DNA from: Candidatus Curtissbacteria bacterium RIFCSPLOWO2_02_FULL_40_11
GTDB lineage: Bacteria > Patescibacteriota > Microgenomatia > Curtissbacterales > GWA2-41-24
DNA: 53,558 nucleotides
Direction: 5' to 3'
NCBI GenBank assembly: GCA_001776505.1
Contig: MFBV01000032.1
Location: 1 to 53,558, forward strand
Program-made: the position numbers and the translations under genes
Shown here: piece by piece, positions 1 to 53,558 of the stretch
Layout of the letters: the number at the start of each line of letters is the position of its first letter
How positions within the stretch are numbered: position 1 is the stretch's first letter
The notes under the pieces: model-generated
The model's input: the letters and a program-made list of their open reading frames with translations, nothing else
Databases searched by the model: none
What the model was told of the DNA's origin: nothing

Positions 1-2
1 TG

Positions 3-2102
3 CCCAGAAGACGAACCAAAGTTGCTCCAATTCAACTAGAAAAAAAAACTATAATAACCATTGTTGGTTTTTCATTAGTTGGTTTTTCAATTTTACTTTT
101 CCTTTCTTTTTTCACTAATGCTGCAGCACTTACATCTCTCCGGGGGTACTTCTATAAGCTGTTCGGCTTAGGAACAATAATTATCCCTCTTCTTATCATT
201 ATTTCCGCATTACCTTTGCTTTCAGTTAAGCTTCGCGTAGCAAAATTAAACATTATTTTAGGTGCTTTTAGTACGATGCTTTCTTTGCTAGCCCTTATCT
301 CACCGCTAAGGGCTAGCTTAGCTGGAAATCTGCCAAGTGCGCTTTGGTCTGTTATGTCATCTTTGGTCACCCCTGTTGGAGCATTTTTTGTGCTATTTTT
401 TATTTTTATTATTTCAACATTTATTACCCTAAACACGAGTCTGGAAAACGCAATCTCAGCAATCGTTGGTTCTTACAAAAAAATAACTAATTTTTTCAAG
501 TCAGTTAAACTTAAAATTTTTGGACCACCCAAACCAAAATTTGTTACCAAAGGAGCGCCAATTCCCCAAAAAGCGCATATAAGAGATACAGATGGTCCGG
601 CAGGACTTAAAGATAATATCGTAGTTAATACCCCTGGTGAAGCTAAAGTCTGGCAGTACCCACCACTTTCGCTCCTTTCACAATCACGAGGAGCTCAGGC
701 TAACAGAGGCAATTTAAAACAAAATGCCCAAGTGATTGAAAAGACTTTAGAAAGTTTTGGTATTACTGCCAAAGTTGTCGAGGTAAATCTCGGACCAACT
801 GTTACTCAGTATGCGCTGCAAATTCCCATGGGTACCAAGCTTTCAAAAATTTTGACTTTGCAAAACGATCTGGCACTCGCTCTAGCAACACTGACCGGGA
901 ATGTTCGAATCGAAGCACCTATTCCCGGTAAATCACAAGTCGGGATAGAAATACCTAATATCTCACCAGAAATTGTATCTCTAAAGAATATTCTTTCGAA
1001 CGATCAAATGCGCTCAAGCAAGTCAAAACTTACAGTTGGTCTTGGATTAGATGTTTCAGGTTCTCCAGTAATTACCGATATTGCAAAAATGCCGCACGTT
1101 TTAATTGCCGGAACTACCGGGTCGGGTAAATCGGTTCTAATGAACACGATTATCGCAACAATCCTTTTTAGAGCAAGCCCCCAAGAAGTTAAATTTATTA
1201 TGGTTGATCCCAAAAGGGTTGAACTTACCGATTATAATGACATTCCACATTTATTAACTCCGGTAATTGTCGAGCCAGAAAAAATTCTTTCAGCTCTCAA
1301 ATGGACTATGGCAGAAATGGATAGAAGATACAAATTATTTAATAAAGCTCAAGTTAGAAATATCGCAAGCTATAATGAACTTTCAGGTTTTCAAGCCCTT
1401 CCTCATATAGTTTTAGTTGTAGATGAGTTACAGAACCTAATGGAATTTGCACCAGTTGAAGTTGAAGACACGATTGTTCGCTTAGCTGCAATGGCTAGGG
1501 CAACTGGAATCCATTTAGTTGTTGCTACCCAAAGACCATCCGTCGATGTCATTACTGGTCTCATTAAAGCTAACATTCCATGTAGAATTGCTTTCAATGT
1601 TTCTTCCATGGTGGATTCCAGAGTCATAATTGATCAACCGGGCGCAGAAAAACTTTTAGGCAAAGGAGATATGCTTTTTGTTCCGCCCGATGCTTCTAAA
1701 CCATCGAGAATCCAAGGAGTTTATGTCTCCGACACCGAAATAAGAAATCTGATCTCTTTCTTGAAAAAATCAGGTGTCGAGCCAGAATACACAGAAGAAG
1801 TGATCACTATGCCTCTTGGCAAAATGAAAGGCGGGGCAGGTGGAGCCGAGGGTGAAAGAGATGAACTTTTTGAAGAAGCAATCAGAACTGTTTGCCAATA
1901 TGACCGTGCATCAGCATCTCTTCTTCAAAGAAGGCTCAAAATCGGTTATGCTAGAGCAGCAAGAATTTTGGATGAGCTAGAAACTGCCGGAGTAGTAGGT
2001 CAAGGTGAAGGATCAAAACCAAGAGATGTTCTCGTTAAAAATCCCGAAGATTTTTTCCAGGCGCACGCTGAGGCGCAGAATCCACCGCAAGAGTCAGCAT
2101 AA
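3..2102 (+). CDS. ftsK: DNA translocase FtsK/SpoIIIE, 5' end off-window (frame open from nt 3; the TTG at 216 in the ORF track is not the true start)
   Basis: N-terminal TM segments, Walker A AGTTGSGKSV, Walker B LVVDEL, C-terminal winged-helix gamma domain (SASLLQRRLKIGYARAARILDELE). Confidence 0.93.
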   Translation, partial: PRRRTKVAPIQLEKKTIITIVGFSLVGFSILLFLSFFTNAAALTSLRGYFYKLFGLGTIIIPLLIIISALPLLSVKLRVAKLNIILGAFSTMLSLLALISPLRASLAGNLPSALWSVMSSLVTPVGAFFVLFFIFIISTFITLNTSLENAISAIVGSYKKITNFFKSVKLKIFGPPKPKFVTKGAPIPQKAHIRDTDGPAGLKDNIVVNTPGEAKVWQYPPLSLLSQSRGAQANRGNLKQNAQVIEKTLESFGITAKVVEVNLGPTVTQYALQIPMGTKLSKILTLQNDLALALATLTGNVRIEAPIPGKSQVGIEIPNISPEIVSLKNILSNDQMRSSKSKLTVGLGLDVSGSPVITDIAKMPHVLIAGTTGSGKSVLMNTIIATILFRASPQEVKFIMVDPKRVELTDYNDIPHLLTPVIVEPEKILSALKWTMAEMDRRYKLFNKAQVRNIASYNELSGFQALPHIVLVVDELQNLMEFAPVEVEDTIVRLAAMARATGIHLVVATQRPSVDVITGLIKANIPCRIAFNVSSMVDSRVIIDQPGAEKLLGKGDMLFVPPDASKPSRIQGVYVSDTEIRNLISFLKKSGVEPEYTEEVITMPLGKMKGGAGGAEGERDELFEEAIRTVCQYDRASASLLQRRLKIGYARAARILDELETAGVVGQGEGSKPRDVLVKNPEDFFQAHAEAQNPPQESA

Positions 2103-2108
2103 TTTTAT

Positions 2109-2738
2109 ATGAGTAGTTTTGGTGAGCTTCTTAGACAAAGGAGAGAATCTAAACGTATTTCGATTAAGAAGGCATCAAAAAAATTACTCATAAAAAAAGA
2201 TCACCTCATAGCTTTAGAAAATGAAGACTGGCAAAGTTTGCCGGAAGCCACATTTACAAAAGGTTACATCAAAAGTTATTCGGAATTCTTAGGGTTAGAC
2301 AAAGAGAAAATGTTAGCTTTTTACAGGCGTGATTTTGACGAGAGAAAAATACCCAAAACTGAAAGCCACAAGAGTGCGCCAAAGAGTTTTTTCATCACAC
2401 CCAAAAGACTAAGAAATTTTATATTCGCTGTAGCAGTCATAGGGTTCATAGCTTATATAACTGTTCAGTATTCGTCTGTTCTTAAATCTCCTAAACTGGA
2501 AATTCTTCAACCCCCGGAAGACGACATTACCGTTTCTGTTCCCATAATCGAAGTTAGCGGTAAAACAGAAAGCGAGTCACAAGTTTCGATTGACGGCGAA
2601 TTTGTTCCTACAGACCAAGATGGAAACTTTTCACGATTTTACAAACTTGATGAAGGTCAAAACATAATCGAGATTATTGCTTCCAAAAGACTCTCGCCAA
2701 AAACTAAAATCACCCGCACAATCCGTCTCATTCCTTAA
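2109..2738 (+). CDS. RodZ-like HTH membrane protein
   Basis: N-terminal XRE-type HTH (FGELLRQRRESKRISIKKASKKL), FTKGYIKSYSEFLGLD motif, one TM helix, C-terminal beta-rich domain. Confidence 0.7.
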   Translation: MSSFGELLRQRRESKRISIKKASKKLLIKKDHLIALENEDWQSLPEATFTKGYIKSYSEFLGLDKEKMLAFYRRDFDERKIPKTESHKSAPKSFFITPKRLRNFIFAVAVIGFIAYITVQYSSVLKSPKLEILQPPEDDITVSVPIIEVSGKTESESQVSIDGEFVPTDQDGNFSRFYKLDEGQNIIEIIASKRLSPKTKITRTIRLIP

Positions 2739-2757
2739 CTGGAAGCTTAAAAAAAAA

Positions 2758-2786
2758 TTGACAAAATCAACAACTTAAAGTATATC
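2758..2786 (+). promoter_or_regulatory. sigma70-like promoter (TTGACA-N17-TATATC)
   Basis: Consensus -35 at 2758-2763, 17-nt spacer, -10 at 2781-2786, upstream of the DUF948/YtxH pair. Confidence 0.5.
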
Positions 2787-2875
2787 TGTGTGTACGCTAA
2801 ACGCAAAATGCGCTTCACTTACTTTTGGCATTAAGCTTGTAGCGTTCAGCGTTAAGCACAAAAACTAACTGCCCT

Positions 2876-3151
2876 ATGGATCTAACACAAGCTATTCTTT
2901 TATCCGTTATTGTCGTTCTTGCAATATTTCTTGTGGTAATTGGCTTTCAGGCATTTTTTGTGCTCAAAGATTTGCGAAAGTCACTGACAAAAATGAATAA
3001 ATTAATGGAAGATGCCGATGGGTTGGTGTCAGATGTCAAAAAGCCCGTTAACACTGTAACCAGCTTATTTACAGCACTAACAGCCGGTGCCGGAATCGCC
3101 CATATTATTAAAAAAGTTAAACAACTGGAGGGTAAAAGTGAGCGAAAATAA
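2876..3151 (+). CDS. DUF948-like small membrane protein
   Basis: N-terminal TM helix then a coiled segment; paired with a YtxH-like gene as in Firmicutes. Confidence 0.55.
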   Translation: MDLTQAILLSVIVVLAIFLVVIGFQAFFVLKDLRKSLTKMNKLMEDADGLVSDVKKPVNTVTSLFTALTAGAGIAHIIKKVKQLEGKSERK

Positions 3152-3587
3152 CAGCAACAACAACTCCACATTGTTACTTGGAGTAATATTAGGAGCTGCA
3201 CTTACCTATCTTTTTGCAACAAAGAGTGGCCAAAAAACAAGAAAAGAACTTTTTAAAGATGTTGCTAAAATCTTAGAAAACTTAGGTGAGGAACTAGAAG
3301 AGAAAGAAGAATTCAAAGCCGCCTTTGGCGAGCCTCGCCCAAATGGGCGGGAAAAAATAGAAGATAAAAAAGAGGAGATTGAAAAAAAATTAGAAGAAAA
3401 GGTTGAAGCAATCCAAAAAGAGGCAAAAGAAAAATTAGAACAGGTTAAAGAAGAAGCTAGCCAAGAAGTCGAATCAGCAAAAGAAAATATTATTGAGCAG
3501 GTTAGGGAAGTACCCCAGCAAGTTGCCGAAATCCAAAAAAAAGGCCGCCACTTCTTCTTCCGCAAGCGCCATCAGGGCGAATCCTAG
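3138..3587 (+). CDS. YtxH-like general stress protein (GTG start at 3138 after GGAGGG)
   Basis: GVILGAALTYLFATKSGQKTRKELFKD matches the YtxH signature, followed by a K/E-rich coiled coil; RBS GGAGGG at 3127-3132. Confidence 0.65.
   Translation: MSENNSNNNSTLLLGVILGAALTYLFATKSGQKTRKELFKDVAKILENLGEELEEKEEFKAAFGEPRPNGREKIEDKKEEIEKKLEEKVEAIQKEAKEKLEQVKEEASQEVESAKENIIEQVREVPQQVAEIQKKGRHFFFRKRHQGES
3321..3351 (+). repeat. copy of the GC-rich double-hairpin module, in frame in the ytxH-like gene
   Basis: gcctttGGCGAGCCTCGCCCAAATGGGCGGG vs 30147-30174 gccgaaGGCGAACCTCGCCAATGGCGGG. Confidence 0.75.
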
Positions 3588-4186
3588 AGATTATTAGCTT
3601 CGTCAAAAGTGTCATCAGGGTCTGCGAAGCAAATTTTTAGCAACTCAAAGATATTCTCCTCTGTTATAGATTCGCCAACTAAGCTAATTGTTGTTTCAGA
3701 ATAATCTTTGGGTCCCGGACCTTTTATCATGCCGAGAACTTCTTGTAAATTAGTTTGGAATTTGTGACTTTTCCCACTGGGAACAACAATTGAAATATCA
3801 TGAGCTCTCAGTTCATCTTGCTTATCCGACTCCCCAGTATCATAAAGTAATTCAATTTGCCTATTTAAATTCCCCTCATTACTTTCATCATCACTCGCCA
3901 TAAACTTTAAAGAATATATTACTTTACAAAGAGCAGAATCTTTTAGTGCAGGTCTAAAATTTCTTTTTACAGTATATTTTCCAAGACCCATTTCACGAAG
4001 AATTCGTTCGAATTCACCGACTAATATTTTGTCAACACTCTGAAATCTTGCAGTTTGAGCTTCAGTAAACAAACCCTGAGGTAATTCCTGAACTGGTGAA
4101 TTTTCTACCTTATGTCTAGTACGCCACGTATTAGCTAAAGGTATAATTAACTTTCTGTATGCTTCGATTTCGGATCTAACACTCAT
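3584..4186 (-). CDS. hypothetical protein
   Basis: 200-aa ORF with no motif I recognise; convergent with the ytxH-like gene. Confidence 0.5.
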   Translation of the reverse strand: MSVRSEIEAYRKLIIPLANTWRTRHKVENSPVQELPQGLFTEAQTARFQSVDKILVGEFERILREMGLGKYTVKRNFRPALKDSALCKVIYSLKFMASDDESNEGNLNRQIELLYDTGESDKQDELRAHDISIVVPSGKSHKFQTNLQEVLGMIKGPGPKDYSETTISLVGESITEENIFELLKICFADPDDTFDEANNL

Positions 4187-4268
4187 GGAACGGTAATTTT
4201 AGAAATATCAGACGAAAGTGTCAAGGAAATTTTTATTTGTAGCAATACTCTAATATATAATATTCAAA

Positions 4269-6119
4269 ATGAACTCAACCGTAGTCAGGCAAAAGTTTTT
4301 GAAGTTTTTTGCAAACAAGGGTCATAAAATCATTCCTTCGGCATCTTTAGTTCCCGATGAATCCGTCGAGCTTGCCGGGACACAAAGGGTTTTGTTTACC
4401 ACCGCCGGCATGCACCCGCTTGTTCCTTATCTATTGGGCAAAGCGCATCCGGAAGGTCAAAAGCTTACTAACATCCAGCGATGTTTGAGAACGGACGACA
4501 TCGACGAAGTTGGTGATAGTGTCCATAATACATTCTTTGAAATGCTTGGTAACTGGTCAATCGGTGATCCAAAATCATCAGATGGCATTGGCAAAAACGG
4601 CTATTGGAAAGAAGAAGCAATTTCCTGGTCTTATCAGTTTCTTATCAATGAGTTAAAACTCGATGCCAGACGAATTTATGTTTCAGTCTTTGCGGGAGAC
4701 AGTGATGCACCTTTTGATGAGGAATCTTTCGAAATATGGCGAAAACTGGGTGTAGCTGAAAAAAGAATATTTAAATACGGCAAAGAAGAAAATTGGTGGG
4801 GTCCGGTGGGCGAAACTGGCCCATGTGGGCCGGATACCGAAATGTTCTATGATCTTGACCCCACGTCAACAACGCCTATTGACCCCAGTAGCAACAGCAA
4901 TCGTTTCATAGAAATCTGGAACGATGTTTTTATGCAGTACGAGAAGAAAGTCAGAAGTCAGAAGTCAGAAGTCAGAAGTATATCAGAATCAGGCCCAAAC
5001 GAGTTTGAATTTGTTCCACTCAGGCAAAAAAATGTTGATACCGGAATGGGGCTTGAAAGAATTCTTACGGTTGTTCAAAACACCAAATCTATTTACGAAA
5101 CCGACCTTTTTTTGCCATTAATGAAAAAAATAGAAGATCTATCAACAAGTTACAATCAAAAGTCGGCTCGAATTGTTGCCGACCACATTCGCTCTGCAGT
5201 ATTTTTAATTTTCGACAGGGTCACACCATCGAATGTGGAACGCGGCTATATTCTGCGCCGCCTAATTCGAAGATCAATCCGTCACGCATCAATTTTGGAA
5301 ATCAACGAAGACTTTTTACAAAACTTAACTAAAACCGCAGTTAAAATTTATGAAGGTTTTTACCCCGGGCTTATCGAGCATGAAGACTTAATAATAAAAG
5401 AACTGCAAACTGAGGAGCAGAAATTCAAAAAAGCACTTGCTTCAGGAATTAGGGAATTTGAAAAGATAAAGGGCAACATTTCCGGCAAAGCGGCATTTGA
5501 TCTTTACCAGAATTTCGGCTTCCCGATTGAATTAACTGCCGAACTGGCGACAGAAAAAGGGAAAAGCGTAGATGTAAAAGAATTTGAAGAACTTCTGCGC
5601 GAGCATCAAGAAAAATCAAGAAAAGCAAGTGGTAAAACAAAAGGAGGTTTAGCGGTTCAGGGAGAAACAGCAGCCAAGCTACATACTGCCACTCACTTGC
5701 TTCATCAAGCACTTCGCGATGTCTTGGGCAAACATGTTCACCAAACGGGCTCACATATTACAGAAGAAAGGTTAAGGTTTGACTTTAGCCACGGTGAAAA
5801 AATGACCGCCGGCCAAATAAAAAAAGTAGAAAATATTGTTAACAAAAAAATTAAAGAAAATCTTTCCGTAAATAAGAAAATTATGCCTAAACAAGCTGCA
5901 GATAAATTGAGTGCCATTGGGCTGTTTGATGAAAAGTACGGTGATTTAGTTGATGTTTATTACATAGGTAATTCACCACACATCGAGAATGCTTATTCTA
6001 AAGAATTCTGTGGTGGGCCACATGCCAAGTCTACTGGCACTTTGGCAAGTTTTGTGGTAAAAAAAGAAGAATCAGCCGGCGCAGGAGTAAGAAGAATTTA
6101 TGCTACAATAGGAAAGTAA
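4269..6119 (+). CDS. alaS: alanine--tRNA ligase, compact form (616 aa) apparently lacking the C-Ala/DHHA1 domain
   Basis: FTTAGMHP, IEIWNDVFMQY, DTGMGLER, editing-domain HTATHLLHQALR and CGGPH motifs; ORF stops right after the editing domain. Confidence 0.93.
   Translation: MNSTVVRQKFLKFFANKGHKIIPSASLVPDESVELAGTQRVLFTTAGMHPLVPYLLGKAHPEGQKLTNIQRCLRTDDIDEVGDSVHNTFFEMLGNWSIGDPKSSDGIGKNGYWKEEAISWSYQFLINELKLDARRIYVSVFAGDSDAPFDEESFEIWRKLGVAEKRIFKYGKEENWWGPVGETGPCGPDTEMFYDLDPTSTTPIDPSSNSNRFIEIWNDVFMQYEKKVRSQKSEVRSISESGPNEFEFVPLRQKNVDTGMGLERILTVVQNTKSIYETDLFLPLMKKIEDLSTSYNQKSARIVADHIRSAVFLIFDRVTPSNVERGYILRRLIRRSIRHASILEINEDFLQNLTKTAVKIYEGFYPGLIEHEDLIIKELQTEEQKFKKALASGIREFEKIKGNISGKAAFDLYQNFGFPIELTAELATEKGKSVDVKEFEELLREHQEKSRKASGKTKGGLAVQGETAAKLHTATHLLHQALRDVLGKHVHQTGSHITEERLRFDFSHGEKMTAGQIKKVENIVNKKIKENLSVNKKIMPKQAADKLSAIGLFDEKYGDLVDVYYIGNSPHIENAYSKEFCGGPHAKSTGTLASFVVKKEESAGAGVRRIYATIGK
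4949..4979 (+). repeat. heptanucleotide tandem repeat (AGTCAGA x about 4.4) inside alaS
   Basis: Direct reading of agtcagaagtcagaagtcagaagtcagaagt; encodes VRSQKSEVRSQKSEVRS. Confidence 0.95.
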
Positions 6120-6123
6120 TTTT

Positions 6124-6825
6124 ATGGACCCAACTGCCCCAAACGATAACGACCAGGACCAACAAGGAAACGAAAATCAGCAACACAACCCTGTTCAACC
6201 AGGTGGATTCGTAGTTTCTGGAGAACCAGGGGGGGCAAACCCTAATCAAGCACCGTCTAACCTTCAGGTACCGCAACCAACAGCGCAAGAACCTAAACCG
6301 CCAGCAGGGAATAACGATCTACAATCAGATTTGCAGTCAACCGTAGCCGCAGCTACAGGGACAAATCTGGCAGGAAAGCCCGATGCTGATGTTCCACCCG
6401 AACCCGTAGCACCTTTACCATCTACCGAACAGCAACCAGATCCCACTCCGTTTACACCCCCGCCACCTCCACCGTCAGGAGCTGCACCTACTTCAGGTCC
6501 TAGTCCGGTAGGTACTCAACCATCAGGAGATCAGTCAGGAGGAGAATCAAATTCGGGGAAAATGAAATCCCTTATTATTGTAGTTGCAGTGTTTATACTG
6601 GTAGCAATACTCGCTGCAGTAGCTTGGTATTTTATCCTCAATAGAGGACAAACTGTAGAAAATAATGTAACTGGCGATACTTCTCCTTTAGAGCTTCCAT
6701 CTTCACCTTCTCCTAGAACCGAAGGGGGATTTGGTAATTTACCAGAGGGAACACCCGAAGCAACATCACCCGCTGATATCGAAGGGGATTCAGAAGAAGT
6801 TTCACCCCAAGTACCTATAGAATAG
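6124..6825 (+). CDS. proline-rich low-complexity membrane protein
   Basis: P/Q/G-rich N-terminal half, single TM (LIIVVAVFILVAILAAVAWYFIL), acidic C-terminus; locally GC-richer. Confidence 0.6.
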   Translation: MDPTAPNDNDQDQQGNENQQHNPVQPGGFVVSGEPGGANPNQAPSNLQVPQPTAQEPKPPAGNNDLQSDLQSTVAAATGTNLAGKPDADVPPEPVAPLPSTEQQPDPTPFTPPPPPPSGAAPTSGPSPVGTQPSGDQSGGESNSGKMKSLIIVVAVFILVAILAAVAWYFILNRGQTVENNVTGDTSPLELPSSPSPRTEGGFGNLPEGTPEATSPADIEGDSEEVSPQVPIE

Positions 6826-6879
6826 ATTCCCAAGTTTAGACATTAAAGCCTTACAATTGCTAAAATTTACTGATAGTCC

Positions 6880-9057
6880 ATGGCTATAGCCGATATTGTT
6901 GGCCGATTTATAAAAAAAGAGTCTGAAGAAGAAAACAACTTTCTTTCTCTCTCGTTAACTCCCGACAGGGTCCTGGCTACTATTTGGGCACTTGAAGGAG
7001 AAAAGGTTGAAGTTTTAGGATTTTCAAGAAAATCTTTTCAAAACATTGATAGCATTATTCACCAATCAGCTATAGCGATAGATGCTGCTGCCGAGAAGGC
7101 AAAAAGCGACGTTTCGCAAGTTGTGTTTGGTCTTTCTAGCAGTTGGTTTGACGATGGGAAAATTAAAAAAGACGCAATAAAACTTTTAAAAAAACTTTCT
7201 CAAGAGCTCGAGCTAGACTCCCAAGCATTTGTACCGCTAGCATCATCTATTAAAAACTATTTGAAATATGAAGAAGGAGTTACACCTCATGCTGTATTAA
7301 TTGGAGCTTTTAATGATTCTTCTGAGGTCCATTTACTTAAAAACAACGAGGTCGAAAAGACGCTAGAATCAAGGAGCAAACCTACTTTCGAAAAAATATC
7401 AGAGTTAGTTAAACAATTAGGAGATGAAAAAGATCTTCCGCTAAAAATAATTGTTTTTGGTATCCCAGATGATTCCCGGTTAGCAGAAGAGATACAGAAA
7501 CACGAGTGGAGTGGTACTTTTATTCACAAACCGAAAGTCGAGTTTTTAAAAAATAGGGATGTTTCAAAATCTGTTGCTTTTGCGCAAGCAACAGATTTTT
7601 TAGGCCACGAATTGTCTCAGGCGCCAACGGCTACAGCTCCAATTGTTAAACTTGGCGATATTGCCGAGAAAAAATTATCTTCAGAGACTGGCGAACTTGG
7701 ATTTATAGAAGACGAGGATATCCTCAAGAAAAATGAAGAGACGCAACCAGCAGAGAAGGAAACTACTCATCACGAAACACAGGAAGACCTAGCGGTCGAA
7801 GTTGACCAAAATGTTAAACAAGCAGAACCTACTGCAGTAATGCATGAGTCACCTAAAAAAGAAAAGGGGAGTCTCATTGAAAATATTGCAACGTTGGGTT
7901 GGTTCTCTAAATTAACAAATATTTTTAAAGGTCCGGGGGTCGCTAAAAAGTTAGGTATGGGTATTGCTATACTTATGGTTTTGGGGTTAGTGGGGGTGTT
8001 TATGGCAGGTAGAACACTCACTAGTGCAGAAGTAGTAATCAAAGTCAATGCGCAGTCTCAAGAGGAAAGTTTCGATGTAAATGTAATTAAAGGAGCATCA
8101 TCAGATTTTTCAAAACAACAAATTGGCGGACAAGAAATAATAGGCGCGGCTACTGGGAGTCGCAAAGCGGTAGCTACTGGAACTAAAGAACTGGGTGAAC
8201 CGGCCAAGGGCGAAGTAACTATTTTCAATTGGACAACATCAGAGACAACTTTTTCTCCAGGGACAGTTATTATTTCAAAAAACGGTATTAAGTTTGAACT
8301 AGATGGAGATATTTCTGTAGCTTCACGAAGTGCTTCGACCCCAGGAGAATCCAATATAGCTGTTATTGCAGTCGACTTCGGATCTGAAGGCAACGTGGGT
8401 GCAGGAACAGATTTTACGTTCCAAGAATTCGATGAGCTTCTTTACTCCGGAACTAATGAGAATTCATTTTCAGGTGGAGATGAAAAAGAAGTGACCGTTG
8501 TTTCACAAGAAGATTTGGATAAATTAGAAGAATCTTTGCTTGAGACCCTAGAGGAAAATGCAATTTCTAACCTTAAAGAAAAACTGGCCGGTAAAACATT
8601 TTCCGAAAGTAGCATAGATATCGAAGTAACCAAACGAGTTTTTGACCATGAAGTTGATAAAGAGGCGTCTCTTGTGAACCTCGATATGGGAGTTGAAGCA
8701 ACAGCCATAGCATATAGCGACGATGATCTTAAAAAATTGCTTGCAGAAAATGTTAAGGAAGATGCACCCCAAAACCTAGAGGCAAAAGCAGACGACATCA
8801 GATTATTAAGCGTTGATGCCGCAATTACATCTAGGGGTTTAAATCTCACAGGAAATTTTGAAGCAAAATTTGTACCTAAATTCGAAGAAAATGATCTTAA
8901 AGAAAAAATTGCTGGCAAAAGTGTGAAGAAAACACGCGAAATAATTAAAAGTCTACCAGAAGTTTCTGATGTCAGCGTAAACTTCTCACCGAGTTTTTTC
9001 TTTGCAAGTACGTTACCGATTAACAAAGAGAAAATTACATTTAAGGTCGAAACGTAG
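6880..9057 (+). CDS. large membrane protein, cytoplasmic N-terminal domain plus mid TM plus extracellular beta-rich domain
   Basis: 725-aa ORF with TM LGMGIAILMVLGLVGVFMAG near residue 350; C-terminal half resembles baseplate-J-like beta-rich proteins (weak recollection only). Confidence 0.55.
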   Translation: MAIADIVGRFIKKESEEENNFLSLSLTPDRVLATIWALEGEKVEVLGFSRKSFQNIDSIIHQSAIAIDAAAEKAKSDVSQVVFGLSSSWFDDGKIKKDAIKLLKKLSQELELDSQAFVPLASSIKNYLKYEEGVTPHAVLIGAFNDSSEVHLLKNNEVEKTLESRSKPTFEKISELVKQLGDEKDLPLKIIVFGIPDDSRLAEEIQKHEWSGTFIHKPKVEFLKNRDVSKSVAFAQATDFLGHELSQAPTATAPIVKLGDIAEKKLSSETGELGFIEDEDILKKNEETQPAEKETTHHETQEDLAVEVDQNVKQAEPTAVMHESPKKEKGSLIENIATLGWFSKLTNIFKGPGVAKKLGMGIAILMVLGLVGVFMAGRTLTSAEVVIKVNAQSQEESFDVNVIKGASSDFSKQQIGGQEIIGAATGSRKAVATGTKELGEPAKGEVTIFNWTTSETTFSPGTVIISKNGIKFELDGDISVASRSASTPGESNIAVIAVDFGSEGNVGAGTDFTFQEFDELLYSGTNENSFSGGDEKEVTVVSQEDLDKLEESLLETLEENAISNLKEKLAGKTFSESSIDIEVTKRVFDHEVDKEASLVNLDMGVEATAIAYSDDDLKKLLAENVKEDAPQNLEAKADDIRLLSVDAAITSRGLNLTGNFEAKFVPKFEENDLKEKIAGKSVKKTREIIKSLPEVSDVSVNFSPSFFFASTLPINKEKITFKVET

Positions 9058-9061
9058 AGAG

Positions 9062-9793
9062 ATGTCACTGGAAATTTATTCCAAGGATCCCCCCATTAGT
9101 TACAACTCTGAAATAAAAAGCAGAGATAGATACTTTTTTGCTCTGATTTCGATTATTGGCTTAGGAGCAGTTTTATTCGCAACTTGGCCTTTTTTCGTTT
9201 GGCAAATGAGTACTCTTCCAAGGCTTTCTGGCGGGTTCGATGATGCTCCTATTCCCCAAGCAAGAGTGCTTTCCGCAAAAAGCCCCAATTTAGAAAATAT
9301 TCAAGTAGTTCAAGATGCCGATGGGTTCTCTTATTTTATCCCCACAAATTTATCAGAGAATGATCCGAATGATGAGAACCGTTCTAAAGAATTTTCAGTT
9401 TCTATTCCTAAACTCAATATTAATAATGCTATTGCAAAAGTTGATAGTCTCGATTTTCGCAAAAACCTATCTCATTTTCCAGGAACAGCTCTCCCCGGAG
9501 AAGTCGGCAACTCTTTCATTACCGGCCATTCGGTACTGCCCCAATTTAGCGATCCGGAAAACTACAATGCAATTTTCACCAAGCTCTCCGATTTAGAAAT
9601 TGGTGACAAGGTTAATGTGGCAAGAGACGGAAAACAATATCAGTACATAGTCCAATACTCAAAAGTCGTAAACCCAAAAGATCTTTCGGTGTTAGCACCG
9701 ATTAGCGAAAATGCCAAAAACCTGACTCTTATGACCTGCGTACCACCCGGCACAAATATCAAGCGATTGGTTGTCATCACGAGTTTAATATAA
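9062..9793 (+). CDS. sortase family transpeptidase (ATG 9062 preferred over the track start 9002)
   Basis: N-terminal TM, catalytic His context FITGHSVL, TLxTC motif LTLMTCVPPG, downstream conserved Arg (KRLVV). Confidence 0.85.
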   Translation: MSLEIYSKDPPISYNSEIKSRDRYFFALISIIGLGAVLFATWPFFVWQMSTLPRLSGGFDDAPIPQARVLSAKSPNLENIQVVQDADGFSYFIPTNLSENDPNDENRSKEFSVSIPKLNINNAIAKVDSLDFRKNLSHFPGTALPGEVGNSFITGHSVLPQFSDPENYNAIFTKLSDLEIGDKVNVARDGKQYQYIVQYSKVVNPKDLSVLAPISENAKNLTLMTCVPPGTNIKRLVVITSLI

Positions 9794-9818
9794 TGCGTTT
9801 TCATAAATTTAATGCAAT

Positions 9819-9852
9819 TTGACAAATTTAATGTAAAATGTTAAATTTAATA
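9819..9852 (+). promoter_or_regulatory. promoter TTGACA-N17-TAAATT of the toxin-antitoxin operon, overlapped by AAATTTAAT direct repeats
   Basis: -35 at 9819-9824 and -10 at 9842-9847; ATG at 9854 gives a leaderless or near-leaderless mRNA; AAATTTAAT at 9805, 9824 and 9843 (19-bp phasing). Confidence 0.55.
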
Positions 9853-9853
9853 C

Positions 9854-10186
9854 ATGCATTTTGCAAGTGTTACTTCCCAAGGTCAGGTTAGCATTCCCGC
9901 TAAAATAAGAAAAAAGTTAAAATTGGATAAAAGAAAAAGGGTCATTATAACCGAGGAAAACGGCAAGATTCTTATGGAGCCAATAAAAGACATTTTAGAA
10001 TTAGCTGGTTCTCTCAAAGCCCCTAAAAATATTAAGGCTTATCAAGGCAGGGAAGCATTTGAAAATTATTTGGCACACCGCGCAAACAAGGGTATATCCA
10101 AAAAAGCTCTCAAACAACTTGGATTCCAAGAAACATCGCCTCATATTTTTACCCCGCCAAAGACAAAATCTGCCCAAAGTAAATAA
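9854..10186 (+). CDS. AbrB/MazE/SpoVT-family antitoxin
   Basis: N-terminal swapped-hairpin signature VTSQGQVSIPAKIRKKLKL; 1-nt overlap (TAATG) with the downstream PIN gene. Confidence 0.85.
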   Translation: MHFASVTSQGQVSIPAKIRKKLKLDKRKRVIITEENGKILMEPIKDILELAGSLKAPKNIKAYQGREAFENYLAHRANKGISKKALKQLGFQETSPHIFTPPKTKSAQSK

Positions 10187-10575
10187 TGGCGCAGATTATA
10201 ATCGATACGAATATTTTACTAAGATATATCCTGCGTGACATAGAAGGTCAATATTTGATATCCAAAAAGTTTTTTACCCAAGCAAAGTTAAAAAACATCC
10301 AATTAATAGTACCGCAAATAGTCATCTTCGAAATAGTTTTCAATTTGAATAAATTTTACGATTTCGACAAGGAGCAAATAATTAAAACGATCGAAGATCT
10401 ACTCTCTACCAACTATTTGAACGTAGAGGATTGGGAGATTTTCAATATGGCCGTTGGTATTTATGAAAATAATTCTATAGACTTTGTAGATTGTTTCATC
10501 ATCGCAAAGGCGCAAATTTCTGGAGCAAAAATTTTTAGCTTCGATAAGGATTTCAAAAAACTTACAAAAACCTAA
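10186..10575 (+). CDS. vapC: PIN-domain toxin (VapC-like ribonuclease)
   Basis: IIIDTNILLRY (Asp 1), FEIVF (Glu), DFVDCFIIA, FSFDKDFKKL, all typical PIN acidic positions. Confidence 0.85.
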   Translation: MAQIIIDTNILLRYILRDIEGQYLISKKFFTQAKLKNIQLIVPQIVIFEIVFNLNKFYDFDKEQIIKTIEDLLSTNYLNVEDWEIFNMAVGIYENNSIDFVDCFIIAKAQISGAKIFSFDKDFKKLTKT

Positions 10576-10644
10576 CTCTCATGACCTGCGTCCCCCCCCG
10601 GAACCAATATCAAGCGGTTAGTTGTAATAACTAGCTTAATATGG
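10565..10644 (+). pseudogene. ghost copy of the sortase 3' end (last 25 codons), frameshifted in a C8 tract and with the stop lost
   Basis: Aligns to 9715-9793; after removing one C it encodes KNLTLMTCVPPGTNIKRLVVITSLI, identical to the live C-terminus; 12 synonymous and 0 nonsynonymous differences. Confidence 0.9.
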
Positions 10645-10688
10645 GTTACGGTTTCCATGTGCATAATCATGTCCGAAAATCGCCCAAT

Positions 10689-10716
10689 TTGCATTTTCAC
10701 TAAATCATAGTAGAAT
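10689..10716 (+). promoter_or_regulatory. promoter TTGCAT-N16-TAGAAT upstream of trpC
   Basis: -35 at 10689-10694 and -10 at 10711-10716, 14 nt before the ATG. Confidence 0.5.
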
Positions 10717-10730
10717 GACATTCGCACTTT

Positions 10731-11507
10731 ATGACCCACGAAGTACCTCAAGGTAACGAAAGTCCCAGACGTGTTCTCGAAGAAATTCTTGCTAACAAGA
10801 GAAAAGAGATTGCTCTAAGGTATCCGGAAAAACCTAGCAGTTTTATAGAAATGTTTAGAGATGCCGATTGGCCCGTCGTAATTGCAGAGATAAAACCAAA
10901 ATCTCCTTCAGCAGGTAAACTAATTGATGAAAACCCCGTCAATTTAGTACAAAAATTTCAGCAAGGAGGAGCAGGAGCTATTTCAGTTCTTACGGATAAA
11001 AAATATTTTGGAGGTAGTCCTGAATTATTTTTGCAAATTCGCGAAGCGACAAAATTACCGATGCTTTGGAAAGATTTTGTCATTAGCGCAGATCAGCTAG
11101 TAGATGCCCAACAAAGGGGAGCCGACGCAGTGCTTTTAATAGTTACAGCCTTAAGGAGACAAAATGTAGATTTGAAAGCAATGATTAACTTTTCAAAAGC
11201 TCTTGGTCTTACACCTGTGGTGGAAGTCCATGACAATCGGGAAAGAGCTGAAGCTCTTATGGCTGGAGCAAATATCATTGGTGTAAATTCGCGCAATTTA
11301 GATACTTTGCAAGAGAATCCTTTTCTGGCTTTAGAAGTTTTGAGCCAGATACCGAGTGGTCGAATAGCGTTACTTTTTTCCAGCATTAAATCAAGGGAAG
11401 ATGTTGAGAAAGCAAGACAAGCTGGAGCAAAAGGTGTTTTGGTAGGGACGTCAATTTTAAAAGCTCCTGACCCAGTTGAAAAGTTAAGAGAGCTGACTTC
11501 AAGTTGA
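10731..11507 (+). CDS. trpC: indole-3-glycerol phosphate synthase
   Basis: VIAEIKPKSPSAG, ISVLTDKKYFGGS, GVNSRNL motifs; TIM-barrel size (258 aa). Confidence 0.88.
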   Translation: MTHEVPQGNESPRRVLEEILANKRKEIALRYPEKPSSFIEMFRDADWPVVIAEIKPKSPSAGKLIDENPVNLVQKFQQGGAGAISVLTDKKYFGGSPELFLQIREATKLPMLWKDFVISADQLVDAQQRGADAVLLIVTALRRQNVDLKAMINFSKALGLTPVVEVHDNRERAEALMAGANIIGVNSRNLDTLQENPFLALEVLSQIPSGRIALLFSSIKSREDVEKARQAGAKGVLVGTSILKAPDPVEKLRELTSS

Positions 11508-11555
11508 CAAAAAGTTAATCCTCATCAACAATACCTTGATGATTCTTGGCATTGA
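11504..11555 (+). repeat. ghost copy of the ruvX promoter plus first 6 codons (direct repeat of 12526-12577)
   Basis: 48 of 52 nt identical; first 30 nt, including TTGACA, are identical; encodes MILGID then diverges to a stop (11539-11589). Confidence 0.9.
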
Positions 11556-11563
11556 CTCTAAGT

Positions 11564-12490
11564 TTATAAACCCCTATATGTTGTTCTGAAGTTCTTTAGT
11601 GCAACAAGTAGATATTGTTGATCAGAAGCAAACCATTTTTTCATAGTAGCTACTGCGTTTCTAATGTCTTCAAATTGATTACCATTTTCCTTAGCACTAC
11701 TCCAGTCTACGAGGCTAACCTTATTTGTTTTAGGGTCAATTAATAAATGCCTTCTGTCAAATCTATCAAGGTATGCCAGATCTAAGAAATGGGTTTTTCG
11801 AAGTGCCACACCAAAAGCAGCTCCAACAATATCTGGGTGTTCAATTGCTAATTCTTCAGCAGCTATACCACCTATAAATTTCTCTACAATCCAATTATTA
11901 TTACTTTCAATAACTTCTGGTCCAACAATTCCGGCAACTTTTTTAGCAATACTTTCTTCTCCATCATGTAATGTTCTCTTAATTACGACGCCAGATTCTT
12001 CGTCAATAATAACTGCAACTAAACCTCTTTCATCGCCATAATCCAACAAAGTCATCGGCGGCTTTTCTTCTTTTGCTTTTAATCTCTTGGCAAGTTCAGG
12101 AACACTCTCAATTATGTTATGAGCAGAATTCCATAAGTGAATGTTAAAAGCCAAAGTTACACTTGGCACAACGTATTCCCAAAGAGGTTTTAAATCAAAT
12201 TCAATCCTCAACTTTTCTGCTAACGGTGGAAACCAGCGAAGAATTTCTATAGAAGGCTCTGTAAGTGATAATACCAAGGGATAGTGCTGGTGATATTCTT
12301 GTCTATCCATCGCAAATAAAGCCACCTTTGTTTGATAAAAAACATTTTTTAAAGTTACAGGTTGTCCTGTTTCTTTGCATTTATTTACCGCATCTTGGAA
12401 TAAATCCAGCAAAAATTCCGGATCTTCATCTAATACTTCAGGATTTTCATTATATATATCTGCATATGTAAGTTGTTCACCAGTAGCCAT
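11564..12490 (-). CDS. orphan protein, C-terminal half possibly an atypical kinase-like fold
   Basis: 308-aa ORF on the opposite strand between the two ruvX repeat copies; VVIKRT (VAIK-like), HFLDLAYLDRFDRRHLLID and SLVDWSSA loosely resemble Kdo/RIO/APH-type catalytic and metal-binding loops. Confidence 0.5.
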   Translation of the reverse strand: MATGEQLTYADIYNENPEVLDEDPEFLLDLFQDAVNKCKETGQPVTLKNVFYQTKVALFAMDRQEYHQHYPLVLSLTEPSIEILRWFPPLAEKLRIEFDLKPLWEYVVPSVTLAFNIHLWNSAHNIIESVPELAKRLKAKEEKPPMTLLDYGDERGLVAVIIDEESGVVIKRTLHDGEESIAKKVAGIVGPEVIESNNNWIVEKFIGGIAAEELAIEHPDIVGAAFGVALRKTHFLDLAYLDRFDRRHLLIDPKTNKVSLVDWSSAKENGNQFEDIRNAVATMKKWFASDQQYLLVALKNFRTTYRGL

Positions 12491-12525
12491 TTTTTATCGC
12501 TAATTATACTTATAATTATTTAAAT

Positions 12526-12577
12526 TTGACAAAAAGTTAATCCTCATCAACAATATCCTCATGATTCTTGGAATTGA
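12526..12577 (+). repeat. live copy of the ruvX promoter/5' end repeat
   Basis: TTGACA at 12526-12531; ATG of ruvX at 12561. Confidence 0.9.
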
Positions 12578-12944
12578 TTTAGGTCAAAAAACAACAGGCC
12601 TTGCAATATCCGAAGGCGAACTAGCAACTTCTCACTCAACTATTACTCACAAATCTTTAACAGAAGCAGTTTCAAAAGTAATTTTGTTTTGTGATCAAAA
12701 CCAGGTGGATACAGTGATAATTGGCTACGTTGAGGGTAAAAATAAAATCTATTTTGAAAAGTTTCGTGAGATGTTAGAAAATAAAAACTCTAATCTAAAA
12801 ACTGTAATGTGGGACGAAACCCTAACAACTAGACAAGCAATATCTATAATGGTTAAACTCGGTGTGCCAAGACAGAAGCGACGCGAAAAAGAACACGAAG
12901 TGGCAGCCAGTTTAATTTTACAAAGTTATTTAGACAGTAAATGA
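12561..12944 (+). CDS. ruvX: YqgF/RuvX putative pre-16S rRNA nuclease / Holliday junction resolvase-like protein
   Basis: MILGIDLGQKTTGLAIS N-terminus, DETLTT motif, about 127 aa. Confidence 0.85.
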   Translation: MILGIDLGQKTTGLAISEGELATSHSTITHKSLTEAVSKVILFCDQNQVDTVIIGYVEGKNKIYFEKFREMLENKNSNLKTVMWDETLTTRQAISIMVKLGVPRQKRREKEHEVAASLILQSYLDSK

Positions 12945-13144
12945 TTAAGAAAATTTTCGCACCGGTGCAAGCATGGATTTTACTTCAAGGGAAGTGTGTA
13001 GGTTGTGGGAAAAGTTTAACTTTAGCCATAAAGAATGATCGAAGAGACAACAGACAACAAGTTATATGTTCTTGCGGCAGAATTTTTATATTCGACAAAA
13101 GAAACGGGAGATACCGCAGAGCACTCCAAAAAGAGATAATCTAA
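12941..13144 (+). CDS. small zinc-ribbon protein
   Basis: CVGCG ... CSCG cysteine pairs; ATGA overlap with ruvX and TAATG overlap with mltG suggest translational coupling. Confidence 0.5.
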   Translation: MIKKIFAPVQAWILLQGKCVGCGKSLTLAIKNDRRDNRQQVICSCGRIFIFDKRNGRYRRALQKEII

Positions 13145-14148
13145 TGTTAGCAAACAAAAAAAGATTAGTTATTTTTGCAATTCTTTTTGTTTTACTAATA
13201 GTTACTCCAGTTATTACCAATATTTATTATAAATTTTTACTAAAACCAGCTGTGCCAAATTCCAAAGATGAAAAAATTTTTGTAATTGCACCCAGAACAC
13301 CTGTTATTGAAATCGCCCAAGATTTAAAGCAAGACAATTTAATTAAGAACCCTCTCGCCTTTAGGTTTTTAGTCTCACGTATGGGGATTGGTAAAAATAT
13401 CCAGGCAGGAGATTTTCGTCTTTCTCCATCAATGTCATCCCGTGAAATTGCCGACGAGTTGACTCATGGTGTAATTGATGTTTGGATTACTTTCCCAGAA
13501 GGTTTGAGAATTGAAGAGCAAGCAGCAAGCATTGAAAAAGCTCTAAATTTTGAATCTAATGATCTTTATCAGTTTAATGTAGTTGATTACATTGAGCTTG
13601 CAGAAGAAGGTTACATGTTCCCGGACACATATTTAATTCCCAAAGATGCAACAGCAAGCGATATTGTAGCTCTCCTGCGAAATACTTTTGACGAAAAAGT
13701 AGATGCGGAAGTATTTGCAAGCGGCCGCAAAAACGGTTTAACAGAAAATCAATTAATCACTCTAGCCTCGCTTATCGAAAGAGAAGCAAACACAAGCGAT
13801 GAAAAACCAACAATTGCGGGAATTTTAATGAACAGATTAAACTCCGGTACAGCTTTGCAAGTTGACGCAACCGTCCAATACGCTAAAGGTTTTGATGAAT
13901 CAAATAAGACTTGGTGGCCGCAAATAACCCAACTTGACTATCAACAAGTTCGCTCAAATTACAACACGTATCGCACGGCCGGTTTACCACCAGGCCCAAT
14001 TGCTAGCCCTGGTTTTGATTCGATTCAAGCGGCAGCAAATCCCCAAGACACGGAGTTCTTTTATTATCTCCACGACTCTGAAGGGAACATCCATTATGCA
14101 AAAACAATTCAAGAACACAATCTAAACGTCCAGAAATATATTCTTTAG
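13144..14148 (+). CDS. mltG: endolytic murein transglycosylase MltG/YceG (ATG 13144, not the track start 13066)
   Basis: N-terminal TM, LASLIEREA, YNTYRTAGLPPGPIASPG motifs. Confidence 0.88.
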   Translation: MLANKKRLVIFAILFVLLIVTPVITNIYYKFLLKPAVPNSKDEKIFVIAPRTPVIEIAQDLKQDNLIKNPLAFRFLVSRMGIGKNIQAGDFRLSPSMSSREIADELTHGVIDVWITFPEGLRIEEQAASIEKALNFESNDLYQFNVVDYIELAEEGYMFPDTYLIPKDATASDIVALLRNTFDEKVDAEVFASGRKNGLTENQLITLASLIEREANTSDEKPTIAGILMNRLNSGTALQVDATVQYAKGFDESNKTWWPQITQLDYQQVRSNYNTYRTAGLPPGPIASPGFDSIQAAANPQDTEFFYYLHDSEGNIHYAKTIQEHNLNVQKYIL

Positions 14149-14156
14149 TACAAATA

Positions 14157-14185
14157 TTGACAAATGCCAGCCCAAATGATATAAA
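14157..14185 (+). promoter_or_regulatory. strong promoter TTGACA-N17-TATAAA for rpoBC
   Basis: -35 at 14157-14162 and -10 at 14180-14185; about 190-nt leader before the rpoB GTG. Confidence 0.6.
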
Positions 14186-14378
14186 ATAGACTACATAACC
14201 CATAAGATGGGGTACTTTTGTACCTTCATCTTTTTGTTGTGTAATCGAATTTCTTGGTGGATAATCCCAACAACTAGATTTAAATAGACGCCTTGCCAGT
14301 CTTCAGGGGTATCCCTTTTCGCTCTTTGCTACCATTGGCACAAGAGTCTGTTTATTTATATAAAACGAGCAAAATCCT

Positions 14379-17300
14379 GTGGCTAATCGAACCTATTGGG
14401 GACAAATAAAAAGCACAAATCTTCCATCCCTTGATCTGGTTAAAATTCAGAGGGATTCATTCGATGATTTCTTGGAAAATGGTATCCAAGAAGTCTTAGA
14501 TGAAGTTTCTCCAATTGACGATTTCACTGGCAAAAATTACACACTAGTTTTCGGAAAATATAGCATCGGCAAACCTAAACACACTCCGGAAGAGGCTCTG
14601 AAAAAAGGTGTCACTTACGATGCTTCCCTAAAAGTAGAAGCAACAGTTATCAATAAACAAACTGGTGTTAAAAATTCGCAGGAAGTATTTTTGTGCGATT
14701 TACCTATCATGCTCAAAAAAGGAGCGTTCATAATCAACGGTATTGAAAGAGCTGTTGTTACTCAGTTGGTACGAGCCCCGGGCGCTTATTATTCTGCAGA
14801 AATTGATCCTTCTTCGGGGAAAATGCTTTACAGTTGTGAAATCCGTCCACTCCGAGGTTCTTGGTTAGAGTTTGCTATCACAAAAAATGATATCATCACC
14901 GTCAAAATAGACAGACGAAGAAAGTTTCCGGTCAGCACATTTTTGCGTGCAATAGGTTTTTCCGAAACCGAACAAATTCTTGAACTCTTCAAACCAATCC
15001 TCAACGAAAACTCCCAAAAACTTTTAAACAACACCCTAGAAAAAGACACAACCGAATCTCAAGAAGAAGCGCTGCTGGAAATTTATCGAAGAATGAGGCC
15101 AGGTGATCATGTCATATTAGACAATGCCAAAGCCTTAATAGAAAATATGTTCTTTAATCCAAGAAGATATTCGTTGGGTAAAGTTGGTAGGTACAAAATC
15201 CAAAAACGGCTGAAAAGGCTAAAAGAAAAACTTTCTGAGAGCGAAGAAAATAAAACTAGCCAAGTACTGACAACCTGGGATTTTGTCTCTTCTATTGCTT
15301 ATCTTTTCGAATTAATAGCCGGTAACGGTAGGCTCGATGACATTGATCATCTCGGTAATCGTCGTCTCAGGAGAGTAGGTGAACTCGTTGCTCAAAATGC
15401 ATTCAGAATCGGAATACTCAGAATTGAAAGAGTTATTAAAGAAAGAATGAGTCTGACACCAATAGAAGAAGATATACCTTCTCCAACAACTCTTATCAAT
15501 GCCCGGCCAATTATTTCTGCAATCAATGAATTTTTTCGCTCCTCGCAACTTTCCACAATTTTAGATCAAACAAACCCACTTTCCGAAGTGGACAATTTAA
15601 GAAGATTAACAGTAATGGGTACTGGTGGAATCGCGAGAGAGAGAGCAGCATTTTCTATTAGAGACATTAATCATTCTCAATACTCCCGAATTTGTCCAAT
15701 CCGCTCACCGGAAGGCCCAAATATTGGGTTAGTTACTTACATGTCTTTGTATTGTAGAGTAAACGATCACGGATTTTTAGAAGCACCCTATAGAACAGTG
15801 GTAAAGGAAAAAGGTGGCAAAGCCAGAGTAACAGATGAAATTGTATATTTAACAGCAGACGACGAAGAGGAATATGCAATTACTCATGCTCAAGTTCCTC
15901 TTGATGATAAAGGTTATTTTGTCGATGATCGTGTGCCGGTAAGAAATAAAGGGGAATTTACAACAGCTTCAAGCAACGAAGTTAATTTTATAGATGTTGT
16001 TCCGCGTCAAGTAGTGGGTACATCGGCATCACTAATTCCATTTTTGGCACATGATGAGGCAAACCGAGCTTTAATGGGTACTCACATGCAGTGTCAAGCA
16101 GTCCCCCTTCTTTTACCGGAATCTCCCATCGTAGGTACTGGTATGGAGGAAGTAGTTGGTACGAATATGGGTAGAGCAGTACTAGCGCCGGAAGATGGCA
16201 CTGTTACTTATGTAGACAGTAAGAAAATTATTTTTAAAACTAAAGCTAATGGAAAATCTCCGAGTAAAACTGTAACTGTACCTATTCAAAAATTCTCCAG
16301 ATCACCTCAAAGCACTTGCTACAGCCAAAGACCAAAAGTAGAAATGAGTCAAAAATTTAAAAAAGGCGATATATTAGCTGACGGTACCGCAACAGATGGG
16401 GGGGAACTTTCTCTAGGCAAAAACCTGAATATTGCATATATGAGTTTTGATGGTCTTGGTTATGAGGACGCTATTGTCATTTCCGACAGACTCGTTAGAA
16501 AAGATACTCTTACTTCCATCCACATAGAGGAATATGAAACATCGGTAGTTGAAACTAAATTAGGACCGGAAGAAACAACCAGGGATATCCCAAATGTTTC
16601 AGAAGAAGATCTGGCAAATCTTGATGAAAATGGAATTGTTGTTATGGGAGCAGATGTAGGTCCAAACGATATTCTAGTGGGTAAGATTGCTCCAAAAGGT
16701 GAAACAGAACTAACCGCAGAAGAAAGATTATTGAGAACAATTTTCGGCGAAAAAGCCAGGGAAGTAAGGGATACATCACTTAGAGTTCCTCATGGAGAAA
16801 AAGGGACAGTAATTGATATAAAAATTCTAGCTCGAGATAAAGGTGACGAATTAGAACATGGAGCACTCAAGAAAATAATTGTCAAAGTTGCGCAAATGCG
16901 CAAAGTTGTTGTTGGAGACAAATTAGCAGGTCGCCACGGTAACAAAGGTGTAATTTCCAAAATAGTTCCGGCAGCCGATATGCCATATATGGAAGATGGA
17001 ACTCCGATCGACATAATTATTAGTCCTCTCTCAGTTTTATCAAGAATGAATTTAGGGCAGCTTCTTGAAACACATTTGGGTTGGGCCGCAGAAAAACTAA
17101 ACTACAAAGTTGCCTTGCCTGTTTTTGAACACGTGGACGAAGAGAGAATTGACAGCGAACTAAAAAAAGCAGGTCTTCCAACCGATGGAAGGACTACCCT
17201 TTACGATGGGCGTACTGGTTTAGAGTTTGACAGACCAATTGTAATTGGCAAAGCGTATATTTTGAAACTAATTCATATGGTTGAAGATAAGACTCATGCT

Positions 17301-17750
17301 CGCTCAACGGGTCCGTATTCACTTATTACCCAACAACCACTAGGTGGAAAAGCTCAAATGGGTGGCCAAAGGCTTGGGGAAATGGAAGTCTGGGCTCTTG
17401 AAGCTTACGGTGCAGCCTATACTCTTCAAGAGATGTTGACTATTAAATCGGACGATGTTGTTGGTAGAGCGAAAGCATTTGAGGCAATTATTAAAGATGA
17501 AGAAATTCCTCAAGCGCTCATCCCAGAATCATTCAAAGTACTAGTTAAAGAACTCAACAGTTTAAGTCTCAATGTTGCAACTCTTGGTGCTAAAACGGCA
17601 GAAGAACAAAAGGTCGAGCCGAAAGAAGAAGCGGTATCTAAAGCAGCTCATGAACTTGCTGAAATTTCGGGAGAAAAAATAATTCCGCTAGAGTCTGAGA
17701 TTGCAAAAGGTAATTCACTAATGGAAATAGAGGAAGTTTCAACAACATGA
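14379..17750 (+). CDS. rpoB: DNA-directed RNA polymerase subunit beta
   Basis: Conserved beta blocks throughout (RPGDHV region, GRHGNKGVISKI, GGQRLGEMEVWALEAYGA). Confidence 0.98.
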   Translation: MANRTYWGQIKSTNLPSLDLVKIQRDSFDDFLENGIQEVLDEVSPIDDFTGKNYTLVFGKYSIGKPKHTPEEALKKGVTYDASLKVEATVINKQTGVKNSQEVFLCDLPIMLKKGAFIINGIERAVVTQLVRAPGAYYSAEIDPSSGKMLYSCEIRPLRGSWLEFAITKNDIITVKIDRRRKFPVSTFLRAIGFSETEQILELFKPILNENSQKLLNNTLEKDTTESQEEALLEIYRRMRPGDHVILDNAKALIENMFFNPRRYSLGKVGRYKIQKRLKRLKEKLSESEENKTSQVLTTWDFVSSIAYLFELIAGNGRLDDIDHLGNRRLRRVGELVAQNAFRIGILRIERVIKERMSLTPIEEDIPSPTTLINARPIISAINEFFRSSQLSTILDQTNPLSEVDNLRRLTVMGTGGIARERAAFSIRDINHSQYSRICPIRSPEGPNIGLVTYMSLYCRVNDHGFLEAPYRTVVKEKGGKARVTDEIVYLTADDEEEYAITHAQVPLDDKGYFVDDRVPVRNKGEFTTASSNEVNFIDVVPRQVVGTSASLIPFLAHDEANRALMGTHMQCQAVPLLLPESPIVGTGMEEVVGTNMGRAVLAPEDGTVTYVDSKKIIFKTKANGKSPSKTVTVPIQKFSRSPQSTCYSQRPKVEMSQKFKKGDILADGTATDGGELSLGKNLNIAYMSFDGLGYEDAIVISDRLVRKDTLTSIHIEEYETSVVETKLGPEETTRDIPNVSEEDLANLDENGIVVMGADVGPNDILVGKIAPKGETELTAEERLLRTIFGEKAREVRDTSLRVPHGEKGTVIDIKILARDKGDELEHGALKKIIVKVAQMRKVVVGDKLAGRHGNKGVISKIVPAADMPYMEDGTPIDIIISPLSVLSRMNLGQLLETHLGWAAEKLNYKVALPVFEHVDEERIDSELKKAGLPTDGRTTLYDGRTGLEFDRPIVIGKAYILKLIHMVEDKTHARSTGPYSLITQQPLGGKAQMGGQRLGEMEVWALEAYGAAYTLQEMLTIKSDDVVGRAKAFEAIIKDEEIPQALIPESFKVLVKELNSLSLNVATLGAKTAEEQKVEPKEEAVSKAAHELAEISGEKIIPLESEIAKGNSLMEIEEVSTT

Positions 17751-20700
17751 ACGAATTAATCGACTTTGATTCCTTAAAACTAACACTTGCTTCGCAAGAC
17801 GACATTAAAACATGGTCATTTGGAGAAGTTACTAAACCAGAAACGATTAACTACCGAACATTAAAACCGGAAAAAGATGGACTGTTCGATGAGAGAATCT
17901 TTGGTCCGACTAAAGATTGGGAATGCTACTGCGGAAAATACAAAAGAATTAGATACAGAGGCATAATTTGTGATAAGTGTGGCGTTGAGGTTACACAATC
18001 ACGTGTAAGAAGAGAAAGGATGGGGCATATTACGCTTGCTGCTCCGGTAGTCCATAGCTGGTTCTTCAAAGGAAGTCCTTCTAAACTAGGCTTACTACTC
18101 GATATTTCTCCAAGAAGTTTGGATGCAGTAGTTTACTTTGCATCATATTTGATAATTGAGGTTGACGACGAAAAGAAAAAAGACGTTCTCAAAAAATTAC
18201 AAGCAGAACTCGAGAAAAAACGTAAAGAACAGCAAGTTTTACTAAAACAAAAATTAGATGAAGAAGAAAAAGCAACCAAAAAAGAAGTCACACAGATGAA
18301 GTCCAAAGGAAAAGTAAAAGAGCAAACAGATATTAAGATCGAAGAATTACAGCTTAATATGAGACAAAGGCAAGCTCATCTTAGGGAAGAATCTTCTCGG
18401 GAGATATCACGATTAGAAGAAATATACAAAAACATTATGGATATGGTCAAATCTGTTAAAGTATTTGATCTTCTAAGCGAAGAGGAATATCTAAAATTAT
18501 ATGATTACAACGCTGAATCATTTCTTAAAGTCGGCATGGGAGCAGAGACAGTTCTAAAAGCACTAGAAAAATTTGATCTCTCCAAATTGGCACTTACACT
18601 AAGAGAAGAAATCGCCAGTTCAACCGGCCAAAAACATATCAAGGCGACTAAAAGATTGAGAGTTGTTGAGGGTATGAGAAAAGCCGAGCTTTCACCAAAC
18701 TGGATGATTATTAAAATTCTACCAGTACTACCGCCGGATTTAAGACCTATGGTGCAGCTTTCAGGTGGTAGATTTGCAACATCCGACTTAAACGATCTTT
18801 ACAGAAGAGTAATTAATAGAAATAACCGACTCAAGAAATTAATTGAACTTGGTGCTCCGGATATTATTCTTAGAAATGAAAAACGCATGCTTCAGGAGGC
18901 AGTGGATGCGCTCATTGATTCGCAAAGAGTAAAAACTACTCGTGCTTCACAAGAGCTCAGATCACTTTCTGATATGCTTCGCGGCAAGCAAGGTAGATTT
19001 AGGCAGAATCTTTTAGGTAAAAGAGTTGATTATTCTGGTAGGTCAGTTATAGTAGTCGGTCCGGAACTCCGCTTAAACCAAGCTGGTATTCCTAAAGAAA
19101 TGGCACTCGAAATGTTTAAACCTTTTATTCTAAGAGAAATAATTGCACGGGGATATGCACCAAATGTTAAAAGCGCCAAACATTACTTGGAGCGAAGAAG
19201 TAGTGAAGTATGGGATATTTTAGATGAGATAACCAAAAACCACCCAATTCTTTTGAATCGCGCCCCCACATTGCATAGATTAGGTATCCAAGCATTTTAC
19301 CCAATATTAATTGAAGGCAATGCCATACGAATTCACCCATGTATTTGTGCCGGGTTCAATGCTGATTTTGACGGCGACCAAATGGCAGTGCATGTTCCTC
19401 TTTCAGAAAAATCTAAGGAAGAAGCACATAGATTGATGTTGGCTGCAAGGAATTTAGTAAGACCATCCGACGGTTCACCAATTACTTTACCAAACAAGGA
19501 AATGGCCCTAGGTGCTTATTACTTAACCTCAATAGACGAGAAGCTTCCCGATTACGATAGCATCTTTGCAGATGAAGATGAAGTGTTATTGGCCTTAAAC
19601 ACTGAGAAAATTGCTCTGAGACAAAAGATCAACGTGTTTATTGGTAAAAAAGTAATTTTAACAACTACGGGAAGAGTTTTGTTTAACAAACAACTGCCCC
19701 AAAGTATGCGATTTATCAATGAAACAATTTCTGCCGGGAGGATAAAACAGCTCATTAATGTTGCTATTGATAAATTCCCGGAAGAAGAAGTCACGGATCT
19801 TATAGACCGACTTAAAGAGTTAGGTTTTGAAGGTGCGACACACTCAGGGCTTTCTGTTTCGGTTTTTGATTGTATGATTGTTGACGATAAGGAGAAGATT
19901 ATTCAAAAAGCAGATAAAGAAGTCGAAGGAATAGAGAAGAATTTCAGCGTCGGTTTGATCACTAAAGATGAACAAAAGAGGCTTTCGCAGGAAGTTTGGT
20001 TGTCTGTTACCAATGAGCTTGCCGATTTAACATGGAGGAGTTTAAGAGAAGATAATTCGATAAAAATTATTTCCGATTCAGGTGGTTCTAGGGCAACTGC
20101 TGAACAGATAAAGCAACTTTCAGCAATGAGAGGATTAGTCACCGATCCTTCGGGGCAAATTGTTCCACTTCCTATTAAGTCTAACTTCAGAGAGGGTCTT
20201 TCAGTTTTTGAATACTTTACAAGCGCTCGTGGTGCGAGAAAAGGTCTTGCAGACAGAGCTATTAAAACTGCAGAATCTGGTTATCTAACAAGAAGATTAG
20301 TTGATGTTGCACATGATGCCATTATTAGGCTTAAAGATTGTGGTACTAAAGAAAGTATCGTTGTTTCAAAATCAGATAAGCGACAAATGCCGTTTACTTT
20401 AAGATTATTCGGAAGAGTTGTTGCTGACGATATTAAATCACCTAAGGGTAAAAAATTATTAGTAAAAGCGAATACTCTTTTAGAAGAAGAACACGTTAAA
20501 GCAATCGACGAGGCAAATGTAGAAGAAGTAAATATCAGATCACCTCTCATCTGTGAAGCCAGATACGGTTTGTGTGCCCTGTGTTACGGGAGAGATCTGG
20601 TTAGCAGAGAGCTTGTTTCTATTGGTACCCCAGTTGGAGTCATTGCAGCTCAATCTATTGGAGAACCAGGCACCCAGCTCACCATGAGAACATTTCATAC

Positions 20701-21433
20701 AGGTGGAATTGTAGGTCTAGATATTACTCAGGGGCTACCTAGAGTCGAAGAGCTATTTGAAGCAAGGACTCCGAAATATATTGCTCAAATTTCGGAAATT
20801 TCGGGGAAAGTAAAAATCGAAGAGAAAGCTGACGAAATTGTTGTCAAAGTTAAGAGCACAAATCTAAAACCTCAAGTCGAAAAAGAATATTCTATTCCAC
20901 CAACAGCCGAGTTTTCTGTTGAAGATGGCCAACTTATTGTAGCGGGGACGCCTCTTTCAACAGGATATTTGGATGTCAAAGAAGTTCTATCAATTTCAGG
21001 TTTAAGAGCTGCTCAAAAATACATAACCAATGGTTGTCAAGAAGTATACGAAAGCCAGGGGGTAGCTATTAACGACAAGCATTTCGAAGTGATTGTCAAG
21101 AAAATGAGTGAAAAAGTGAAAGTAGAAACTTCTGGCGATACAGTACTTCTACCTGGTGAATTAATTGATAAGAATCGTTTTCAAGAAGAAAATGCTAAAG
21201 TAATGGCAGAAGGTGGAGAACCTGCAACAGCTCAGGTAATTCTCTTGGGTATTACAAGGACTGCACTTTACACAGAAAGCTTTCTATCTGCTGCTTCATT
21301 CCAAGAAACTACCAGAATTCTCACAGATGCTGCTATAGAGGGTAAAATAGACAGGCTATTAGGTCTCAAAGAGAATGTTATTATTGGAAGATTGATCCCA
21401 ACCAGCGAACAAAGAGCTACTATAAAGAATTAG
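17747..21433 (+). CDS. rpoC: DNA-directed RNA polymerase subunit beta'
   Basis: Zn finger CYCGKYKRIRYRGIICDKCGVEV, catalytic NADFDGDQMAVH, trigger-loop and bridge-helix blocks; K/E-rich coiled-coil insertion after the clamp. Confidence 0.98.
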   Translation: MNELIDFDSLKLTLASQDDIKTWSFGEVTKPETINYRTLKPEKDGLFDERIFGPTKDWECYCGKYKRIRYRGIICDKCGVEVTQSRVRRERMGHITLAAPVVHSWFFKGSPSKLGLLLDISPRSLDAVVYFASYLIIEVDDEKKKDVLKKLQAELEKKRKEQQVLLKQKLDEEEKATKKEVTQMKSKGKVKEQTDIKIEELQLNMRQRQAHLREESSREISRLEEIYKNIMDMVKSVKVFDLLSEEEYLKLYDYNAESFLKVGMGAETVLKALEKFDLSKLALTLREEIASSTGQKHIKATKRLRVVEGMRKAELSPNWMIIKILPVLPPDLRPMVQLSGGRFATSDLNDLYRRVINRNNRLKKLIELGAPDIILRNEKRMLQEAVDALIDSQRVKTTRASQELRSLSDMLRGKQGRFRQNLLGKRVDYSGRSVIVVGPELRLNQAGIPKEMALEMFKPFILREIIARGYAPNVKSAKHYLERRSSEVWDILDEITKNHPILLNRAPTLHRLGIQAFYPILIEGNAIRIHPCICAGFNADFDGDQMAVHVPLSEKSKEEAHRLMLAARNLVRPSDGSPITLPNKEMALGAYYLTSIDEKLPDYDSIFADEDEVLLALNTEKIALRQKINVFIGKKVILTTTGRVLFNKQLPQSMRFINETISAGRIKQLINVAIDKFPEEEVTDLIDRLKELGFEGATHSGLSVSVFDCMIVDDKEKIIQKADKEVEGIEKNFSVGLITKDEQKRLSQEVWLSVTNELADLTWRSLREDNSIKIISDSGGSRATAEQIKQLSAMRGLVTDPSGQIVPLPIKSNFREGLSVFEYFTSARGARKGLADRAIKTAESGYLTRRLVDVAHDAIIRLKDCGTKESIVVSKSDKRQMPFTLRLFGRVVADDIKSPKGKKLLVKANTLLEEEHVKAIDEANVEEVNIRSPLICEARYGLCALCYGRDLVSRELVSIGTPVGVIAAQSIGEPGTQLTMRTFHTGGIVGLDITQGLPRVEELFEARTPKYIAQISEISGKVKIEEKADEIVVKVKSTNLKPQVEKEYSIPPTAEFSVEDGQLIVAGTPLSTGYLDVKEVLSISGLRAAQKYITNGCQEVYESQGVAINDKHFEVIVKKMSEKVKVETSGDTVLLPGELIDKNRFQEENAKVMAEGGEPATAQVILLGITRTALYTESFLSAASFQETTRILTDAAIEGKIDRLLGLKENVIIGRLIPTSEQRATIKN

Positions 21434-21478
21434 CAAAACTCGACACTTCATAAAATGGTTGATATAATTCGTCGATCT

Positions 21479-21575
21479 AATTTAATTTGAATCTAGCTTT
21501 GCTTGTTCAAATTTTTCCTATAAGGGAAAGAGGAATATTAAGGAGAAAACCGTAGGTTGTCTCCTTAAAGTAGTT
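21479..21575 (+). promoter_or_regulatory. conserved structured leader/operator, copy 1 (upstream of rpsL)
   Basis: About 85 percent identical to 41447-41547; hairpins TTTGAA..TTCAAA, TTCCT..AGGAA, AAGGAGA-AACC-GTA-GGTT-TCTCCTT. Confidence 0.75.
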
Positions 21576-22076
21576 ATGCCAACAGTAAATCAATTAGTAA
21601 GATACGGCAGAAAATCGAAAGAAAAACGTATTAAAGCCACGGCTCTTCGCCGAGCTTTCAATACAAACACTAATCGATATGTTTTTTACCCATCACCTCA
21701 AAAAAGAGGAGTTTGTGTAATTGTAAAAACAATGACTCCCAAGAAACCAAATTCTGCACTTCGAAAAGTTGCTCGAGTTCGACTGTCAAACAAACAGGAG
21801 GTTACAGCGTACATTCCTGGTATGGGTCATGAGCTTGCGGAACATTCTATTGTAATGGTACGTGGGGGAAGAGTCCAAGATTTACCGGGAGTGAAATATC
21901 ACATTGTTCGCGGTAAATACGACACTACCGGTGTTGCAAATAGAAAGCAAGGCAGATCACTATATGGAACTAAAAAATCTGGAGCGGTAAGTACAACTCA
22001 AGCAGCAGTATCTGCAGGAGCTTCTGTTGCAACTCAAGATCAGCCTAAACAAGAATTAGCGGGAGGAGAATCATAA
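21576..22076 (+). CDS. rpsL: 30S ribosomal protein S12 with about 30-aa C-terminal extension
   Basis: [37 protein letters not shown] motifs. Confidence 0.97.
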
Positions 22077-22573
22077 TGCCAAGAACAGGTAAAGTTGAAA
22101 GAAGAAAAACTTCCCCAGATCCTCTTTATCAAAATCTATTAGTTGCAAAACTTATTAACAAAGTTTTGAAACAGGGCAAAAAAACCATTGCTCAAACTAT
22201 AGTTTATGAATCTTTCAATAATATTCGGGCCGGCGGCAAAGACCCACTGCAAACTTTTGAAAAGGCTGTAGAAAATGCTACCCCTAAAATGGAAGTAAGA
22301 CCTAGGCGTGTAGGTGGTGCTTCTTATATGGTGCCGATGGAGGTTAGAGGACCTCGTCGCCAAGCTCTTGCTCTAAATTGGCTTATTACAGCAGCCCGAA
22401 ATCGCCAACTACCAGAAGTAAAAGATCGGCCAAAAAATAAACCAGTTATGATAACCAAACTTTCACAAGAAATACTGGACGCTGCCAATGGTGAAGGCGG
22501 AGCAGTTTCCAAAAAAGCAGAAATGCACAGAATGGCAGAAGCGAATAAGGCGTTTGCCCACTTTAGATGGTAA
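22076..22573 (+). CDS. rpsG: 30S ribosomal protein S7
   Basis: PDPLYQN, VEVRPRRVGGASYMVP, MAEANKAFAHFRW. Confidence 0.97.
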   Translation: MPRTGKVERRKTSPDPLYQNLLVAKLINKVLKQGKKTIAQTIVYESFNNIRAGGKDPLQTFEKAVENATPKMEVRPRRVGGASYMVPMEVRGPRRQALALNWLITAARNRQLPEVKDRPKNKPVMITKLSQEILDAANGEGGAVSKKAEMHRMAEANKAFAHFRW

Positions 22574-22580
22574 TTATCCA

Positions 22581-23030
22581 ATGTCAGAAACTAAAGCCGA
22601 GGAAACCAAAGTAGAATCCCGAAGGGTTACAAGCTTCGATCAGTTAAAGCCAAGAAAATTATATAGATTGCATTCTCATGACAGAAACGGCCAGAGAGAA
22701 GTAGTTGAAGTTAACACAAAAGATTTTTACATAGAAGAACCGGTTGACCCAAATGCACGTGAATTCAGATTTAAAGGATTAATTTATGTGAGGATACCAA
22801 ATAAAATTAAGACAGAAGGTTTAGATCTATTTGATTCGATTAGGTTACACGAATTTGGATTAGTATTTGTTAAAGGTTCCAATGAGGAACTTATAAGACA
22901 AGGGCATAAAGCTCTATCTGATTCCTATATTGTTGTTGAAGATCCATCAAAGGGAATTGGTAGCCCAACACATTCAGATCCTAGTTACAATAATTGGGTG
23001 GAGGAAATTAGCGACAGGGTAACAAAGTAG
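22581..23030 (+). CDS. hypothetical protein (island gene 1; ATG 22581)
   Basis: 149-aa ORF 7 nt after the rpsG stop; no recognisable motif. Confidence 0.5.
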   Translation: MSETKAEETKVESRRVTSFDQLKPRKLYRLHSHDRNGQREVVEVNTKDFYIEEPVDPNAREFRFKGLIYVRIPNKIKTEGLDLFDSIRLHEFGLVFVKGSNEELIRQGHKALSDSYIVVEDPSKGIGSPTHSDPSYNNWVEEISDRVTK

Positions 23031-23065
23031 CTTGTAATACAAGTTTTGCTGCCTAAAATGCCTAA

Positions 23066-23819
23066 AAGGGACGGTCCTTGAAAAAGTTGTTATATCAACC
23101 TAAATCAAGCAATTTTATTTAGTTTTAGCCCTCATATATTTCTTTTGTGCATATGTAGCAAATTTAACGTTCCCCATTACAGCCTCTTCCTTCTCAAATA
23201 ATTTTTCAATAGCACTCAAATCCTCTGAAATTCCGTTAATGATAAATTTCTCATATTCCTTCCTTGAGTTTTCAGTTTTCCCAATCAATCTAATGATATT
23301 TTTATCAAGGAAATGGAGTTGTTCTTTACCAAGAGCTTCTCTGATACTGCTGTATTTGTAATCTAATGGATTTTTGGCTAAGTTAGCTTTAACCGGATTT
23401 AGGTAGATATACTGGGAAAGTTTTAAGAAATATGAATCATTTTCAATGAGGATACTTTTAAATCTGTTTTGAAACACAGGTCCGAAGTGTTCATATTTTC
23501 GATTGAAATACATTGAATAACTTGTTCCCAAGGACGCCATTATCTTTGAGATTGGAACTTTGCGCGTCTGAATCGAAATATGGAAATGGTTTGGCATTAG
23601 ACAAAAAGCATAAAGAGAATGGTCGTACTTGTTTTTTAAGTCATTAAGTTTTCTTAAAAAGAATTGATAATCAGGTTCTGAAATAAAAATAGGTTGTTTG
23701 TTGATGCCCCTATTAAAGACGTGATAGAAAGCATCTGTGAATACGAACCGTGCGCCTCTAGGCATAGAATGTATGTTAATTTTAGCCTATTGCATGAGGC
23801 TTTTCAAGGACCGTCCCTT
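23066..23819. mobile_element. minimal IS200/RayT-like unit: Y1 transposase gene bracketed by perfect 19-bp inverted repeats
   Basis: AAGGGACGGTCCTTGAAAA at 23066-23084 and its exact reverse complement at 23801-23819; each repeat contains a small imperfect palindrome. Confidence 0.8.
23115..23765 (-). CDS. HUH Y1 transposase, IS200-like / REP-associated (RayT-like, COG1943)
   Basis: YHVFNRG, HUH motif LMPNHFHI, catalytic-Tyr context YIYLNPVKANL. Confidence 0.85.
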   Translation of the reverse strand: MPRGARFVFTDAFYHVFNRGINKQPIFISEPDYQFFLRKLNDLKNKYDHSLYAFCLMPNHFHISIQTRKVPISKIMASLGTSYSMYFNRKYEHFGPVFQNRFKSILIENDSYFLKLSQYIYLNPVKANLAKNPLDYKYSSIREALGKEQLHFLDKNIIRLIGKTENSRKEYEKFIINGISEDLSAIEKLFEKEEAVMGNVKFATYAQKKYMRAKTK

Positions 23820-23846
23820 CATACTTCATAGTTTTGGTTTTGTATG

Positions 23847-23875
23847 TTCACTAATATTTAGCCCTATGGTATAAT
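23847..23875 (+). promoter_or_regulatory. promoter TTCACT-N17-TATAAT with extended -10 TG
   Basis: tatggTATAAT at 23865-23875, just outside the right inverted repeat, reading toward fusA. Confidence 0.55.
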
Positions 23876-23964
23876 CCTCGCTTGTCGTAGTTGAAAAACC
23901 TTAACGATTTCTGATCTAATGGAAATTAGGTAAAAAAACTTGTCCTGATAGGCAACGACGAAGA

Positions 23965-24231
23965 ATGGCAATAACACGCACACAAAAATTAAAACAGCTA
24001 AAGGTAAAGCTTCACGATCTTGAAGAAGTTAAGCTAAAAGATGCACTTGCAAAATATGGTGAAGCTTATCAAGATTCGGGTGGAGCTTGGCAGGAAAATG
24101 CCGCTTGGGAGCTAGCAGACGAAGAAATTTCTGTTCTTCGTGCTATGATTCAAGAAGTCAAAAAAGAAATTAAGGCATTGGAGAACCCATCCTCAATATC
24201 CACTACTGCCAAAAATATAAAATCCAAATAA
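23965..24231 (+). CDS. Gre-factor N-terminal coiled-coil-only protein (no C-terminal globular domain)
   Basis: GGAWQENAAWELADEEISVLRAMIQEVKKEI aligns with the GreA tip and helix 2 ([30 protein letters not shown]); 88 aa in total. Confidence 0.5.
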   Translation: MAITRTQKLKQLKVKLHDLEEVKLKDALAKYGEAYQDSGGAWQENAAWELADEEISVLRAMIQEVKKEIKALENPSSISTTAKNIKSK

Positions 24232-24241
24232 AAATTTTACT

Positions 24242-24571
24242 ATGCCTAAAGAAGCTGGACAACAGCAATATTGTATTACAATAGATCGAGACCAGGTGCC
24301 TTCAATTAGTGTCCTAGAAGCTGTATCAGAAGTTGCACTATTAGGCGCAATCAGATTAGTTGAGCTTCTTCCCTACATTGATGCAAAAAACGATGAAACT
24401 TTTCAAAAATTCAAGTCTGACGTAAAAAAGATTATAGCAATGGCGATTATGTCCCTCGAGGTGCGTTTCGTAAAAGGTAGAGGCTGGGAAGTTCCAGAAG
24501 ATCATCCGATGGTAGACCCTTTGAGTTTAGAAGAAATGAAATCACGAGCAATTCAAATCCATCAAATCTAA
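24242..24571 (+). CDS. hypothetical protein (island gene 4)
   Basis: 109-aa ORF with no recognisable motif. Confidence 0.45.
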   Translation: MPKEAGQQQYCITIDRDQVPSISVLEAVSEVALLGAIRLVELLPYIDAKNDETFQKFKSDVKKIIAMAIMSLEVRFVKGRGWEVPEDHPMVDPLSLEEMKSRAIQIHQI

Positions 24572-24576
24572 ATATT

Positions 24577-24654
24577 ATGGCGGACAAAACAAACAGACTT
24601 TATCCACTCGACCAAATCCGCAATAAATCAGAGGAGACTAGAAAATACAATTAG
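24577..24654 (+). pseudogene. ghost fusA 5' end (16 codons) fused to unrelated sequence
   Basis: MADKTNRLYPLDQIRN vs live [16 protein letters not shown] (13 of 16 aa, 31 of 48 nt); diverges exactly before the G1 motif and stops after 25 codons. Confidence 0.8.
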
Positions 24655-24662
24655 AGACAACA

Positions 24663-26801
24663 ATGAAGGATAAGACTACAAGACTCTACCCATTAGATAG
24701 AATAAGAAATATCGGAATCATTGCCCATATCGACGCCGGAAAAACAACAACTACAGAACGAATTCTTTTTTACACTGGAAAAACTTATAAACTTGGCAAC
24801 ATCGATGAAGGTACAACCATCACCGATTGGATGGCTCAGGAAAAAGAAAGAGGAATTACTATTGTTTCAGCAGCTGTCACAACATTTTGGAAAGCAAAAA
24901 GCGGTCCTTATAAAGATACCGATACCAGGATAAACATTATCGATACGCCGGGGCACGTTGACTTTACAGCCGAAGTCGAACGGTCGCTGCGTGTACTAGA
25001 TGGAGGAGTGACTGTTCTTGATGCAGAAGAAGGAGTTCAATCACAATCGGAAACCGTTTGGCGCCAAGCCGACAAATACAAAGTACCCAGAATTTGCTTC
25101 ATTAACAAGATGGACAAATTAGGAGCAGATTACTTCGCAACTCTCAAATCAATTCGTGATAAATTAAATGCTCCGGCAGTTCCCTACAATTTACCAATTG
25201 GTACCGAAAATGATTTCAAAGGTGTTGTCGACCTACTTTCACAAAAAGCTTATGTCTGGGAAACGGGAGTGGACGGTACTGGGAAAGAATTTAAAGAAGT
25301 AGATATTCCCCATGATATGAAGGCAGATGTTGAAAAATACAGAAATGAACTCATAGAAAAAATCGCGGAAACAGATGATACTCTTATAGAAAAATATCTT
25401 GGCGGTGAAACAATAGAAATTGATGAACTCAAAAAAGCCCTCAGAGGAGCGGTCATCAAGTACAAAATTGTTCCGGTTATGGCAGGTTCTTCTCTAAGAA
25501 ATAAAGGTGTTCAACCACTCCTGGATGCGATTGTTGAATATCTGCCTTCTCCCAAAGATATAGAAAAAGTTGAAGGTGAAAATCCCAAAACCAAAGAAAA
25601 AGAGACTCGAAAATTAGTAACAGAAGAACCGTATTGCGGCTTAGCTTTTAAAATACAAGTCGATCCTCATGTTGGAAAACTTACATTTGTGAGAGTATAT
25701 TCAGGTACTTTAAAATCCGGATCTTCAGTCACAAACACTACTAAGAGCAAAAAAGAAAGAATCGGCAGAATACTTCTGATGCACGCAAATACCAGAGAAG
25801 AAATACAGGAGGCATATGCCGGAGAAATCATTGCAATAGTCGGTCTAAAATCAACAGCCACCGGGGATACCCTCTGCGATGATCAACACCCTTTAATTCT
25901 CGAGTCGATCACATTTCCCGATCCGGTCATATCGCTTGCTATCGAACCAGAAACAAAATCCGATCAAGAGAAATTAGGTTATGCCCTTGGACGTCTGGCC
26001 GAAGAAGATCCGACTTTCAAAATTAAAGGCGATCCGGAAACCGGACAGACAATAATTTCCGGGATGGGCGAACTCCACCTGGAAATTATTGTTGACAGGA
26101 TGAAGCGTGAGTTTTCTGTAAACGCTCAAGTCGGTCGTCCTCAGGTAGCTTATCGGGAAACTATCAAAAAAGAGGCAAATGGCGAAGGTAAGTATATTCG
26201 TCAGTCAGGCGGGCGCGGGCAGTATGGACATTGTTTCTTAAAAGTAGAACCAAAACCAAGAGGAGAAGGTTACGAGTTTGTCTCTACTATTAAAGGTGGG
26301 GCAATTCCTTCAGAATTTATCCCGTCAATTGAAAAAGGTGTCATAGAAAAATTGGATCAGGGAATTCTAGCAGGTTACCCACTGGTCGACATGAAAGTTA
26401 CAGTTTATGATGGAAGCTTTCATGAGGTTGATTCTTCGGACATTGCCTTCAAGATTGCAGGGTCTATGGCTGTCGAAGATGCCGCCAAAAATGCCCAGCT
26501 TACGCTTCTCGAGCCGATTATGAAGTGCGAAGTTACAGTTCCGGAAGACTTTATGGGAGACGTAATTGGAGATCTTTCAAGCAAACGTGCCCAAGTCCAT
26601 GGTACTGATCATCATGGAAACAGTGTAATTGTTAACGCTTTAGTACCCCTTGCCGAAATGTCAGGTTACGTTACAACCTTAAGATCAATGACCCAAGGCC
26701 GCGGATCCGTCTACCTTGAACCCTCCCACTACGAAGAGGTACCAACGAATATAGCTGATAAGATAATCTCCAAAGTTAAAGGAGAAAAAAGCGAATCCTA
26801 A
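24663..26801 (+). CDS. fusA: elongation factor G
   Basis: [24 protein letters not shown] and domain IV/V blocks. Confidence 0.98.
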
Positions 26802-26897
26802 AAATTTGTCTTAGATCCTGAGCGAGTGAAACGAGTCGAAGGACTGATAAGATTGTTGCTAAAAGCAAAGGGGAAAAAGAAGAAAGTTGATTAGGTC

Positions 26898-26925
26898 TTG
26901 CATTTTCTTATTGCAATAGTATAAA
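26898..26925 (+). promoter_or_regulatory. promoter TTGCAT-N16-TATAAA upstream of tuf
   Basis: -35 at 26898-26903 and -10 at 26920-26925. Confidence 0.55.
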
Positions 26926-26936
26926 CTATCAAAACT

Positions 26937-26993
26937 AAATATCAGCCTGTCACGTCTGTCCTGAAATGTTTACGTGGCAGAAAACTGATATTT
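26937..26993 (+). promoter_or_regulatory. long hairpin in the tuf 5' leader
   Basis: AAATATCAG/CTGATATTT (9 bp) stacked on CTGTCACGT/ACGTGGCAG (9 bp, one G-U). Confidence 0.6.
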
Positions 26994-27023
26994 TGTTTTG
27001 TTAAAGTCCTAAAAAGTAATATT

Positions 27024-28208
27024 ATGGCTGAAGGAAAATTTAATAGAAGCAAACCACACGTAAATATCGGAACAATTGGTCACGTTGACCACGGTAAAAC
27101 AACGCTAACTGCAGCAATTACCAAAGTATTAGCAGATAAAGGCATGGCTAAAGCTAAAGCCTTTGAAGAAATCGACAACGCTCCGGAAGAAAAAGACCGC
27201 GGAATTACAATTAATATTACTCACGTAGAATATGAAACTGAAAAACGTCACTACGCTCACATCGACGCACCGGGACATGCAGACTATATTAAGAATATGA
27301 TTACAGGCGCTGCCCAAATGGATGGCGCTATTTTAGTTGTTAGTGCACCAGACGGTCCAATGCCTCAAACCAGAGAACACGTTCTTCTTGCTCGCCAAGT
27401 TAATGTTCCGGCAATTGTTGTCTTTTTAAATAAAATAGATATGGTTCAAGACAAAGAACTTTTAGATCTAGTCGAACTAGAAGTTCGAGAACTTCTCGAC
27501 AAATACGAATTTGATGGTAAAAACGCATCAATAATTAAAGGTTCTGCCAAAAAAGCTCTCGAGGGTGATGCAGAAAGTGTTAAGGCGATAGAAGAATTAA
27601 TGGCAGCAGTTGATGAAAAAATCCCAACTCCAAAAAGAGATTTAGAGAAACCATTCTTAATGCCAATAGAGGATGTTTTTTCAATCAAAGGCCGAGGTAC
27701 GGTAGTTACAGGTAGGATTGAAAGAGGAGTTGTAAAAGTTAACGAAGAAATTGAAATAGTAGGTATAAAACAGGCAAAAAAGACAACAGTAACTGGTGTA
27801 GAAATGTTTAGAAAAGAACTCGATCAAGGTCAAGCAGGCGACAACGTTGGTGTACTTTTAAGGGGAATCGAGAAGAATGATGTAGAACGTGGCCAGGTTC
27901 TTGCAAAACCAGGTACAGCTACACCACACACAGAATTCGAAGCAGAAGTTTATATTCTAAACAAAGAAGAAGGTGGACGACACACACCTTTCTTTACAGG
28001 CTATCGGCCACAATTCTACATTCGAACCACAGATGTTACAGGCGAAGCAACGCTTCCCGAAGGCATAGAAATGGTTATGCCTGGTGACAACATCAAAATG
28101 AAAATTAAACTCATTGTCCCCGTAGCACTGGAAGAAGGACTTAGGTTTGCAATCCGCGAAGGCGGTCACACGGTTGGCGCCGGAGTGGTTGCCAAAGTCC
28201 TCGCATAA
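27024..28208 (+). CDS. tuf: elongation factor Tu
   Basis: [27 protein letters not shown]-terminal beta-barrel domains. Confidence 0.99.
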
Positions 28209-28221
28209 AAAATGCAGCAAC

Positions 28222-28253
28222 CCCCCAAGAGTTGATCAAGGGGGATTTTTTTT
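28222..28253 (+). terminator. rho-independent terminator after tuf
   Basis: CCCCC..GGGGG stem followed by A plus T8. Confidence 0.6.
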
Positions 28254-28260
28254 GGTACAA

Positions 28261-28304
28261 TGACGCCTGAACTTGTTGGGCGTCATCCTGAACTTGATTC
28301 AGGA
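28261..28304 (+). repeat. tandem pair of related hairpins (both contain CCTGAACTTG)
   Basis: TGACGCC/GGCGTCA (7 bp) and TCCTGAA/TTCAGGA (7 bp). Confidence 0.75.
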
Positions 28305-28325
28305 TCCAAACAAGATTAGATACTT

Positions 28326-28441
28326 AGGAAACTGAGGTTTTCAAGGTCAATGAGGATATTAATAAATAAATCGACAACTTGCTATCAACATTTAAGACGC
28401 AGGGAAATATCCTCAATACCCTAAATCCAATTTAGTTTCCT
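28326..28441 (+). other. nested long-range helices, candidate structured RNA or DNA element
   Basis: AGGAAACT (28326-33) pairs with AGTTTCCT (28434-41); TGAGGATATT (28351-60) pairs with AATATCCTCA (28406-15). Confidence 0.35.
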
Positions 28442-28454
28442 ATAGACAAATGTC

Positions 28455-28498
28455 ATTCTCGACCTGATCGAGAATCAGATTCTCGCTTTCGCAAGAAT
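28455..28498 (+). repeat. tandem pair of ATTCTCG-type hairpins
   Basis: ATTCTCGA-cctga-TCGAGAAT and ATTCTCGC-tttc-GCAAGAAT; outer GTCATTCT/AGAATGAC can also pair. Confidence 0.75.
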
Positions 28499-28548
28499 GA
28501 CCTTAGTCGTTAGTCATTTTGCATTTTCGTGAAAGGAACATATTAAAA

Positions 28549-28884
28549 ATGGCACCAGTTGAATTTTACAGTCCTTGGTCGAGAACAAAAATGGTTGTTG
28601 ATCCAGGGAAAACTGAATCATTGACAGTTAATTGGCCCGGTGGGAGAAAAGGAAGGCCGATAAAGAGAACGATAGAAATCAAATGCGAGGAGGATGATCT
28701 GTCAAGTACTATTTCTACTCACGTCATTGAGGGTAGGACACGAATCCAAATCGGCTCCTTTGAGATAGGGTTTGTGCCTGAGGCAATTGATGATAGGACG
28801 AAAGAATCATGGACACTTGAAAAAGGAAGATCAGCAACAATTAGCATAGAAGATTTTGATTTACTAAAAGTCGACCATAAGTAA
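28549..28884 (+). CDS. hypothetical protein inserted between tuf and rpsJ (ATG 28549)
   Basis: 111-aa ORF with no recognisable motif. Confidence 0.45.
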   Translation: MAPVEFYSPWSRTKMVVDPGKTESLTVNWPGGRKGRPIKRTIEIKCEEDDLSSTISTHVIEGRTRIQIGSFEIGFVPEAIDDRTKESWTLEKGRSATISIEDFDLLKVDHK

Positions 28885-28920
28885 AAGAATTTTGAATTTT
28901 GCACTTTAAATTAACTAATT

Positions 28921-29229
28921 ATGCCTAAAGGAAGAATTAGAATTAAGCTTAGAGCATATGACGCGCGAGTAATCGATGCGGCGTGTAAAGACATCATTAA
29001 CACCGCATTAACAACCGGCTCTAAAGTATCGGGGCCAATCCCTCTACCCACAAAAGTCGAAAAGATTACGGTTCTAACTAGTCCCCATACCGATAAAGAT
29101 GCTCGAGAACAATTCGAAACAAGGACTCACAAGAGACTAATTGACATTATTGAACCTACAAATAAGTCGATAGATAGTTTGACACATTTGGATCTACCAG
29201 CGGGGGTAGACATTGAGATTAAGATGTGA
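28921..29229 (+). CDS. rpsJ: 30S ribosomal protein S10
   Basis: [25 protein letters not shown]. Confidence 0.97.
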
Positions 29230-29399
29230 TTATAGAATCGTTATATTGCTGAATTGGTGAACCGATTTAACGATATAACAATTTAGCAATTGGACAATCT
29301 ATTTTAGGTGGGACACCTGAAAACCCCTCCTTCGCTATTCAAGCTTCGGAGGGTGAAATCTCAAGGAGTCCTGCTTTTTTGGCGCACAAAGAGAACAAA

Positions 29400-30314
29400 A
29401 TGATTAAAACGATCTTAGGTACTAAATCAAATATGTCGTCAGTATACAACCAGTTCGGTCATCAGGTACCGGTAACTACCGTTATGGCCGAACCAAATAT
29501 TGTATTCGGTATACGAGATAAAAAAATTATACTTGGGTTAGGTAAAAAGAAAATATCTAAGAAAACAGAAAACACCTATCTAAAAATAGCAGGATTCCCA
29601 CCAAGATTTATTAAAGAAGTAACACTAAAAAACGAAACATCAAAAGAACAAAAAACCTCAGAAATTCCTCAAGAAAATTCCCAACAAAACCAAGAAGTTG
29701 CCAAAAAAATTAATTTAGGAGACAAAATAACAGTCTCCATTTTTGAACCTGGCGACGAAGTAAAGGTGACGGGAACTACCAAAGGTAAGGGTTTTACTGG
29801 AGTCGTCAAAAGGTGGGGTTTTGCTGGAGGTCCAAAAACTCACGGCCAATCCGACCGCCATAGAGCGCCTGGATCTATTGGAATGGGAACCACGCCGGGG
29901 CGTGTTTTTAAGGGAAAGAAAATGGCAGGGCATCTGGGTAACTCTAAACTTACTGTTACTGGTCTTGAGGTAATTGAAGTTAACGAAGATAAAAATATTA
30001 TTTTAATTAAGGGTGCAATTCCAGGCCCAAAGGATGGTTTTTTAATAATTGAAAAAACTGGAAAAGTAAAAAGTTATACTCTTCCACCACCGAGCGAAGA
30101 AAAACAGACAGCCGCCGAAGGCCTGCTACACCCGCTTCGACACGTCGCCGAAGGCGAACCTCGCCAATGGCGGGTCGAAGACGAGGCGAGCGGCGAGGCG
30201 AGCGAACCTCGACCCGAAAGTTGGGAAAAAGAAGCGAAAGCTGATGAGAAAGAAGAAACAAAAGGGACAAAAGAGTTGAAGGAAAAGGAGGAAAATGAAG
30301 ATGCCAAGAGTTAA
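29400..30314 (+). CDS. rplC: 50S ribosomal protein L3 with internal insertion and about 85-aa C-terminal extension (ATG 29400; alternative TTG 29379 after AAGGAG)
   Basis: MIKTILGTKSNMS, GTTKGKGFTGVVKRWGFAGGPKTHGQSDRHRAPGSIG. Confidence 0.95.
   Translation: MIKTILGTKSNMSSVYNQFGHQVPVTTVMAEPNIVFGIRDKKIILGLGKKKISKKTENTYLKIAGFPPRFIKEVTLKNETSKEQKTSEIPQENSQQNQEVAKKINLGDKITVSIFEPGDEVKVTGTTKGKGFTGVVKRWGFAGGPKTHGQSDRHRAPGSIGMGTTPGRVFKGKKMAGHLGNSKLTVTGLEVIEVNEDKNIILIKGAIPGPKDGFLIIEKTGKVKSYTLPPPSEEKQTAAEGLLHPLRHVAEGEPRQWRVEDEASGEASEPRPESWEKEAKADEKEETKGTKELKEKEENEDAKS
30100..30225 (+). repeat. GC-rich hairpin-dense segment embedded in frame in the rplC 3' extension
   Basis: Locally GC-rich (gccgccgaaggcc...cgaacctcgacccg); contains the CGCC-GAA-GGCG / CGCC-AAT-GGCG module also seen at 3321-3351, and a CGGGTCGA...TCGACCCG stem. 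Confidence 0.8.
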
Positions 30315-31002
30315 AGCCAATTCAAAAACGACAGATGGCAAAAAGACAGCAGCTAAAAAACAACAGTCAAGAACACAACAAAAAACAACCAAGCTATCTA
30401 CCGATGTTTACGACACCAATGGCAAAAAACAAGGAAGTCTTAATTTGCCAAAAGAATTTTTCGGCCAAAAGGTAAATAAGTCATTACTCAAACAAGCACT
30501 GCATATTTACTTCGAAAATCAATCTAAACATACAGCATCAGTTAAAACTCGAGGCCAGAAGCGTGGCGGTGGAGCTAAACCTTGGCGTCAAAAAGGAACC
30601 GGTCGTGCCAGAGCTGGTTCTAACAGATCCCCTTTGTGGGTTGGTGGTGGAACAACCCACGGACCGAAGTATAGGAACATTCAGCTCAATTTGCCTAAAA
30701 AAATGAAACATCAAGCACTAATTTCAGCTCTTTCTTCAAAAGCCAGCTCAAATTCAATTAAAGTAATTTCAAATATAGAAAAAATCGATCCAAAAACTAA
30801 AATTATTGCAAATCTTCTAAAAAAAATAGGTGCTAAAGGAACGAATCTTATCGTAGTTTCCGAAAAAAATCCCAATGTAAAACTAGCTACGAATAATTTA
30901 CAAAAAACATCAGTAGATACAGCCATAAACTTAAACGCACTAGGAATAATTAAAAATAAAAATATATTTTTCTCCAAAGAAGCGATAGAGAAATTATCAT
31001 GA
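30295..31002 (+). CDS. rplD: 50S ribosomal protein L4 with about 35-aa basic N-terminal extension
   Basis: RGGGAKPWRQKGTGRARAGS, SPLWVGGGTTHGP; RBS AAGGAGG 5 nt upstream. Confidence 0.96.
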   Translation: MKMPRVKANSKTTDGKKTAAKKQQSRTQQKTTKLSTDVYDTNGKKQGSLNLPKEFFGQKVNKSLLKQALHIYFENQSKHTASVKTRGQKRGGGAKPWRQKGTGRARAGSNRSPLWVGGGTTHGPKYRNIQLNLPKKMKHQALISALSSKASSNSIKVISNIEKIDPKTKIIANLLKKIGAKGTNLIVVSEKNPNVKLATNNLQKTSVDTAINLNALGIIKNKNIFFSKEAIEKLS

Positions 31003-31439
31003 ACAGTGCGAAATTAATAAAAAGAGCAATTTTATCCGAGAAGTCGTACGGTCTTATGGACAAAGGTATTTATACTATTCTAGTGGCAAAGGATGCAAAT
31101 AAAAACCAAATAAAAAAAGCAGTAGAGAACCAATTTCAAGTAAATGTGAAAGGTGTAAATGTTCTAATAAAAAGTGCGAAGACTAAGAGGATTACTGGAA
31201 CTAGAAAGACTGCAACCATTGGAGCCGGTAAAAAGGCCGTTATAACTCTAGAGAAGGGTCAAAGCATTGCACTTTTCAGTACAAAGAGTGAAAAGCCCGC
31301 TTCGCAAGCGAAGCGAGGCGAGTCTAAAACCAAAAAAACAGAATTAAAAGAAAAAAGCAAAGAAATAAAAAAAGAGGACAAAGGCAAAGGAATACTTGGA
31401 AAATTTAGGATCCAAAAGAGTAAAAAGGAAAGAGAGTAA
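30999..31439 (+). CDS. rplW: 50S ribosomal protein L23 with K-rich C-terminal extension
   Basis: LIKRAILSEKS, VAKDANKNQIKKAVE; extension begins near residue 95. Confidence 0.95.
   Translation: MNSAKLIKRAILSEKSYGLMDKGIYTILVAKDANKNQIKKAVENQFQVNVKGVNVLIKSAKTKRITGTRKTATIGAGKKAVITLEKGQSIALFSTKSEKPASQAKRGESKTKKTELKEKSKEIKKEDKGKGILGKFRIQKSKKERE
31298..31315 (+). repeat. perfect GC-rich palindrome CGCTTCGC-AA-GCGAAGCG inside the rplW extension
   Basis: Direct reading; followed by aggcgag, the same motif type as 32285-32299 and 30181-30205. Confidence 0.85.
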
Positions 31440-31442
31440 TCA

Positions 31443-32267
31443 ATGTCAATTAAACAATTTAAACCTACAACACCATCTCAGAGGTTCAAAACCGGTCTAA
31501 TGTTTGATGAAATTACAAAAACTAAACCTGAAAAATCACTAGTTGGCAGACTGACGAGAACTGCAGGTCGGTCTCATGGTATGGTTACAGTTTACGGAAG
31601 AGGCGGAGGCCACAAGAGAAATTTGCGCATGATAGATTTTAAAAGAAAGAAAAAAGATATAAGGGCATTAGTTGCTTCCATCGAATACGATCCAAACAGA
31701 AGCGCAAACATAGCCTTACTTCATTATGAAGATGGAGAAAAAAGCTACATATTAGCACCAAATGGAATAAAAGTCGGAGACAAAATTCAATCGTCTGAAA
31801 AAACAGAAGTAAAATCCGGGAATTCTATGCCAATACAGAATATTCCAATTGGTTCCTTTATCCATAACATCGAATTAACGCCAGGTAGTGGAGGAAAAAT
31901 CGTTAGAAGCGCAGGTGCCAGTGCCATTGTAGCCGCTAAAGAGGGTAAGTATGTTCATATAAAGCTACCTTCCAAAGAAATAAGAAAAATCCACGGAAGT
32001 TGCTTTGCAACTATCGGGCAGATAGGCAATATAGACTGGAAAAATACATCAGCGGGTAAAGCAGGAAAGATGCGTCATCTCGGAAAACGGCCAAAAGTGC
32101 GTGGCGTAGCCATGGATCCAGGTTCTCACCCACATGGTGGAGGCGAAGGCAAAAGTGGAACAGGTATGAATCCCAAAACACGATCAGGCAAGAGTGCTTT
32201 TAAAAAAACAAGGAACAGAAATAAACCGTCAGCGAAATTCATTTTGAAAAGAAGAAATAAAAGATGA
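31443..32267 (+). CDS. rplB: 50S ribosomal protein L2
   Basis: GRGGGHKR, VRGVAMDPGSHPHGGGEG. Confidence 0.98.
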   Translation: MSIKQFKPTTPSQRFKTGLMFDEITKTKPEKSLVGRLTRTAGRSHGMVTVYGRGGGHKRNLRMIDFKRKKKDIRALVASIEYDPNRSANIALLHYEDGEKSYILAPNGIKVGDKIQSSEKTEVKSGNSMPIQNIPIGSFIHNIELTPGSGGKIVRSAGASAIVAAKEGKYVHIKLPSKEIRKIHGSCFATIGQIGNIDWKNTSAGKAGKMRHLGKRPKVRGVAMDPGSHPHGGGEGKSGTGMNPKTRSGKSAFKKTRNRNKPSAKFILKRRNKR

Positions 32268-32329
32268 TAGTTCAAAATATCAAGGAGCGAAGCGAGGCTG
32301 ATTTAGTTAAAGAAAGAAAGAGAAAATAA

Positions 32330-32614
32330 ATGGCCAGATCAAGCAAAAAAGAACCATACGTTGACAAAAAACTATTAAAAAAAGTCTTGAGTCAAAAAGA
32401 TGATGGCAAAAAAGATGCCATAAAAACTTGGTCAAGAGCAAGCATGATTGCTCCAGAATTCGTCAATCATACTTTCTCAGTACACAATGGCAAAACTTTT
32501 ATTAATGTTTTTGTTTCCGAACCAATGGTGGGCCATCGCTTAGGGGAATTTGCACCAACCAGAACTTTTAGAGGTCACGGGAGAATAACAGAAAAATCAT
32601 CCGCCAAAAAATAA
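32330..32614 (+). CDS. rpsS: 30S ribosomal protein S19
   Basis: [33 protein letters not shown]. Confidence 0.97.
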
Positions 32615-32617
32615 TTT

Positions 32618-33037
32618 ATGGAAGTACGTGCTGTTTCTAGAAATATCAGAGTATCACCTTACAAAGTAAGGCTGGTTGTCAATGAAATTAAAAAAATGCA
32701 ACCTGGTGATGCAGTTAAAATGCTTAACTTTACACAACAAGCGGCGTCAAAACCATTGAAAAAAGTTGTAATGTCAGCAATTGCCAATGCCAAGAACAAC
32801 AATAACTTAAATGAAAATTCATTAACTTTTAAGGAAATTCAAATTGGCCATGGCCTAACATTCAAGAGATATCGACCAATTTCTAGAGGAAGAGTCCATG
32901 ATATTAAAAAAATAACTAGCCATATAAGAGTTGTTCTAGAAGGTAAAGAAGCTGAAAGTAAGAAGGTTGAAGAGAAGAAAGAAGATACAAAAAAGTTAGA
33001 AGCAAAGAAAGGAAAAGAAAATGGGACAAAAGGTTAA
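32618..33037 (+). CDS. rplV: 50S ribosomal protein L22 with K/E-rich C-terminal tail
   Basis: RVSPYKVRLVVNEIKK, RGRVHDIKKITSHIRVVL. Confidence 0.96.
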   Translation: MEVRAVSRNIRVSPYKVRLVVNEIKKMQPGDAVKMLNFTQQAASKPLKKVVMSAIANAKNNNNLNENSLTFKEIQIGHGLTFKRYRPISRGRVHDIKKITSHIRVVLEGKEAESKKVEEKKEDTKKLEAKKGKENGTKG

Positions 33038-33656
33038 TCCGATAGGTTTTCGAATAGGTAATGTATACACATGGAGCTCCCGTTGGTTTGCAAGAAAAGG
33101 AGATTATTCAAAAAATCTCCTTGAAGACTATCAGATAAGACAATTTCTTATGACTAATTTGAAATCAGCTGGAGTTTCAAAAGTAGAAATAGAAAGATTT
33201 TTCGATAAAAAGACTATCACGATTCACGTTGCCAGACCAGGAGTAGCCATTGGTCGAGGAGGAGCTGGAGAAAAACAACTAAAAGCAGAACTGGTTAAAA
33301 AATATAAAATAAAGGATTCAGGGAAATTAGAAATTAAATTCTCTGAGGTAAAATCCCCGGATCTAGATGCTTACTTAGTAGCGACAAACATTGCAGATCA
33401 ACTTGAAAAAAGATTTCCATTTCGAAGAGTCATGTATCAATCGCTAGAGAGGATCAAAAGATCAGGAGCCAAAGGTGCAAAAATTTCTATTGCCGGAAGA
33501 CTTGGAGGAACAGAAATTGCACGCAGAGAAACAATAAAAGATGGAGCTGTACCACTGCATACAATCCGCGCAAGAATTGACTTTGTAAAAATCGATGCCC
33601 AGATTCCAAAAGCCGGGATAGTCGGTGTAAAAGTATGGATATACAAAGGAGATTAA
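33021..33656 (+). CDS. rpsC: 30S ribosomal protein S3
   Basis: MGQKVNPIGFRIG, KH domain, GRLGGTEIAR. Confidence 0.98.
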   Translation: MGQKVNPIGFRIGNVYTWSSRWFARKGDYSKNLLEDYQIRQFLMTNLKSAGVSKVEIERFFDKKTITIHVARPGVAIGRGGAGEKQLKAELVKKYKIKDSGKLEIKFSEVKSPDLDAYLVATNIADQLEKRFPFRRVMYQSLERIKRSGAKGAKISIAGRLGGTEIARRETIKDGAVPLHTIRARIDFVKIDAQIPKAGIVGVKVWIYKGD

Positions 33657-34061
33657 ATGCTTACACCAAGAAGAGCTAAGTATAGAAAACAATTTAGAAA
33701 TAAAAGAAGGGGTCTCGCGCTCCGCGGCAATAGCATATCTTTCGGGACAATTGGTCTCAAAAGCCAAGGAGTTGGTTGGGTAAGTGCTAGGCAGATCGAA
33801 GCTGCACGAAGAGCTATGACTCACTATACAAAAAGAGGTGGTAGGATCTGGATTCGTATTTTTCCAGACAAACCTGTGACCAAAAAACCTGCTGAAACTA
33901 GAATGGGGTCAGGTAAAGGTGATGTTGATCATTATGTAGCAGTTGTCAAACCCGGAGCCATTCTTTTTGAAATGGGATCCGTTGAAGAAAAAATAGCTAG
34001 AGAAGCGATGAGGCTCGCTGCGCACAAATTGCCAGTAAAAACAAAAATAATTTCAAGATGA
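33657..34061 (+). CDS. rplP: 50S ribosomal protein L16
   Basis: [33 protein letters not shown]. Confidence 0.98.
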
Positions 34062-34345
34062 AAAAGAAAGACTTAAACGATCTAAAGACAAAAAACCTTG
34101 ACGAACTGGCGAAAAAAATAGCTGATCTCGAAAAAGGAAAAACAAATGAGCTATTGGAATTAAAAATGGGTAAGACCAAGAATGTCCACGCCACTGGGAA
34201 TATAAAAAAAGATATAGCAAAGATTAATACGATCATAAAAATGAAACTAGTTACAGAAAAACCGACGTCAAAAAAGAAAAAGGAGGAAGAGTCTTCAGTC
34301 GAAAAGACTAAGATGACCGAGACTAAATCACATGCCCCAAGTTAA
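34058..34345 (+). CDS. rpmC: 50S ribosomal protein L29 with C-terminal extension
   Basis: [24 protein letters not shown]; position between L16 and S17. Confidence 0.93.
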
Positions 34346-34562
34346 AACAGGAACTGTAGTTTCCAATAAGATGCAAAAGACGGTTGTCGTAAAAATCGAG
34401 ATGAGGGCAAAACACCCTCTATATAAAAAAATTATTACTAGATCAAAAAAAATCAAGGCGAGAGATGAATTAGGCGCAAAAGTTGGCCAAATGGTGAAAA
34501 TATCCGAGGTAAAGCCAATTTCAAAAAGTGTCAACTTTAAAGTTATGGAGGTAATTAAATAA
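34332..34562 (+). CDS. rpsQ: 30S ribosomal protein S17
   Basis: [24 protein letters not shown]. Confidence 0.96.
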
Positions 34563-34931
34563 ATGTTACTTCGACAATCAAGATTAAATGTAGCAGATAA
34601 CAGTGGCGCCAAAGTTTTAGAGGTTATTGGACTCGGCAAAGGAACTGGTAGACGATTCGTAGGTATCGGAGACGTGGTAACTTGTAGCGTTAAAGGGGCA
34701 ATACCTCACAGCCAGGTTAAAGATCATGAAATTGTAAAGGCAGTAATAGTTAGGACAAAAAAAGAGACAAGGAGAAAAGACGGGACTTTGATTAGATTTT
34801 CAGATAACGCTGCGGTAATAATCGACAACAATAAAGCACCGAGAGCAACACGAGTTTTTGGCCCAATTGCAGCTGAGATCAGAAGAAAAGGATTTAATAA
34901 AATTGCGTCCCTTGCGAAGGAGGTAATTTAA
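34563..34931 (+). CDS. rplN: 50S ribosomal protein L14
   Basis: [21 protein letters not shown]. Confidence 0.98.
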
Positions 34932-34932
34932 T

Positions 34933-35241
34933 ATGTTCAAATACAAAACAGGAGACGAAGTATTAATTACAGCAGGTAAAGAAAAAGGTAAAAAAAGCAA
35001 AATAGAGAGAGTTTTACCGAGTGAAAATAAGCTAGTGATTACCGGTATCAACATTTATAAAAGACACAAGAAAGCCACTAGAAACGAAAAGGCTGGAATA
35101 TTTGAGGTTGTGAGACCAGTGTCTGTAGCGAATGTTCAAGTTATTTGCCCGAAATGTACAAAGCCGTCCCGAGTCGGGTTTGTAACCAGAGACAGTATAA
35201 AAAATCGTGTATGTAAAAAGTGCAAAGGGGTATTAAAATGA
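34933..35241 (+). CDS. rplX: 50S ribosomal protein L24
   Basis: KOW motif KTGDEVLITAGKEKGK; CPKC...CKKC pairs in the C-terminal part. Confidence 0.95.
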   Translation: MFKYKTGDEVLITAGKEKGKKSKIERVLPSENKLVITGINIYKRHKKATRNEKAGIFEVVRPVSVANVQVICPKCTKPSRVGFVTRDSIKNRVCKKCKGVLK

Positions 35242-35786
35242 GCAGATTGAATGATAAATACATAAAAGAGATAGCCCCAAAATTAAAAGAAGAATTCGGT
35301 CTTAAAAACGATCTAGCGCTACCACAGATAGAAAAAATAGTATTAAACACAGGAGCAGCAGAAGCACTTTCAGACAAAGGGGCAATCGAAAAAATAAAAG
35401 AGCAAATGGCCGCTATTTCTGGTCAAATGCCAAGAGTTACCAAAGCTAAGCATGCAATTTCGAGTTTTAAGCTTAAAGAAGGAGATAGAATCGGAGTTAT
35501 GGTTACTTTGAGGGGTAAAAAAACATGGAACTTTCTCGAGAAATTTATAGCGACAGTAGCACCGAGAATGAGGGATTTTAGAGGAATGCCGACAGAAAAA
35601 TTTGATGAAAAAGGGAATTATAGTTTTGGAATTACGGAACAAATACTTTTTCCGGAAATTGACTATTCAAAAATAGATAAAACAAGGGGTTTAGTGATGA
35701 CTTTGGTAATCAAAAATAGTAACGGAGATAAATCTAAAAGAATGTTGGAGCTTTTAGGATTGCCTTTTAAAAAGGAAAGTAATTAA
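35238..35786 (+). CDS. rplE: 50S ribosomal protein L5 (ATG 35238, ATGA overlap with rplX)
   Basis: MSRLNDKYIKEIAPKLKEEFG, MRDFRGMP. Confidence 0.96.
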   Translation: MSRLNDKYIKEIAPKLKEEFGLKNDLALPQIEKIVLNTGAAEALSDKGAIEKIKEQMAAISGQMPRVTKAKHAISSFKLKEGDRIGVMVTLRGKKTWNFLEKFIATVAPRMRDFRGMPTEKFDEKGNYSFGITEQILFPEIDYSKIDKTRGLVMTLVIKNSNGDKSKRMLELLGLPFKKESN

Positions 35787-35824
35787 CGATGAAGGTATAT
35801 TTACATAAATTAAATCAAATCTCA

Positions 35825-35900
35825 AAATTGGATCTGGCAAGGCCAGAACAATTTGGCCCACTTAAGGGAAACCGTAGGTATTCCTTAAAAGTCAGTTAAC
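35825..35900 (+). promoter_or_regulatory. short variant of the rpsL/rpsM leader motif (upstream of rpsN)
   Basis: AAATTG-gatCTGGCaaGCCAGaa-CAATTT covaries with TTTGAA..TTCAAA; AAGGGAA-ACC-GTA-GGT-ATTCCTT keeps the ACCGTAGGT loop of the rpsL copy; ends TCCTTAAAAGT. Confidence 0.6.
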
Positions 35901-36086
35901 ATGGCAAGAAAAGCACTAGTAGTAAAAAACGAAAAAAAACCGAAATTTAAAAATAGACGCATCAATAGATGCAATCTTTGCGGTAGACCAAGAGCGTACT
36001 TAAGGAAATTTGGTATGTGTCGAATCTGCTTTAGAGATTTGGTCCACAAAGGAGAAGTTCCGGGAGTCAAAAAATCATCATGGTAA
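35901..36086 (+). CDS. rpsN: 30S ribosomal protein S14, Zn-binding type Z
   Basis: 61 aa, [22 protein letters not shown]. Confidence 0.96.
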
Positions 36087-36144
36087 TTCAACAATTAGAA
36101 ATTAGAAATTTTAAATTAGAAATTCCCGACTAAAAGGAGGACCA

Positions 36145-36519
36145 ATGGATCCAGTGGCTAACATGTTCGCAACAATTAAAAATGGCTACATGGCTAATAA
36201 AAATAATGTTTCTGTACCATACTCGAAATTTAAATTAGAGATAGCTAAAGTTTTAGAAAAGCAAAATTTTGTCGGAAAAGTTGCTCAAAAAGATAAAAAA
36301 ATCGAAATTGATTTATTGTATGAAAATCAAAAACCAAAAGTAGCTGAAATTAAAAAAGTTTCGAAACTCGGTCTTCGAGTCTATTCAAAGAGCAAGCATA
36401 TAAATTTAGTCAAAGGCGGGAGAGGGATAACTATAATTTCTACTCCCAACGGCGTTATGGCCGGAAGCGAAGCCAGAAAGAAAAAATTAGGGGGGGAGGT
36501 AATCTGCCAAGTTTGGTAG
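36145..36519 (+). CDS. rpsH: 30S ribosomal protein S8
   Basis: DPVANMFATIKNG, GGEVICQVW. Confidence 0.97.
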   Translation: MDPVANMFATIKNGYMANKNNVSVPYSKFKLEIAKVLEKQNFVGKVAQKDKKIEIDLLYENQKPKVAEIKKVSKLGLRVYSKSKHINLVKGGRGITIISTPNGVMAGSEARKKKLGGEVICQVW

Positions 36520-36529
36520 ATAAATACAA

Positions 36530-37081
36530 ATGTCTAAAATAGGAAATTTACCTATTGAAACTCCAGAGGGAGTAACAGTGAGTGTAATTGACAATATTAT
36601 TAAGGTTTCTGGTTCTAAAGGAGAATTATCATTCTCATTTCGACCAGAAATTAAAGTTGAAACAGATGGAAAAGAAATAAAAGTCAGCCGAAGAAATGAT
36701 TCGAAGTTTGTTAAATCACTTCATGGTTTAACAAGAAGCCTAATTGCAAACATGATTATGGGTGTAACCGAAGGTCATAGCAAAAAATTAGAACTCGTGG
36801 GTGTTGGGTATCGAGCGTCTAAACAGGGCGAAAATTTAGTACTTAATGTAGGTTATTCTCATCCAGTAGTTATAGAAAGTATAACAGGTATTCAGCTAGA
36901 TACAAAAGAAAATAAAATTACCGTTTCTGGCGCAGACAAAGCATTAGTTGGGGAAATAGCGGCAACAATTAGAAGGGTTAGACCTCCAGAGCCGTACAAA
37001 GGAAAAGGCATAAAGTATGTCGATGAGGTTATTAGAAGAAAAGCCGGAAAGGCTTTAAAGAGCGCACAAGGAGCAGCTTAA
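36530..37081 (+). CDS. rplF: 50S ribosomal protein L6
   Basis: [30 protein letters not shown]. Confidence 0.97.
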
Positions 37082-37443
37082 TGAATAAAAAAGACAGAAG
37101 AACAACAAGACATATGAAGGTACGCAAAAGAGTTTTTGGGACCAAAGATAAACCAAGACTTAGCGTTTTTCGATCAAATAAAAACATATATGCTCAGCTT
37201 ATAGACGATCACCAAGCAAGCACCTTAGTTGGGATTTCGACAGTTAAAATGAAGGACATGAAAGATAATGATCCACAAAAATCGAAAAAATTTGATCAAG
37301 CAAAAAAAGTAGGAGACGAGATAGCAAAAATCGCAATTAAAAAGAAAATCAAAAAGGTAGTTTTCGACAGAGGTGGATTTAAATATCATGGTCGAATCAA
37401 AGCTCTTGCTGAAGCCGCCAAAAAAGGAGGATTGAATTTCTAA
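37081..37443 (+). CDS. rplR: 50S ribosomal protein L18
   Basis: [37 protein letters not shown]. Confidence 0.97.
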
Positions 37444-37901
37444 TGAGAAGAGAGGAAAAAATGATGAGTGAAGCTAAGGAATTCGAGGAAAAGGTAGTTC
37501 GAGTTAATCGAGTCTCTAAAAAAACTAAAGGGGGAAACCGAATAGGATTTTCAGTAATTGTAGTGGTTGGTGACAGAAAAGGGAGAGTTGGTGTTGGTTT
37601 GGGTAAAGCCAGGGACGTCGCTTCTGCAATTAGAAAAGGAATCTCGCTAGCGAAAAAAAGGCTTGTGGATGTCCCTATTGTTAACGGTACTATTCCTCAC
37701 GATATATATGTTAAACGCGGTGCAGCAAAAGTTCTATTGAAACCAGCACCAGAAGGATCGGGAGTAATTGCTGGCGGAGCAGTTAGGGTTGTTGTAGAAG
37801 CGGCTGGAATTAGAAACATTTCTAGTAAAGTATTAGGAACCAGAAATCCTGCTTCTAATATTTATGCGACGCTAGATGCTTTAGGGAGTTTAGTGAAATG
37901 A
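37443..37901 (+). CDS. rpsE: 30S ribosomal protein S5 (alternative ATG at 37461 after AGAGAGGA)
   Basis: [38 protein letters not shown]. Confidence 0.96.
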
Positions 37902-38401
37902 ATTTAGATAAATTGCCAAAATCAAAAAAGAAACAAGCAAAAAGAGTTGGTAGGGGGATTGCCTCAGGTCGTGGTAAAACTGCAGGGCGAGGCACCAAAG
38001 GTCAGAAAGCCAGGAGCAAGATGTCTATTGCTCATCCGCACTTTGAGGGCGGTCAGCGCCCGCTTTTTAAAAGACTTCCATATCGTCGCGGGAAAGGAAA
38101 TTCTAAAATTTCTAAAAAACCTATCATAATTAATTTAGACGCTATAAATTTGCTTCCCAAGGGTAGTACTGTAAATCTTGAATCTTTAATAAAGCATCGA
38201 ATAGTAGCTGCAGATGACGCTGAAATCTATGGAGTCAAAGTTTTGGGCGACGGAAATCTCACTTCTTCGTACAAATTTGAGGTCAAAACTTCAAAAAGTG
38301 CCGCTAAAAAGATAGAAAAAGCTGGTGGACAAATTATCAAATGGCAATCAATTAAAAGTAATACTGAAAAAAAAGAGGAGAAAAAAGGAAATAATAGATG
38401 A
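37898..38401 (+). CDS. rplO: 50S ribosomal protein L15
   Basis: [23 protein letters not shown]; ATGA overlap with rpsE leaves no room for rpmD. Confidence 0.96.
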
Positions 38402-39693
38402 AGTACTTAGAATTACTGAGAAAAATTCTTAGAAATAAAGAACTTAAAAAGAAACTGTTGTTTACAGCATTTATATTTCTAATTTTTAGAATTTTTGCAC
38501 AAGTACCTGTTCCCGGAGTAGATATCGTTTCTTTGAGAAGGCTTTTTAGCGAGAGTCAATTGCTTTCGTTACTTGATATTTTTTCCGGTGGAACTCTAGC
38601 TAATTTTTCGGTAATGTCTCTTGGTTTGAACCCTTATATTAATGCCAGCATTATTATGCAACTTCTTCAGATGGTTTTCCCTAAACTGGAAGAACTTGCA
38701 AAAGAAGGTGAGTCTGGACGAGAGAGAATTAACCAATATACACGTTACCTAACCGTTCCGCTTGCCGCCGTACAAGCATTCGGAATTTTTATACTTTTAA
38801 GGAACCAGCAGATAGTATCGGCTGTTAATCCACTAACACTTATATCTCTGGTTTTGTCCATTACAACAGGCACAATTCTACTTATGTGGTTCGGCGAATT
38901 AATCACGGAAAAAGGAGTAGGAAACGGCATTTCGATGATCATTTTTGCTGGAATTGTGGGTAGATTGCCGATTGGATTATTTCAACAAGTATCCGTATTT
39001 GATCCTTCGCAAATTAGGAACATAATTATTTTTATCGTAATGGCTTTAGTAGTAGTAGTAGGTATCGTTTTCGTGACTGAAGGGAGACGCCCAATAAAAG
39101 TCCATTATTCTAGAAGAAGCGCAAGCGGGCAGACCTCTGCAACAACAAGCTTTATTCCCTTGAGAGTTAACCAGGCAGGTGTCATACCTATCATTTTCGC
39201 TGTTTCTTTAGTTCTTTTGCCAACAACCTTTGCTGGATTTTTTGAAAGGTCACCAAATCAAGCAATCGCGAATATTGCCTCCAACATACAACGACTTCTT
39301 GATCCTTCCGGGATTCCTTACAACACAATATACTTCTTACTTGTAGTCGGGTTTACTTATTTTTATACGACAGTAGCATTCAATACTAAACAAATTTCCG
39401 AGATGCTCATGAAACAGGGCGGGTTTTTGCCCGGCATCAGACCTGGTTCACCAACTAAAAAATTTCTTGATTATGTCTCGATGAGAATCACTTTATTTGG
39501 GGCAGTATTTCTTGGACTTATAGCTATTCTTCCTTCAATCGGGCAAATACTTACGAATATTACCACATTAATAATTGGTGGGACGGGGCTTCTCATTGTT
39601 GTTGTAGTAATTCTCGAAACTACAAAGCAAATAGAATCTCAACTGGTTATGAGCGATTACGACACTATGTTTGCAAGGAGTAGGACAAGATGA
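38398..39693 (+). CDS. secY: preprotein translocase subunit SecY
   Basis: 10-TM profile, [27 protein letters not shown]. Confidence 0.97.
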
Positions 39694-40220
39694 AAATTGT
39701 TTTTTTAGGTGGGCAAGGTTCAGGTAAATCCACACAAGCAAAATTACTTGCCCAAAAGCTCAAATACCCATATTTCGAAATGGGAGAATTATTAAGAGGG
39801 AAGGCAAAAGAAAATAGCGAAGTTGGCAACAATGTTAAAAACGCATTAGAAAAAGGGAATCTTGTACCTAACCAAATCACCATCAATATCTTAAAAGAAA
39901 ATACTAAAAATGCTCACAAAGGATATGTTTTGGACGGTTTTCCAAGAAATGCAACCCAAATGGCAGAGTTAGATAGTGACATCGCAAAAGTATATTACAT
40001 AAAAGTTTCGGACGAAGAAGCTGTAAGAAGACTCGAAAAAAGAAAAAGGAGTGATGATAACGAACAAGCTCTTACAAAAAGACTGGAAATTTATCATCAG
40101 CAAACTGAACCGCTACTAAAAGATTTTAGACAAAAGGGAATCTTAGATGAAGTTAATGGAGAAAGACCAATTGAGGAAATTCACCAAGACATTTTAAATC
40201 GTGTCCAAGACTCAATATGA
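39690..40220 (+). CDS. adk: adenylate kinase, short form
   Basis: P-loop [23 protein letters not shown]; 176 aa with a short LID. Confidence 0.93.
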
Positions 40221-40977
40221 AAACATGCAAAAATTTTCAAAATCCGACAAAGAAATAGAAATTATGAAAAAATCAGGGCAAATCTGTGCCAACGCATTAA
40301 AAAAGGTTTTAGAAGATATAAAGCCTGGCACTAAGTTATTAAATCTTGATAGGATTGCCAGTAAAGAGTTAGAAAGACAAGGGGCAAGCTCTTCTTTTAA
40401 AACAGTCGAAGATTATAAATATACAATCTGCACTACAGTAAATGAGCAGGTTGTACACGGTATACCCAACGACAGAGTTTTAGAAGAAGGTGACATTATT
40501 GGCATCGACATTGGTGCTTTGTATAAGAATTATCATAGCGACTTAGCAATAACTGTCCCGGTTGGGGAAACTTCAGAGGACACTGAAATTTTCCTTAATG
40601 TTGGCAAGACAACCCTATATGAAGCGATTAATAAAGCAAAAGTTGGCAACACAATCGGCGACATTTCTGAAACGATTCAAAATAGGATTGAAGGCAGTGG
40701 TTATTCCATTGTTAAAAACTTAACGGGTCATGGAGTCGGCCGAGAACTTCACGAGGAACCGATGGTACCAGGCTTTGGGAAGAAGGGAACAGGGCCGAAG
40801 CTTGTAGAAAACATGACTATAGCAATAGAGATAATTTATACCAAAGGCTCTGGTGAAGTAGTTTTGGGAAAAGATAACTGGACGATCTCATCAAAAGACA
40901 AATCAATCGGTGGTCTTTTCGAACAAACTATAGCAATTAACAAAAATGGCCCTATAGTGTTGACGCCATATTTCTAG
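40201..40977 (+). CDS. map: type I methionine aminopeptidase (in-frame ATG 40225 is an alternative start)
   Basis: VVHGIPN, DIGALYKNYHSD, GHGVGRELHEEP, AIEIIY metal ligands. Confidence 0.95.
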   Translation: MSKTQYENMQKFSKSDKEIEIMKKSGQICANALKKVLEDIKPGTKLLNLDRIASKELERQGASSSFKTVEDYKYTICTTVNEQVVHGIPNDRVLEEGDIIGIDIGALYKNYHSDLAITVPVGETSEDTEIFLNVGKTTLYEAINKAKVGNTIGDISETIQNRIEGSGYSIVKNLTGHGVGRELHEEPMVPGFGKKGTGPKLVENMTIAIEIIYTKGSGEVVLGKDNWTISSKDKSIGGLFEQTIAINKNGPIVLTPYF

Positions 40978-41015
40978 TTTGATAGAATGCAAGTTCAATT
41001 AAGAAACAATAGAGT

Positions 41016-41255
41016 ATGAAACAAGGTGTAATCGAAGCAGAAGGAGAAGTTACTGAAGCCCTGCCAAATACAATGTTTAGGGTAAAAATTTCCGCTGGTC
41101 AACTCCCCAATGTGGAAGAGGACCGAATAGTTTTATGTCACCTTTCCGGCAAAATGCGTATTCATTATGTCAGGATTTTGCCAGGCGACAAGGTCAAGAT
41201 TGAGCTAACGCCATATGATTTAGAAAGAGGAAGAATAACTTACAGAAATCGATAA
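41016..41255 (+). CDS. infA: translation initiation factor IF-1
   Basis: S1-like fold, [33 protein letters not shown]. Confidence 0.97.
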
Positions 41256-41257
41256 AA

Positions 41258-41371
41258 ATGAAAGTTCAAGCAAGCGTAAAAAAAAGATGTGTAAACTGTA
41301 AAATTATCAAAAGAAAAGGCAGGTTGTATGTTATCTGTATCAATCCACGCCATAAACAACGTCAAGGATGA
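41258..41371 (+). CDS. rpmJ: 50S ribosomal protein L36 (below the ORF-track length cut-off)
   Basis: My translation: [37 protein letters not shown]; 37 aa, CxxC...C..H Zn motif. Confidence 0.95.
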
Positions 41372-41446
41372 TAGATAATTTAAAAATCAAATATTAAAGA
41401 TCAAAATTAAAAATGAAAATAATAAGTCTAAAAGTAAAACTACTAA

Positions 41447-41547
41447 AATTTAATTTGAATCTGGCTCGGCCAGTTCAAATTATTCCTACAAGGGAAAGAG
41501 GAATATTAAGGAGAAAACCTCAAGGCTTGTCTCCTTAAAGTAAATTT
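41447..41547 (+). promoter_or_regulatory. conserved structured leader/operator, copy 2 (upstream of rpsM)
   Basis: See 21479-21575; hairpin TTTGAAtCTGGC-tcg-GCCAGTTCAAA; AAGGAGA...TCTCCTT hairpin ends 11 nt before the ATG. Confidence 0.75.
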
Positions 41548-41940
41548 ATGACCAGAATTTTAGGAATAGAAATACCGAGCGAAAAAAGAATTGAAGCATC
41601 TCTACCATACATTTATGGTGTGGGTACTACTCTTGCTAGAAAAATAATTAAAGAATGCAACTTAGATGCAGATAAAAGAACTAAGAATTTATCAGAAGAG
41701 GAAGTAAGCAAACTTCAAAAGGCACTAGAGAAGTACAAGGTAGAAGGAGATCTAAGAAGAGAAGTTCAAAGTAATATTAAGCGTTTGCAAGAGATAGGAA
41801 CATATCGAGGTTCAAGACATAGTAAGAATTTACCGGTTAGAGGGCAAAGGACAAGAGTTAACGCCAGAACTAAAAGAGGCAAACGAGTAACAATTGGAAC
41901 AACTCGCAAAGATATAGTTGCCAAAAAGGGAGCAGAATAA
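41548..41940 (+). CDS. rpsM: 30S ribosomal protein S13
   Basis: RILGIEIPSEKRIEASLPYIYGVG, YRGSRH. Confidence 0.97.
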   Translation: MTRILGIEIPSEKRIEASLPYIYGVGTTLARKIIKECNLDADKRTKNLSEEEVSKLQKALEKYKVEGDLRREVQSNIKRLQEIGTYRGSRHSKNLPVRGQRTRVNARTKRGKRVTIGTTRKDIVAKKGAE

Positions 41941-41955
41941 ACAAGTAAATAAAAA

Positions 41956-42348
41956 ATGGCAAAATTAACAAAAAAATCAAAGAAAAAAACAATAGAAAAA
42001 AACATTAATCACGCGCGTGCCTACGTTACCGCGACATTCAACAACACACTGGTTACCCTGACAGATCAAAACGGAAGTACAATCGCGTGGGGATCAGCTG
42101 GGGCATCAGGATTCAAAGGGGCTCGCAAATCTACTCCTTTCGCTGCAACAACTGTAGTTGAAAAGATAGCAACTACGGCTAAAGAAAATGGGGTTTCAAG
42201 CATAGAAATATACCTAAAAGGTCCGGGTCCCGGTAGAGATAGTTCAATTAGAGCTTTCAAAGCTGCCGGGTTAAATATAACTTTGATAGCTGACGTTACT
42301 CCTATTCCTCATAACGGTCCTCGGGCTAAAAAAAGAAGGAGAACATGA
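41956..42348 (+). CDS. rpsK: 30S ribosomal protein S11
   Basis: AYVTATFNNTLVTLTD, GFKGARKSTPFAA, PHNGPRAKKRRR. Confidence 0.97.
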   Translation: MAKLTKKSKKKTIEKNINHARAYVTATFNNTLVTLTDQNGSTIAWGSAGASGFKGARKSTPFAATTVVEKIATTAKENGVSSIEIYLKGPGPGRDSSIRAFKAAGLNITLIADVTPIPHNGPRAKKRRRT

Positions 42349-42396
42349 TACCAATTTCAAATAAATACCAATTTCAAATAAATACCAATTTCAAAT
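42349..42396 (+). repeat. 17-bp tandem repeat TACCAATTTCAAATAAA x about 2.8 in the rpsK-rpsD spacer
   Basis: Direct reading; followed by two inverted GAAATTGG copies at 42406-42413 and 42441-42448. Confidence 0.9.
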
Positions 42397-42471
42397 TGAT
42401 TTTTGGAAATTGGAAAGAAAACGTTGCCTCGTGGCAAGTGGAAATTGGAAATTCCCGACAACGGAGGGGTC

Positions 42472-43077
42472 GTGGCTAGATATACGGGACCAAAACATAA
42501 ACTTTGCAGAGCTGAAGGAGTTGCGATTTGTGGGCTTGCAAAGTGTCCGGTAATTCGAAAAAACGCCGGACCTCCCGGCCAGCATGGCCAAAAAAGAAGA
42601 CGCAAACAATCCGACTATGGCATACAACTTCGTGAGAAACAAAAAGTTAAAAGAATGTACGGTGTATTAGAAAAACAATTCAAGAAAACTTATGATAAGG
42701 CATCACGCACAAAAGCTGCTACTGGTGAAGCACTTCTGCAAATGCTAGAAATTCGCCTGGACAATGTAGTCTACAGACTTAACTTAGCAGAAACTCGCCC
42801 ACAAGCGAGACAATTAGTTTCTCACGGTCATGTTTTGGTTGCGGGTAAAAAAGTGACTATTCCTTCTTATAGTGTTAAAATAGGCGACATTATTTCTCTT
42901 TCGCAAAAGGCTTCGAACTTAAATTTTGTCAAAAAAATATCAGAGGATAAAAATAGGCAAATTCCACAATGGCTTGAGAAAAAGGCTATTGTTGGTAAAG
43001 TTAAGGCAAAACCAAAAAGAGAAGATATTGATATCGATGTTAATGAAAGATTAATTGTGGAACATTACTCAAGATAA
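42472..43077 (+). CDS. rpsD: 30S ribosomal protein S4 (GTG 42472 after GGAGGGG; the track start 42403 is too long)
   Basis: ARYTGPKHKLCRAEG N-terminus matches the canonical S4 start; S4 RNA-binding domain RLDNVVYRL. Confidence 0.93.
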   Translation: MARYTGPKHKLCRAEGVAICGLAKCPVIRKNAGPPGQHGQKRRRKQSDYGIQLREKQKVKRMYGVLEKQFKKTYDKASRTKAATGEALLQMLEIRLDNVVYRLNLAETRPQARQLVSHGHVLVAGKKVTIPSYSVKIGDIISLSQKASNLNFVKKISEDKNRQIPQWLEKKAIVGKVKAKPKREDIDIDVNERLIVEHYSR

Positions 43078-43094
43078 AAGGGAGGTGAAAAAAT

Positions 43095-44024
43095 ATGCTT
43101 GATTTATCTCAAATTGCAGTCTCAACGGAAAAAGAAACACAAGACTTTGGAAAATTCGTCATTGAACCCTTAGATCAGGGCTACGGACACACTATTGGAA
43201 ATTCTCTAAGAAGAGTACTTTTAACTTCTCTCCCTGGAGCGGCGATAACTCAAGTTAAAATTTCAGGCGTCAGACATCAATTCACAGCTATGTCAGGGAT
43301 GTCCGAAGACATTGTTGAATTTATTCTAAATCTTAAAAAAGTAAGACTTACGGTTCCATCAGACAAGCCAGTAAAACTTTCACTAGAAGCTAAGGGGCCA
43401 AAGGAATTAAAAGCGAAAGACATTTCAAAGACCTCTGGCGTTGAAATTATTAATAAAGATTTAACGCTGGCTCACCTTGCCGATTCTAAGTCAAAACTCG
43501 CGGCTTCACTGATTGCAGAAAATGGAACCGGTTATTCTCTAGCAAATGATAGGAAAACAGGAGAAATTGGAGTTATTCCTATTGACGCCAACTTTTCTCC
43601 AGTAACTAAAGTAAATTATCAAGTTGAAACGACACGTGTGGGAAGAGTTACAAATTTCGATAAGTTAACTCTTGAAATAACCACAGACGGTACCATGAAA
43701 CCATCCGAAGTATTAAAACAAGCGGCCAAAATATTAGTAGATCATTTTGTGATTATTCATGAGCCGAAAACCAATGCAAAAAAGCAAAAGGTAAAAGAAG
43801 ATTCAGACTCAGTCAAATTAACTGAGGAGGTTTTAAATACTTCGCTTGAGGAGCTAGATCTGCCAGTGAGACTCACAAATAGTTTAAGAACTGGAAAAAT
43901 AGATACAGTAGGTGACTTTTTGGAAAGAGACAAGAAAGATATTATGAAAATGAAAAACATGGGTCCAAAATCGATATCTCTTGTTGAAGAAAAACTTTCT
44001 AAAAGGGGAATTAAGTCTAAGTGA
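43095..44024 (+). CDS. rpoA: DNA-directed RNA polymerase subunit alpha
   Basis: GYGHTIGNSLRRVLL; C-terminal domain LEELDLPVRLTNSL. Confidence 0.97.
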   Translation: MLDLSQIAVSTEKETQDFGKFVIEPLDQGYGHTIGNSLRRVLLTSLPGAAITQVKISGVRHQFTAMSGMSEDIVEFILNLKKVRLTVPSDKPVKLSLEAKGPKELKAKDISKTSGVEIINKDLTLAHLADSKSKLAASLIAENGTGYSLANDRKTGEIGVIPIDANFSPVTKVNYQVETTRVGRVTNFDKLTLEITTDGTMKPSEVLKQAAKILVDHFVIIHEPKTNAKKQKVKEDSDSVKLTEEVLNTSLEELDLPVRLTNSLRTGKIDTVGDFLERDKKDIMKMKNMGPKSISLVEEKLSKRGIKSK

Positions 44025-44527
44025 GACACGCTGTTTTTGGTCAAAAATTATCGAGAGACACTAAGGCGCGAAAAGCGCTTCTTAATAACCTGGCAAGTTC
44101 GCTAATTATTCATGGTCATTTGAGAACTACATTAGCTAAAGCAAAATTTTCTCAAGGATACATAGAAAAATTAGTGTCTCAGGCAAAGAAAAATAGACTT
44201 AATCGATATCGAATCCTAGCATCCAAACTAAATCACCATGCGTTTATTAAACTGATCAACGAAGTTGGGCCAGGGTTCGAAAATAGAAAAGGTGGTTATA
44301 CGCGTGTTCTAAAAATTCCTGCACGGCGAGGAGATGCCGCCCAAATGGCGAAACTGGAATTCTTAGAATGGGATAAAACTAAAGCAAAAACACCGAAACA
44401 GACAACGAAGAAAGCAAATACAAAAACAAAATCGGTTAAGGAAACAAAAACCACGGCAAAACCACAACCTAATGAGAAAAAAGTTTTAAATACAAAAGAA
44501 ACAAAAAATGAAAAACGTAAAACCTAA
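44021..44527 (+). CDS. rplQ: 50S ribosomal protein L17 with K/T-rich C-terminal extension (GTG start)
   Basis: LSRDTKARKALLNNLASSLIIHGHLRTTLAKAK, GGYTRVLK. Confidence 0.95.
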   Translation: MRHAVFGQKLSRDTKARKALLNNLASSLIIHGHLRTTLAKAKFSQGYIEKLVSQAKKNRLNRYRILASKLNHHAFIKLINEVGPGFENRKGGYTRVLKIPARRGDAAQMAKLEFLEWDKTKAKTPKQTTKKANTKTKSVKETKTTAKPQPNEKKVLNTKETKNEKRKT

Positions 44528-44924
44528 AGATATAAAAAGAGGGTGGCATTTAATTGATGCAAACAATCAAATACTCGGGAGGCTCTCTTCAGGAGTAGCC
44601 ACACACCTTATGGGAAAAAATAAAAACTATTACGTATCTCATCTGGATACGGGTGATTTTGTAGTAGTAATAAACGCAGAGAAGGTAAAACTTTCCGGTA
44701 AAAAAGAAAGTCAAAAAAAGTATTATCGTCATTCAGGTTATCCGGGAGGTTTATATGTTAAAACTGCGGCTCAGACAAGAAGCAGTAAGCCCGAATTTTT
44801 AGTAAGACATGCTGTTCGCGGTATGCTTCCCAAGACTACACTAGGGAAACAAATGCTAAAAAAACTTTATGTTTATACTGGTTCACAGCACAAACATAAT
44901 GACAAATTCACAGGCAATGGATAA
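44508..44924 (+). CDS. rplM: 50S ribosomal protein L13
   Basis: WHLIDANNQILGRLSSGVA, YYRHSGYPGG. Confidence 0.97.
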   Translation: MKNVKPKDIKRGWHLIDANNQILGRLSSGVATHLMGKNKNYYVSHLDTGDFVVVINAEKVKLSGKKESQKKYYRHSGYPGGLYVKTAAQTRSSKPEFLVRHAVRGMLPKTTLGKQMLKKLYVYTGSQHKHNDKFTGNG

Positions 44925-45357
44925 AGATAGTAAAAACTCAGAAAAACCAGAAAGCAAAGAAAGCAAAAACTTTATTAGCGCACAGGGCAGACGCAAGGAA
45001 GCAACAGCCAGAATAAGACTTATCGCTGGTAAGGGGCAAACGTTGGTAAACGAAAAGCCTATTAGTGAATATTTCCCAGGAGAAGTCTCAAGAAGCGAGT
45101 ATTTAAAACCATTCTTACTTACCCAAACCGAAGATAAGTACTACGCTACAATTAAAGTCACCGGATCTGGAAGTAAAGGGCAACTAGGAGCAGTAATTCA
45201 CGGGATTTCAAGGGCACTTAATAATGCAGATGAAAAGAAATTTCGACCAATACTTAAAAAAGCTGGACTTCTAACTCGAGATTCTCGCATTAAAGAACGC
45301 CGAAAATACGGAAAAGCCCAAAAAGCAAGAAAGGGCAAGCAGAGCCCTAAGCGATAG
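44869..45357 (+). CDS. rpsI: 30S ribosomal protein S9 (start uncertain: in-frame ATGs at 44869, 44899, 44917)
   Basis: GRRKEATARIRL, GSGSKGQLGAVIHGISRAL, RDSRIKERRKYG. Confidence 0.95.
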   Translation: MFILVHSTNIMTNSQAMDKDSKNSEKPESKESKNFISAQGRRKEATARIRLIAGKGQTLVNEKPISEYFPGEVSRSEYLKPFLLTQTEDKYYATIKVTGSGSKGQLGAVIHGISRALNNADEKKFRPILKKAGLLTRDSRIKERRKYGKAQKARKGKQSPKR

Positions 45358-45378
45358 CGCAGTCCCTCAGAGATAAAA

Positions 45379-45876
45379 TTAGTTAGAAAAGCTTCCTTCT
45401 AGAATGTGGGTTTCGGGGTTATTATCAAGTCCCAAACTTTCTGTTTCCTCTGTTATCACAACGTCATTATAATCTGAGTAATCTGTTTCACTATTAAATA
45501 AAAGGGCAAAATCTCCCTCATCCCCTCTTTTTAGTTTTCCAGTAGAAATAAATGTTAGAGTGGGTTCTTTTTTTACAAGCCAGCCCTCATAAAATTTCCC
45601 TTCAGACGGATCGTCGAGTTGGGCTATTACTAAGTGAACGAAATTCGTTCCGTTAAAGGTTCTATTTGCTGTTCCGGTTCCCGTATATCCACCCACAACT
45701 GTAAGTTCTATTGTTTCAACGTTTTCTTCTGAGGTTGCATTAGGCTTAAGTATTTCAGTTTGGTCTTGAGATTCTTGATTTGGTTCAGTACTAGGTTTAT
45801 TTTGGGACAAAAAATACAAAACTGCAGCGACAACTATTACTGCAACTACCCCACCAACAAGATAAGAATTTTTCAT
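45379..45876 (-). CDS. membrane-anchored secreted hypothetical protein
   Basis: N-terminal TM VGGVVAVIVVAAVLYF; the FYEGWLV segment faintly recalls anti-sigma RskA-type C-domains (weak). Confidence 0.5.
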   Translation of the reverse strand: MKNSYLVGGVVAVIVVAAVLYFLSQNKPSTEPNQESQDQTEILKPNATSEENVETIELTVVGGYTGTGTANRTFNGTNFVHLVIAQLDDPSEGKFYEGWLVKKEPTLTFISTGKLKRGDEGDFALLFNSETDYSDYNDVVITEETESLGLDNNPETHILEGSFSN

Positions 45877-45998
45877 TAGTATTTAGATATTAGCCTCAAG
45901 TAGAATTTTTGTCAATTTTTGGTCGGGCCGCTCATATAATATGAGCAAGCCTCGACTCTGAATTTATATCAGAAGAAGGTCAAAGTGAAAATTCAGAG

Positions 45999-46072
45999 TC
46001 GGGGTGGCCGGACTCGAACCGACGACTTCCAGACCCCCAGCCTGGCGTTCTAGCCAACTGAACTACACCCCG
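45999..46072 (-). tRNA. tRNA-Pro (anticodon GGG)
   Basis: Hand-folded reverse complement: acceptor CGGGGTG/CACCCCG, D stem GTTC/GAAC, anticodon stem CCAGG/TCTGG with loop CT-GGG-GG (G37), T arm GTCGG-TTCGAGT-CCGGC, discriminator A; CCA not encoded. Confidence 0.9.
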
Positions 46073-46155
46073 AAAGACTGAAATATTTTATCACTACTTG
46101 TATTTTAATAGAAACTGTAGTAAAAATATGCTACTTCTGCTCGAACGATAATCGC

Positions 46156-47229
46156 ATGGCTACAGACGCGAAGAAACAGGCAATCGAAACTGCAATTTCC
46201 CAAATAGAAAAAGCATATGGTAAAGGTTCTATCATGAAGATGGGGGAAAGTATTGGCAATAAGTTCGAAGTCGCAGTTATACCAACTGGTATTATTCCGG
46301 TGGACCTAGCTTTAGGAACAGGTGGTTTGCCAAGGGGAAGAGTTGTAGAAATATTCGGGCCAGAAGCATCTGGAAAAACAACTTTAACCCTGTCAGTAAT
46401 TGCTCAAGCACAAAAAAACGATGGAAAAGCCGCATTAATAGATGCAGAACACGCACTAGATCCTGCTTGGGCGCAAAAAGTTGGCGTAAATCTTGACGAC
46501 TTATTAATTTCTCAACCAGATACCGGCGAACAAGCGCTGGAAATTACCGAAACCTTAATTAGATCTGGAGCGATTGATGTAGTGGTTATTGATTCGGTTG
46601 CAGCTCTTGTACCCCGCGCGGAAATCGAAGGTGATATGGGAGATAGCATGATTGGTGTTCAAGCCCGACTTATGTCTCAAGCTCTAAGAAAATTAACAGG
46701 CGTAATCTCTAAATCAAAAACGGTTGTCGTCTTTACTAATCAGCTTCGCGAAAAGATAGGTATTATGTTCGGTAATCCAGAAACTACTCCCGGTGGCCGT
46801 GCTCTCAAATTCTATTCTTCAATCCGCTTAGATATTAGAAAGATAGACAATATTAAAGAAGGAGATAAAGTAATCGGATCTCGTCATAGAGTAAAAGTAG
46901 TAAAAAATAAGGTAGCGCCACCATTCAGGCTCGCTGAATTCGATATTATGGGAGAAGAAGGGGTATCGAAGGAAGGAGGCCTTATAGACGTTGCCTTAGA
47001 TCTAGGTCTTATTACCAAATCTGGATCATTTTTTAGATTAGGGGCAAAATTAATAGGTCAAGGGAGAGAAAGCGCAAAAGCTTACTTCGAAGAGCACAAA
47101 AAAGAATATAGTCACTTAGAAAAAGATATTTGGGCGAAAGTTAAAAAAGGTATGCCAACCAAGGCGGCAAAAGTAACCAACAGCGAATCAGATAGTGATG
47201 AAATCCTTGAAGAAATAGCTGCGGTCTAA
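46156..47229 (+). CDS. recA: recombinase RecA
   Basis: [41 protein letters not shown]. Confidence 0.98.
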
Positions 47230-47232
47230 AAA

Positions 47233-47889
47233 GTGCCCAAAGTAACCTCTGTCGAACCCCAAAAGAAAAAAAAAGAGCGCTTCAATGTTTATATAGACGG
47301 AAGATTTGCATTTGGAGCGAATTTAGAGACAATTCTAAAATACCAAATAAAATCCGCAAAAGTATTTTCCGAAGAACAGCTCAGCCAAATCATAAGAAAA
47401 GAAGAAATTTCAAAACTTTTCGACGCTACACTCAAATTCTTATCATATAGGCCAAGAAGCCAGAAAGAAGTGGAAGATTATTTAATTGGAAAAATATCTA
47501 AAAAAGAAAATATTAAATTCTCTCAAGCGAAAGAAAGTAATCTTATTGCAGAAGTTGTAAGCAAACTTAAAAATTATAAATATTTAAATGATATTGAGTT
47601 TTCCAAGTGGTGGATTAACTCCAGAACTAGATCAAGTCCAAGAGGTAAAATGATATTAAAATCAGAACTTTTTCAAAAAGGTATTGATAGAGAAATTATA
47701 GACGACTTAATTAACAATATTAAGAATCAAAAACCTCTAGCTTTGAAGGCAATTGGAAAGAAACTCCCGCGGTGGCAAAAACTATCTAATCTCGAGTTCA
47801 AAAAAAAAGTTTACAGTTTTCTCATCAGTCGCGGTTTTGATTTTGATACAATCAAAGAAGTAGTTGCACAAATAGAAAAAAAAGGCTAA
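47233..47889 (+). CDS. recX: regulatory protein RecX (GTG start)
   Basis: Directly downstream of recA; helical-repeat pattern with LSYRPRSQKEVEDYL. Confidence 0.8.
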   Translation: MPKVTSVEPQKKKKERFNVYIDGRFAFGANLETILKYQIKSAKVFSEEQLSQIIRKEEISKLFDATLKFLSYRPRSQKEVEDYLIGKISKKENIKFSQAKESNLIAEVVSKLKNYKYLNDIEFSKWWINSRTRSSPRGKMILKSELFQKGIDREIIDDLINNIKNQKPLALKAIGKKLPRWQKLSNLEFKKKVYSFLISRGFDFDTIKEVVAQIEKKG

Positions 47890-48035
47890 AATCGTGAGTG
47901 CTGAAAGTAGCCGATTTAGAGAAAGCGACTATTGAAATTATATGAGAAGTTTCACTTTTAAACTCTCAAAAAGAACAAACTTTCCGTTCGTTTAAAACGG
48001 TCTTCTTTTCGTATTTTTTTCAGCAACAAATTAAT

Positions 48036-49541
48036 ATGGGAATATTTGATTCTAAACCTTCTCAAAATCCGACGAGCAGAGCAATCCATAAACAACCTAA
48101 GAAAATAGTGGTTTCTGTAGGAAATGACAAAGGTTATCCGGCTTCTCCTGCAGTGAAAGATGCTCGCGAGATAATTCAAGATGCTCGTGATGAAGCGTTT
48201 CGTATAAAAAAAGCTGCTGAAGAAGAAACTAGGAAAATTCGTCAAGAAATATTAGATTTGGAAAATAGAGTTGCTCAGAAAGAAACATCGCTAGAGTCTA
48301 AGCTTTCACAAATTACTAAGCTTGAAAGACAAGTCGAATCTGGCCGTAAAACACTAGAGAAAAGAGAGCAGGAAATCACCAAAACTAGAAGTGAGTTGGT
48401 CGATAAATTATCTAAAGTTTCATCTTTAACTCGTGAAGAAGCCAGAAAATTAATACTATCTAACTTGGAAGAAGAATTAAAAGGTGAAGTCGCAAAGCGT
48501 ATTAAAGAAGCAGAAGAAAAAATAAAAGCTGAAGCAAGTGAAAAAGCGAAAGAAATATTAGTTAATAGTATGATGGCAGGTAGTACGGATTGGGCAGCTG
48601 AGTATACAGTTTCCACTGTAAAACTCGAGTCAGATGAAATAAAAGGTCGAATCATTGGTAAAGAGGGTCGCAACATTAGAGCGTTTGAACTTGCCACCGG
48701 GGTCGATGTTGAACTCGAAAGTGACGTTGCAGGGGAAGTACGACTTTCATCTTTTGATCCTATAAGACGAGAGATTGCCAGAATGGCACTGGAGTGGCTA
48801 GTAAAAGATGCCAGAATTCAACCTTCAAGGATAGAACAACTCGTCGAAAAGGCAAGATCTCAAGTTGGAAAAGACATGTCAGATGCCGGCAGGAAAGCGG
48901 CAAGTGAAGTTGGTTTATATAACATTTCCCAGCAAGCTTTAGATACCTTAGGACGCCTTAAATTTCGATATTCTTATGGACAAAATCAATTGATAGCTTC
49001 AATTGAAACCGCTAGAATTGCTAAAAAAATTGCGGAGGAAATAGGTGCTGATTATCAAGTAACTACTATGGGAGGTCTTTACCATGATATCGGTAAAACC
49101 GAAATGGAAAAGGAAGGAACCCACGTTCAGCTAGGAGTCGAACTTGCCAAGAAATGGAATTTCCCTCAAGAAGTTATTGATTGCATTGCCCAGCACCATG
49201 AGGATGAACCCTTTTCGCGGGTAGAATCAATAATTGTTCATATAGCAGATAGCGTTTCCGGCGCTCGCCCCGGGGCTCGCCATGAAGCTGTTGAAGATTA
49301 CATTAGAAGACTTACCGATATCGAAAAAGTTGCTACATCTTTCAAAGGTGTTGATAAAGCCTACGCGATTCAGGCTGGACGCGAGATCAGAGTTATTGTT
49401 GAACCTCAAACAGTTGATGATGAAGCAACCGTCAAACTTTCTCACGAGATAAAACAAAAACTAGAAGATGAATTAACTTACCCAGGGCAGATTACTGTTA
49501 CAGTAATTCGTGAATTTAGAGCAGTCGATATTGCCAAATAA
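48036..49541 (+). CDS. rny: ribonuclease Y (no obvious N-terminal TM helix)
   Basis: Coiled coil, KH motif GRIIGKEGRNIRAFE, HD domain LYHDIGK ... IAQHHED. Confidence 0.93.
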   Translation: MGIFDSKPSQNPTSRAIHKQPKKIVVSVGNDKGYPASPAVKDAREIIQDARDEAFRIKKAAEEETRKIRQEILDLENRVAQKETSLESKLSQITKLERQVESGRKTLEKREQEITKTRSELVDKLSKVSSLTREEARKLILSNLEEELKGEVAKRIKEAEEKIKAEASEKAKEILVNSMMAGSTDWAAEYTVSTVKLESDEIKGRIIGKEGRNIRAFELATGVDVELESDVAGEVRLSSFDPIRREIARMALEWLVKDARIQPSRIEQLVEKARSQVGKDMSDAGRKAASEVGLYNISQQALDTLGRLKFRYSYGQNQLIASIETARIAKKIAEEIGADYQVTTMGGLYHDIGKTEMEKEGTHVQLGVELAKKWNFPQEVIDCIAQHHEDEPFSRVESIIVHIADSVSGARPGARHEAVEDYIRRLTDIEKVATSFKGVDKAYAIQAGREIRVIVEPQTVDDEATVKLSHEIKQKLEDELTYPGQITVTVIREFRAVDIAK

Positions 49542-49568
49542 AAACTTCGAGAGTATAATTCCTGAGAT

Positions 49569-49841
49569 ATGACTAAGAAAGAACTAGTTGAGAAGGTAGC
49601 CAAAAAGGTCGGTCTTACCAAAAGAACTTCAGAAAATACAGTCAATGCGGTTTTTGGCATTATCCGTGATTCAATGATGAAGGGCGACAAAGTAGTAGTA
49701 ACCGGCTTCGGAACTTTTAAAGTTAGAAAGAGAACTAGCCGAGTGGGTCGTAATCCTCAAACCGGATCAGCTATAACCATTAATTCTCACAAACTCCCAG
49801 GTTTTACCGCAGGCAAAACGCTTCGAAGAATTATCAAGTAA
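49569..49841 (+). CDS. hup: DNA-binding protein HU
   Basis: MTKKELVEKVAKK, GFGTFKVRKRTSRVGRNPQTG. Confidence 0.96.
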   Translation: MTKKELVEKVAKKVGLTKRTSENTVNAVFGIIRDSMMKGDKVVVTGFGTFKVRKRTSRVGRNPQTGSAITINSHKLPGFTAGKTLRRIIK

Positions 49842-49846
49842 TTTTA

Positions 49847-49912
49847 TATTCGCTCGCAGAACACCCCGCCAAAAATTGAATATTTAGGCGGGGATGAATG
49901 CGAAAGCGAATA
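49847..49912 (+). other. 66-nt composite hairpin directly after hup
   Basis: TATTCGCT/AGCGAATA outer stem, CGCA/TGCG, inner CCCCGCC/GGCGGGG. Confidence 0.6.
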
Positions 49913-49966
49913 CATACTTGCGAGGACTAAGGTATCTGCTCGCTCATGTAAACTTGAAGGAGAATA

Positions 49967-49987
49967 CCGAGGACTCTTAGTCCTCGG
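49967..49987. terminator. perfect 9-bp palindrome, bidirectional terminator candidate between hup and the convergent ORF
   Basis: CCGAGGACT-ctt-AGTCCTCGG flanked by A/T-rich sequence. Confidence 0.6.
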
Positions 49988-50019
49988 AAGTTTATAATAT
50001 AATATTATAAGGAAGCAAA

Positions 50020-50331
50020 CTAAGCAGCTTTTTCCCTTGATTTCTGTTTTCTGATGCGTTCAGCTCTAAGCGAGGAGCCAAATGCTGAATGTTCTGCTCG
50101 TAATGAACTTACATCAATAATACTAGCGTTTCGATTAGAAACACTTTCATCTTCTGCTAAATGGTCTGCAATATGAAGTGAAGGCTTAGTTTCGTCTCCT
50201 AAAACTGGGTCAAAATTAATTCTACGACGATCTCTTATAAATTCTTCAAGATCAACCAGCTGCCGATTAATACTTGGCTCGTTTTGGTCTTCAGAGGTTT
50301 GCTCCTGTAATGTTTCAAAATCTTTATTCAT
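50020..50331 (-). CDS. hypothetical acidic/basic small protein
   Basis: 103-aa ORF with no recognisable motif. Confidence 0.45.
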   Translation of the reverse strand: MNKDFETLQEQTSEDQNEPSINRQLVDLEEFIRDRRRINFDPVLGDETKPSLHIADHLAEDESVSNRNASIIDVSSLRAEHSAFGSSLRAERIRKQKSREKAA

Positions 50332-50447
50332 TAAAATTACCCGCCTAATAACATTATACTCGGCGGGATCCTTTTCTAACCCGCAATATACGACTATTTA
50401 ACAGAGAAGTCAACCAAAAGTTCGAGTAAGCATGTTAACATAAATAT

Positions 50448-50816
50448 ATGCATCGCGATCCATTTTTTGTACATCAGAAAAAAAGTTTCGGATACGCGAT
50501 TGAAGGTATAATTTTTTCTTTTAAAAAAGGAATCCATTTTAAAATCCATGTAGTTGCTGCAATTATTGTTGCCATCTTGGGATTTATTTATTCAATTAGC
50601 TCAGTCGAATGGCTTATTTTGATATTAATTTCATCAGGTGTTATCAGTGCCGAGGCTATAAACACCGCTATTGAAGAAACCGGCAATGTCCTGCATCCAG
50701 AACATCATCCGAGGGTTAAACTCGCTAAACATTGTGCTGCCGGTGGTGTACTAATTTTGTCGGTTGCAGCTATTGTCATCGGGTTAATTATCTTTGCTCC
50801 GAAAATTTTAAATTAG
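50448..50816 (+). CDS. dgkA: diacylglycerol/undecaprenol kinase (DgkA family)
   Basis: 3-TM 122-aa protein, SAEAINTAIEE and KLAKHCAAGGVL motifs. Confidence 0.85.
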   Translation: MHRDPFFVHQKKSFGYAIEGIIFSFKKGIHFKIHVVAAIIVAILGFIYSISSVEWLILILISSGVISAEAINTAIEETGNVLHPEHHPRVKLAKHCAAGGVLILSVAAIVIGLIIFAPKILN

Positions 50817-50820
50817 ATTA

Positions 50821-52041
50821 TTGCTTGTGCTAAAATTTTATGCATCCGTGAAACCTAGTTTCTATATTAAAACCTTCGGTTGTCAGCAAAATATGGCCGA
50901 CAGTCAAAGAATCGCAAGCTATTATTTAGCAAGAGGCTACAAAAAATCCAATTCAAGCAAATCCGCTAGCGAAATAGTAATCAATACCTGCATGATTCGC
51001 CAAAGTGCCGAAGACAGAGTTACGGGATTAGTTAAAAATGTTACAGCCAGCAGAAGACCCAAACCCAAAATCGTTATTACAGGCTGCATGGTTGGGATGG
51101 CAGCCAGAGATGAAACCGGCAAATATCTAAAAGCTCTTAAAAAAAGAATGCCTGAAGTAGATGAATTTTTGCCTCTTGCGGAAGTCGGTTTCGACTACCC
51201 GGCGCTCAGAAGTGACGTTGAGCATGCTTGGGTGCCGATTTCCAATGGTTGCAATAATTTCTGCACATTTTGCGTTGTACCCTTTACTCGTGGCAGAGAA
51301 GTATCGCGCTCATTCAATGATATTTTAGATGAAATTAAAGAACAAACTGCTAAAGGTTGCGGGGAAGTAACTTTGCTTGGGCAAAACGTTAATTCATACG
51401 GAGCAGATCTGGTTAAAAACAATTCAAAAGGGTTTAAGCTCCCTTCAGGCCGTGTAGTGAAACCAATCATTGTTAAGCATTTAGGTCGTTTTCGAATCCC
51501 CACACTTTTTCCGTATCTTTTAGAAGAAGTTTGTAAAATAAAAGCTTGCCCCTCGAAGTCCAGCATTGCGGGACGAAGTGGGGGGCTTAATAAAGTAAAG
51601 TTTATATCATCTAACCCCTGGGATTTTTCGGACAAATTAATTGAAGTTATTGCCAAAAATCCAAAAATTGACAGAAATATTCATCTTGCTGTGCAATCTG
51701 GGGACGACCAAATTCTAAAACGTATGAACCGCTGGTACACAGGGAAAGAATATTTAAAATTGGTAGAAAAAATTAAGAATAAAATTAAGGATGCTCAAAT
51801 TTCTACCGACATAATTGTCGGTTTCCCGGGAGAAACAAAAAAGCAATTCGCAAATACTGTGAAGTTAGCTAAAGATGCAAATTTTGCGTATGCGTATGTG
51901 GCAAAATATTCCGAGCGTCCTAACACGGCAGCATCAAAAGCTTTTCCAGATAATGTTCCGTACAGAGAAAAAGAAAAAAGATTTCATATTCTCAACAACC
52001 TAATTAATCAAAAGGGAAATCCGCGAACAGCTGTTCACTAG
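50821..52041 (+). CDS. miaB: radical-SAM methylthiotransferase, MiaB/RimO family (start uncertain: TTG 50821, GTG 50827 or GTG 50848)
   Basis: UPF0004 domain FYIKTFGCQQNMADS, radical SAM GCNNFCTFCVVPFTRGRE, TRAM-less short C-terminus. Confidence 0.88.
   Translation: MLVLKFYASVKPSFYIKTFGCQQNMADSQRIASYYLARGYKKSNSSKSASEIVINTCMIRQSAEDRVTGLVKNVTASRRPKPKIVITGCMVGMAARDETGKYLKALKKRMPEVDEFLPLAEVGFDYPALRSDVEHAWVPISNGCNNFCTFCVVPFTRGREVSRSFNDILDEIKEQTAKGCGEVTLLGQNVNSYGADLVKNNSKGFKLPSGRVVKPIIVKHLGRFRIPTLFPYLLEEVCKIKACPSKSSIAGRSGGLNKVKFISSNPWDFSDKLIEVIAKNPKIDRNIHLAVQSGDDQILKRMNRWYTGKEYLKLVEKIKNKIKDAQISTDIIVGFPGETKKQFANTVKLAKDANFAYAYVAKYSERPNTAASKAFPDNVPYREKEKRFHILNNLINQKGNPRTAVH
51544..51587 (+). repeat. 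GC-rich in-frame insertion in miaB
   Basis: gcttgCCCCtcgaaGTCCagcattgcgGGACgaagtgGGGGGc encodes ACPSKSSIAGRSGGL at the spot where family members run straight into the (V/I)(R/K)F..S.P motif. Confidence 0.65.
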
Positions 52042-53313
52042 CTATCTCCAGGTTCTCAGCCACATAAATCTATCTATTGAACTTACTTCAATTGGCCAAC
52101 CCGTGCTTATTGGAAAGAAATATAAAAATGCGATGGCAATTACGGCCATCAAAAAAATTGCCACGAATTTAAATTTGCTATGATAAATATCACGAAATTC
52201 ATATCCAAGCACTATAGCTAAGAACGGAATAGACGGTAAATAATGGTATAAAAATAAAAGTCTTGGTGTAAATATCCAAGGTAACCAAAATATAAAGTAT
52301 CCAAGTAGGATCAACAAAATTTTCATGCTTCTTCTTTGGACAAACTTACCCACAACATAAGAAGTTGCAACTATTCCCAGCCAAAATACAATTGGATTTC
52401 CAAGTGCGTAGATATAACCGGCGTTTTCACTGCCATAGCCTTCGTACGAAAAATATACGCCTCTGATATTCAGAACCCAAGGGCACCATGATTTTTCAGT
52501 ATCTAAACCGTTAGGAGTGCAAAACAGTGCAGTTGTTCCGTAAGAATGTGAAAGATCACTTCTATTTTGATACCACCAAATTTGCTGATGAAGACCAATA
52601 AATTCATCAATGCTTCGACCTTGCAAGAAATACTGACTATAAGAGCCAAAATACATAAGTGTGGGGATAATTATCAAAAGAAGTGGTTTAAAATTTAACC
52701 TTTTTTCCCGAAAGTCGCAGAGCATAACAAATCCAAAGACTACGGCAATTGCGTAAAGACCTGGCCATTTAGTGGCTACTGCAAAGCCCAAAAAAATAGC
52801 GGTTAACAATAAATTTTTGGTGCTCCGCTTAAGAGTATATAGATACGCAAATACAAACGAACAAACGACGAAAAACGTTAAGAAAATATCATTCATAGTA
52901 ATTCTACTCATCACTAGGGTGAGATTTTCAAAAGCAATAACCAGCGCAGCGAACACAGCAACGGTTGATCCAAAAAGCAAGAAAGCCAATATAAATGTTG
53001 CAGGAACAAGTGCTGTGCCGAAAATTACGCTGGGTAGTCTCCAGGCAAATGGTTTGTCACCGATAATTTTAATAGATGCTGCTTGTATTAACTTGGCAAG
53101 TGGTGGATGAAGCCAATCATAAGCAGTTCCTTCTTCAGGGGGTGGAGAAAATGGGTCGTAAGCTGCCGGTTCGTTGTTTGCATATGCCCTTGCGGTTACA
53201 ACATGATAAACTTCATCAAAATAGTAATGGTCTGGTTCGCCAATTCTGAAAAGTCTTATAGCTAGTGAAAATAATGTGAGTAATATAATGAAGATTACCA
53301 ACTTTTTGGGCAT
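52042..53313 (-). CDS. GT39/PMT_2-family phospholipid-carrier-dependent glycosyltransferase
   Basis: Multi-TM; N-terminal loop FDEVYHVVTA (DE motif), HPPLAKL. Confidence 0.85.
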   Translation of the reverse strand: MPKKLVIFIILLTLFSLAIRLFRIGEPDHYYFDEVYHVVTARAYANNEPAAYDPFSPPPEEGTAYDWLHPPLAKLIQAASIKIIGDKPFAWRLPSVIFGTALVPATFILAFLLFGSTVAVFAALVIAFENLTLVMSRITMNDIFLTFFVVCSFVFAYLYTLKRSTKNLLLTAIFLGFAVATKWPGLYAIAVVFGFVMLCDFREKRLNFKPLLLIIIPTLMYFGSYSQYFLQGRSIDEFIGLHQQIWWYQNRSDLSHSYGTTALFCTPNGLDTEKSWCPWVLNIRGVYFSYEGYGSENAGYIYALGNPIVFWLGIVATSYVVGKFVQRRSMKILLILLGYFIFWLPWIFTPRLLFLYHYLPSIPFLAIVLGYEFRDIYHSKFKFVAIFLMAVIAIAFLYFFPISTGWPIEVSSIDRFMWLRTWR

Positions 53314-53315
53314 GT

Positions 53316-53558
53316 CTAATTAATTTTATCTTTATTAAGTTCCCAAATTCCATATGCGACTTCTCCGTTTGGATACTTAATATGCTGAAGCAATTTTGTT
53401 CCTTGTATATGCTTATTAGTTACATACAAGCTTTTTTCATTTTTACTTGATAGACTGGAAAAATCTGCTTCGAAGACATATTTACCTATCGTATTCCTGT
53501 CTAACGCTTTTTGGTACAACCCAGGATCAATTTTTAGATACCAAAGTATTGCAATATT
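53316..53558 (-). CDS. C-terminal part of an ORF that continues past the window edge
   Basis: Frame is open upstream of the TTG at 53519 to nt 53558 (NIAILWYLKIDPG...); product unknown. Confidence 0.5.
   Translation of the reverse strand, partial: NIAILWYLKIDPGLYQKALDRNTIGKYVFEADFSSLSSKNEKSLYVTNKHIQGTKLLQHIKYPNGEVAYGIWELNKDKIN

Follow-up and report, generated by a model that had tools for sequence, protein, structure and literature searches.

The window analysed here is the whole stretch of 53,558 nucleotides from a Candidatus Curtissbacteria genome, whose assembly amounts to 938 kb (0.94 Mb) and is 95% complete, with some stretches read as N. Within this window, a gene for a predicted HUH/Y1 tyrosine transposase lies antisense between rpsG (22076-22573, plus strand) and fusA (24663-26801, plus strand). 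Its 216-aa ORF (23115-23765, minus strand) is intact and sits between the arms of an inverted repeat, in which AAGGGACGGTCCTTGAAAA occupies 23066-23084 and its exact reverse complement occupies 23801-23819, with 716 nt separating the arms according to the sequence and a repeat search of the window. A first-pass annotation of this DNA had described perfect 19-bp inverted repeats bracketing a Y1 ORF antisense in a ribosomal operon, and its coordinates are confirmed. The features of the locus are as follows.

23050-23067, no strand: tandem duplication of TGCCTAAAA (two copies), a junction scar that borders the gene-distal end motif on its outer side
23066-23084, plus strand: repeat arm 1, perfect over 19 bp, the unit end downstream of the Y1 gene stop codon
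23068-23077, plus strand: conserved core GGGACGGTCC in arm 1, invariant in all orthologous loci examined
23068-23116, plus strand: gene-distal terminal module of ~50 nt, pointing inward (nhmmer E=8.5e-10), composed of the end motif and a degenerate copy of the promoter-like segment
23115-23765, minus strand: gene for a HUH/Y1 tyrosine transposase of 216 aa, RayT-like and of TIRYT type (Pfam, NCBIfam, motifs, AlphaFold2, fold match)
23580-23591, 23469-23474, 23394-23411 and 23346-23351, minus strand: codons of the protein motifs NHFH, FQ, YIYLNP and SS, respectively
23768-23817, minus strand: gene-proximal (5') terminal module of ~50 nt (nhmmer E=4.1e-11)
23779-23807, minus strand: promoter-like site TTGAAA-17-TAAAAT of the Y1 gene (10/12 matches), with its -35 hexamer within the 19-bp arm
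23801-23819, minus strand: repeat arm 2, perfect over 19 bp, with the plus-strand core GGACCGTCCC at 23808-23817
23817-23830, no strand: tandem duplication of CTTCATA (two copies), abutting the gene-proximal unit end

The 19-mer occurs only twice in the window, even when up to three mismatches are allowed; shuffled sequences give an expectation of 0.01 matches, and none of 100 shuffles contained two or more. The inverted similarity extends beyond the 19 perfect bases, as a profile built with nhmmer from the end modules of 34 relatives matched both unit ends over ~50 nt (E=4e-11 and 8.5e-10). Across the rest of the 938-kb assembly this profile detected nothing further (next E=0.27), and neither a 14-mer search with at most one mismatch nor a pattern search with at most two revealed motif copies beyond the two ends. 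The initial remark that no other repeat shares the sequence of the arms therefore applies to the genome as a whole. Each arm had also been said to hold a small imperfect palindrome. The palindrome can be read in the sequence, yet the hairpin that it would form in single-stranded DNA is thermodynamically marginal, with a folding energy of -1.1 to -1.5 kcal/mol and a z-score of about -0.6. Because the palindrome is barely stable in this form, the term terminal inverted repeat describes the ends better than REP hairpin does. Inspection of the sequence revealed no GT[AG]G foot at either unit end, and a scan for terminator-like sites at the ends found none, the stem being weak and a T-run absent. 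The end module also contains a possible second inner stem (GCCT...AGGC), which varies between copies, shows hints of compensation and overlaps the -35 box.

The HUH and catalytic-tyrosine motifs recognized in the first pass are present in the ORF as NHFH and YIYLNP. Aligning 30 homologues shows no variation at H60, H62, Y119, N123 and P124, and thus the concern that proper alignment might reveal mutated catalytic residues proved unfounded. Two serines, S139 and S140, are nearly invariant in the same alignment and invariant in an alignment of 10 sequences. Comparison of the coding sequences yields dN/dS values of 0.16-0.23, by which the gene is shown to be under purifying selection. Pfam matches the protein to Y1_Tnp (E=1.2e-12), which is the sole domain detected at E<=0.01, and a helical tail is predicted for residues 156-215, with low confidence after residue 190. 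The NCBIfam model REP_Tyr_transpos matches with 71.5-72.4 bits (E=6e-20); its equivalog cut-off of 80 bits is reached by none of the eight Y1 paralogues of the genome, the 216-aa protein included. The NCBIfam IS200 model does not match the protein, and its best score in the whole genome is 21 bits, on another Y1 paralogue, against a cut-off of 55. An AlphaFold2 model (pLDDT 84) has as its closest fold 4ER8_A, the E. coli TnpA_REP bound to a REP hairpin (E=7.7e-9, TM 0.74), and the ISDra2, IS200 and IS608 transposases rank below it (E 6e-6 to 4e-4). A direct sequence search against solved structures gave a weak match to 4ER8 only (E=0.07). Motifs, profile scores and predicted fold together supported placing the putative enzyme on the RayT branch rather than with the IS200 TnpA proteins, in keeping with the affinity proposed at the outset. 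TnpA-Y1 subclass 2.1 is characterized by NH[YF]H, FQ or W[EQ], Y[IV]HLNP and an SS tail in proteins of ~238 aa (PMC6006769), and the signature NHFH / FQ / YIYLNP / SS in 216 aa fits this subclass (Table 1, PMC6006769), with the paralogues reading YIHLNP.

Orthologues of the gene were recovered from two genomes of the same genus (96-97% identity), from two other genera (76-79%) and, as a decayed copy, from another family (G038), where 58% identity and stop codons accompany intact ends. More than 1000 orthologue clusters exist at 90% identity; among the 120 clusters listed, identity is 70-100%, and the named sources are Curtissbacteria, Levybacteria, Daviesbacteria and Microgenomates. In 11 of 11 loci from other genomes (58-97% identity) the start codon is preceded by the core GGGACGGTCC(T) at a distance of ~56 nt (78 nt in the decayed gene), and GGACCGTCCC lies 10-95 nt past the stop codon. 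The remainder of the flanks diverges among these loci, yet the motif is invariant at both ends, and similarity between loci begins and stops at the motif. The 11 further loci occupy at least six different gene neighbourhoods; the gene is found between rpsG and fusA here, with ftsEX-prfB at two loci, with a tRNA synthetase beside mraZ at another, and in other settings elsewhere. The inverted motif was correctly identified as the companion of the enzyme, being conserved in every orthologous locus examined. At the position corresponding to TTGAAA-17-TAAAAT, the orthologues carry the promoter-like site TTGACA-17-CATAAT/CATAGT.

Copies of the end motif are also found apart from the gene. A census of the 10-mer in 41 related genomes yielded 2-11 copies in genomes that hold an orthologue and 0-1 in most others, with a reversed-pattern control giving mostly 0-2, although these counts are only descriptive because the 41 genomes are kin and not independent. 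Relatives contain four minis that lack the gene, measure 133-156 nt and have the inverted motif as their boundaries; an additional inverted motif pair, 155 nt apart, is present in L058. Solo ends in relatives keep a ~50-nt terminal module with the promoter-like segment. No target-site duplication was seen around the four minis, and no conserved target tetranucleotide adjoins the ends. A search of same-genus genomes for the empty sites of the G002 mini (L030) and of a solo end (L093) matched one flank in each case and found no empty site. The idea that solo ends act as portable promoters was set aside, given that downstream ORFs are inconsistent and that several solo ends lie inside larger composite repeats.

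We have good confidence that the ~750 bp at 23068-23817 form a TIRtron-type unit, in which one gene for a predicted class-2 (RayT-like, TIRYT or subclass-2.1-like) HUH single-tyrosine nuclease-ligase is bounded by inverted copies of its cognate 11-19-base end motif, GGGACGGTCCT. Comparison within the genus bears on how such a unit is passed on. Between the present genome (G000) and G001 or G002, nucleotide identity over the unit is 97-98% (dS 0.06-0.09), whereas it is 77% for the neighbouring rpsG (dS about 1.6) and 76-86% for fusA. This disparity indicates that the unit has recently been exchanged laterally between species, as judged from sequence identity. A general synonymous constraint on the Y1 gene does not exist, since dS to its orthologues in other genera is saturated. 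The left edge of high identity coincides exactly with the motif (23066-23068), and left of it each of the three same-genus genomes has a different, unrelated ORF; on the right side, identity falls off gradually through a GreA-N-like gene. In G001 and G002 there is a ghost copy of the rpsG 3' end. It is thus possible that the exchange within the genus reflects homologous recombination of the whole rpsG-fusA island rather than transposition by the enzyme. The same locus and arrangement recur in nine metagenome loci from several independent samples. The unit is fixed within its species, is single-copy in the present genome and has spawned no dispersed copies there. No transposition event was observed directly, and neither an empty site, a circle junction nor a polymorphism turned up. 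For four other Y1 paralogues, no close orthologue was found in the same-genus genomes (best 41-50% identity), which points to rapid turnover of the paralogue repertoire, subject to an assembly completeness of 88-92%.

Could the gene instead have been domesticated by its host? The Y1 protein would then mobilize nothing, the inverted motifs would be operators or binding sites used in autoregulation or in some local task involving single-stranded DNA, and the unit would be inherited or exchanged passively with the rpsG-fusA island. Such a scenario is compatible with the single copy at one fixed locus in the nine metagenome loci and the lack of dispersed motif copies in the genome, with the overlap of the -35 box and the end motif, and with the ghost rpsG end, which suggests island exchange by recombination. 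Purifying selection and the high conservation of the protein across Microgenomates lineages also speak for domestication, as does the argument of Bertels et al. 2017 (PMC5581495) that RAYT groups largely resemble housekeeping genes in their behaviour. However, the same bounded unit resides in unrelated neighbourhoods of other genera, the motif also occurs in relatives at solo ends and around minis that lack the gene, a copy in G038 has decayed between intact ends, and the four other paralogues that were tested lack close same-genus orthologues, which indicates fast turnover. We therefore consider domestication improbable.

The TIRtron-type reading must also be weighed against that of an ordinary IS200/IS605-family insertion sequence that happens to be single-copy. 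The Pfam family is named 'Transposase IS200 like', the fold also matches the IS608, ISDra2 and IS200 transposases, and the gene with its ends is found as a unit in different contexts. The resemblance to the IS200/IS605 elements IS608 and ISDra2, which move by 'peel and paste' single-strand transposition, extends to the HUH/Y1 chemistry and fold, to a compact layout in which two recognition elements enclose the enzyme gene, to the absence of target-site duplications around minis, and to the direct orientation of the palindromes in three of the eight paralogues of the genome. The first-pass annotation had named two findings that together would make this a plain insertion sequence, namely absence of the motif elsewhere in the genome and grouping of the protein with ordinary IS200 TnpA; the former is indeed what we find, but the latter is not. 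The protein has Y---NP, as in class 2, rather than Y---Q, and NHFH rather than DH[VI]H (Table 1, PMC6006769), and the IS200 model misses it, with the best score in the genome (21 bits, cut-off 55) falling on another paralogue. Moreover, there are no near-identical copies, the paralogues being 30-47% identical, and there is no tnpB and no conserved target tetranucleotide. The ends are inverted, so that the motif lies on opposite strands, whereas IS200/IS605 elements have subterminal hairpins on the same strand and process both ends on one strand. The plain insertion sequence is thus a very remote prospect. Least credible of all is an inverted repeat that arose by chance, or serves as a bidirectional terminator or insulator unrelated to the enzyme, for although the genes on either side of the repeat are convergent or divergent and one arm comes after the stop codons of a convergent ORF pair, this reading is refuted by the company that the motif keeps with the gene in all 11 other loci, across contexts, and is opposed by the expectation of 0.01 from shuffles and by the weak stem, without T-run or terminator-like site, at the ends.

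What remains is to place the TIRtron-type unit among described systems. As an arrangement the unit has precedents, matching the TIRtron with its TIRYT enzyme (PMC3733652) and TnpA-Y1 subclass 2.1 (PMC6006769), and judged from its sequence the closest described kind is TIRtron/TIRYT (Di Nocera 2013, PMC3733652; subclass 2.1), not the classical GTAG REPtron. According to Quentin et al. 2018 (PMC6006769), the TIRYT proteins of Di Nocera 2013, TnpA-Y1 subclass 2.1 and the Group 1 RAYTs (PMC5581495) are the same. The shared features are a RayT-like Y1 gene of ~200-240 aa whose inverted terminal repeats, spaced from it at a more or less constant distance, are of another type than GTAG REPs; repeats with no or only moderate numbers of further copies in the genome; the possible coexistence of several divergent paralogues in one genome, each with a repeat of its own; and the protein motifs NH[YF]H / FQ / Y[IV]HLNP / SS. 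In both, a G-run opens the end motif, which reads GGGACGGT here and GGGGACGG in relatives. The published TIRtron end consensus, GGGGWSAS, holds for many TIRtrons but not all (PMC3733652), and GGGGACGG of the L020, L021, L058 and L059 orthologues agrees with it at seven of eight positions, a comparison made with the published consensus only. There are also differences. The host belongs to the Patescibacteria (CPR) and fits eight paralogues into a genome of 0.94 Mb, below 1 Mb, and short tandem-duplication scars adjoin the unit ends. Subclass 2.1 and Group 1 RAYT proteins have a C-terminal HTH domain (Bac_DnaA_C, HTH_23 or HTH_28; PMC6006769), whereas Pfam detects no C-terminal HTH in the 216-aa protein.

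The likeness to the REPtron of E. coli (RayT/TnpA_REP, YafM, 4ER8; Nunvar 2010; PMC3333891; PMC3479197) consists of a class-2 Y1 enzyme with Y---NP, a best fold match to 4ER8, and a single-copy gene between inverted copies of its cognate sequence. Unlike the REPtron, the unit lacks the GT[AG]G foot and a stable hairpin, and the present genome contains no high-copy REP population of its motif; the REP_Tyr_transpos score of the protein is below the equivalog cut-off (71.5 vs 80), and Phe takes the place of the conserved Trp in the W-Q motif flanking the GTAG-recognition region. It is the score, the GTAG hairpin and the dispersed REP population that separate the unit from a classical REPtron, and it is the confinement of the motif to two ends in the genome, together with the marginal hairpin, that favours TIRtron/TIRYT. 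Taken alone, the GGGACGGTCC unit is unexceptional within a class already known, and the interest lies mainly in the genome-level picture of the eight paralogues.

Including that of the 216-aa gene, the 0.94-Mb genome contains eight Y1 paralogous units, the proteins of which are 30-47% identical to the 216-aa protein. This corresponds to a density of ~1 Y1 gene per 120 kb, and relatives hold 1-9 paralogues. Each of the eight is flanked by its own matching palindrome pair, one member preceding the start codon by ~35-45 nt and the other following the stop codon at 0-30 nt; five of these pairs are inverted and three are direct (C37, C36 and C13), with the orientation call for near-perfect palindromes resting on central and flanking bases. 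The palindromes of several paralogues form stable hairpins (-5.2 to -8.8 kcal/mol), and several are dispersed at 8-23 sites per family, compared to 0 sites for a reversed control (7 for the C37 type). Hairpins of the C30, C37 and C26a/C13 types often occur as inverted doublets, 19-37 nt apart from start to start, and most doublets are within long open frames. A block of GC-rich hairpins in the window (30100-30225), considered as a substrate, was rejected as belonging to other families (CGCTTCG...CGAAGCG and similar) without the motif of any of the eight paralogues.

Because the paralogues have their own flanking palindromes and dispersed inverted doublets, the proposal of a REPtron-like system holds at the level of the genome. 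It does not hold for the unit of the 216-aa gene, which lacks the GT[AG]G foot, has a marginal hairpin and is without dispersed copies. The doublets of the other paralogues in long open frames resemble REPINs (PMC3116915), the RPEs of Rickettsia and intragenic REPs (PMC3733652). However, this likeness concerns the paralogues and not the GGGACGGTCC unit, and the families are small, with 8-23 sites each. Furthermore, subclass 2.1 came without repeats in the analysis of Quentin et al. (PMC6006769), whereas several paralogues here have hairpins dispersed as inverted doublets that are mostly intragenic.

By analogy with the HUH/Y1 chemistry of IS608, ISDra2 and TnpA_REP, the protein would recognize GGGACGGTCCT at both ends of the unit. 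Tyr119 would nick the DNA at the outer edge of the motif or immediately within it, with His60 and His62 holding the metal, and rejoining of the strands would allow the segment between the inverted ends, whether the unit itself or minis acted upon in trans, to move without target-site duplication. Since the -35 box is in or next to the end motif, binding probably also represses the enzyme's own promoter. Characterized Y1 enzymes recognize DNA as a single-stranded hairpin. Such recognition is not assured for this end motif, given its marginal hairpin, and we know of no enzyme of subclass 2.1 that has been biochemically characterized. The ends carry a further mark in the form of tandem duplications of 7-13 nt, which abut the outer edge at 16 of 46 ends of the element family, compared to 1.5% of control positions, and which often take in the first 1-5 bases of the motif. 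At the same junction in three same-genus genomes (the CTTCATA end), the duplication differs in both copy number and sequence. These scars may have arisen from slippage at the end motif or from the enzyme nicking and rejoining the DNA repeatedly.

A broader reading can be put forward only tentatively, and with less than even confidence. The eight paralogues (1-9 in relatives) may constitute a working multi-enzyme repeat system in CPR bacteria, in which every enzyme recognizes an 'address' of its own, be it a hairpin or an end motif, and in which the enzymes write REPIN-like double hairpins in frame into protein-coding genes of these ultra-small genomes, including essential ones. The GGGACGGTCC unit would then be autonomous and still passing between species, and the 7-13-nt duplications would be footprints of nick-and-rejoin reactions.

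Work on RayT and TIRYT enzymes and the repeats that accompany them has dealt almost exclusively with Proteobacteria and Cyanobacteria. Our literature searches found no published description of a RAYT, REPIN, REPtron, tyrosine transposase or IS200 in CPR/Patescibacteria, and this outcome agrees with the first-pass remark that a REPtron-like system is not known to have been described in a reduced CPR-type genome. Class-2 TnpA-Y1 genes are reported to favour large genomes (PMC6006769). Against this enrichment, a CPR genome of less than 1 Mb here carries a TIRYT-type unit together with seven paralogous units. The Y1 paralogues are candidates for the enzymes behind the hairpin insertions that pepper CPR genes, and the eight enzyme-site pairs offer a compact natural panel for DNA recognition by subclass 2.1-like enzymes.

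Of 46 ends counted over the window and the relatives' loci L017-L061, 16 bear tandem duplications of 7-13 nt directly against the outer side of the end motif, versus 1.5% of control positions. The TIRtron-type unit beside rpsG carries them at both of its ends (23050-23067 and 23817-23830), and across the same set a partial GGGAC(G) copy is frequent 7-9 nt outside the end motif. When the same junction was compared in three genomes, the scars were not alike.

The interval that separates the end motif from rpsG (window 22574-23065; L018:708-1450 in G001; L017:705-1450 in G002) is occupied in each of these three same-genus genomes by its own unrelated ORF (180/158, 195 and 218 aa). In G001 and G002, a ghost rpsG 3′ end lies about 100 nt past the live stop codon and is similar to the rpsG allele of G000, the genome of the window. 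Two features lie on the other side of the unit.

23847-23875: extended -10 promoter-like site (TTCACT-17-TGgTATAAT), divergent from the promoter of the Y1 gene
23965-24231: 88-aa ORF downstream of that site

The ORF weakly resembles the N-terminal coiled coil of GreA/GreB (Pfam E=0.0012, below cut-off). Between species it retains 90% identity with a dS of 0.44-0.55, which falls between the values for the unit and for rpsG.

A decayed orthologue of the unit's Y1 gene was found in a relative (L021, G038:C2:36482-39961; 58% identity), with one TGA and three TAA codons in its N-terminal part. Despite this decay both end motifs are intact, the downstream one about 95 nt past the truncated ORF. Elsewhere, in G002, G005, G014 and G023, end modules stand solo (L093/L094/L098 and L097/L099) and run on into further repeat segments that are likewise shared, with ATCAGTTTATGRTTCGA and TTAGTTTACTTGTCCRCCGAAGCTTT as examples of sequence in them. 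Different genera have module subtypes in common. Judged from these sequence arrangements, the end modules in relatives appear to belong to larger repeats of composite make-up.

G000 harbors eight Y1 genes in 0.94 Mb. The seven outside the window encode proteins with 30-47% identity to that of the unit, and each gene lies between the members of a palindrome pair of its own (TCCCGATACCGGATCGGGA, TCACCTCGGAGGTGA, AAGGCCAGGCCTT and AAGGAGACTCCTT are examples).

Y1 paralogues on other G000 contigs; for three of them, the direct repeat pair
C37:20333-20935, plus strand; direct pair 20266-20278 and 20956-20968
C36:394-1005, plus strand; direct pair 347-360 and 1019-1032
C26:309-995, minus strand
C13:22104-22775, minus strand; direct pair 22079-22092 and 22810-22823
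C26:5518-6207, plus strand
C30:3267-3938, plus strand
C35:4623-5318, minus strand

The flanking repeats are direct rather than inverted in three of the eight, a likeness to IS200/IS605, so that both arrangements occur side by side within one protein family and one genome.

In two paralogues the palindrome that flanks the gene is present a third time, within the coding sequence (C13:22298-22310 and C26:518-530). There it directly follows, on the 3′ side, the codons of the RYIHLNP catalytic motif and encodes the peptide K(E/D)SPL. Another internal copy, at C26:5733-5751, is weaker.

For the further hairpin families of G000 given below, represented in the window at sites 31298 and 49967, no Y1 gene adjoins any copy genome-wide in this assembly.

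GTCGAGTCTGACTCGAC: 10 copies
CCGAGGGTTAAGAACCCTCGG: about 8 copies
CGCTTCG...CGAAGCG: 7 copies
CCGAGGACTCTTAGTCCTCGG: 4 copies

Hairpins of the types that flank the C30 and C37 paralogues form inverted doublets, spaced 21-37 nt start to start (for example C18:18043-18091, C27:8123-8171, C42:9878-9924, C37:12806-12852 and C44:16908-16955). Most of these doublets lie within open frames of 150-2800 codons, which ties in-frame hairpin insertions in this genome to candidate cognate Y1 enzymes.

Follow-up and report, generated by a model that had tools for sequence, protein, structure and literature searches.

The gene for elongation factor G, fusA, is essential, and its 5' end is among the last places in which an insertion would be expected. 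In genome G000 of Candidatus Curtissbacteria (938 kb, 45 contigs) a second version of the fusA start stands directly ahead of the one now in use, and the question is which of the two belongs to the gene and how the other came to lie beside it. The stretch of DNA that was analysed, 53,558 nt in all, is called the window.

The upstream copy, referred to here as the ghost, begins with an ATG at 24577 on the forward strand and extends through 16 codons (ATG GCG to CGC AAT, 24577-24624), encoding MADKTNRLYPLDQIRN. A further nine codons (AAA TCA to TAC AAT, encoding KSEETRKYN) lead to a TAG stop at 24652-24654, giving a 25-codon ORF at 24577-24654 (+). The live fusA ATG is found 8 nt past this stop, at 24663, and the gene runs from there for 712 codons to 26801 (+). 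Over the 16 codons the ghost and the live start share 13 of 16 amino acids and 31 of 48 nucleotides; identities at codon positions 1, 2 and 3 are 12/16, 13/16 and 6/16, with third positions near saturation, and 10 of the 17 nucleotide differences are at third positions. The likeness ends exactly before the G1 motif. All of this bears out a sequence-only reading of the window, which had given the same ghost sequence and coordinates and the same ORF ending 8 nt before the fusA ATG, and had held that most differences are third-position changes and that homology stops at the G1 motif, with the ghost frame closing nine codons later.

The likeness over 16 codons is better than chance: the next best 16-residue match in a six-frame translation of the whole window has 7 identities, and the best matches in 30 shuffles of the window have 6-8 of 16. 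The ghost was also confirmed as a real feature of the population. Contigs of metagenome-assembled genomes from mixed populations can be chimeric, and in G002 the contig breaks just after orf88, the 88-aa gene of this locus, so that two fusA-start alleles might have been assembled in tandem. Against this, positions 24232-24760 are base-for-base the same at 10 places that stem from different samples and different assemblers (ENA, JGI and NCBI), these being the places listed among 61 public-assembly blocks in which the 88-aa ORF protein is on record. The junction is also present at 100% identity in an independent JGI contig, L067, from a strain variant, and no empty-site variant without the insert was seen among the 10 assemblies of the same population. 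As the architecture recurs, with signatures of selection, in nine other lineages from different studies, the chance of an assembly artefact is negligible.

The two starts were compared with fusA of G001, a genome of the same genus in which the gene is uninterrupted and has a single start. The G001 start matches the ghost at 40/48 nt and 14/16 aa, and so a fusA was found that is nearer to the ghost than the resident start is. With the live start of G000 it shares 30/48 nt, which would have P = 0.004 were the live start an orthologue at 80% identity. Directly after codon 16 the fusA bodies of G000 and G001 are 84-87% identical; nucleotide identity between the two genomes is 79% for the whole of fusA, 78% for rpsG and 80% for rpsL. 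Since the G001 start matches the ghost and the G001 body matches the G000 body, the ghost is taken to be the native start, that is, the displaced codons 1-16 of fusA. The foreign piece is then the 86 nt downstream of the ghost and not the DNA upstream of it. These 86 nt (24625-24710), which have no counterpart in G001, comprise a 38-nt insert between ghost and live ATG (24625-24662, +) and a replacement start, codons 1-16 of live fusA (24663-24710, +). The live start of G000 is foreign-looking and, as judged from these identities, non-orthologous to the G001 start. From the G1 motif on, the body (24711-26801, +; Pfam GTP_EFTU and EFG_II/III/IV/C; mean nucleotide identity to G001 79%) is the resident gene.

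This is the reverse of what the sequence-only reading had proposed. The gene order in G000 is rpoB, rpoC, rpsL (21576-22076), rpsG (22076-22573), an orphan ORF, a Y1 transposase, orf88, a second orphan ORF (orf109), the ghost, fusA and tuf, and the ghost had been read as the start of a donor fusA at the right-hand junction of an island, the donor having carried the cargo directly upstream of its own fusA. A donor island of about 2 kb, made up of the orphan ORF, the Y1 transposase, orf88 and orf109, would then have left the resident start live. The Y1 unit and orf88 are indeed 95-100% and about 90% identical to G001, against 78-79% for rpsG and fusA, which resembles a recently shared block ending near the ghost, and other sites in G000 hold cargo between ghost gene ends.

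Each part of the block was, however, better explained otherwise. The gene orf88 (23965-24231, +) is GreA_N-like (Pfam GreA_GreB_N, E = 0.0012; N-terminal part of NCBIfam greA, E = 1e-4, below cut-off) and lies between rpsG and fusA at every locus of the family examined. The family order is rpsG-orf88-fusA, and in most ghost-free genomes the fusA ATG follows the orf88 stop at a distance of about 2-15 nt. Thus orf88 is resident and not island cargo, and the claim about the donor's cargo is not supported. Its divergence is about half the fusA rate in all three close pairs examined, so that an identity of about 90% needs no transfer. The RAYT-like Y1 unit (23066-23819, gene 23115-23765, −; Pfam Y1_Tnp, E = 1e-12; NCBIfam REP_Tyr_transpos, 71.5 bits, below the cut-off of 80), described here for context only, is bounded by 19-nt inverted repeats (23066-23084 and 23801-23819) that match perfectly. 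These are unique and unlike the palindromic element described below and, to judge from them, the highly identical unit is a separate module. The remaining piece, orf109 (24242-24571, +; 109 aa), stops 5 nt before the ghost ATG. It has no match in Pfam or NCBIfam and no relative in 60 genomes save an in-frame stub of 19 codons in G001, a 41-nt deletion shifts its frame in the strain variant L067, and it is probably not a conserved protein. The ghost itself, at 40/48, fits core-like divergence better than block-like divergence, and on comparison with sister genomes it sits where the native start sits. With the live start so distant from that of G001 although the body that follows is close, an island is very improbable.

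The same layout of ghost and live start was found in three further genomes of the family, G005, G017 and G024, which belong to different genera, and the junction is thus present in 4 of the 32 species genomes of the family. The ghost directly follows the upstream ORF in all four, this being orf109 in G000 and orf88 in the other three, an arrangement that again speaks against an island. A scan of public genomes and metagenomes for the junction pattern brought the total to ten distinct Curtissbacteria lineages. Three matches outside fusA (L061-L063) are chance occurrences. No match was obtained in viral contigs, and hence there is no sign of phages carrying the cassette. In all ten lineages similarity ends after the codon-16 AAY, the next bases being A-N-ATCAG, and a second ATG, 38-121 nt past the junction, opens 16-17 fusA-like codons that lead into the G1 motif. 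The typical layout is ghost, palindrome, Shine-Dalgarno (SD) motif and new start, with the junction after codon 16.

A fusA tree computed from the 600 nt that follow the junction has the ghost-bearing lineages scattered: its well-supported branches require at least 6 changes of state, parsimony gives 9, and the ghost state clusters no better than in shuffles. One ghost alone has decayed, that of G017 (SSYSLDRTRN), and its frame is still open, so the peptide sequence itself is not the conserved thing. The other ghosts look, from their sequences, to have been displaced recently.

Close pairs of hosts showed that the inserted DNA behaves as a discrete module. Between G005 and mgL068, orf88 and the ghost are about 99% identical (alignment by inspection) and the fusA body 93%, but the stretch that starts in the hairpin loop and takes in the spacer and the 16 live codons is only about 62% identical. 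Similarly, mgL069 and mgL075 have flanks that are about 87-90% identical and a hairpin in common, with spacer and live start at 60%. In G009, the sister of L069 and L075, precisely what lies between the two AAT codons is missing, and the live start is the ghost-type peptide of these sisters. All pairs of cassettes are 56-74% identical, uncorrelated with the similarity of their hosts, and with a maximum pair identity of 74% no near-identical cassette, as a recent transfer would leave, was found in two hosts. When ghost and live start of one genome are aligned over their last ten codons, 71% of first, 97% of second and 39% of third positions are identical. The last of these figures is the between-genome background, which indicates that both heads diverged while they were functional coding sequence.

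These comparisons also bear on the possibility that nothing moved between lineages. The fusA head could have been duplicated in situ long ago, in the family ancestor or several times, kept as a regulatory leader and lost here and there through recombination between the 48-nt repeats. Such loss would leave a ghost-type start, as in G001 and G009; the ghost peptides keep their motif, second positions being 97% identical; the leader frame is always open; and the spacer motifs ATATTGCTT... and GAAAGGAG are common to several genera. An old duplication is nevertheless hard to reconcile with relatives whose fusA bodies are 87-93% identical and whose cassettes, with sharp boundaries, are 60-62% identical, or with hairpin interiors that are of different subfamilies from lineage to lineage and inverted in G000. 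The decay of the G017 ghost behind an open frame and the six or more changes on the tree point the same way, and we regard this origin as unlikely.

Four other ideas were tried and discarded. A simple tandem duplication was set aside as the sequence upstream of the live ATG is unlike that upstream of the ghost ATG. A displaced orf88 tail was considered as the source of the 38 nt, but orf88 C-termini end in ...KSK/SKQ, unlike KSEETRKYN. For a diversity-generating retroelement, the differences are not adenine-specific and there is no reverse transcriptase nearby. Translational bypassing from AAT to AAT, like the hopping in T4 gene 60, was dropped because a complete second start makes hopping unnecessary.

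The palindrome in the cassette is a dispersed repeat. With the G005 copy as query, 31 matches were obtained in G005, 19 in G000, 10 in G017 and 8 in G024 (E ≤ 10). A BLAST search of G000 found about 13 full copies and, in addition, fragments; both orientations occur, and the surrounding intergenic DNA is AT-rich. The arms of the element are asymmetric, and a regular expression for a perfect palindrome gave no matches. Its conserved ends are TATATCAG-CAGGTCGCC ... GGCGCTCC-TCTGATATA, and the interior stem varies between copies with pairing kept through compensatory changes, so that the hairpin itself is conserved; folding energies range from -9 to -37 kcal/mol. When three of the loci with a ghost were searched against Rfam (E ≤ 1), no family was returned. 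The flanks are AT-rich and the termini palindromic (TATA...), and a TA or AT duplication would be indistinguishable from the element ends. The only sequence common to both junctions is AAT/AATAT. The insert measures 86 nt in G000 and does not exceed 172 nt in the other lineages, and the leader frame is the only ORF in it. G000 has 8 Y1_Tnp genes, none of which adjoins a copy of the element, and no transposase or other enzyme could be linked to the element; a connection with the neighbouring RAYT gene was not supported, as element copies and Y1 genes are not co-localised.

At fusA the element has one and the same orientation in nine lineages. In G000 the position of the full element is occupied by a 12-nt remnant of its terminus, AAATCAGAGGAG (24625-24636), in the opposite orientation and with the hairpin lost: it folds at 0.0 kcal/mol. 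About 7 copies of the element in G000 have ATCAGAGGAG as their conserved terminus, and the window contains a single exact match to it. The 38-nt insert contains no SD-like motif and no significant RNA structure, the G000 junction as a whole showing none beyond that of shuffles (z = 0.08). The remnant is short, at 12 nt, and its brevity counts against the explanation that we favour. Two other ghost sites in the window, at the sortase and ruvX genes, are without element termini and hence represent an event of a different kind from the fusA ghost.

We consider it probable, though well short of certain, that the ghost is the gene's own original start, displaced by a short cassette that entered between codons 16 and 17 and brought a substitute head, which is now used. 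This explanation joins the demonstrated anatomy and recurrence of the locus, the orthology of the ghost with the live starts of relatives, a cassette shown to be discrete and non-orthologous, and a leader frame that is open. The cassette would have been inserted at AAT|ATY, just before the nucleotide-conserved stretch that encodes the G1 motif, and would consist of the hairpin-forming palindromic repeat, a spacer of about 35 nt with an SD motif, and diverged substitute codons 1-16 of fusA. EF-G would now be made from the substitute start, while the old start, still behind the upstream ORF, would head a short leader ORF that reads through the insert to the new start. The cassette of G000 would have since decayed, leaving 12 nt of one palindrome terminus, with hairpin and SD gone. 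Arrival may have been by recombination with DNA of another Curtissbacteria lineage, the right side being joined by homology in the conserved G1 region and the left side either by microhomology (AATAT) with the terminus of the element or, as soon as such alleles exist, via the ghost's own homology. That homology would let the cassette allele spread, and be lost, by ordinary recombination.

The frame of the ghost is open across the insert in 10 of 10 lineages, so that the 25-codon leader of G000 has an equivalent open to the live start in each of the nine others, and its stop falls within the interval from -13 to +14 nt around the live ATG; in L076 it overlaps the live start as TAATG. There are no stops in 229 codons of the ghost frame, against 15 and 11 in the other two frames. 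For an open leader frame the per-lineage shuffle probabilities multiply to about 3e-7, an overstatement given that the ten lineages have ancestry and element in common and are not independent in the statistical sense. The variable parts of the insert, namely the hairpin interiors, a nested second hairpin in L069 and the divergent spacers, are stop-free in the leader frame only.

The starts also differ in how they are preceded. An SD-like motif was found at 3 of 23 native fusA starts, which mostly abut the orf88 stop, compared with 9 of 10 cassette starts (p = 5e-5). The exception among cassette starts is the live start of G000, which has no SD-like tetramer at -18 to -4. Taken together, these patterns suggest that the displaced head has been kept by selection as a leader ORF that would carry ribosomes through the insert to the new start. 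Since G000 is without both hairpin and SD, translation of fusA there probably relies on termination-reinitiation after the 25-codon leader, and ribosomes would most likely reach the fusA ATG off the leader stop 8 nt upstream. The sequence-only reading had suggested that this ORF might couple fusA translation; the support for this is comparative, coming from the leader frame open in every lineage and from the SD-less start in G000. In the strain variant L067 the 41-nt deletion leaves about 110 nt untranslated before the ghost ATG. As this breaks the chain of upstream ORFs, the coupled-ORF chain is not strictly kept, and the ghost ATG, which has no SD, may need its own initiation.

An origin as just described is also compatible with a leader that does nothing. 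The ghost ORF would then be a neutral scar, fusA would be expressed independently, and the open frame would be inherited from an element that happens to be stop-free. The break in L067 and the common descent of the lineages fit this, as does the fact that nine of the ten cassettes bring their own SD, and there are promoter-like candidates, TACAAT or TGATATATT, at the element terminus, the right terminus CTGATATATT resembling an extended -10. A scar does not explain why even the variable parts are free of stops in the leader frame and in no other, why the stops cluster at the live ATG, with TAATG and ATGA overlaps at two genes, or how the G000 start manages with neither SD nor structure ahead of it. 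A leader without any role is therefore distinctly unlikely.

The second of these genes, which encodes an FAD/NAD oxidoreductase and lies on contig C18, was found when the whole genome of G000 was scanned. Its architecture is like that at fusA: a 14-codon ghost head ending in ...GGSAA is followed by a mini-hairpin of 26-29 nt ending in CTGA(T/A)C and then by a new head. The cassette is present at the same codon in G002 and G025 (another genus), G001 is without it, and in G000, G002 and G025 the leader stop overlaps the live ATG as ATGA. The junction sequences of the two genes are AAT|ATT in fusA and GCC|GG in the oxidoreductase gene. Mirror-image ghosts, 3' ends in this case, follow rplL and another gene in G000.

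It is conceivable that hairpin, SD and substitute head together constitute a new class of self-propagating miniature mobile elements that insert among the opening codons of essential genes of CPR bacteria, and we put this forward tentatively. Such an element would survive in essential genes by supplying a replacement head, would move between lineages and would have the displaced head recycled as a coupling leader; its movement might follow a cut specific for the hairpin or palindrome, or might use a Y1/HUH enzyme.

If the explanation that we favour is correct, ultra-small CPR genomes tolerate, and repeatedly acquire, insertions in essential genes by means of a spare head, and not as introns or inteins. 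The repeated occurrence of synonymous ghost gene termini in such genomes would be explained in concrete terms, and the lineages would form a natural series of leader-ORF and start arrangements, with and without hairpin and SD, in which termination-reinitiation could be tested. For annotation there would then be a warning: short ORFs that resemble the N-terminus of the next gene are displaced starts and are not to be taken for islands or mis-called start codons.

A limited search of the literature found no description of such cassettes, and none of the known systems is matched in full. In E. coli the elements e14 and phage 21 integrate at the end of icd and carry a substitute end, as phages and ICEs do in tRNA genes. 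The likeness is that the target gene stays functional through an incoming, diverged terminus, that the old end becomes a ghost and that the two copies differ mostly at synonymous sites. A displaced ghost terminus with a functional substitute brought by the insert is just what is seen at fusA, and also in the close pairs of hosts. The differences are that the fusA insert is 86-172 nt and not kilobases, that it is built around a dispersed palindrome and that its ghost forms a leader abutting the new start. An element-encoded site-specific recombinase was absent, as was an identical att core at both junctions, which share only AAT/AATAT.

Insertion with long target duplication (Nobusato et al. 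2000; Furuta, Abe and Kobayashi 2010) is known mainly from naturally competent bacteria and gives nearly identical repeats (e.g. 44/46) that flank restriction-modification genes (PMC2853133). Its direct repeats of more than 30 bp, present as a single copy in relatives, and the lack of a transposase or integrase in the insert (PMC2853133) have a parallel in the 48-nt repeats at fusA, which are single copy in G001 and G009. The fusA repeats are, however, far from identical, at about 65% (31/48 between ghost and live start, and 30/48 between live start and the G001 target), the insert contains no gene and the same site is used in many lineages.

The palindrome invites comparison with REP sequences and REPINs and their RAYT (Y1) transposases (Bertels and Rainey 2011, PMC3116915; also PMC5581495 and PMC3733652). 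Short, dispersed, mostly intergenic hairpin palindromes, tens per genome, are common to both, and Y1 genes flanked by inverted repeats are present in the same genomes; here the palindrome is short and imperfect, and each of four genomes has 8-31 matches to it (E ≤ 10). REP palindromes have a GTAG or CGTC head (PMC3733652), whereas the termini of our element are TATATCAG ... CTGATATA. REP copies flank a RAYT gene that is usually single-copy, whereas G000 has 8 Y1_Tnp genes with none beside the element. Terminal inverted repeats and multiple copies are features that the element shares with MITEs. REPINs are not known to carry or duplicate a gene head.

Termination-reinitiation and leader ORFs are well known in bacterial operons, in which the upstream ORF stops within a few nt of an SD-less downstream start or overlaps it (ATGA, TAATG). 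G000 fits this in detail, with TAG 8 nt before the ATG and no SD-like tetramer at -18 to -4. What differs is that the leader would be a fossil of the regulated gene's own head, made by an insertion, and that the coupling is deduced from the sequence only.

The Rickettsia palindromic elements (RPE), finally, insert in frame in genes and are translated within the host protein. As at fusA, selfish-looking palindromes are tolerated in essential reading frames of a reduced genome and kept free of stops. The difference lies in the outcome: the element at fusA ends the old frame, and a second start follows.

Between rpsG and fusA, orf88 (window 23965-24231), a free-standing gene of 88 aa resembling the N-terminal domain of GreA, is kept throughout the family, and its nucleotide divergence runs at about half the rate of that of fusA. 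The orphan orf109 (24242-24571), which lies between orf88 and the ghost, the displaced first codons of the native fusA, was compared with loci L010 (2739-2798) and L067. In the same-genus genome G001 it is present only as a 19-codon stub with both ends in frame, and in L067, a strain variant of the window region, it is frameshifted by a 41-nt deletion (approximately 24389-24429).

In G028 (L027, 1740-2030) the spacer between orf88 and fusA is 275 nt long. Its two hairpin repeats are of another type, it has an SD of its own, and it includes a small ORF that begins MTQTAD; this ORF is possibly a ghost head of much reduced length, with ..CTGCTGAT coming after it. For G002 (L011, 2725-2803), divergence begins directly behind the orf88 stop and leads into another ORF (MKRRDVVFIDG..) before the contig ends; fusA was not found in the G002 assembly. 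A public record entitled 'uncultured Gammaproteobacteria bacterium' (CAZBKB010000002.1, L059) carries a ghost, insert and live start identical to those of G017, a member of the Curtissbacteria family, and its Gammaproteobacteria label is probably wrong.

A ghost head was also seen at an FAD/NAD oxidoreductase gene, on the minus strand of contig C18 of the window's genome (about 16595-16666, L085), with further loci in G002 (L087) and G025 (L104). Here a 14-codon ghost head (..GGSAA) is followed by a mini-hairpin of 26-29 nt (CGCC..AAGGCGAGGCTCGCTGA.C) and then a new head, the live ATG being overlapped by the leader stop (ATGA) in three genomes from two genera. The G001 gene is without this layout and its live head is similar to the ghost of G002. 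Mirror-image ghost 3' ends were observed on the minus strands of two contigs of the window's genome (reverse-complement coordinates): rplL (C26, 18990-19190) terminates in ..ANEAKTKLEAAGAKVELK*, and some 95 nt further on comes ..ANEAKTKLEGAGAKVELK*, while in a second gene (C44, 8435-8580) ..CNYCAYNSICPFSLAKIT* precedes ..CVYCAYKSICPFSLAKP* (asterisks mark stop codons).

Directly behind the palindrome, the spacers of the fusA cassettes carry the motif TTGCTTGT (L025 and L028), with close variants elsewhere (TTGCTTAG/TTGCTTAT/TTGCTCAT in L065, L069 and L076); this motif is also present in the rpsL leader, at window 21497-21510. The right terminus of the palindrome, CTGATATATT, is similar to an extended -10 promoter (TGnTATAAT).

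Another feature of the window is a RAYT-like Y1 gene whose flanking inverted repeats, each of 19 nt, match perfectly (23066-23819). This unit is 95-100% identical to that of G001, whereas core genes reach only 78-80%, and its ends (23058/23066 and 23830), together with 23964, are strain-level breakpoints in other assemblies (L115, L119, L123 and L124). The genome contains eight Y1_Tnp genes in 938 kb. On its contig C6 (33060-33270), several palindromic elements of two kinds, nested or adjacent, are clustered in a manner resembling BIMEs.

Follow-up and report, generated by a model that had tools for sequence, protein, structure and literature searches.

Nested GC-rich hairpin insertions in the rplC gene of a Curtissbacteria contig point to an RPE-like family of mobile palindromic elements

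Results

A composite insert in the ribosomal protein L3 tail

The window comprises positions 1-53,558 of contig MFBV01000032.1 (assembly GCA_001776505.1) of Candidatus Curtissbacteria bacterium RIFCSPLOWO2_02_FULL_40_11. Its overall GC content is 38%, and its longest GC-rich island (30104-30227; 124 nt, 66% GC) lies in the tail of rplC, where an earlier note on this DNA had described a GC-rich block made of hairpins. That description is borne out, as the region 30095-30235 folds with -56 kcal/mol (z = -3.3 versus shuffles). The island harbors an insert with the following parts.

30111..30224, + strand: composite insert in the rplC C-terminal tail, 114 nt = 38 codons, in frame, 66% GC
30111..30122, + strand: outer decayed canonical element, 5' half (GCCGCCGAAGGC), completing a 33-nt unit with 30204-30224
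30123..30143, + strand: middle hairpin module, left arm (CTGCTACACCCGCTTCGACAC), predicted to pair with 30174-30203 (CTTCGAC/GTCGAAG)
30144..30173, + strand: inner minimal double hairpin (GTCGCCGAAGGCGAACCTCGCCAATGGCGG), in the loop of the middle module
30174..30203, + strand: middle hairpin module, right arm (GTCGAAGACGAGGCGAGCGGCGAGGCGAGC), pairing with the left arm
30204..30224, + strand: outer decayed canonical element, 3' half (GAACCTCGACCCGAAAGTTGG), with hairpin CUCGAC/GUUGGG
30225..30227, + strand: GAA host codon at the insertion point, directly 3' of the insert

The closest L3 orthologues (P0004, P0006/L026, and P0007-13) lack this insert and read SEEKQ-A-EKEA, versus SEEKQ-T[38 aa]EKEA in the window. 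The insert is nested: a decayed 33-nt double hairpin holds a 51-nt hairpin module, which holds the 30-nt minimal double hairpin (30144-30173). Once joined, 30111-30122 and 30204-30224 restore the canonical 33-nt layout, GCCGCC-nnn-GGC|GAr-CCTCGcCC-nnnn-GgGcGG. This outer element is still matched weakly by a covariance model at 30197-30227, and its CUCGAC/GUUGGG hairpin has been preserved through one double change and G:U pairs. The inner element scores 26.3 bits with the covariance model R1 (E = 7e-5). The middle module has a counterpart in another organism (locus L051), in the C-terminal tail of ribosomal protein S16, where CCCGCTTCGACA of the left arm reappears and positions 851-880 match 30174-30203 at 28/30 nucleotides (E = 6.6e-7); the loop of that hairpin is AA only, with no inner element.

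Among the L3 entries, one truncated sequence (P0017) ends and one frameshifted sequence (P0003) shifts at the element, a hint that it may break assemblies or gene calls.

Further insertions in the window

The pattern CGCCnnnGGCGArCCTCGCCn(2-6)GGCGG occurs exactly twice in the window, at 3320-3350 and 30146-30173, and never in 100 dinucleotide-preserving shuffles, so that the recurrence first noticed between rplC and a ytxH-like gene stands. Both copies are read in frame, as GEPRQWR (rplC) and GEPRPNGR (ytxH), again as claimed. These and other candidate sites are as follows.

3318..3350, + strand: canonical 33-nt double hairpin in the ytxH-like gene, followed by GAA at 3351-3353
31299..31325, + strand: hairpin insert in the rplW tail (ASQAKRGES), 27 nt, in frame, with GCTTCGC-AA-GCGAAGC inside
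51544..51582, + strand: GC-rich hairpin insert in miaB (ACPSKSSIAGRSG), 39 nt, in frame, of a separate sequence family
32285..32299, + strand: intergenic GAGCGAAGCGAGGCT, putative, with 13 nt in common with the rplW insert (E = 0.1 only)
26816..26845, + strand: GC-rich stretch, putative, flanked by the fusA stop and a duplicate of the fusA 3' end

The ytxH copy, whose host gene is a Pfam YtxH match, scores 60.2 bits with R1 (E = 3e-13) and folds into two hairpins (3300-3365; -21 kcal/mol, z = -3.0 versus shuffles). Its AAFGEPRPNGR block is missing from the nearest homologue, P0121. The rplW insert (-18 kcal/mol) has CCCGCTTCGC and GCGAGGCGAG in common with the middle module of the rplC block, and CCCGCTTCG is read in different frames in the two genes; the L23 proteins of two relatives (L026 and L023) lack it, with TKAEKP|KTKK versus TKSEKP[ASQAKRGES]KTKK in the window. 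The miaB insert (-22.8 kcal/mol) is missing from 11/11 aligned MiaB homologues, including those 59-60% identical; it is not matched by R1 and has no significant relative among the collected loci.

The earlier note had listed all these sites as related pieces. The rplW and miaB sites are indeed in-frame hairpin inserts missing from homologues, but the six sites do not form one sequence family: the miaB sequence differs and the two intergenic pieces are unproven, with short or marginal matches only among the collected loci. L023 and L004 conserve part of 32285-32299, AGCGAGGCTGAT, in the corresponding rplB-rpsS spacer. The 26816-26845 piece folds weakly (-9.5 kcal/mol), matches L144 7211-7238 at 25/28 nucleotides (E = 0.003), and may represent a further hairpin family.

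Three other GC islands were rejected as element copies on finding conserved native motifs: AlaRS 4791-4842 (NWWGPVGETGPCGPD), L17 44318-44357 (RRGDAAQMAKLEF), and RNase Y 49239-49299 (IADSVSGARPGARHEAVEDYIRRL).

The inserts explain part of the ribosomal-protein extensions, as had been proposed: 38 residues of the L3 C-terminal tail and 9 of the L23 tail. The Lys/Glu-rich rest of these tails is also present in relatives without inserts. The S16 tail of L051 carries a related composite.

A double-hairpin family in metagenomes

An exact-pattern scan of metagenomes returned at least 120 loci, and those listed comprise 73 low-GC contigs and 47 high-GC matches. The latter were set aside as a chance class, being mostly one coding motif (a ASLARPGGNVTG-type peptide). 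The low-GC contigs yielded at least 64 distinct elements among the matches listed. Because the scan demanded both the conserved core and GAA on the 3' side, canonical copies are overrepresented in this sample; only 7 copies came to light independently of this demand, as extra copies in contigs already carrying an element (L054, L055, L056, L059, L064, and L135). The L3 of the window itself occurs in several metagenome samples. Carriers include named Microgenomates and Parcubacteria relatives. The named relatives are Curtissbacteria for the L3 search and Nealsonbacteria/Azambacteria for the IF-2 search; apart from three relatives (L004-L006), searching genome contigs with the L3 protein yielded only 16 uninformative Actinomycetota loci. 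A copy number of about one per 20-70 kb is only an extrapolation.

The consensus of the family is 5'-GCCGCC-[hairpin A top]-GGCGAGCCTCGCCC-[loop or hairpin B top]-GGGCGG-3', with a canonical length of 33-48 nt. All 64 copies listed begin with GCCGCC (or GTCGCC) and end with GGCGG. It could be argued that GC-rich Ala/Gly/Arg/Pro codons of disordered tails simply look alike and that hairpins arise from low complexity; the native GC islands of the window and the single peptide motif behind the high-GC matches illustrate how this may happen. The shuffles, the R1 E-values of the two window copies, and one architecture common to 64 distinct copies, whatever the host gene, already refute chance, whose probability we regard as close to nil.

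Rfam searches returned only tRNA at the gathering threshold in the window and nothing overlapping the elements at E <= 1 in six carrier loci, and no matches were found in the viral contigs scanned. Our literature search found no description of such elements in the CPR, and the family is apparently without earlier description.

Conservation of the hairpins

ViennaRNA folds the ytxH copy and nearly all of the 64 metagenome copies as two adjacent hairpins. For the short rplC copy alone, the program favors a nested alternative with the same CGCC/GGCG blocks over the two mini-hairpins that the earlier note had proposed. The stem bases CGCC/GGCG (hairpin A) and CUCGCCC/GGGCGGG (hairpin B) are conserved, whereas stem tops and loops vary between copies with self-complementarity kept. 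Hairpin tops are distinct in 59/64 copies. In 25/64, the variable portion of hairpin A shows an unbroken run of 3 or more pairs from its ends, against 2.9% of shuffles (p ~5e-22). At one conserved pair, 6 sequences have UA in place of CG, a double change.

R1 was built from eleven 36-nt copies with a hand-written structure because MAFFT, applied to 60 elements, put the 5' box in the wrong place. In the alignment fitted to the model, counts of base pairs reveal little covariation because the core is nearly invariant; the useful covariation is in the unaligned stem tops. G:T and A:C mismatches in the variable stems showed no asymmetry as to strand or RNA/DNA form.

Residence in genes and reading frame

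About four in five copies lie inside ORFs of >100 codons. More than 25 host families occur among the in-frame copies. Hosts include GyrA, GyrB, UvrA, AddA, Mfd, FtsK, EF-G, IF-2, PNPase, CysRS, PheRS beta chain, PPDK, PolX, TsaD, PGK, RF, RuvB, YchF, a pol III delta-type subunit, S16, and a class I aminoacyl-tRNA synthetase (Ile/Leu/Met/Val type). The sense orientation prevails (61/73 copies), with reverse-oriented copies, some of them inside PolX and TsaD, and intergenic copies also present.

Element length is a multiple of 3 in 55/64 copies (86%; p = 4e-18), and in-frame stops occur in 3/55 copies versus 21/55 in frame +2. These figures bear on whether the inserts are skipped by the ribosome ('byp'-like, as in Magnusiomyces mitochondria) or cut from the mRNA. 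Very stable hairpins in essential genes, such as that between the P-loop helix and the GGITQ motif of IF-2, would make skipping attractive, and bypassed GC clusters of yeast mitochondria provide a precedent (PMC8811140). Neither the length rule nor the depletion of stops would be needed in skipped inserts, which renders this explanation very unlikely; the inserts are probably translated.

A single frame, AA..GR|E, is used in 56/73 copies (77%), compared with the 35% that GAR trinucleotide availability would predict (p = 5e-13). This strong one-frame bias at both ends and a hydrophilic encoded peptide rich in Ala, Glu, Arg, Pro, and Gly might be taken to indicate that AA-x-GEPRP-x-GRE is a useful linear motif or flexible loop that has been repeatedly selected. 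However, the same core nucleotides encode GEPRP in 31 copies but ASLAP in 25, and this two-frame reading already largely refutes such a peptide module. Codon choice within the element is fixed to G/C although the genomes are AT-rich, hairpin tops swap amino acids freely while base pairing is kept, and some copies are intergenic or reverse-oriented, so that we hold selection of the peptide to be highly improbable. Codons for the same amino acid in IF-2 are identical at 35/40 positions inside the element versus 35/71 in the flanks (p = 7e-5). The constraint is at the nucleotide level rather than at the peptide level.

Presence, absence, and junctions

The earlier note had read the block as an insertion and asked for further copies and for empty sites in relatives, and both were found. 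Besides the additional copies in the window, in carrier contigs, and in metagenomes, inserts are missing or located elsewhere in orthologues of L3, YtxH, L23, GyrA, UvrA, AddA, IF-2, and MiaB. GyrA, UvrA, and AddA orthologue pairs (63-69% identical) have different insert sites, each empty in the partner. L3 is filled at SE|EKQ in L023 and at EKQ.|EKE in the window, and is empty in L026. Among IF-2 homologues, 88 are empty and 7 are filled, one of the latter with a nested copy, and relatives 73-78% identical to the filled query L097 include empty ones. Two different subfamilies occupy one site in CysRS.

The junctions are clean. At the IF-2 site, the empty form reads GAA AAA|GAA GCT and the filled form GAA AAA|42 nt|GAA GCG, with nothing duplicated; no target-site duplication was detected in the IF-2 or L3 filled-versus-empty comparisons. 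The insert lies directly 5' of a host-native GAA in 3/3 such comparisons, and T enrichment in the 5' flank is mild only.

The double hairpin might alternatively be an RNA or single-stranded-DNA structure of benefit to the host, e.g., an mRNA stabilizer, an RNase/processing site, or a translation-pausing signal. The conservation of IF-2 stem nucleotides, third codon positions included, far above that of flanking synonymous sites fits this possibility, as do the prevalent sense orientation, the common UUCG- and GNRA-like loops, and a conserved U:G pair that can form on the sense strand only. Yet the copies occupy arbitrary positions in unrelated genes, vary in presence among relatives 63-78% identical, nest in one another, persist when decayed (rplC outer element), match no Rfam family, and are tolerated in reverse in PolX and TsaD. 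We therefore consider a host benefit unlikely.

Discussion

The GC-rich block of rplC is probably a pile-up of short palindromic insertions of noncoding origin, mobile now or recently in the CPR/Patescibacteria. The best reading of the wider data set is that of a new RPE-like family of mobile palindromic elements. New copies would usually land just 5' of a GAR (Glu) codon without target duplication, and GGC|GAG within an existing element would serve as a further landing point, thus giving rise to nested composites such as that of rplC. Gene-borne copies that persist would be those whose length is a multiple of three, mostly in one frame, adding to the protein a small hydrophilic Ala/Gly/Glu/Pro/Arg loop, AA..GEPRP..GR-E or AA..ASLAP..GR-E. 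This loop seems to be tolerated by L3-type tails and by the variable stretches of enzymes, and the inserts are presumably selfish rather than useful. Conservation at synonymous sites in IF-2 could nonetheless denote a structure useful to the host, and where one site is occupied repeatedly (IF-2, CysRS), the explanation could be tolerance by the protein, not target choice.

Spread might rely on a trans-acting enzyme that recognizes single-stranded-DNA hairpins (IS200/IS605- or RAYT-like) or on templated copying between elements. Within the CPR, Saccharibacteria are naturally competent (PMC10187176). No mobility gene, whether a Y1/HUH transposase or any other, was linked to the element on the single contigs surveyed. 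A more ambitious scenario, which we regard as possible but rather doubtful, is that of a still-active, CPR-wide family of ~40-nt double hairpins in essential genes, inserted strand-specifically and without duplication 5' of GAR through a single-stranded hairpin intermediate by a putative enzyme. Its hairpins would be kept by selection or gene conversion, and the family would be a steady source of surface loops and tails, ribosomal-protein extensions included.

These findings trace some of the extensions and insertions peculiar to CPR ribosomal proteins and core enzymes, for which an explanation was lacking, to a tangible source in the DNA; such regions were termed uncharacterised in a survey of CPR ribosomes (PMC9297842). 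The inserts inflate apparent divergence in CPR marker-gene alignments (L3, IF-2, GyrA/B, EF-G, and aminoacyl-tRNA synthetases) and could be used as polymorphic markers for strain tracking. Should a dedicated enzyme move the elements, it would constitute a compact site-specific DNA insertion system.

Several known systems share traits with the element. IS200/IS605 family members carry subterminal hairpins at both ends on one strand, insert without target duplication next to a short fixed flank (3' of a specific tetra- or pentanucleotide at the left end), and preferentially use one strand. The present element likewise has two direct hairpins with similar stems, no long terminal inverted repeats, and no duplication; its fixed flank (GA/GAR) is at the 3' end of the sense strand, which equals the left end only if the antisense strand is active. 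Like the palindromes of the REP/RAYT and IS200/IS605 systems, the element is made of small, G+C-rich, imperfect hairpins in which the stem bases are conserved and variation is compensated. REPs are imperfect palindromes of 20-40 nt. They are extragenic and carry a GTAG or CGTC tag at one end (PMC3733652); unlike REPs, the element has a GCCGCC 5' end without such a tag, is mostly intragenic, and has its fixed flank (GAR) on the 3' side.

MITEs such as ERIC and Correia are also short, nonautonomous, multicopy, and sometimes intragenic with in-frame fusions (PMC10969869), and the element resembles them in being short, nonautonomous, multicopy, and intragenic in frame. A MITE is recognized by its terminal inverted repeats, duplicated target site, and parent insertion sequence, whereas the termini here are inverted over only 5-6 nt (CCGCC/GGCGG) with no target duplication. 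The GC clusters of yeast mitochondria are short palindromic sequences that form polymorphic in-frame inserts in the ribosomal-protein gene var1 and merge into composites (PMC8811140). The likeness extends to GC-rich palindromes in an AT-rich genome, polymorphism, in-frame residence in a gene, and composites. GC clusters are, however, organellar and mostly intergenic, with AG/TAG terminal repeats read as target duplications, whereas the element lacks a terminal repeat or duplication and resides in a bacterial ribosomal-protein operon. In Magnusiomyces the ribosome bypasses the inserts, whereas lengths and stop frequencies speak here for their translation.

The closest parallel remains that drawn by the earlier note with Rickettsia palindromic elements (RPEs), in-frame palindromic repeats that add a conserved peptide to many housekeeping genes and also have intergenic copies (PMC10969869). 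The parallel holds as one of behavior, not of membership: in both cases, numerous unrelated genes of a reduced, AT-rich bacterial genome harbor a palindromic repeat in frame, but size, sequence, and lineage differ. According to their descriptions, RPEs are ~100-150 bp long, belong to an alphaproteobacterial genus, and have unrelated sequences, whereas the unit described here is 33-48 nt long and belongs to the CPR. Unlike RPEs, it is a strongly GC-rich double hairpin with a conserved core, often nested, and placed 5' of GAR codons. It would add to the bacteria a second, independent instance of the RPE phenomenon, in a huge uncultured radiation, and its unit is much smaller and more sharply defined, with testable rules of structure, target, and frame.

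A nested insertion in the tail of rplC

The longest GC-rich island of the window, which has 38% GC overall and carries the str, S10 and spc ribosomal-protein operons, lies at 30104-30227 (124 nt, 66% GC), in the part of rplC (29400-30314) that encodes the C-terminal tail, and its in-frame reading is ..SEEKQT-AAEGLLHPLRHVAEGEPRQWRVEDEASGEASEPRPESW-EKEAK... The pattern CGCCnnnGGCGArCCTCGCCn(2-6)GGCGG has exactly two matches in the window (30146-30173 and 3320-3350) and none in 100 shuffles, which bears out the recurrence of a sub-module in rplC and a ytxH-like gene claimed in the earlier note; the predicted folds of the two regions are more stable than those of shuffles (z = -3.3 and -3.0, respectively). 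Since an L3 protein identical to the window's is encoded on contigs of independent ENA and JGI assemblies, the block is no assembly artefact.

We compared the tails of 120 L3 homologues, the named relatives among them being Candidatus Curtissbacteria (Microgenomates, CPR). In the closest proteins (P0004, P0006 and P0007-13; 72-76% identical) the tail is SEEKQ-A-EKEA with no insert, confirming that the block is an insertion without counterpart in these proteins. The DNA at one such empty site (L026) is CAA GCA GAA AAG, and the window's insert of 114 nt (38 codons) occupies 30111-30224, abutting the 5' side of the native GAA. In L023, which is less closely related, an insert of 54 nt sits one step further upstream, at the SE/EKQ boundary, and L024 and L004 have inserts of 39-60 nt located 3' of EKQ. 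Related blocks (AAQDGEPRSSDER, AAEGEPRQEGRE, GPLRSEASEPRPEGR) occur in many Curtissbacteria-like L3 proteins, near relatives of which are uninterrupted (NEEKQAEKEEKAE).

The canonical element is 33-48 nt long and forms two adjacent hairpins, running from GCCGCC to GGGCGG and usually followed by GAA. Set against this wider family, the rplC block resolves by sequence into three nested layers.

Inserts in the window (forward-strand coordinates; slashes within motifs mark insertion points; the score is that of covariance model R1, built on eleven 36-nt copies of the canonical element)
3318-3350: canonical element in the ytxH-like gene, which matches Pfam YtxH; model score, 60 bits
30111-30122 and 30204-30224: rplC outer layer, a decayed 33-nt canonical element (GCCGCCGAAGGC and GAACCTCGACCCGAAAGTTGG)
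30123-30143 and 30174-30203: rplC middle layer, a 51-nt hairpin module (stem, CTTCGAC paired with GTCGAAG) splitting the outer element at GGC/GAA
30144-30173: rplC inner layer, a 30-nt minimal element splitting the loop of the middle module
31299-31325: 27-nt hairpin in rplW, peptide ASQAKRGES; not in L026 or L023
51544-51582: 39-nt hairpin in miaB (ACPSKSSIAGRSG), -22.8 kcal/mol; missing in 11/11 aligned homologues

The right arm of the middle module shares 28/30 positions with a segment of the S16 C-terminal tail on another contig (L051), where the loop of the hairpin is AA alone and a canonical 3' hairpin comes next. Two variants of the window's L3 have anomalous database entries, P0003 being frameshifted within the inner element (..AEGEPRQLAGRRRGERRGG..) and P0017 truncated at SEEKQTAA, the start of the insert; both may reflect breaks in sequencing, assembly or gene calling that the element provokes, or else real indel polymorphism. 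A second recurrent L3-tail block, HPxDDxPLDEN, is present or absent 3' of PPP/PEP (P0035, P0053, P0058, P0075, P0084, P0099). It is encoded in L004 (about 3330-3375) by CATCCAAAGGTTGATCAGCCTCTGGATGAA, itself a hairpin (CATCC..GGATG), and may represent another in-frame palindromic insert family.

Other inserts and repeats in the window

The peptide of the ytxH element, AAFGEPRPNGR, is not in the nearest YtxH homologue; a more distant one (P0123) has AAEGEPRPEGR at a nearby position, and its sister P0124 lacks it. The rplW insert and the rplC module have CCCGCTTCG and GCGAGGCGAG in common, in differing reading frames. Of the related pieces pointed out earlier, those in rplW and miaB are indeed inserts lacking in homologues; the miaB sequence is unrelated to the canonical element, and the intergenic pieces at 26816-26845 and 32285-32299 are candidates at most. 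Any kinship between the canonical element and either the miaB insert or the "module B" hairpins would be argued from shared short motifs and shared behaviour rather than from alignment. GC islands in AlaRS, L17 and RNase Y were rejected as further copies, being ordinary conserved coding sequence.

The window also holds several direct repeats. The 3' end of fusA (26755-26789) is duplicated 89 nt downstream (26844-26878); the post-stop copy, 74% identical, would encode TDKIVAKSKGEKEES* as counterpart of 15 residues at the gene end. Between the two ends lies the GC-rich piece at 26816-26845, with a 25/28 match in L144. A 73-nt repeat (90% identical; 21479-21551 and 41447-41519) a short way upstream of rpsL (21576) and rpsM (41548) has an internal hairpin (TTGAATCT..GTTCAA) and a 3' end AAGGAG, matches no Rfam family at the gathering threshold, and looks like a shared promoter/leader of two ribosomal-protein operons. 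Two more pairs, 82-90% identical and about 850-1020 nt apart, lie at 11498-11555/12520-12577 and 9708-9791/10558-10642, the latter apparently being the 3' parts of two neighbouring paralogous genes.

A structured family in metagenome contigs

Scanning metagenome contigs with one exact pattern, GCGARCYTCGCYCN{3,7}GRGCGRGAA, which biases the sample, returned at least 120 loci. Among the matches listed, 47 high-GC loci, mostly one coding motif, were set aside, and 73 loci on low-GC contigs (25-53% GC) held at least 64 distinct elements. These 64 share the architecture GCCGCC - variable - GGCGAGCCTCGCCC - variable - GGGCGG, then GAA, and nearly all are predicted by ViennaRNA to form two adjacent hairpins. 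Their stems have invariant bases (CGCC/GGCG and CUCGCCC/GGGCGGG), UUCG- or GNRA-like loops are common, and the stem tops come in 59 distinct versions, yet remain self-complementary (TCGTC..GACGA, CCCAAT..ATTGG, CCTGC..GCAGG, CTCAAC..GTTGAG, etc.); at least three contiguous end-pairs occur in the variable part of 25/64 copies vs 2.9% of shuffles. A covariance model of the minimal form made 78 matches in the metagenome loci, seven of them second or third copies missed by the pattern. Back-to-back copies in L056 (two, 3762-3868) and a fused pair in L055 (1836-1889) indicate that clusters exist besides nests. No Rfam model matched the elements, whether in the window (gathering threshold) or in six carrier loci (E <= 1), and the pattern had no match in 2.9 million viral contigs. 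Judged from two host genes, the named relatives of the carriers are Curtissbacteria (L3) and Nealsonbacteria, Azambacteria and Paceibacterota (IF-2); the family therefore spans Microgenomates and Parcubacteria.

Host genes and reading frame

The majority of copies lie within long ORFs, assigned by Pfam to GyrA (three loci) and GyrB; UvrA (three loci), an AddA-like helicase-nuclease and Mfd; FtsK, RuvB, a DNA polymerase III delta-type subunit and PolX; EF-G, IF-2 (three loci), a release factor and YchF; PNPase; a class I aminoacyl-tRNA synthetase (Ile/Leu/Met/Val type), CysRS (two loci), the PheRS beta chain and a class II aminoacyl-tRNA synthetase; PPDK, acetyl-CoA synthetase and PGK; and TsaD, a VirD4-like ATPase and S16. 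Element length is a multiple of three in 55/64 cases (p = 4e-18), exceptions lying mainly in spacers or at ORF ends. The frame with ends Ala-Ala ... Gly-Arg/Glu is used by 56/73 copies, the middle being GEPRP (31) or ASLAP (25, with hairpin A length differing modulo 3). Of the GAR (GAA/GAG, Glu) trinucleotides in genes of the window, only 35% are both in frame and sense-strand, and target availability is therefore insufficient for the frame bias (p = 5e-13). Stop codons interrupt 3/55 copies in frame vs 21/55 in frame +2. These frame, length and stop-codon numbers argue that the inserts are probably translated and that selection would retain only frames yielding a small hydrophilic Ala/Glu/Arg/Pro/Gly loop. 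Reverse orientation is seen in twelve copies, some of them within PolX and TsaD (peptide SRPxGRGSP..AA). The GyrA gene of L029 (2132-6181) carries both an intein with a LAGLIDADG endonuclease domain and a double-hairpin insert, and thus two kinds of in-frame parasite.

Evidence for movement, junctions and possible mechanism

Orthologue pairs that are 63-69% identical (GyrA L029/L108, UvrA L049/L137, AddA L136/L080) carry inserts at different sites, each without counterpart in the partner, and two different subfamilies occupy the same point of CysRS, immediately ahead of EPSW. At IF-2, 88 homologues are empty (LLDxIR-KTNVAEH-EAGGITQ), including proteins 73-78% identical to the filled query (L097), and seven have an insert directly ahead of EAGGITQ; one of the latter (P0137) bears a second 30-nt element nested at GGC/GAG of the first. 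The IF-2 proteins P0219 (L149, about 580-650) and P0220 have at this site a different, single long GC-rich palindrome of roughly 50 nt (in L149, ..GCCCGCCTCGACTCGCTCGC..GAGAGCGAGGCGGGC.., -32 kcal/mol, peptide ESSPPRLARFRSVVES), which points to a wider superfamily or a strongly permissive/targeted site.

The IF-2 junction is clean, with no duplicated bases (empty L147, GAA AAA/GAA GCT GGA GGC; filled L097, GAA AAA/42 nt/GAA GCG GGA GGC), and two filled/empty comparisons in L3 give ACA/../GAA and GAA/../GAA. GA follows 7/7 of the copies whose detection did not depend on GAA. The usual landing point is therefore directly 5' of a GAR codon, which the sequences show as a preference and no rule, because an L3 subgroup of Curtissbacteria (..ER/AEKEE) and the window's inner copy (..GGCGG/GTC) depart from it.

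Nearly the same 45-nt element, with differences all in loops, is present in three IF-2 genes that encode proteins of only 43-49% identity; codons for the same amino acid are identical at 35/40 positions inside it vs 35/71 in the strongly conserved flanks (Fisher p = 7e-5). In view of the polymorphism seen in closer relatives, this may reflect recurrent recent insertion at a favoured site, copies homogenising one another, or selection acting on the structure.

A multi-copy structured family, found in frame in unrelated genes, nested, with duplication-free junctions at GAR, and polymorphic with differing sites among orthologues, is probably a mobile palindromic insertion family. Its elements would be selfish DNA surviving where the added loop does no harm, presumably in the disordered Lys/Glu-rich tails of L3, L23, S16 and YtxH and in variable stretches of enzymes, and the hairpins may be the feature recognised in mobilisation. 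The 'peel-and-paste' single-strand elements of the IS200/IS605/RAYT type pair two direct hairpins of similar stem with a strand bias and a short fixed flank, and they have neither long terminal inverted repeats nor a target duplication. The present elements show this combination too, although their fixed flank lies 3' on the sense strand and would be at the left end only if the antisense strand is the active one; mobilisation by a putative HUH-type enzyme is a tentative and rather unlikely reading, to which templated copying between copies is an alternative.

Relation to known elements

Full-text literature searches found no description of such elements in CPR, and a survey of CPR ribosomal proteins noted CPR-specific extra regions and left them uncharacterised (PMC9297842). 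The element lacks the GTAG/CGTC tag and the extragenic location that define REPs (PMC3733652), and the target duplication that defines MITEs. Closest in function are the Rickettsia palindromic elements, palindromic repeats that sit in frame within numerous unrelated genes of a reduced, AT-rich genome (PMC10969869); the likeness suggested earlier holds at this functional level and not as membership. The GC clusters of yeast mitochondrial DNA come near as well, being GC-rich palindromes of an AT-rich genome that form polymorphic in-frame inserts in the ribosomal-protein gene var1 and merge into composites (PMC8811140). The CPR element is a member of neither system; it differs in size, in lineage, apparently in sequence, and in lacking terminal repeats.
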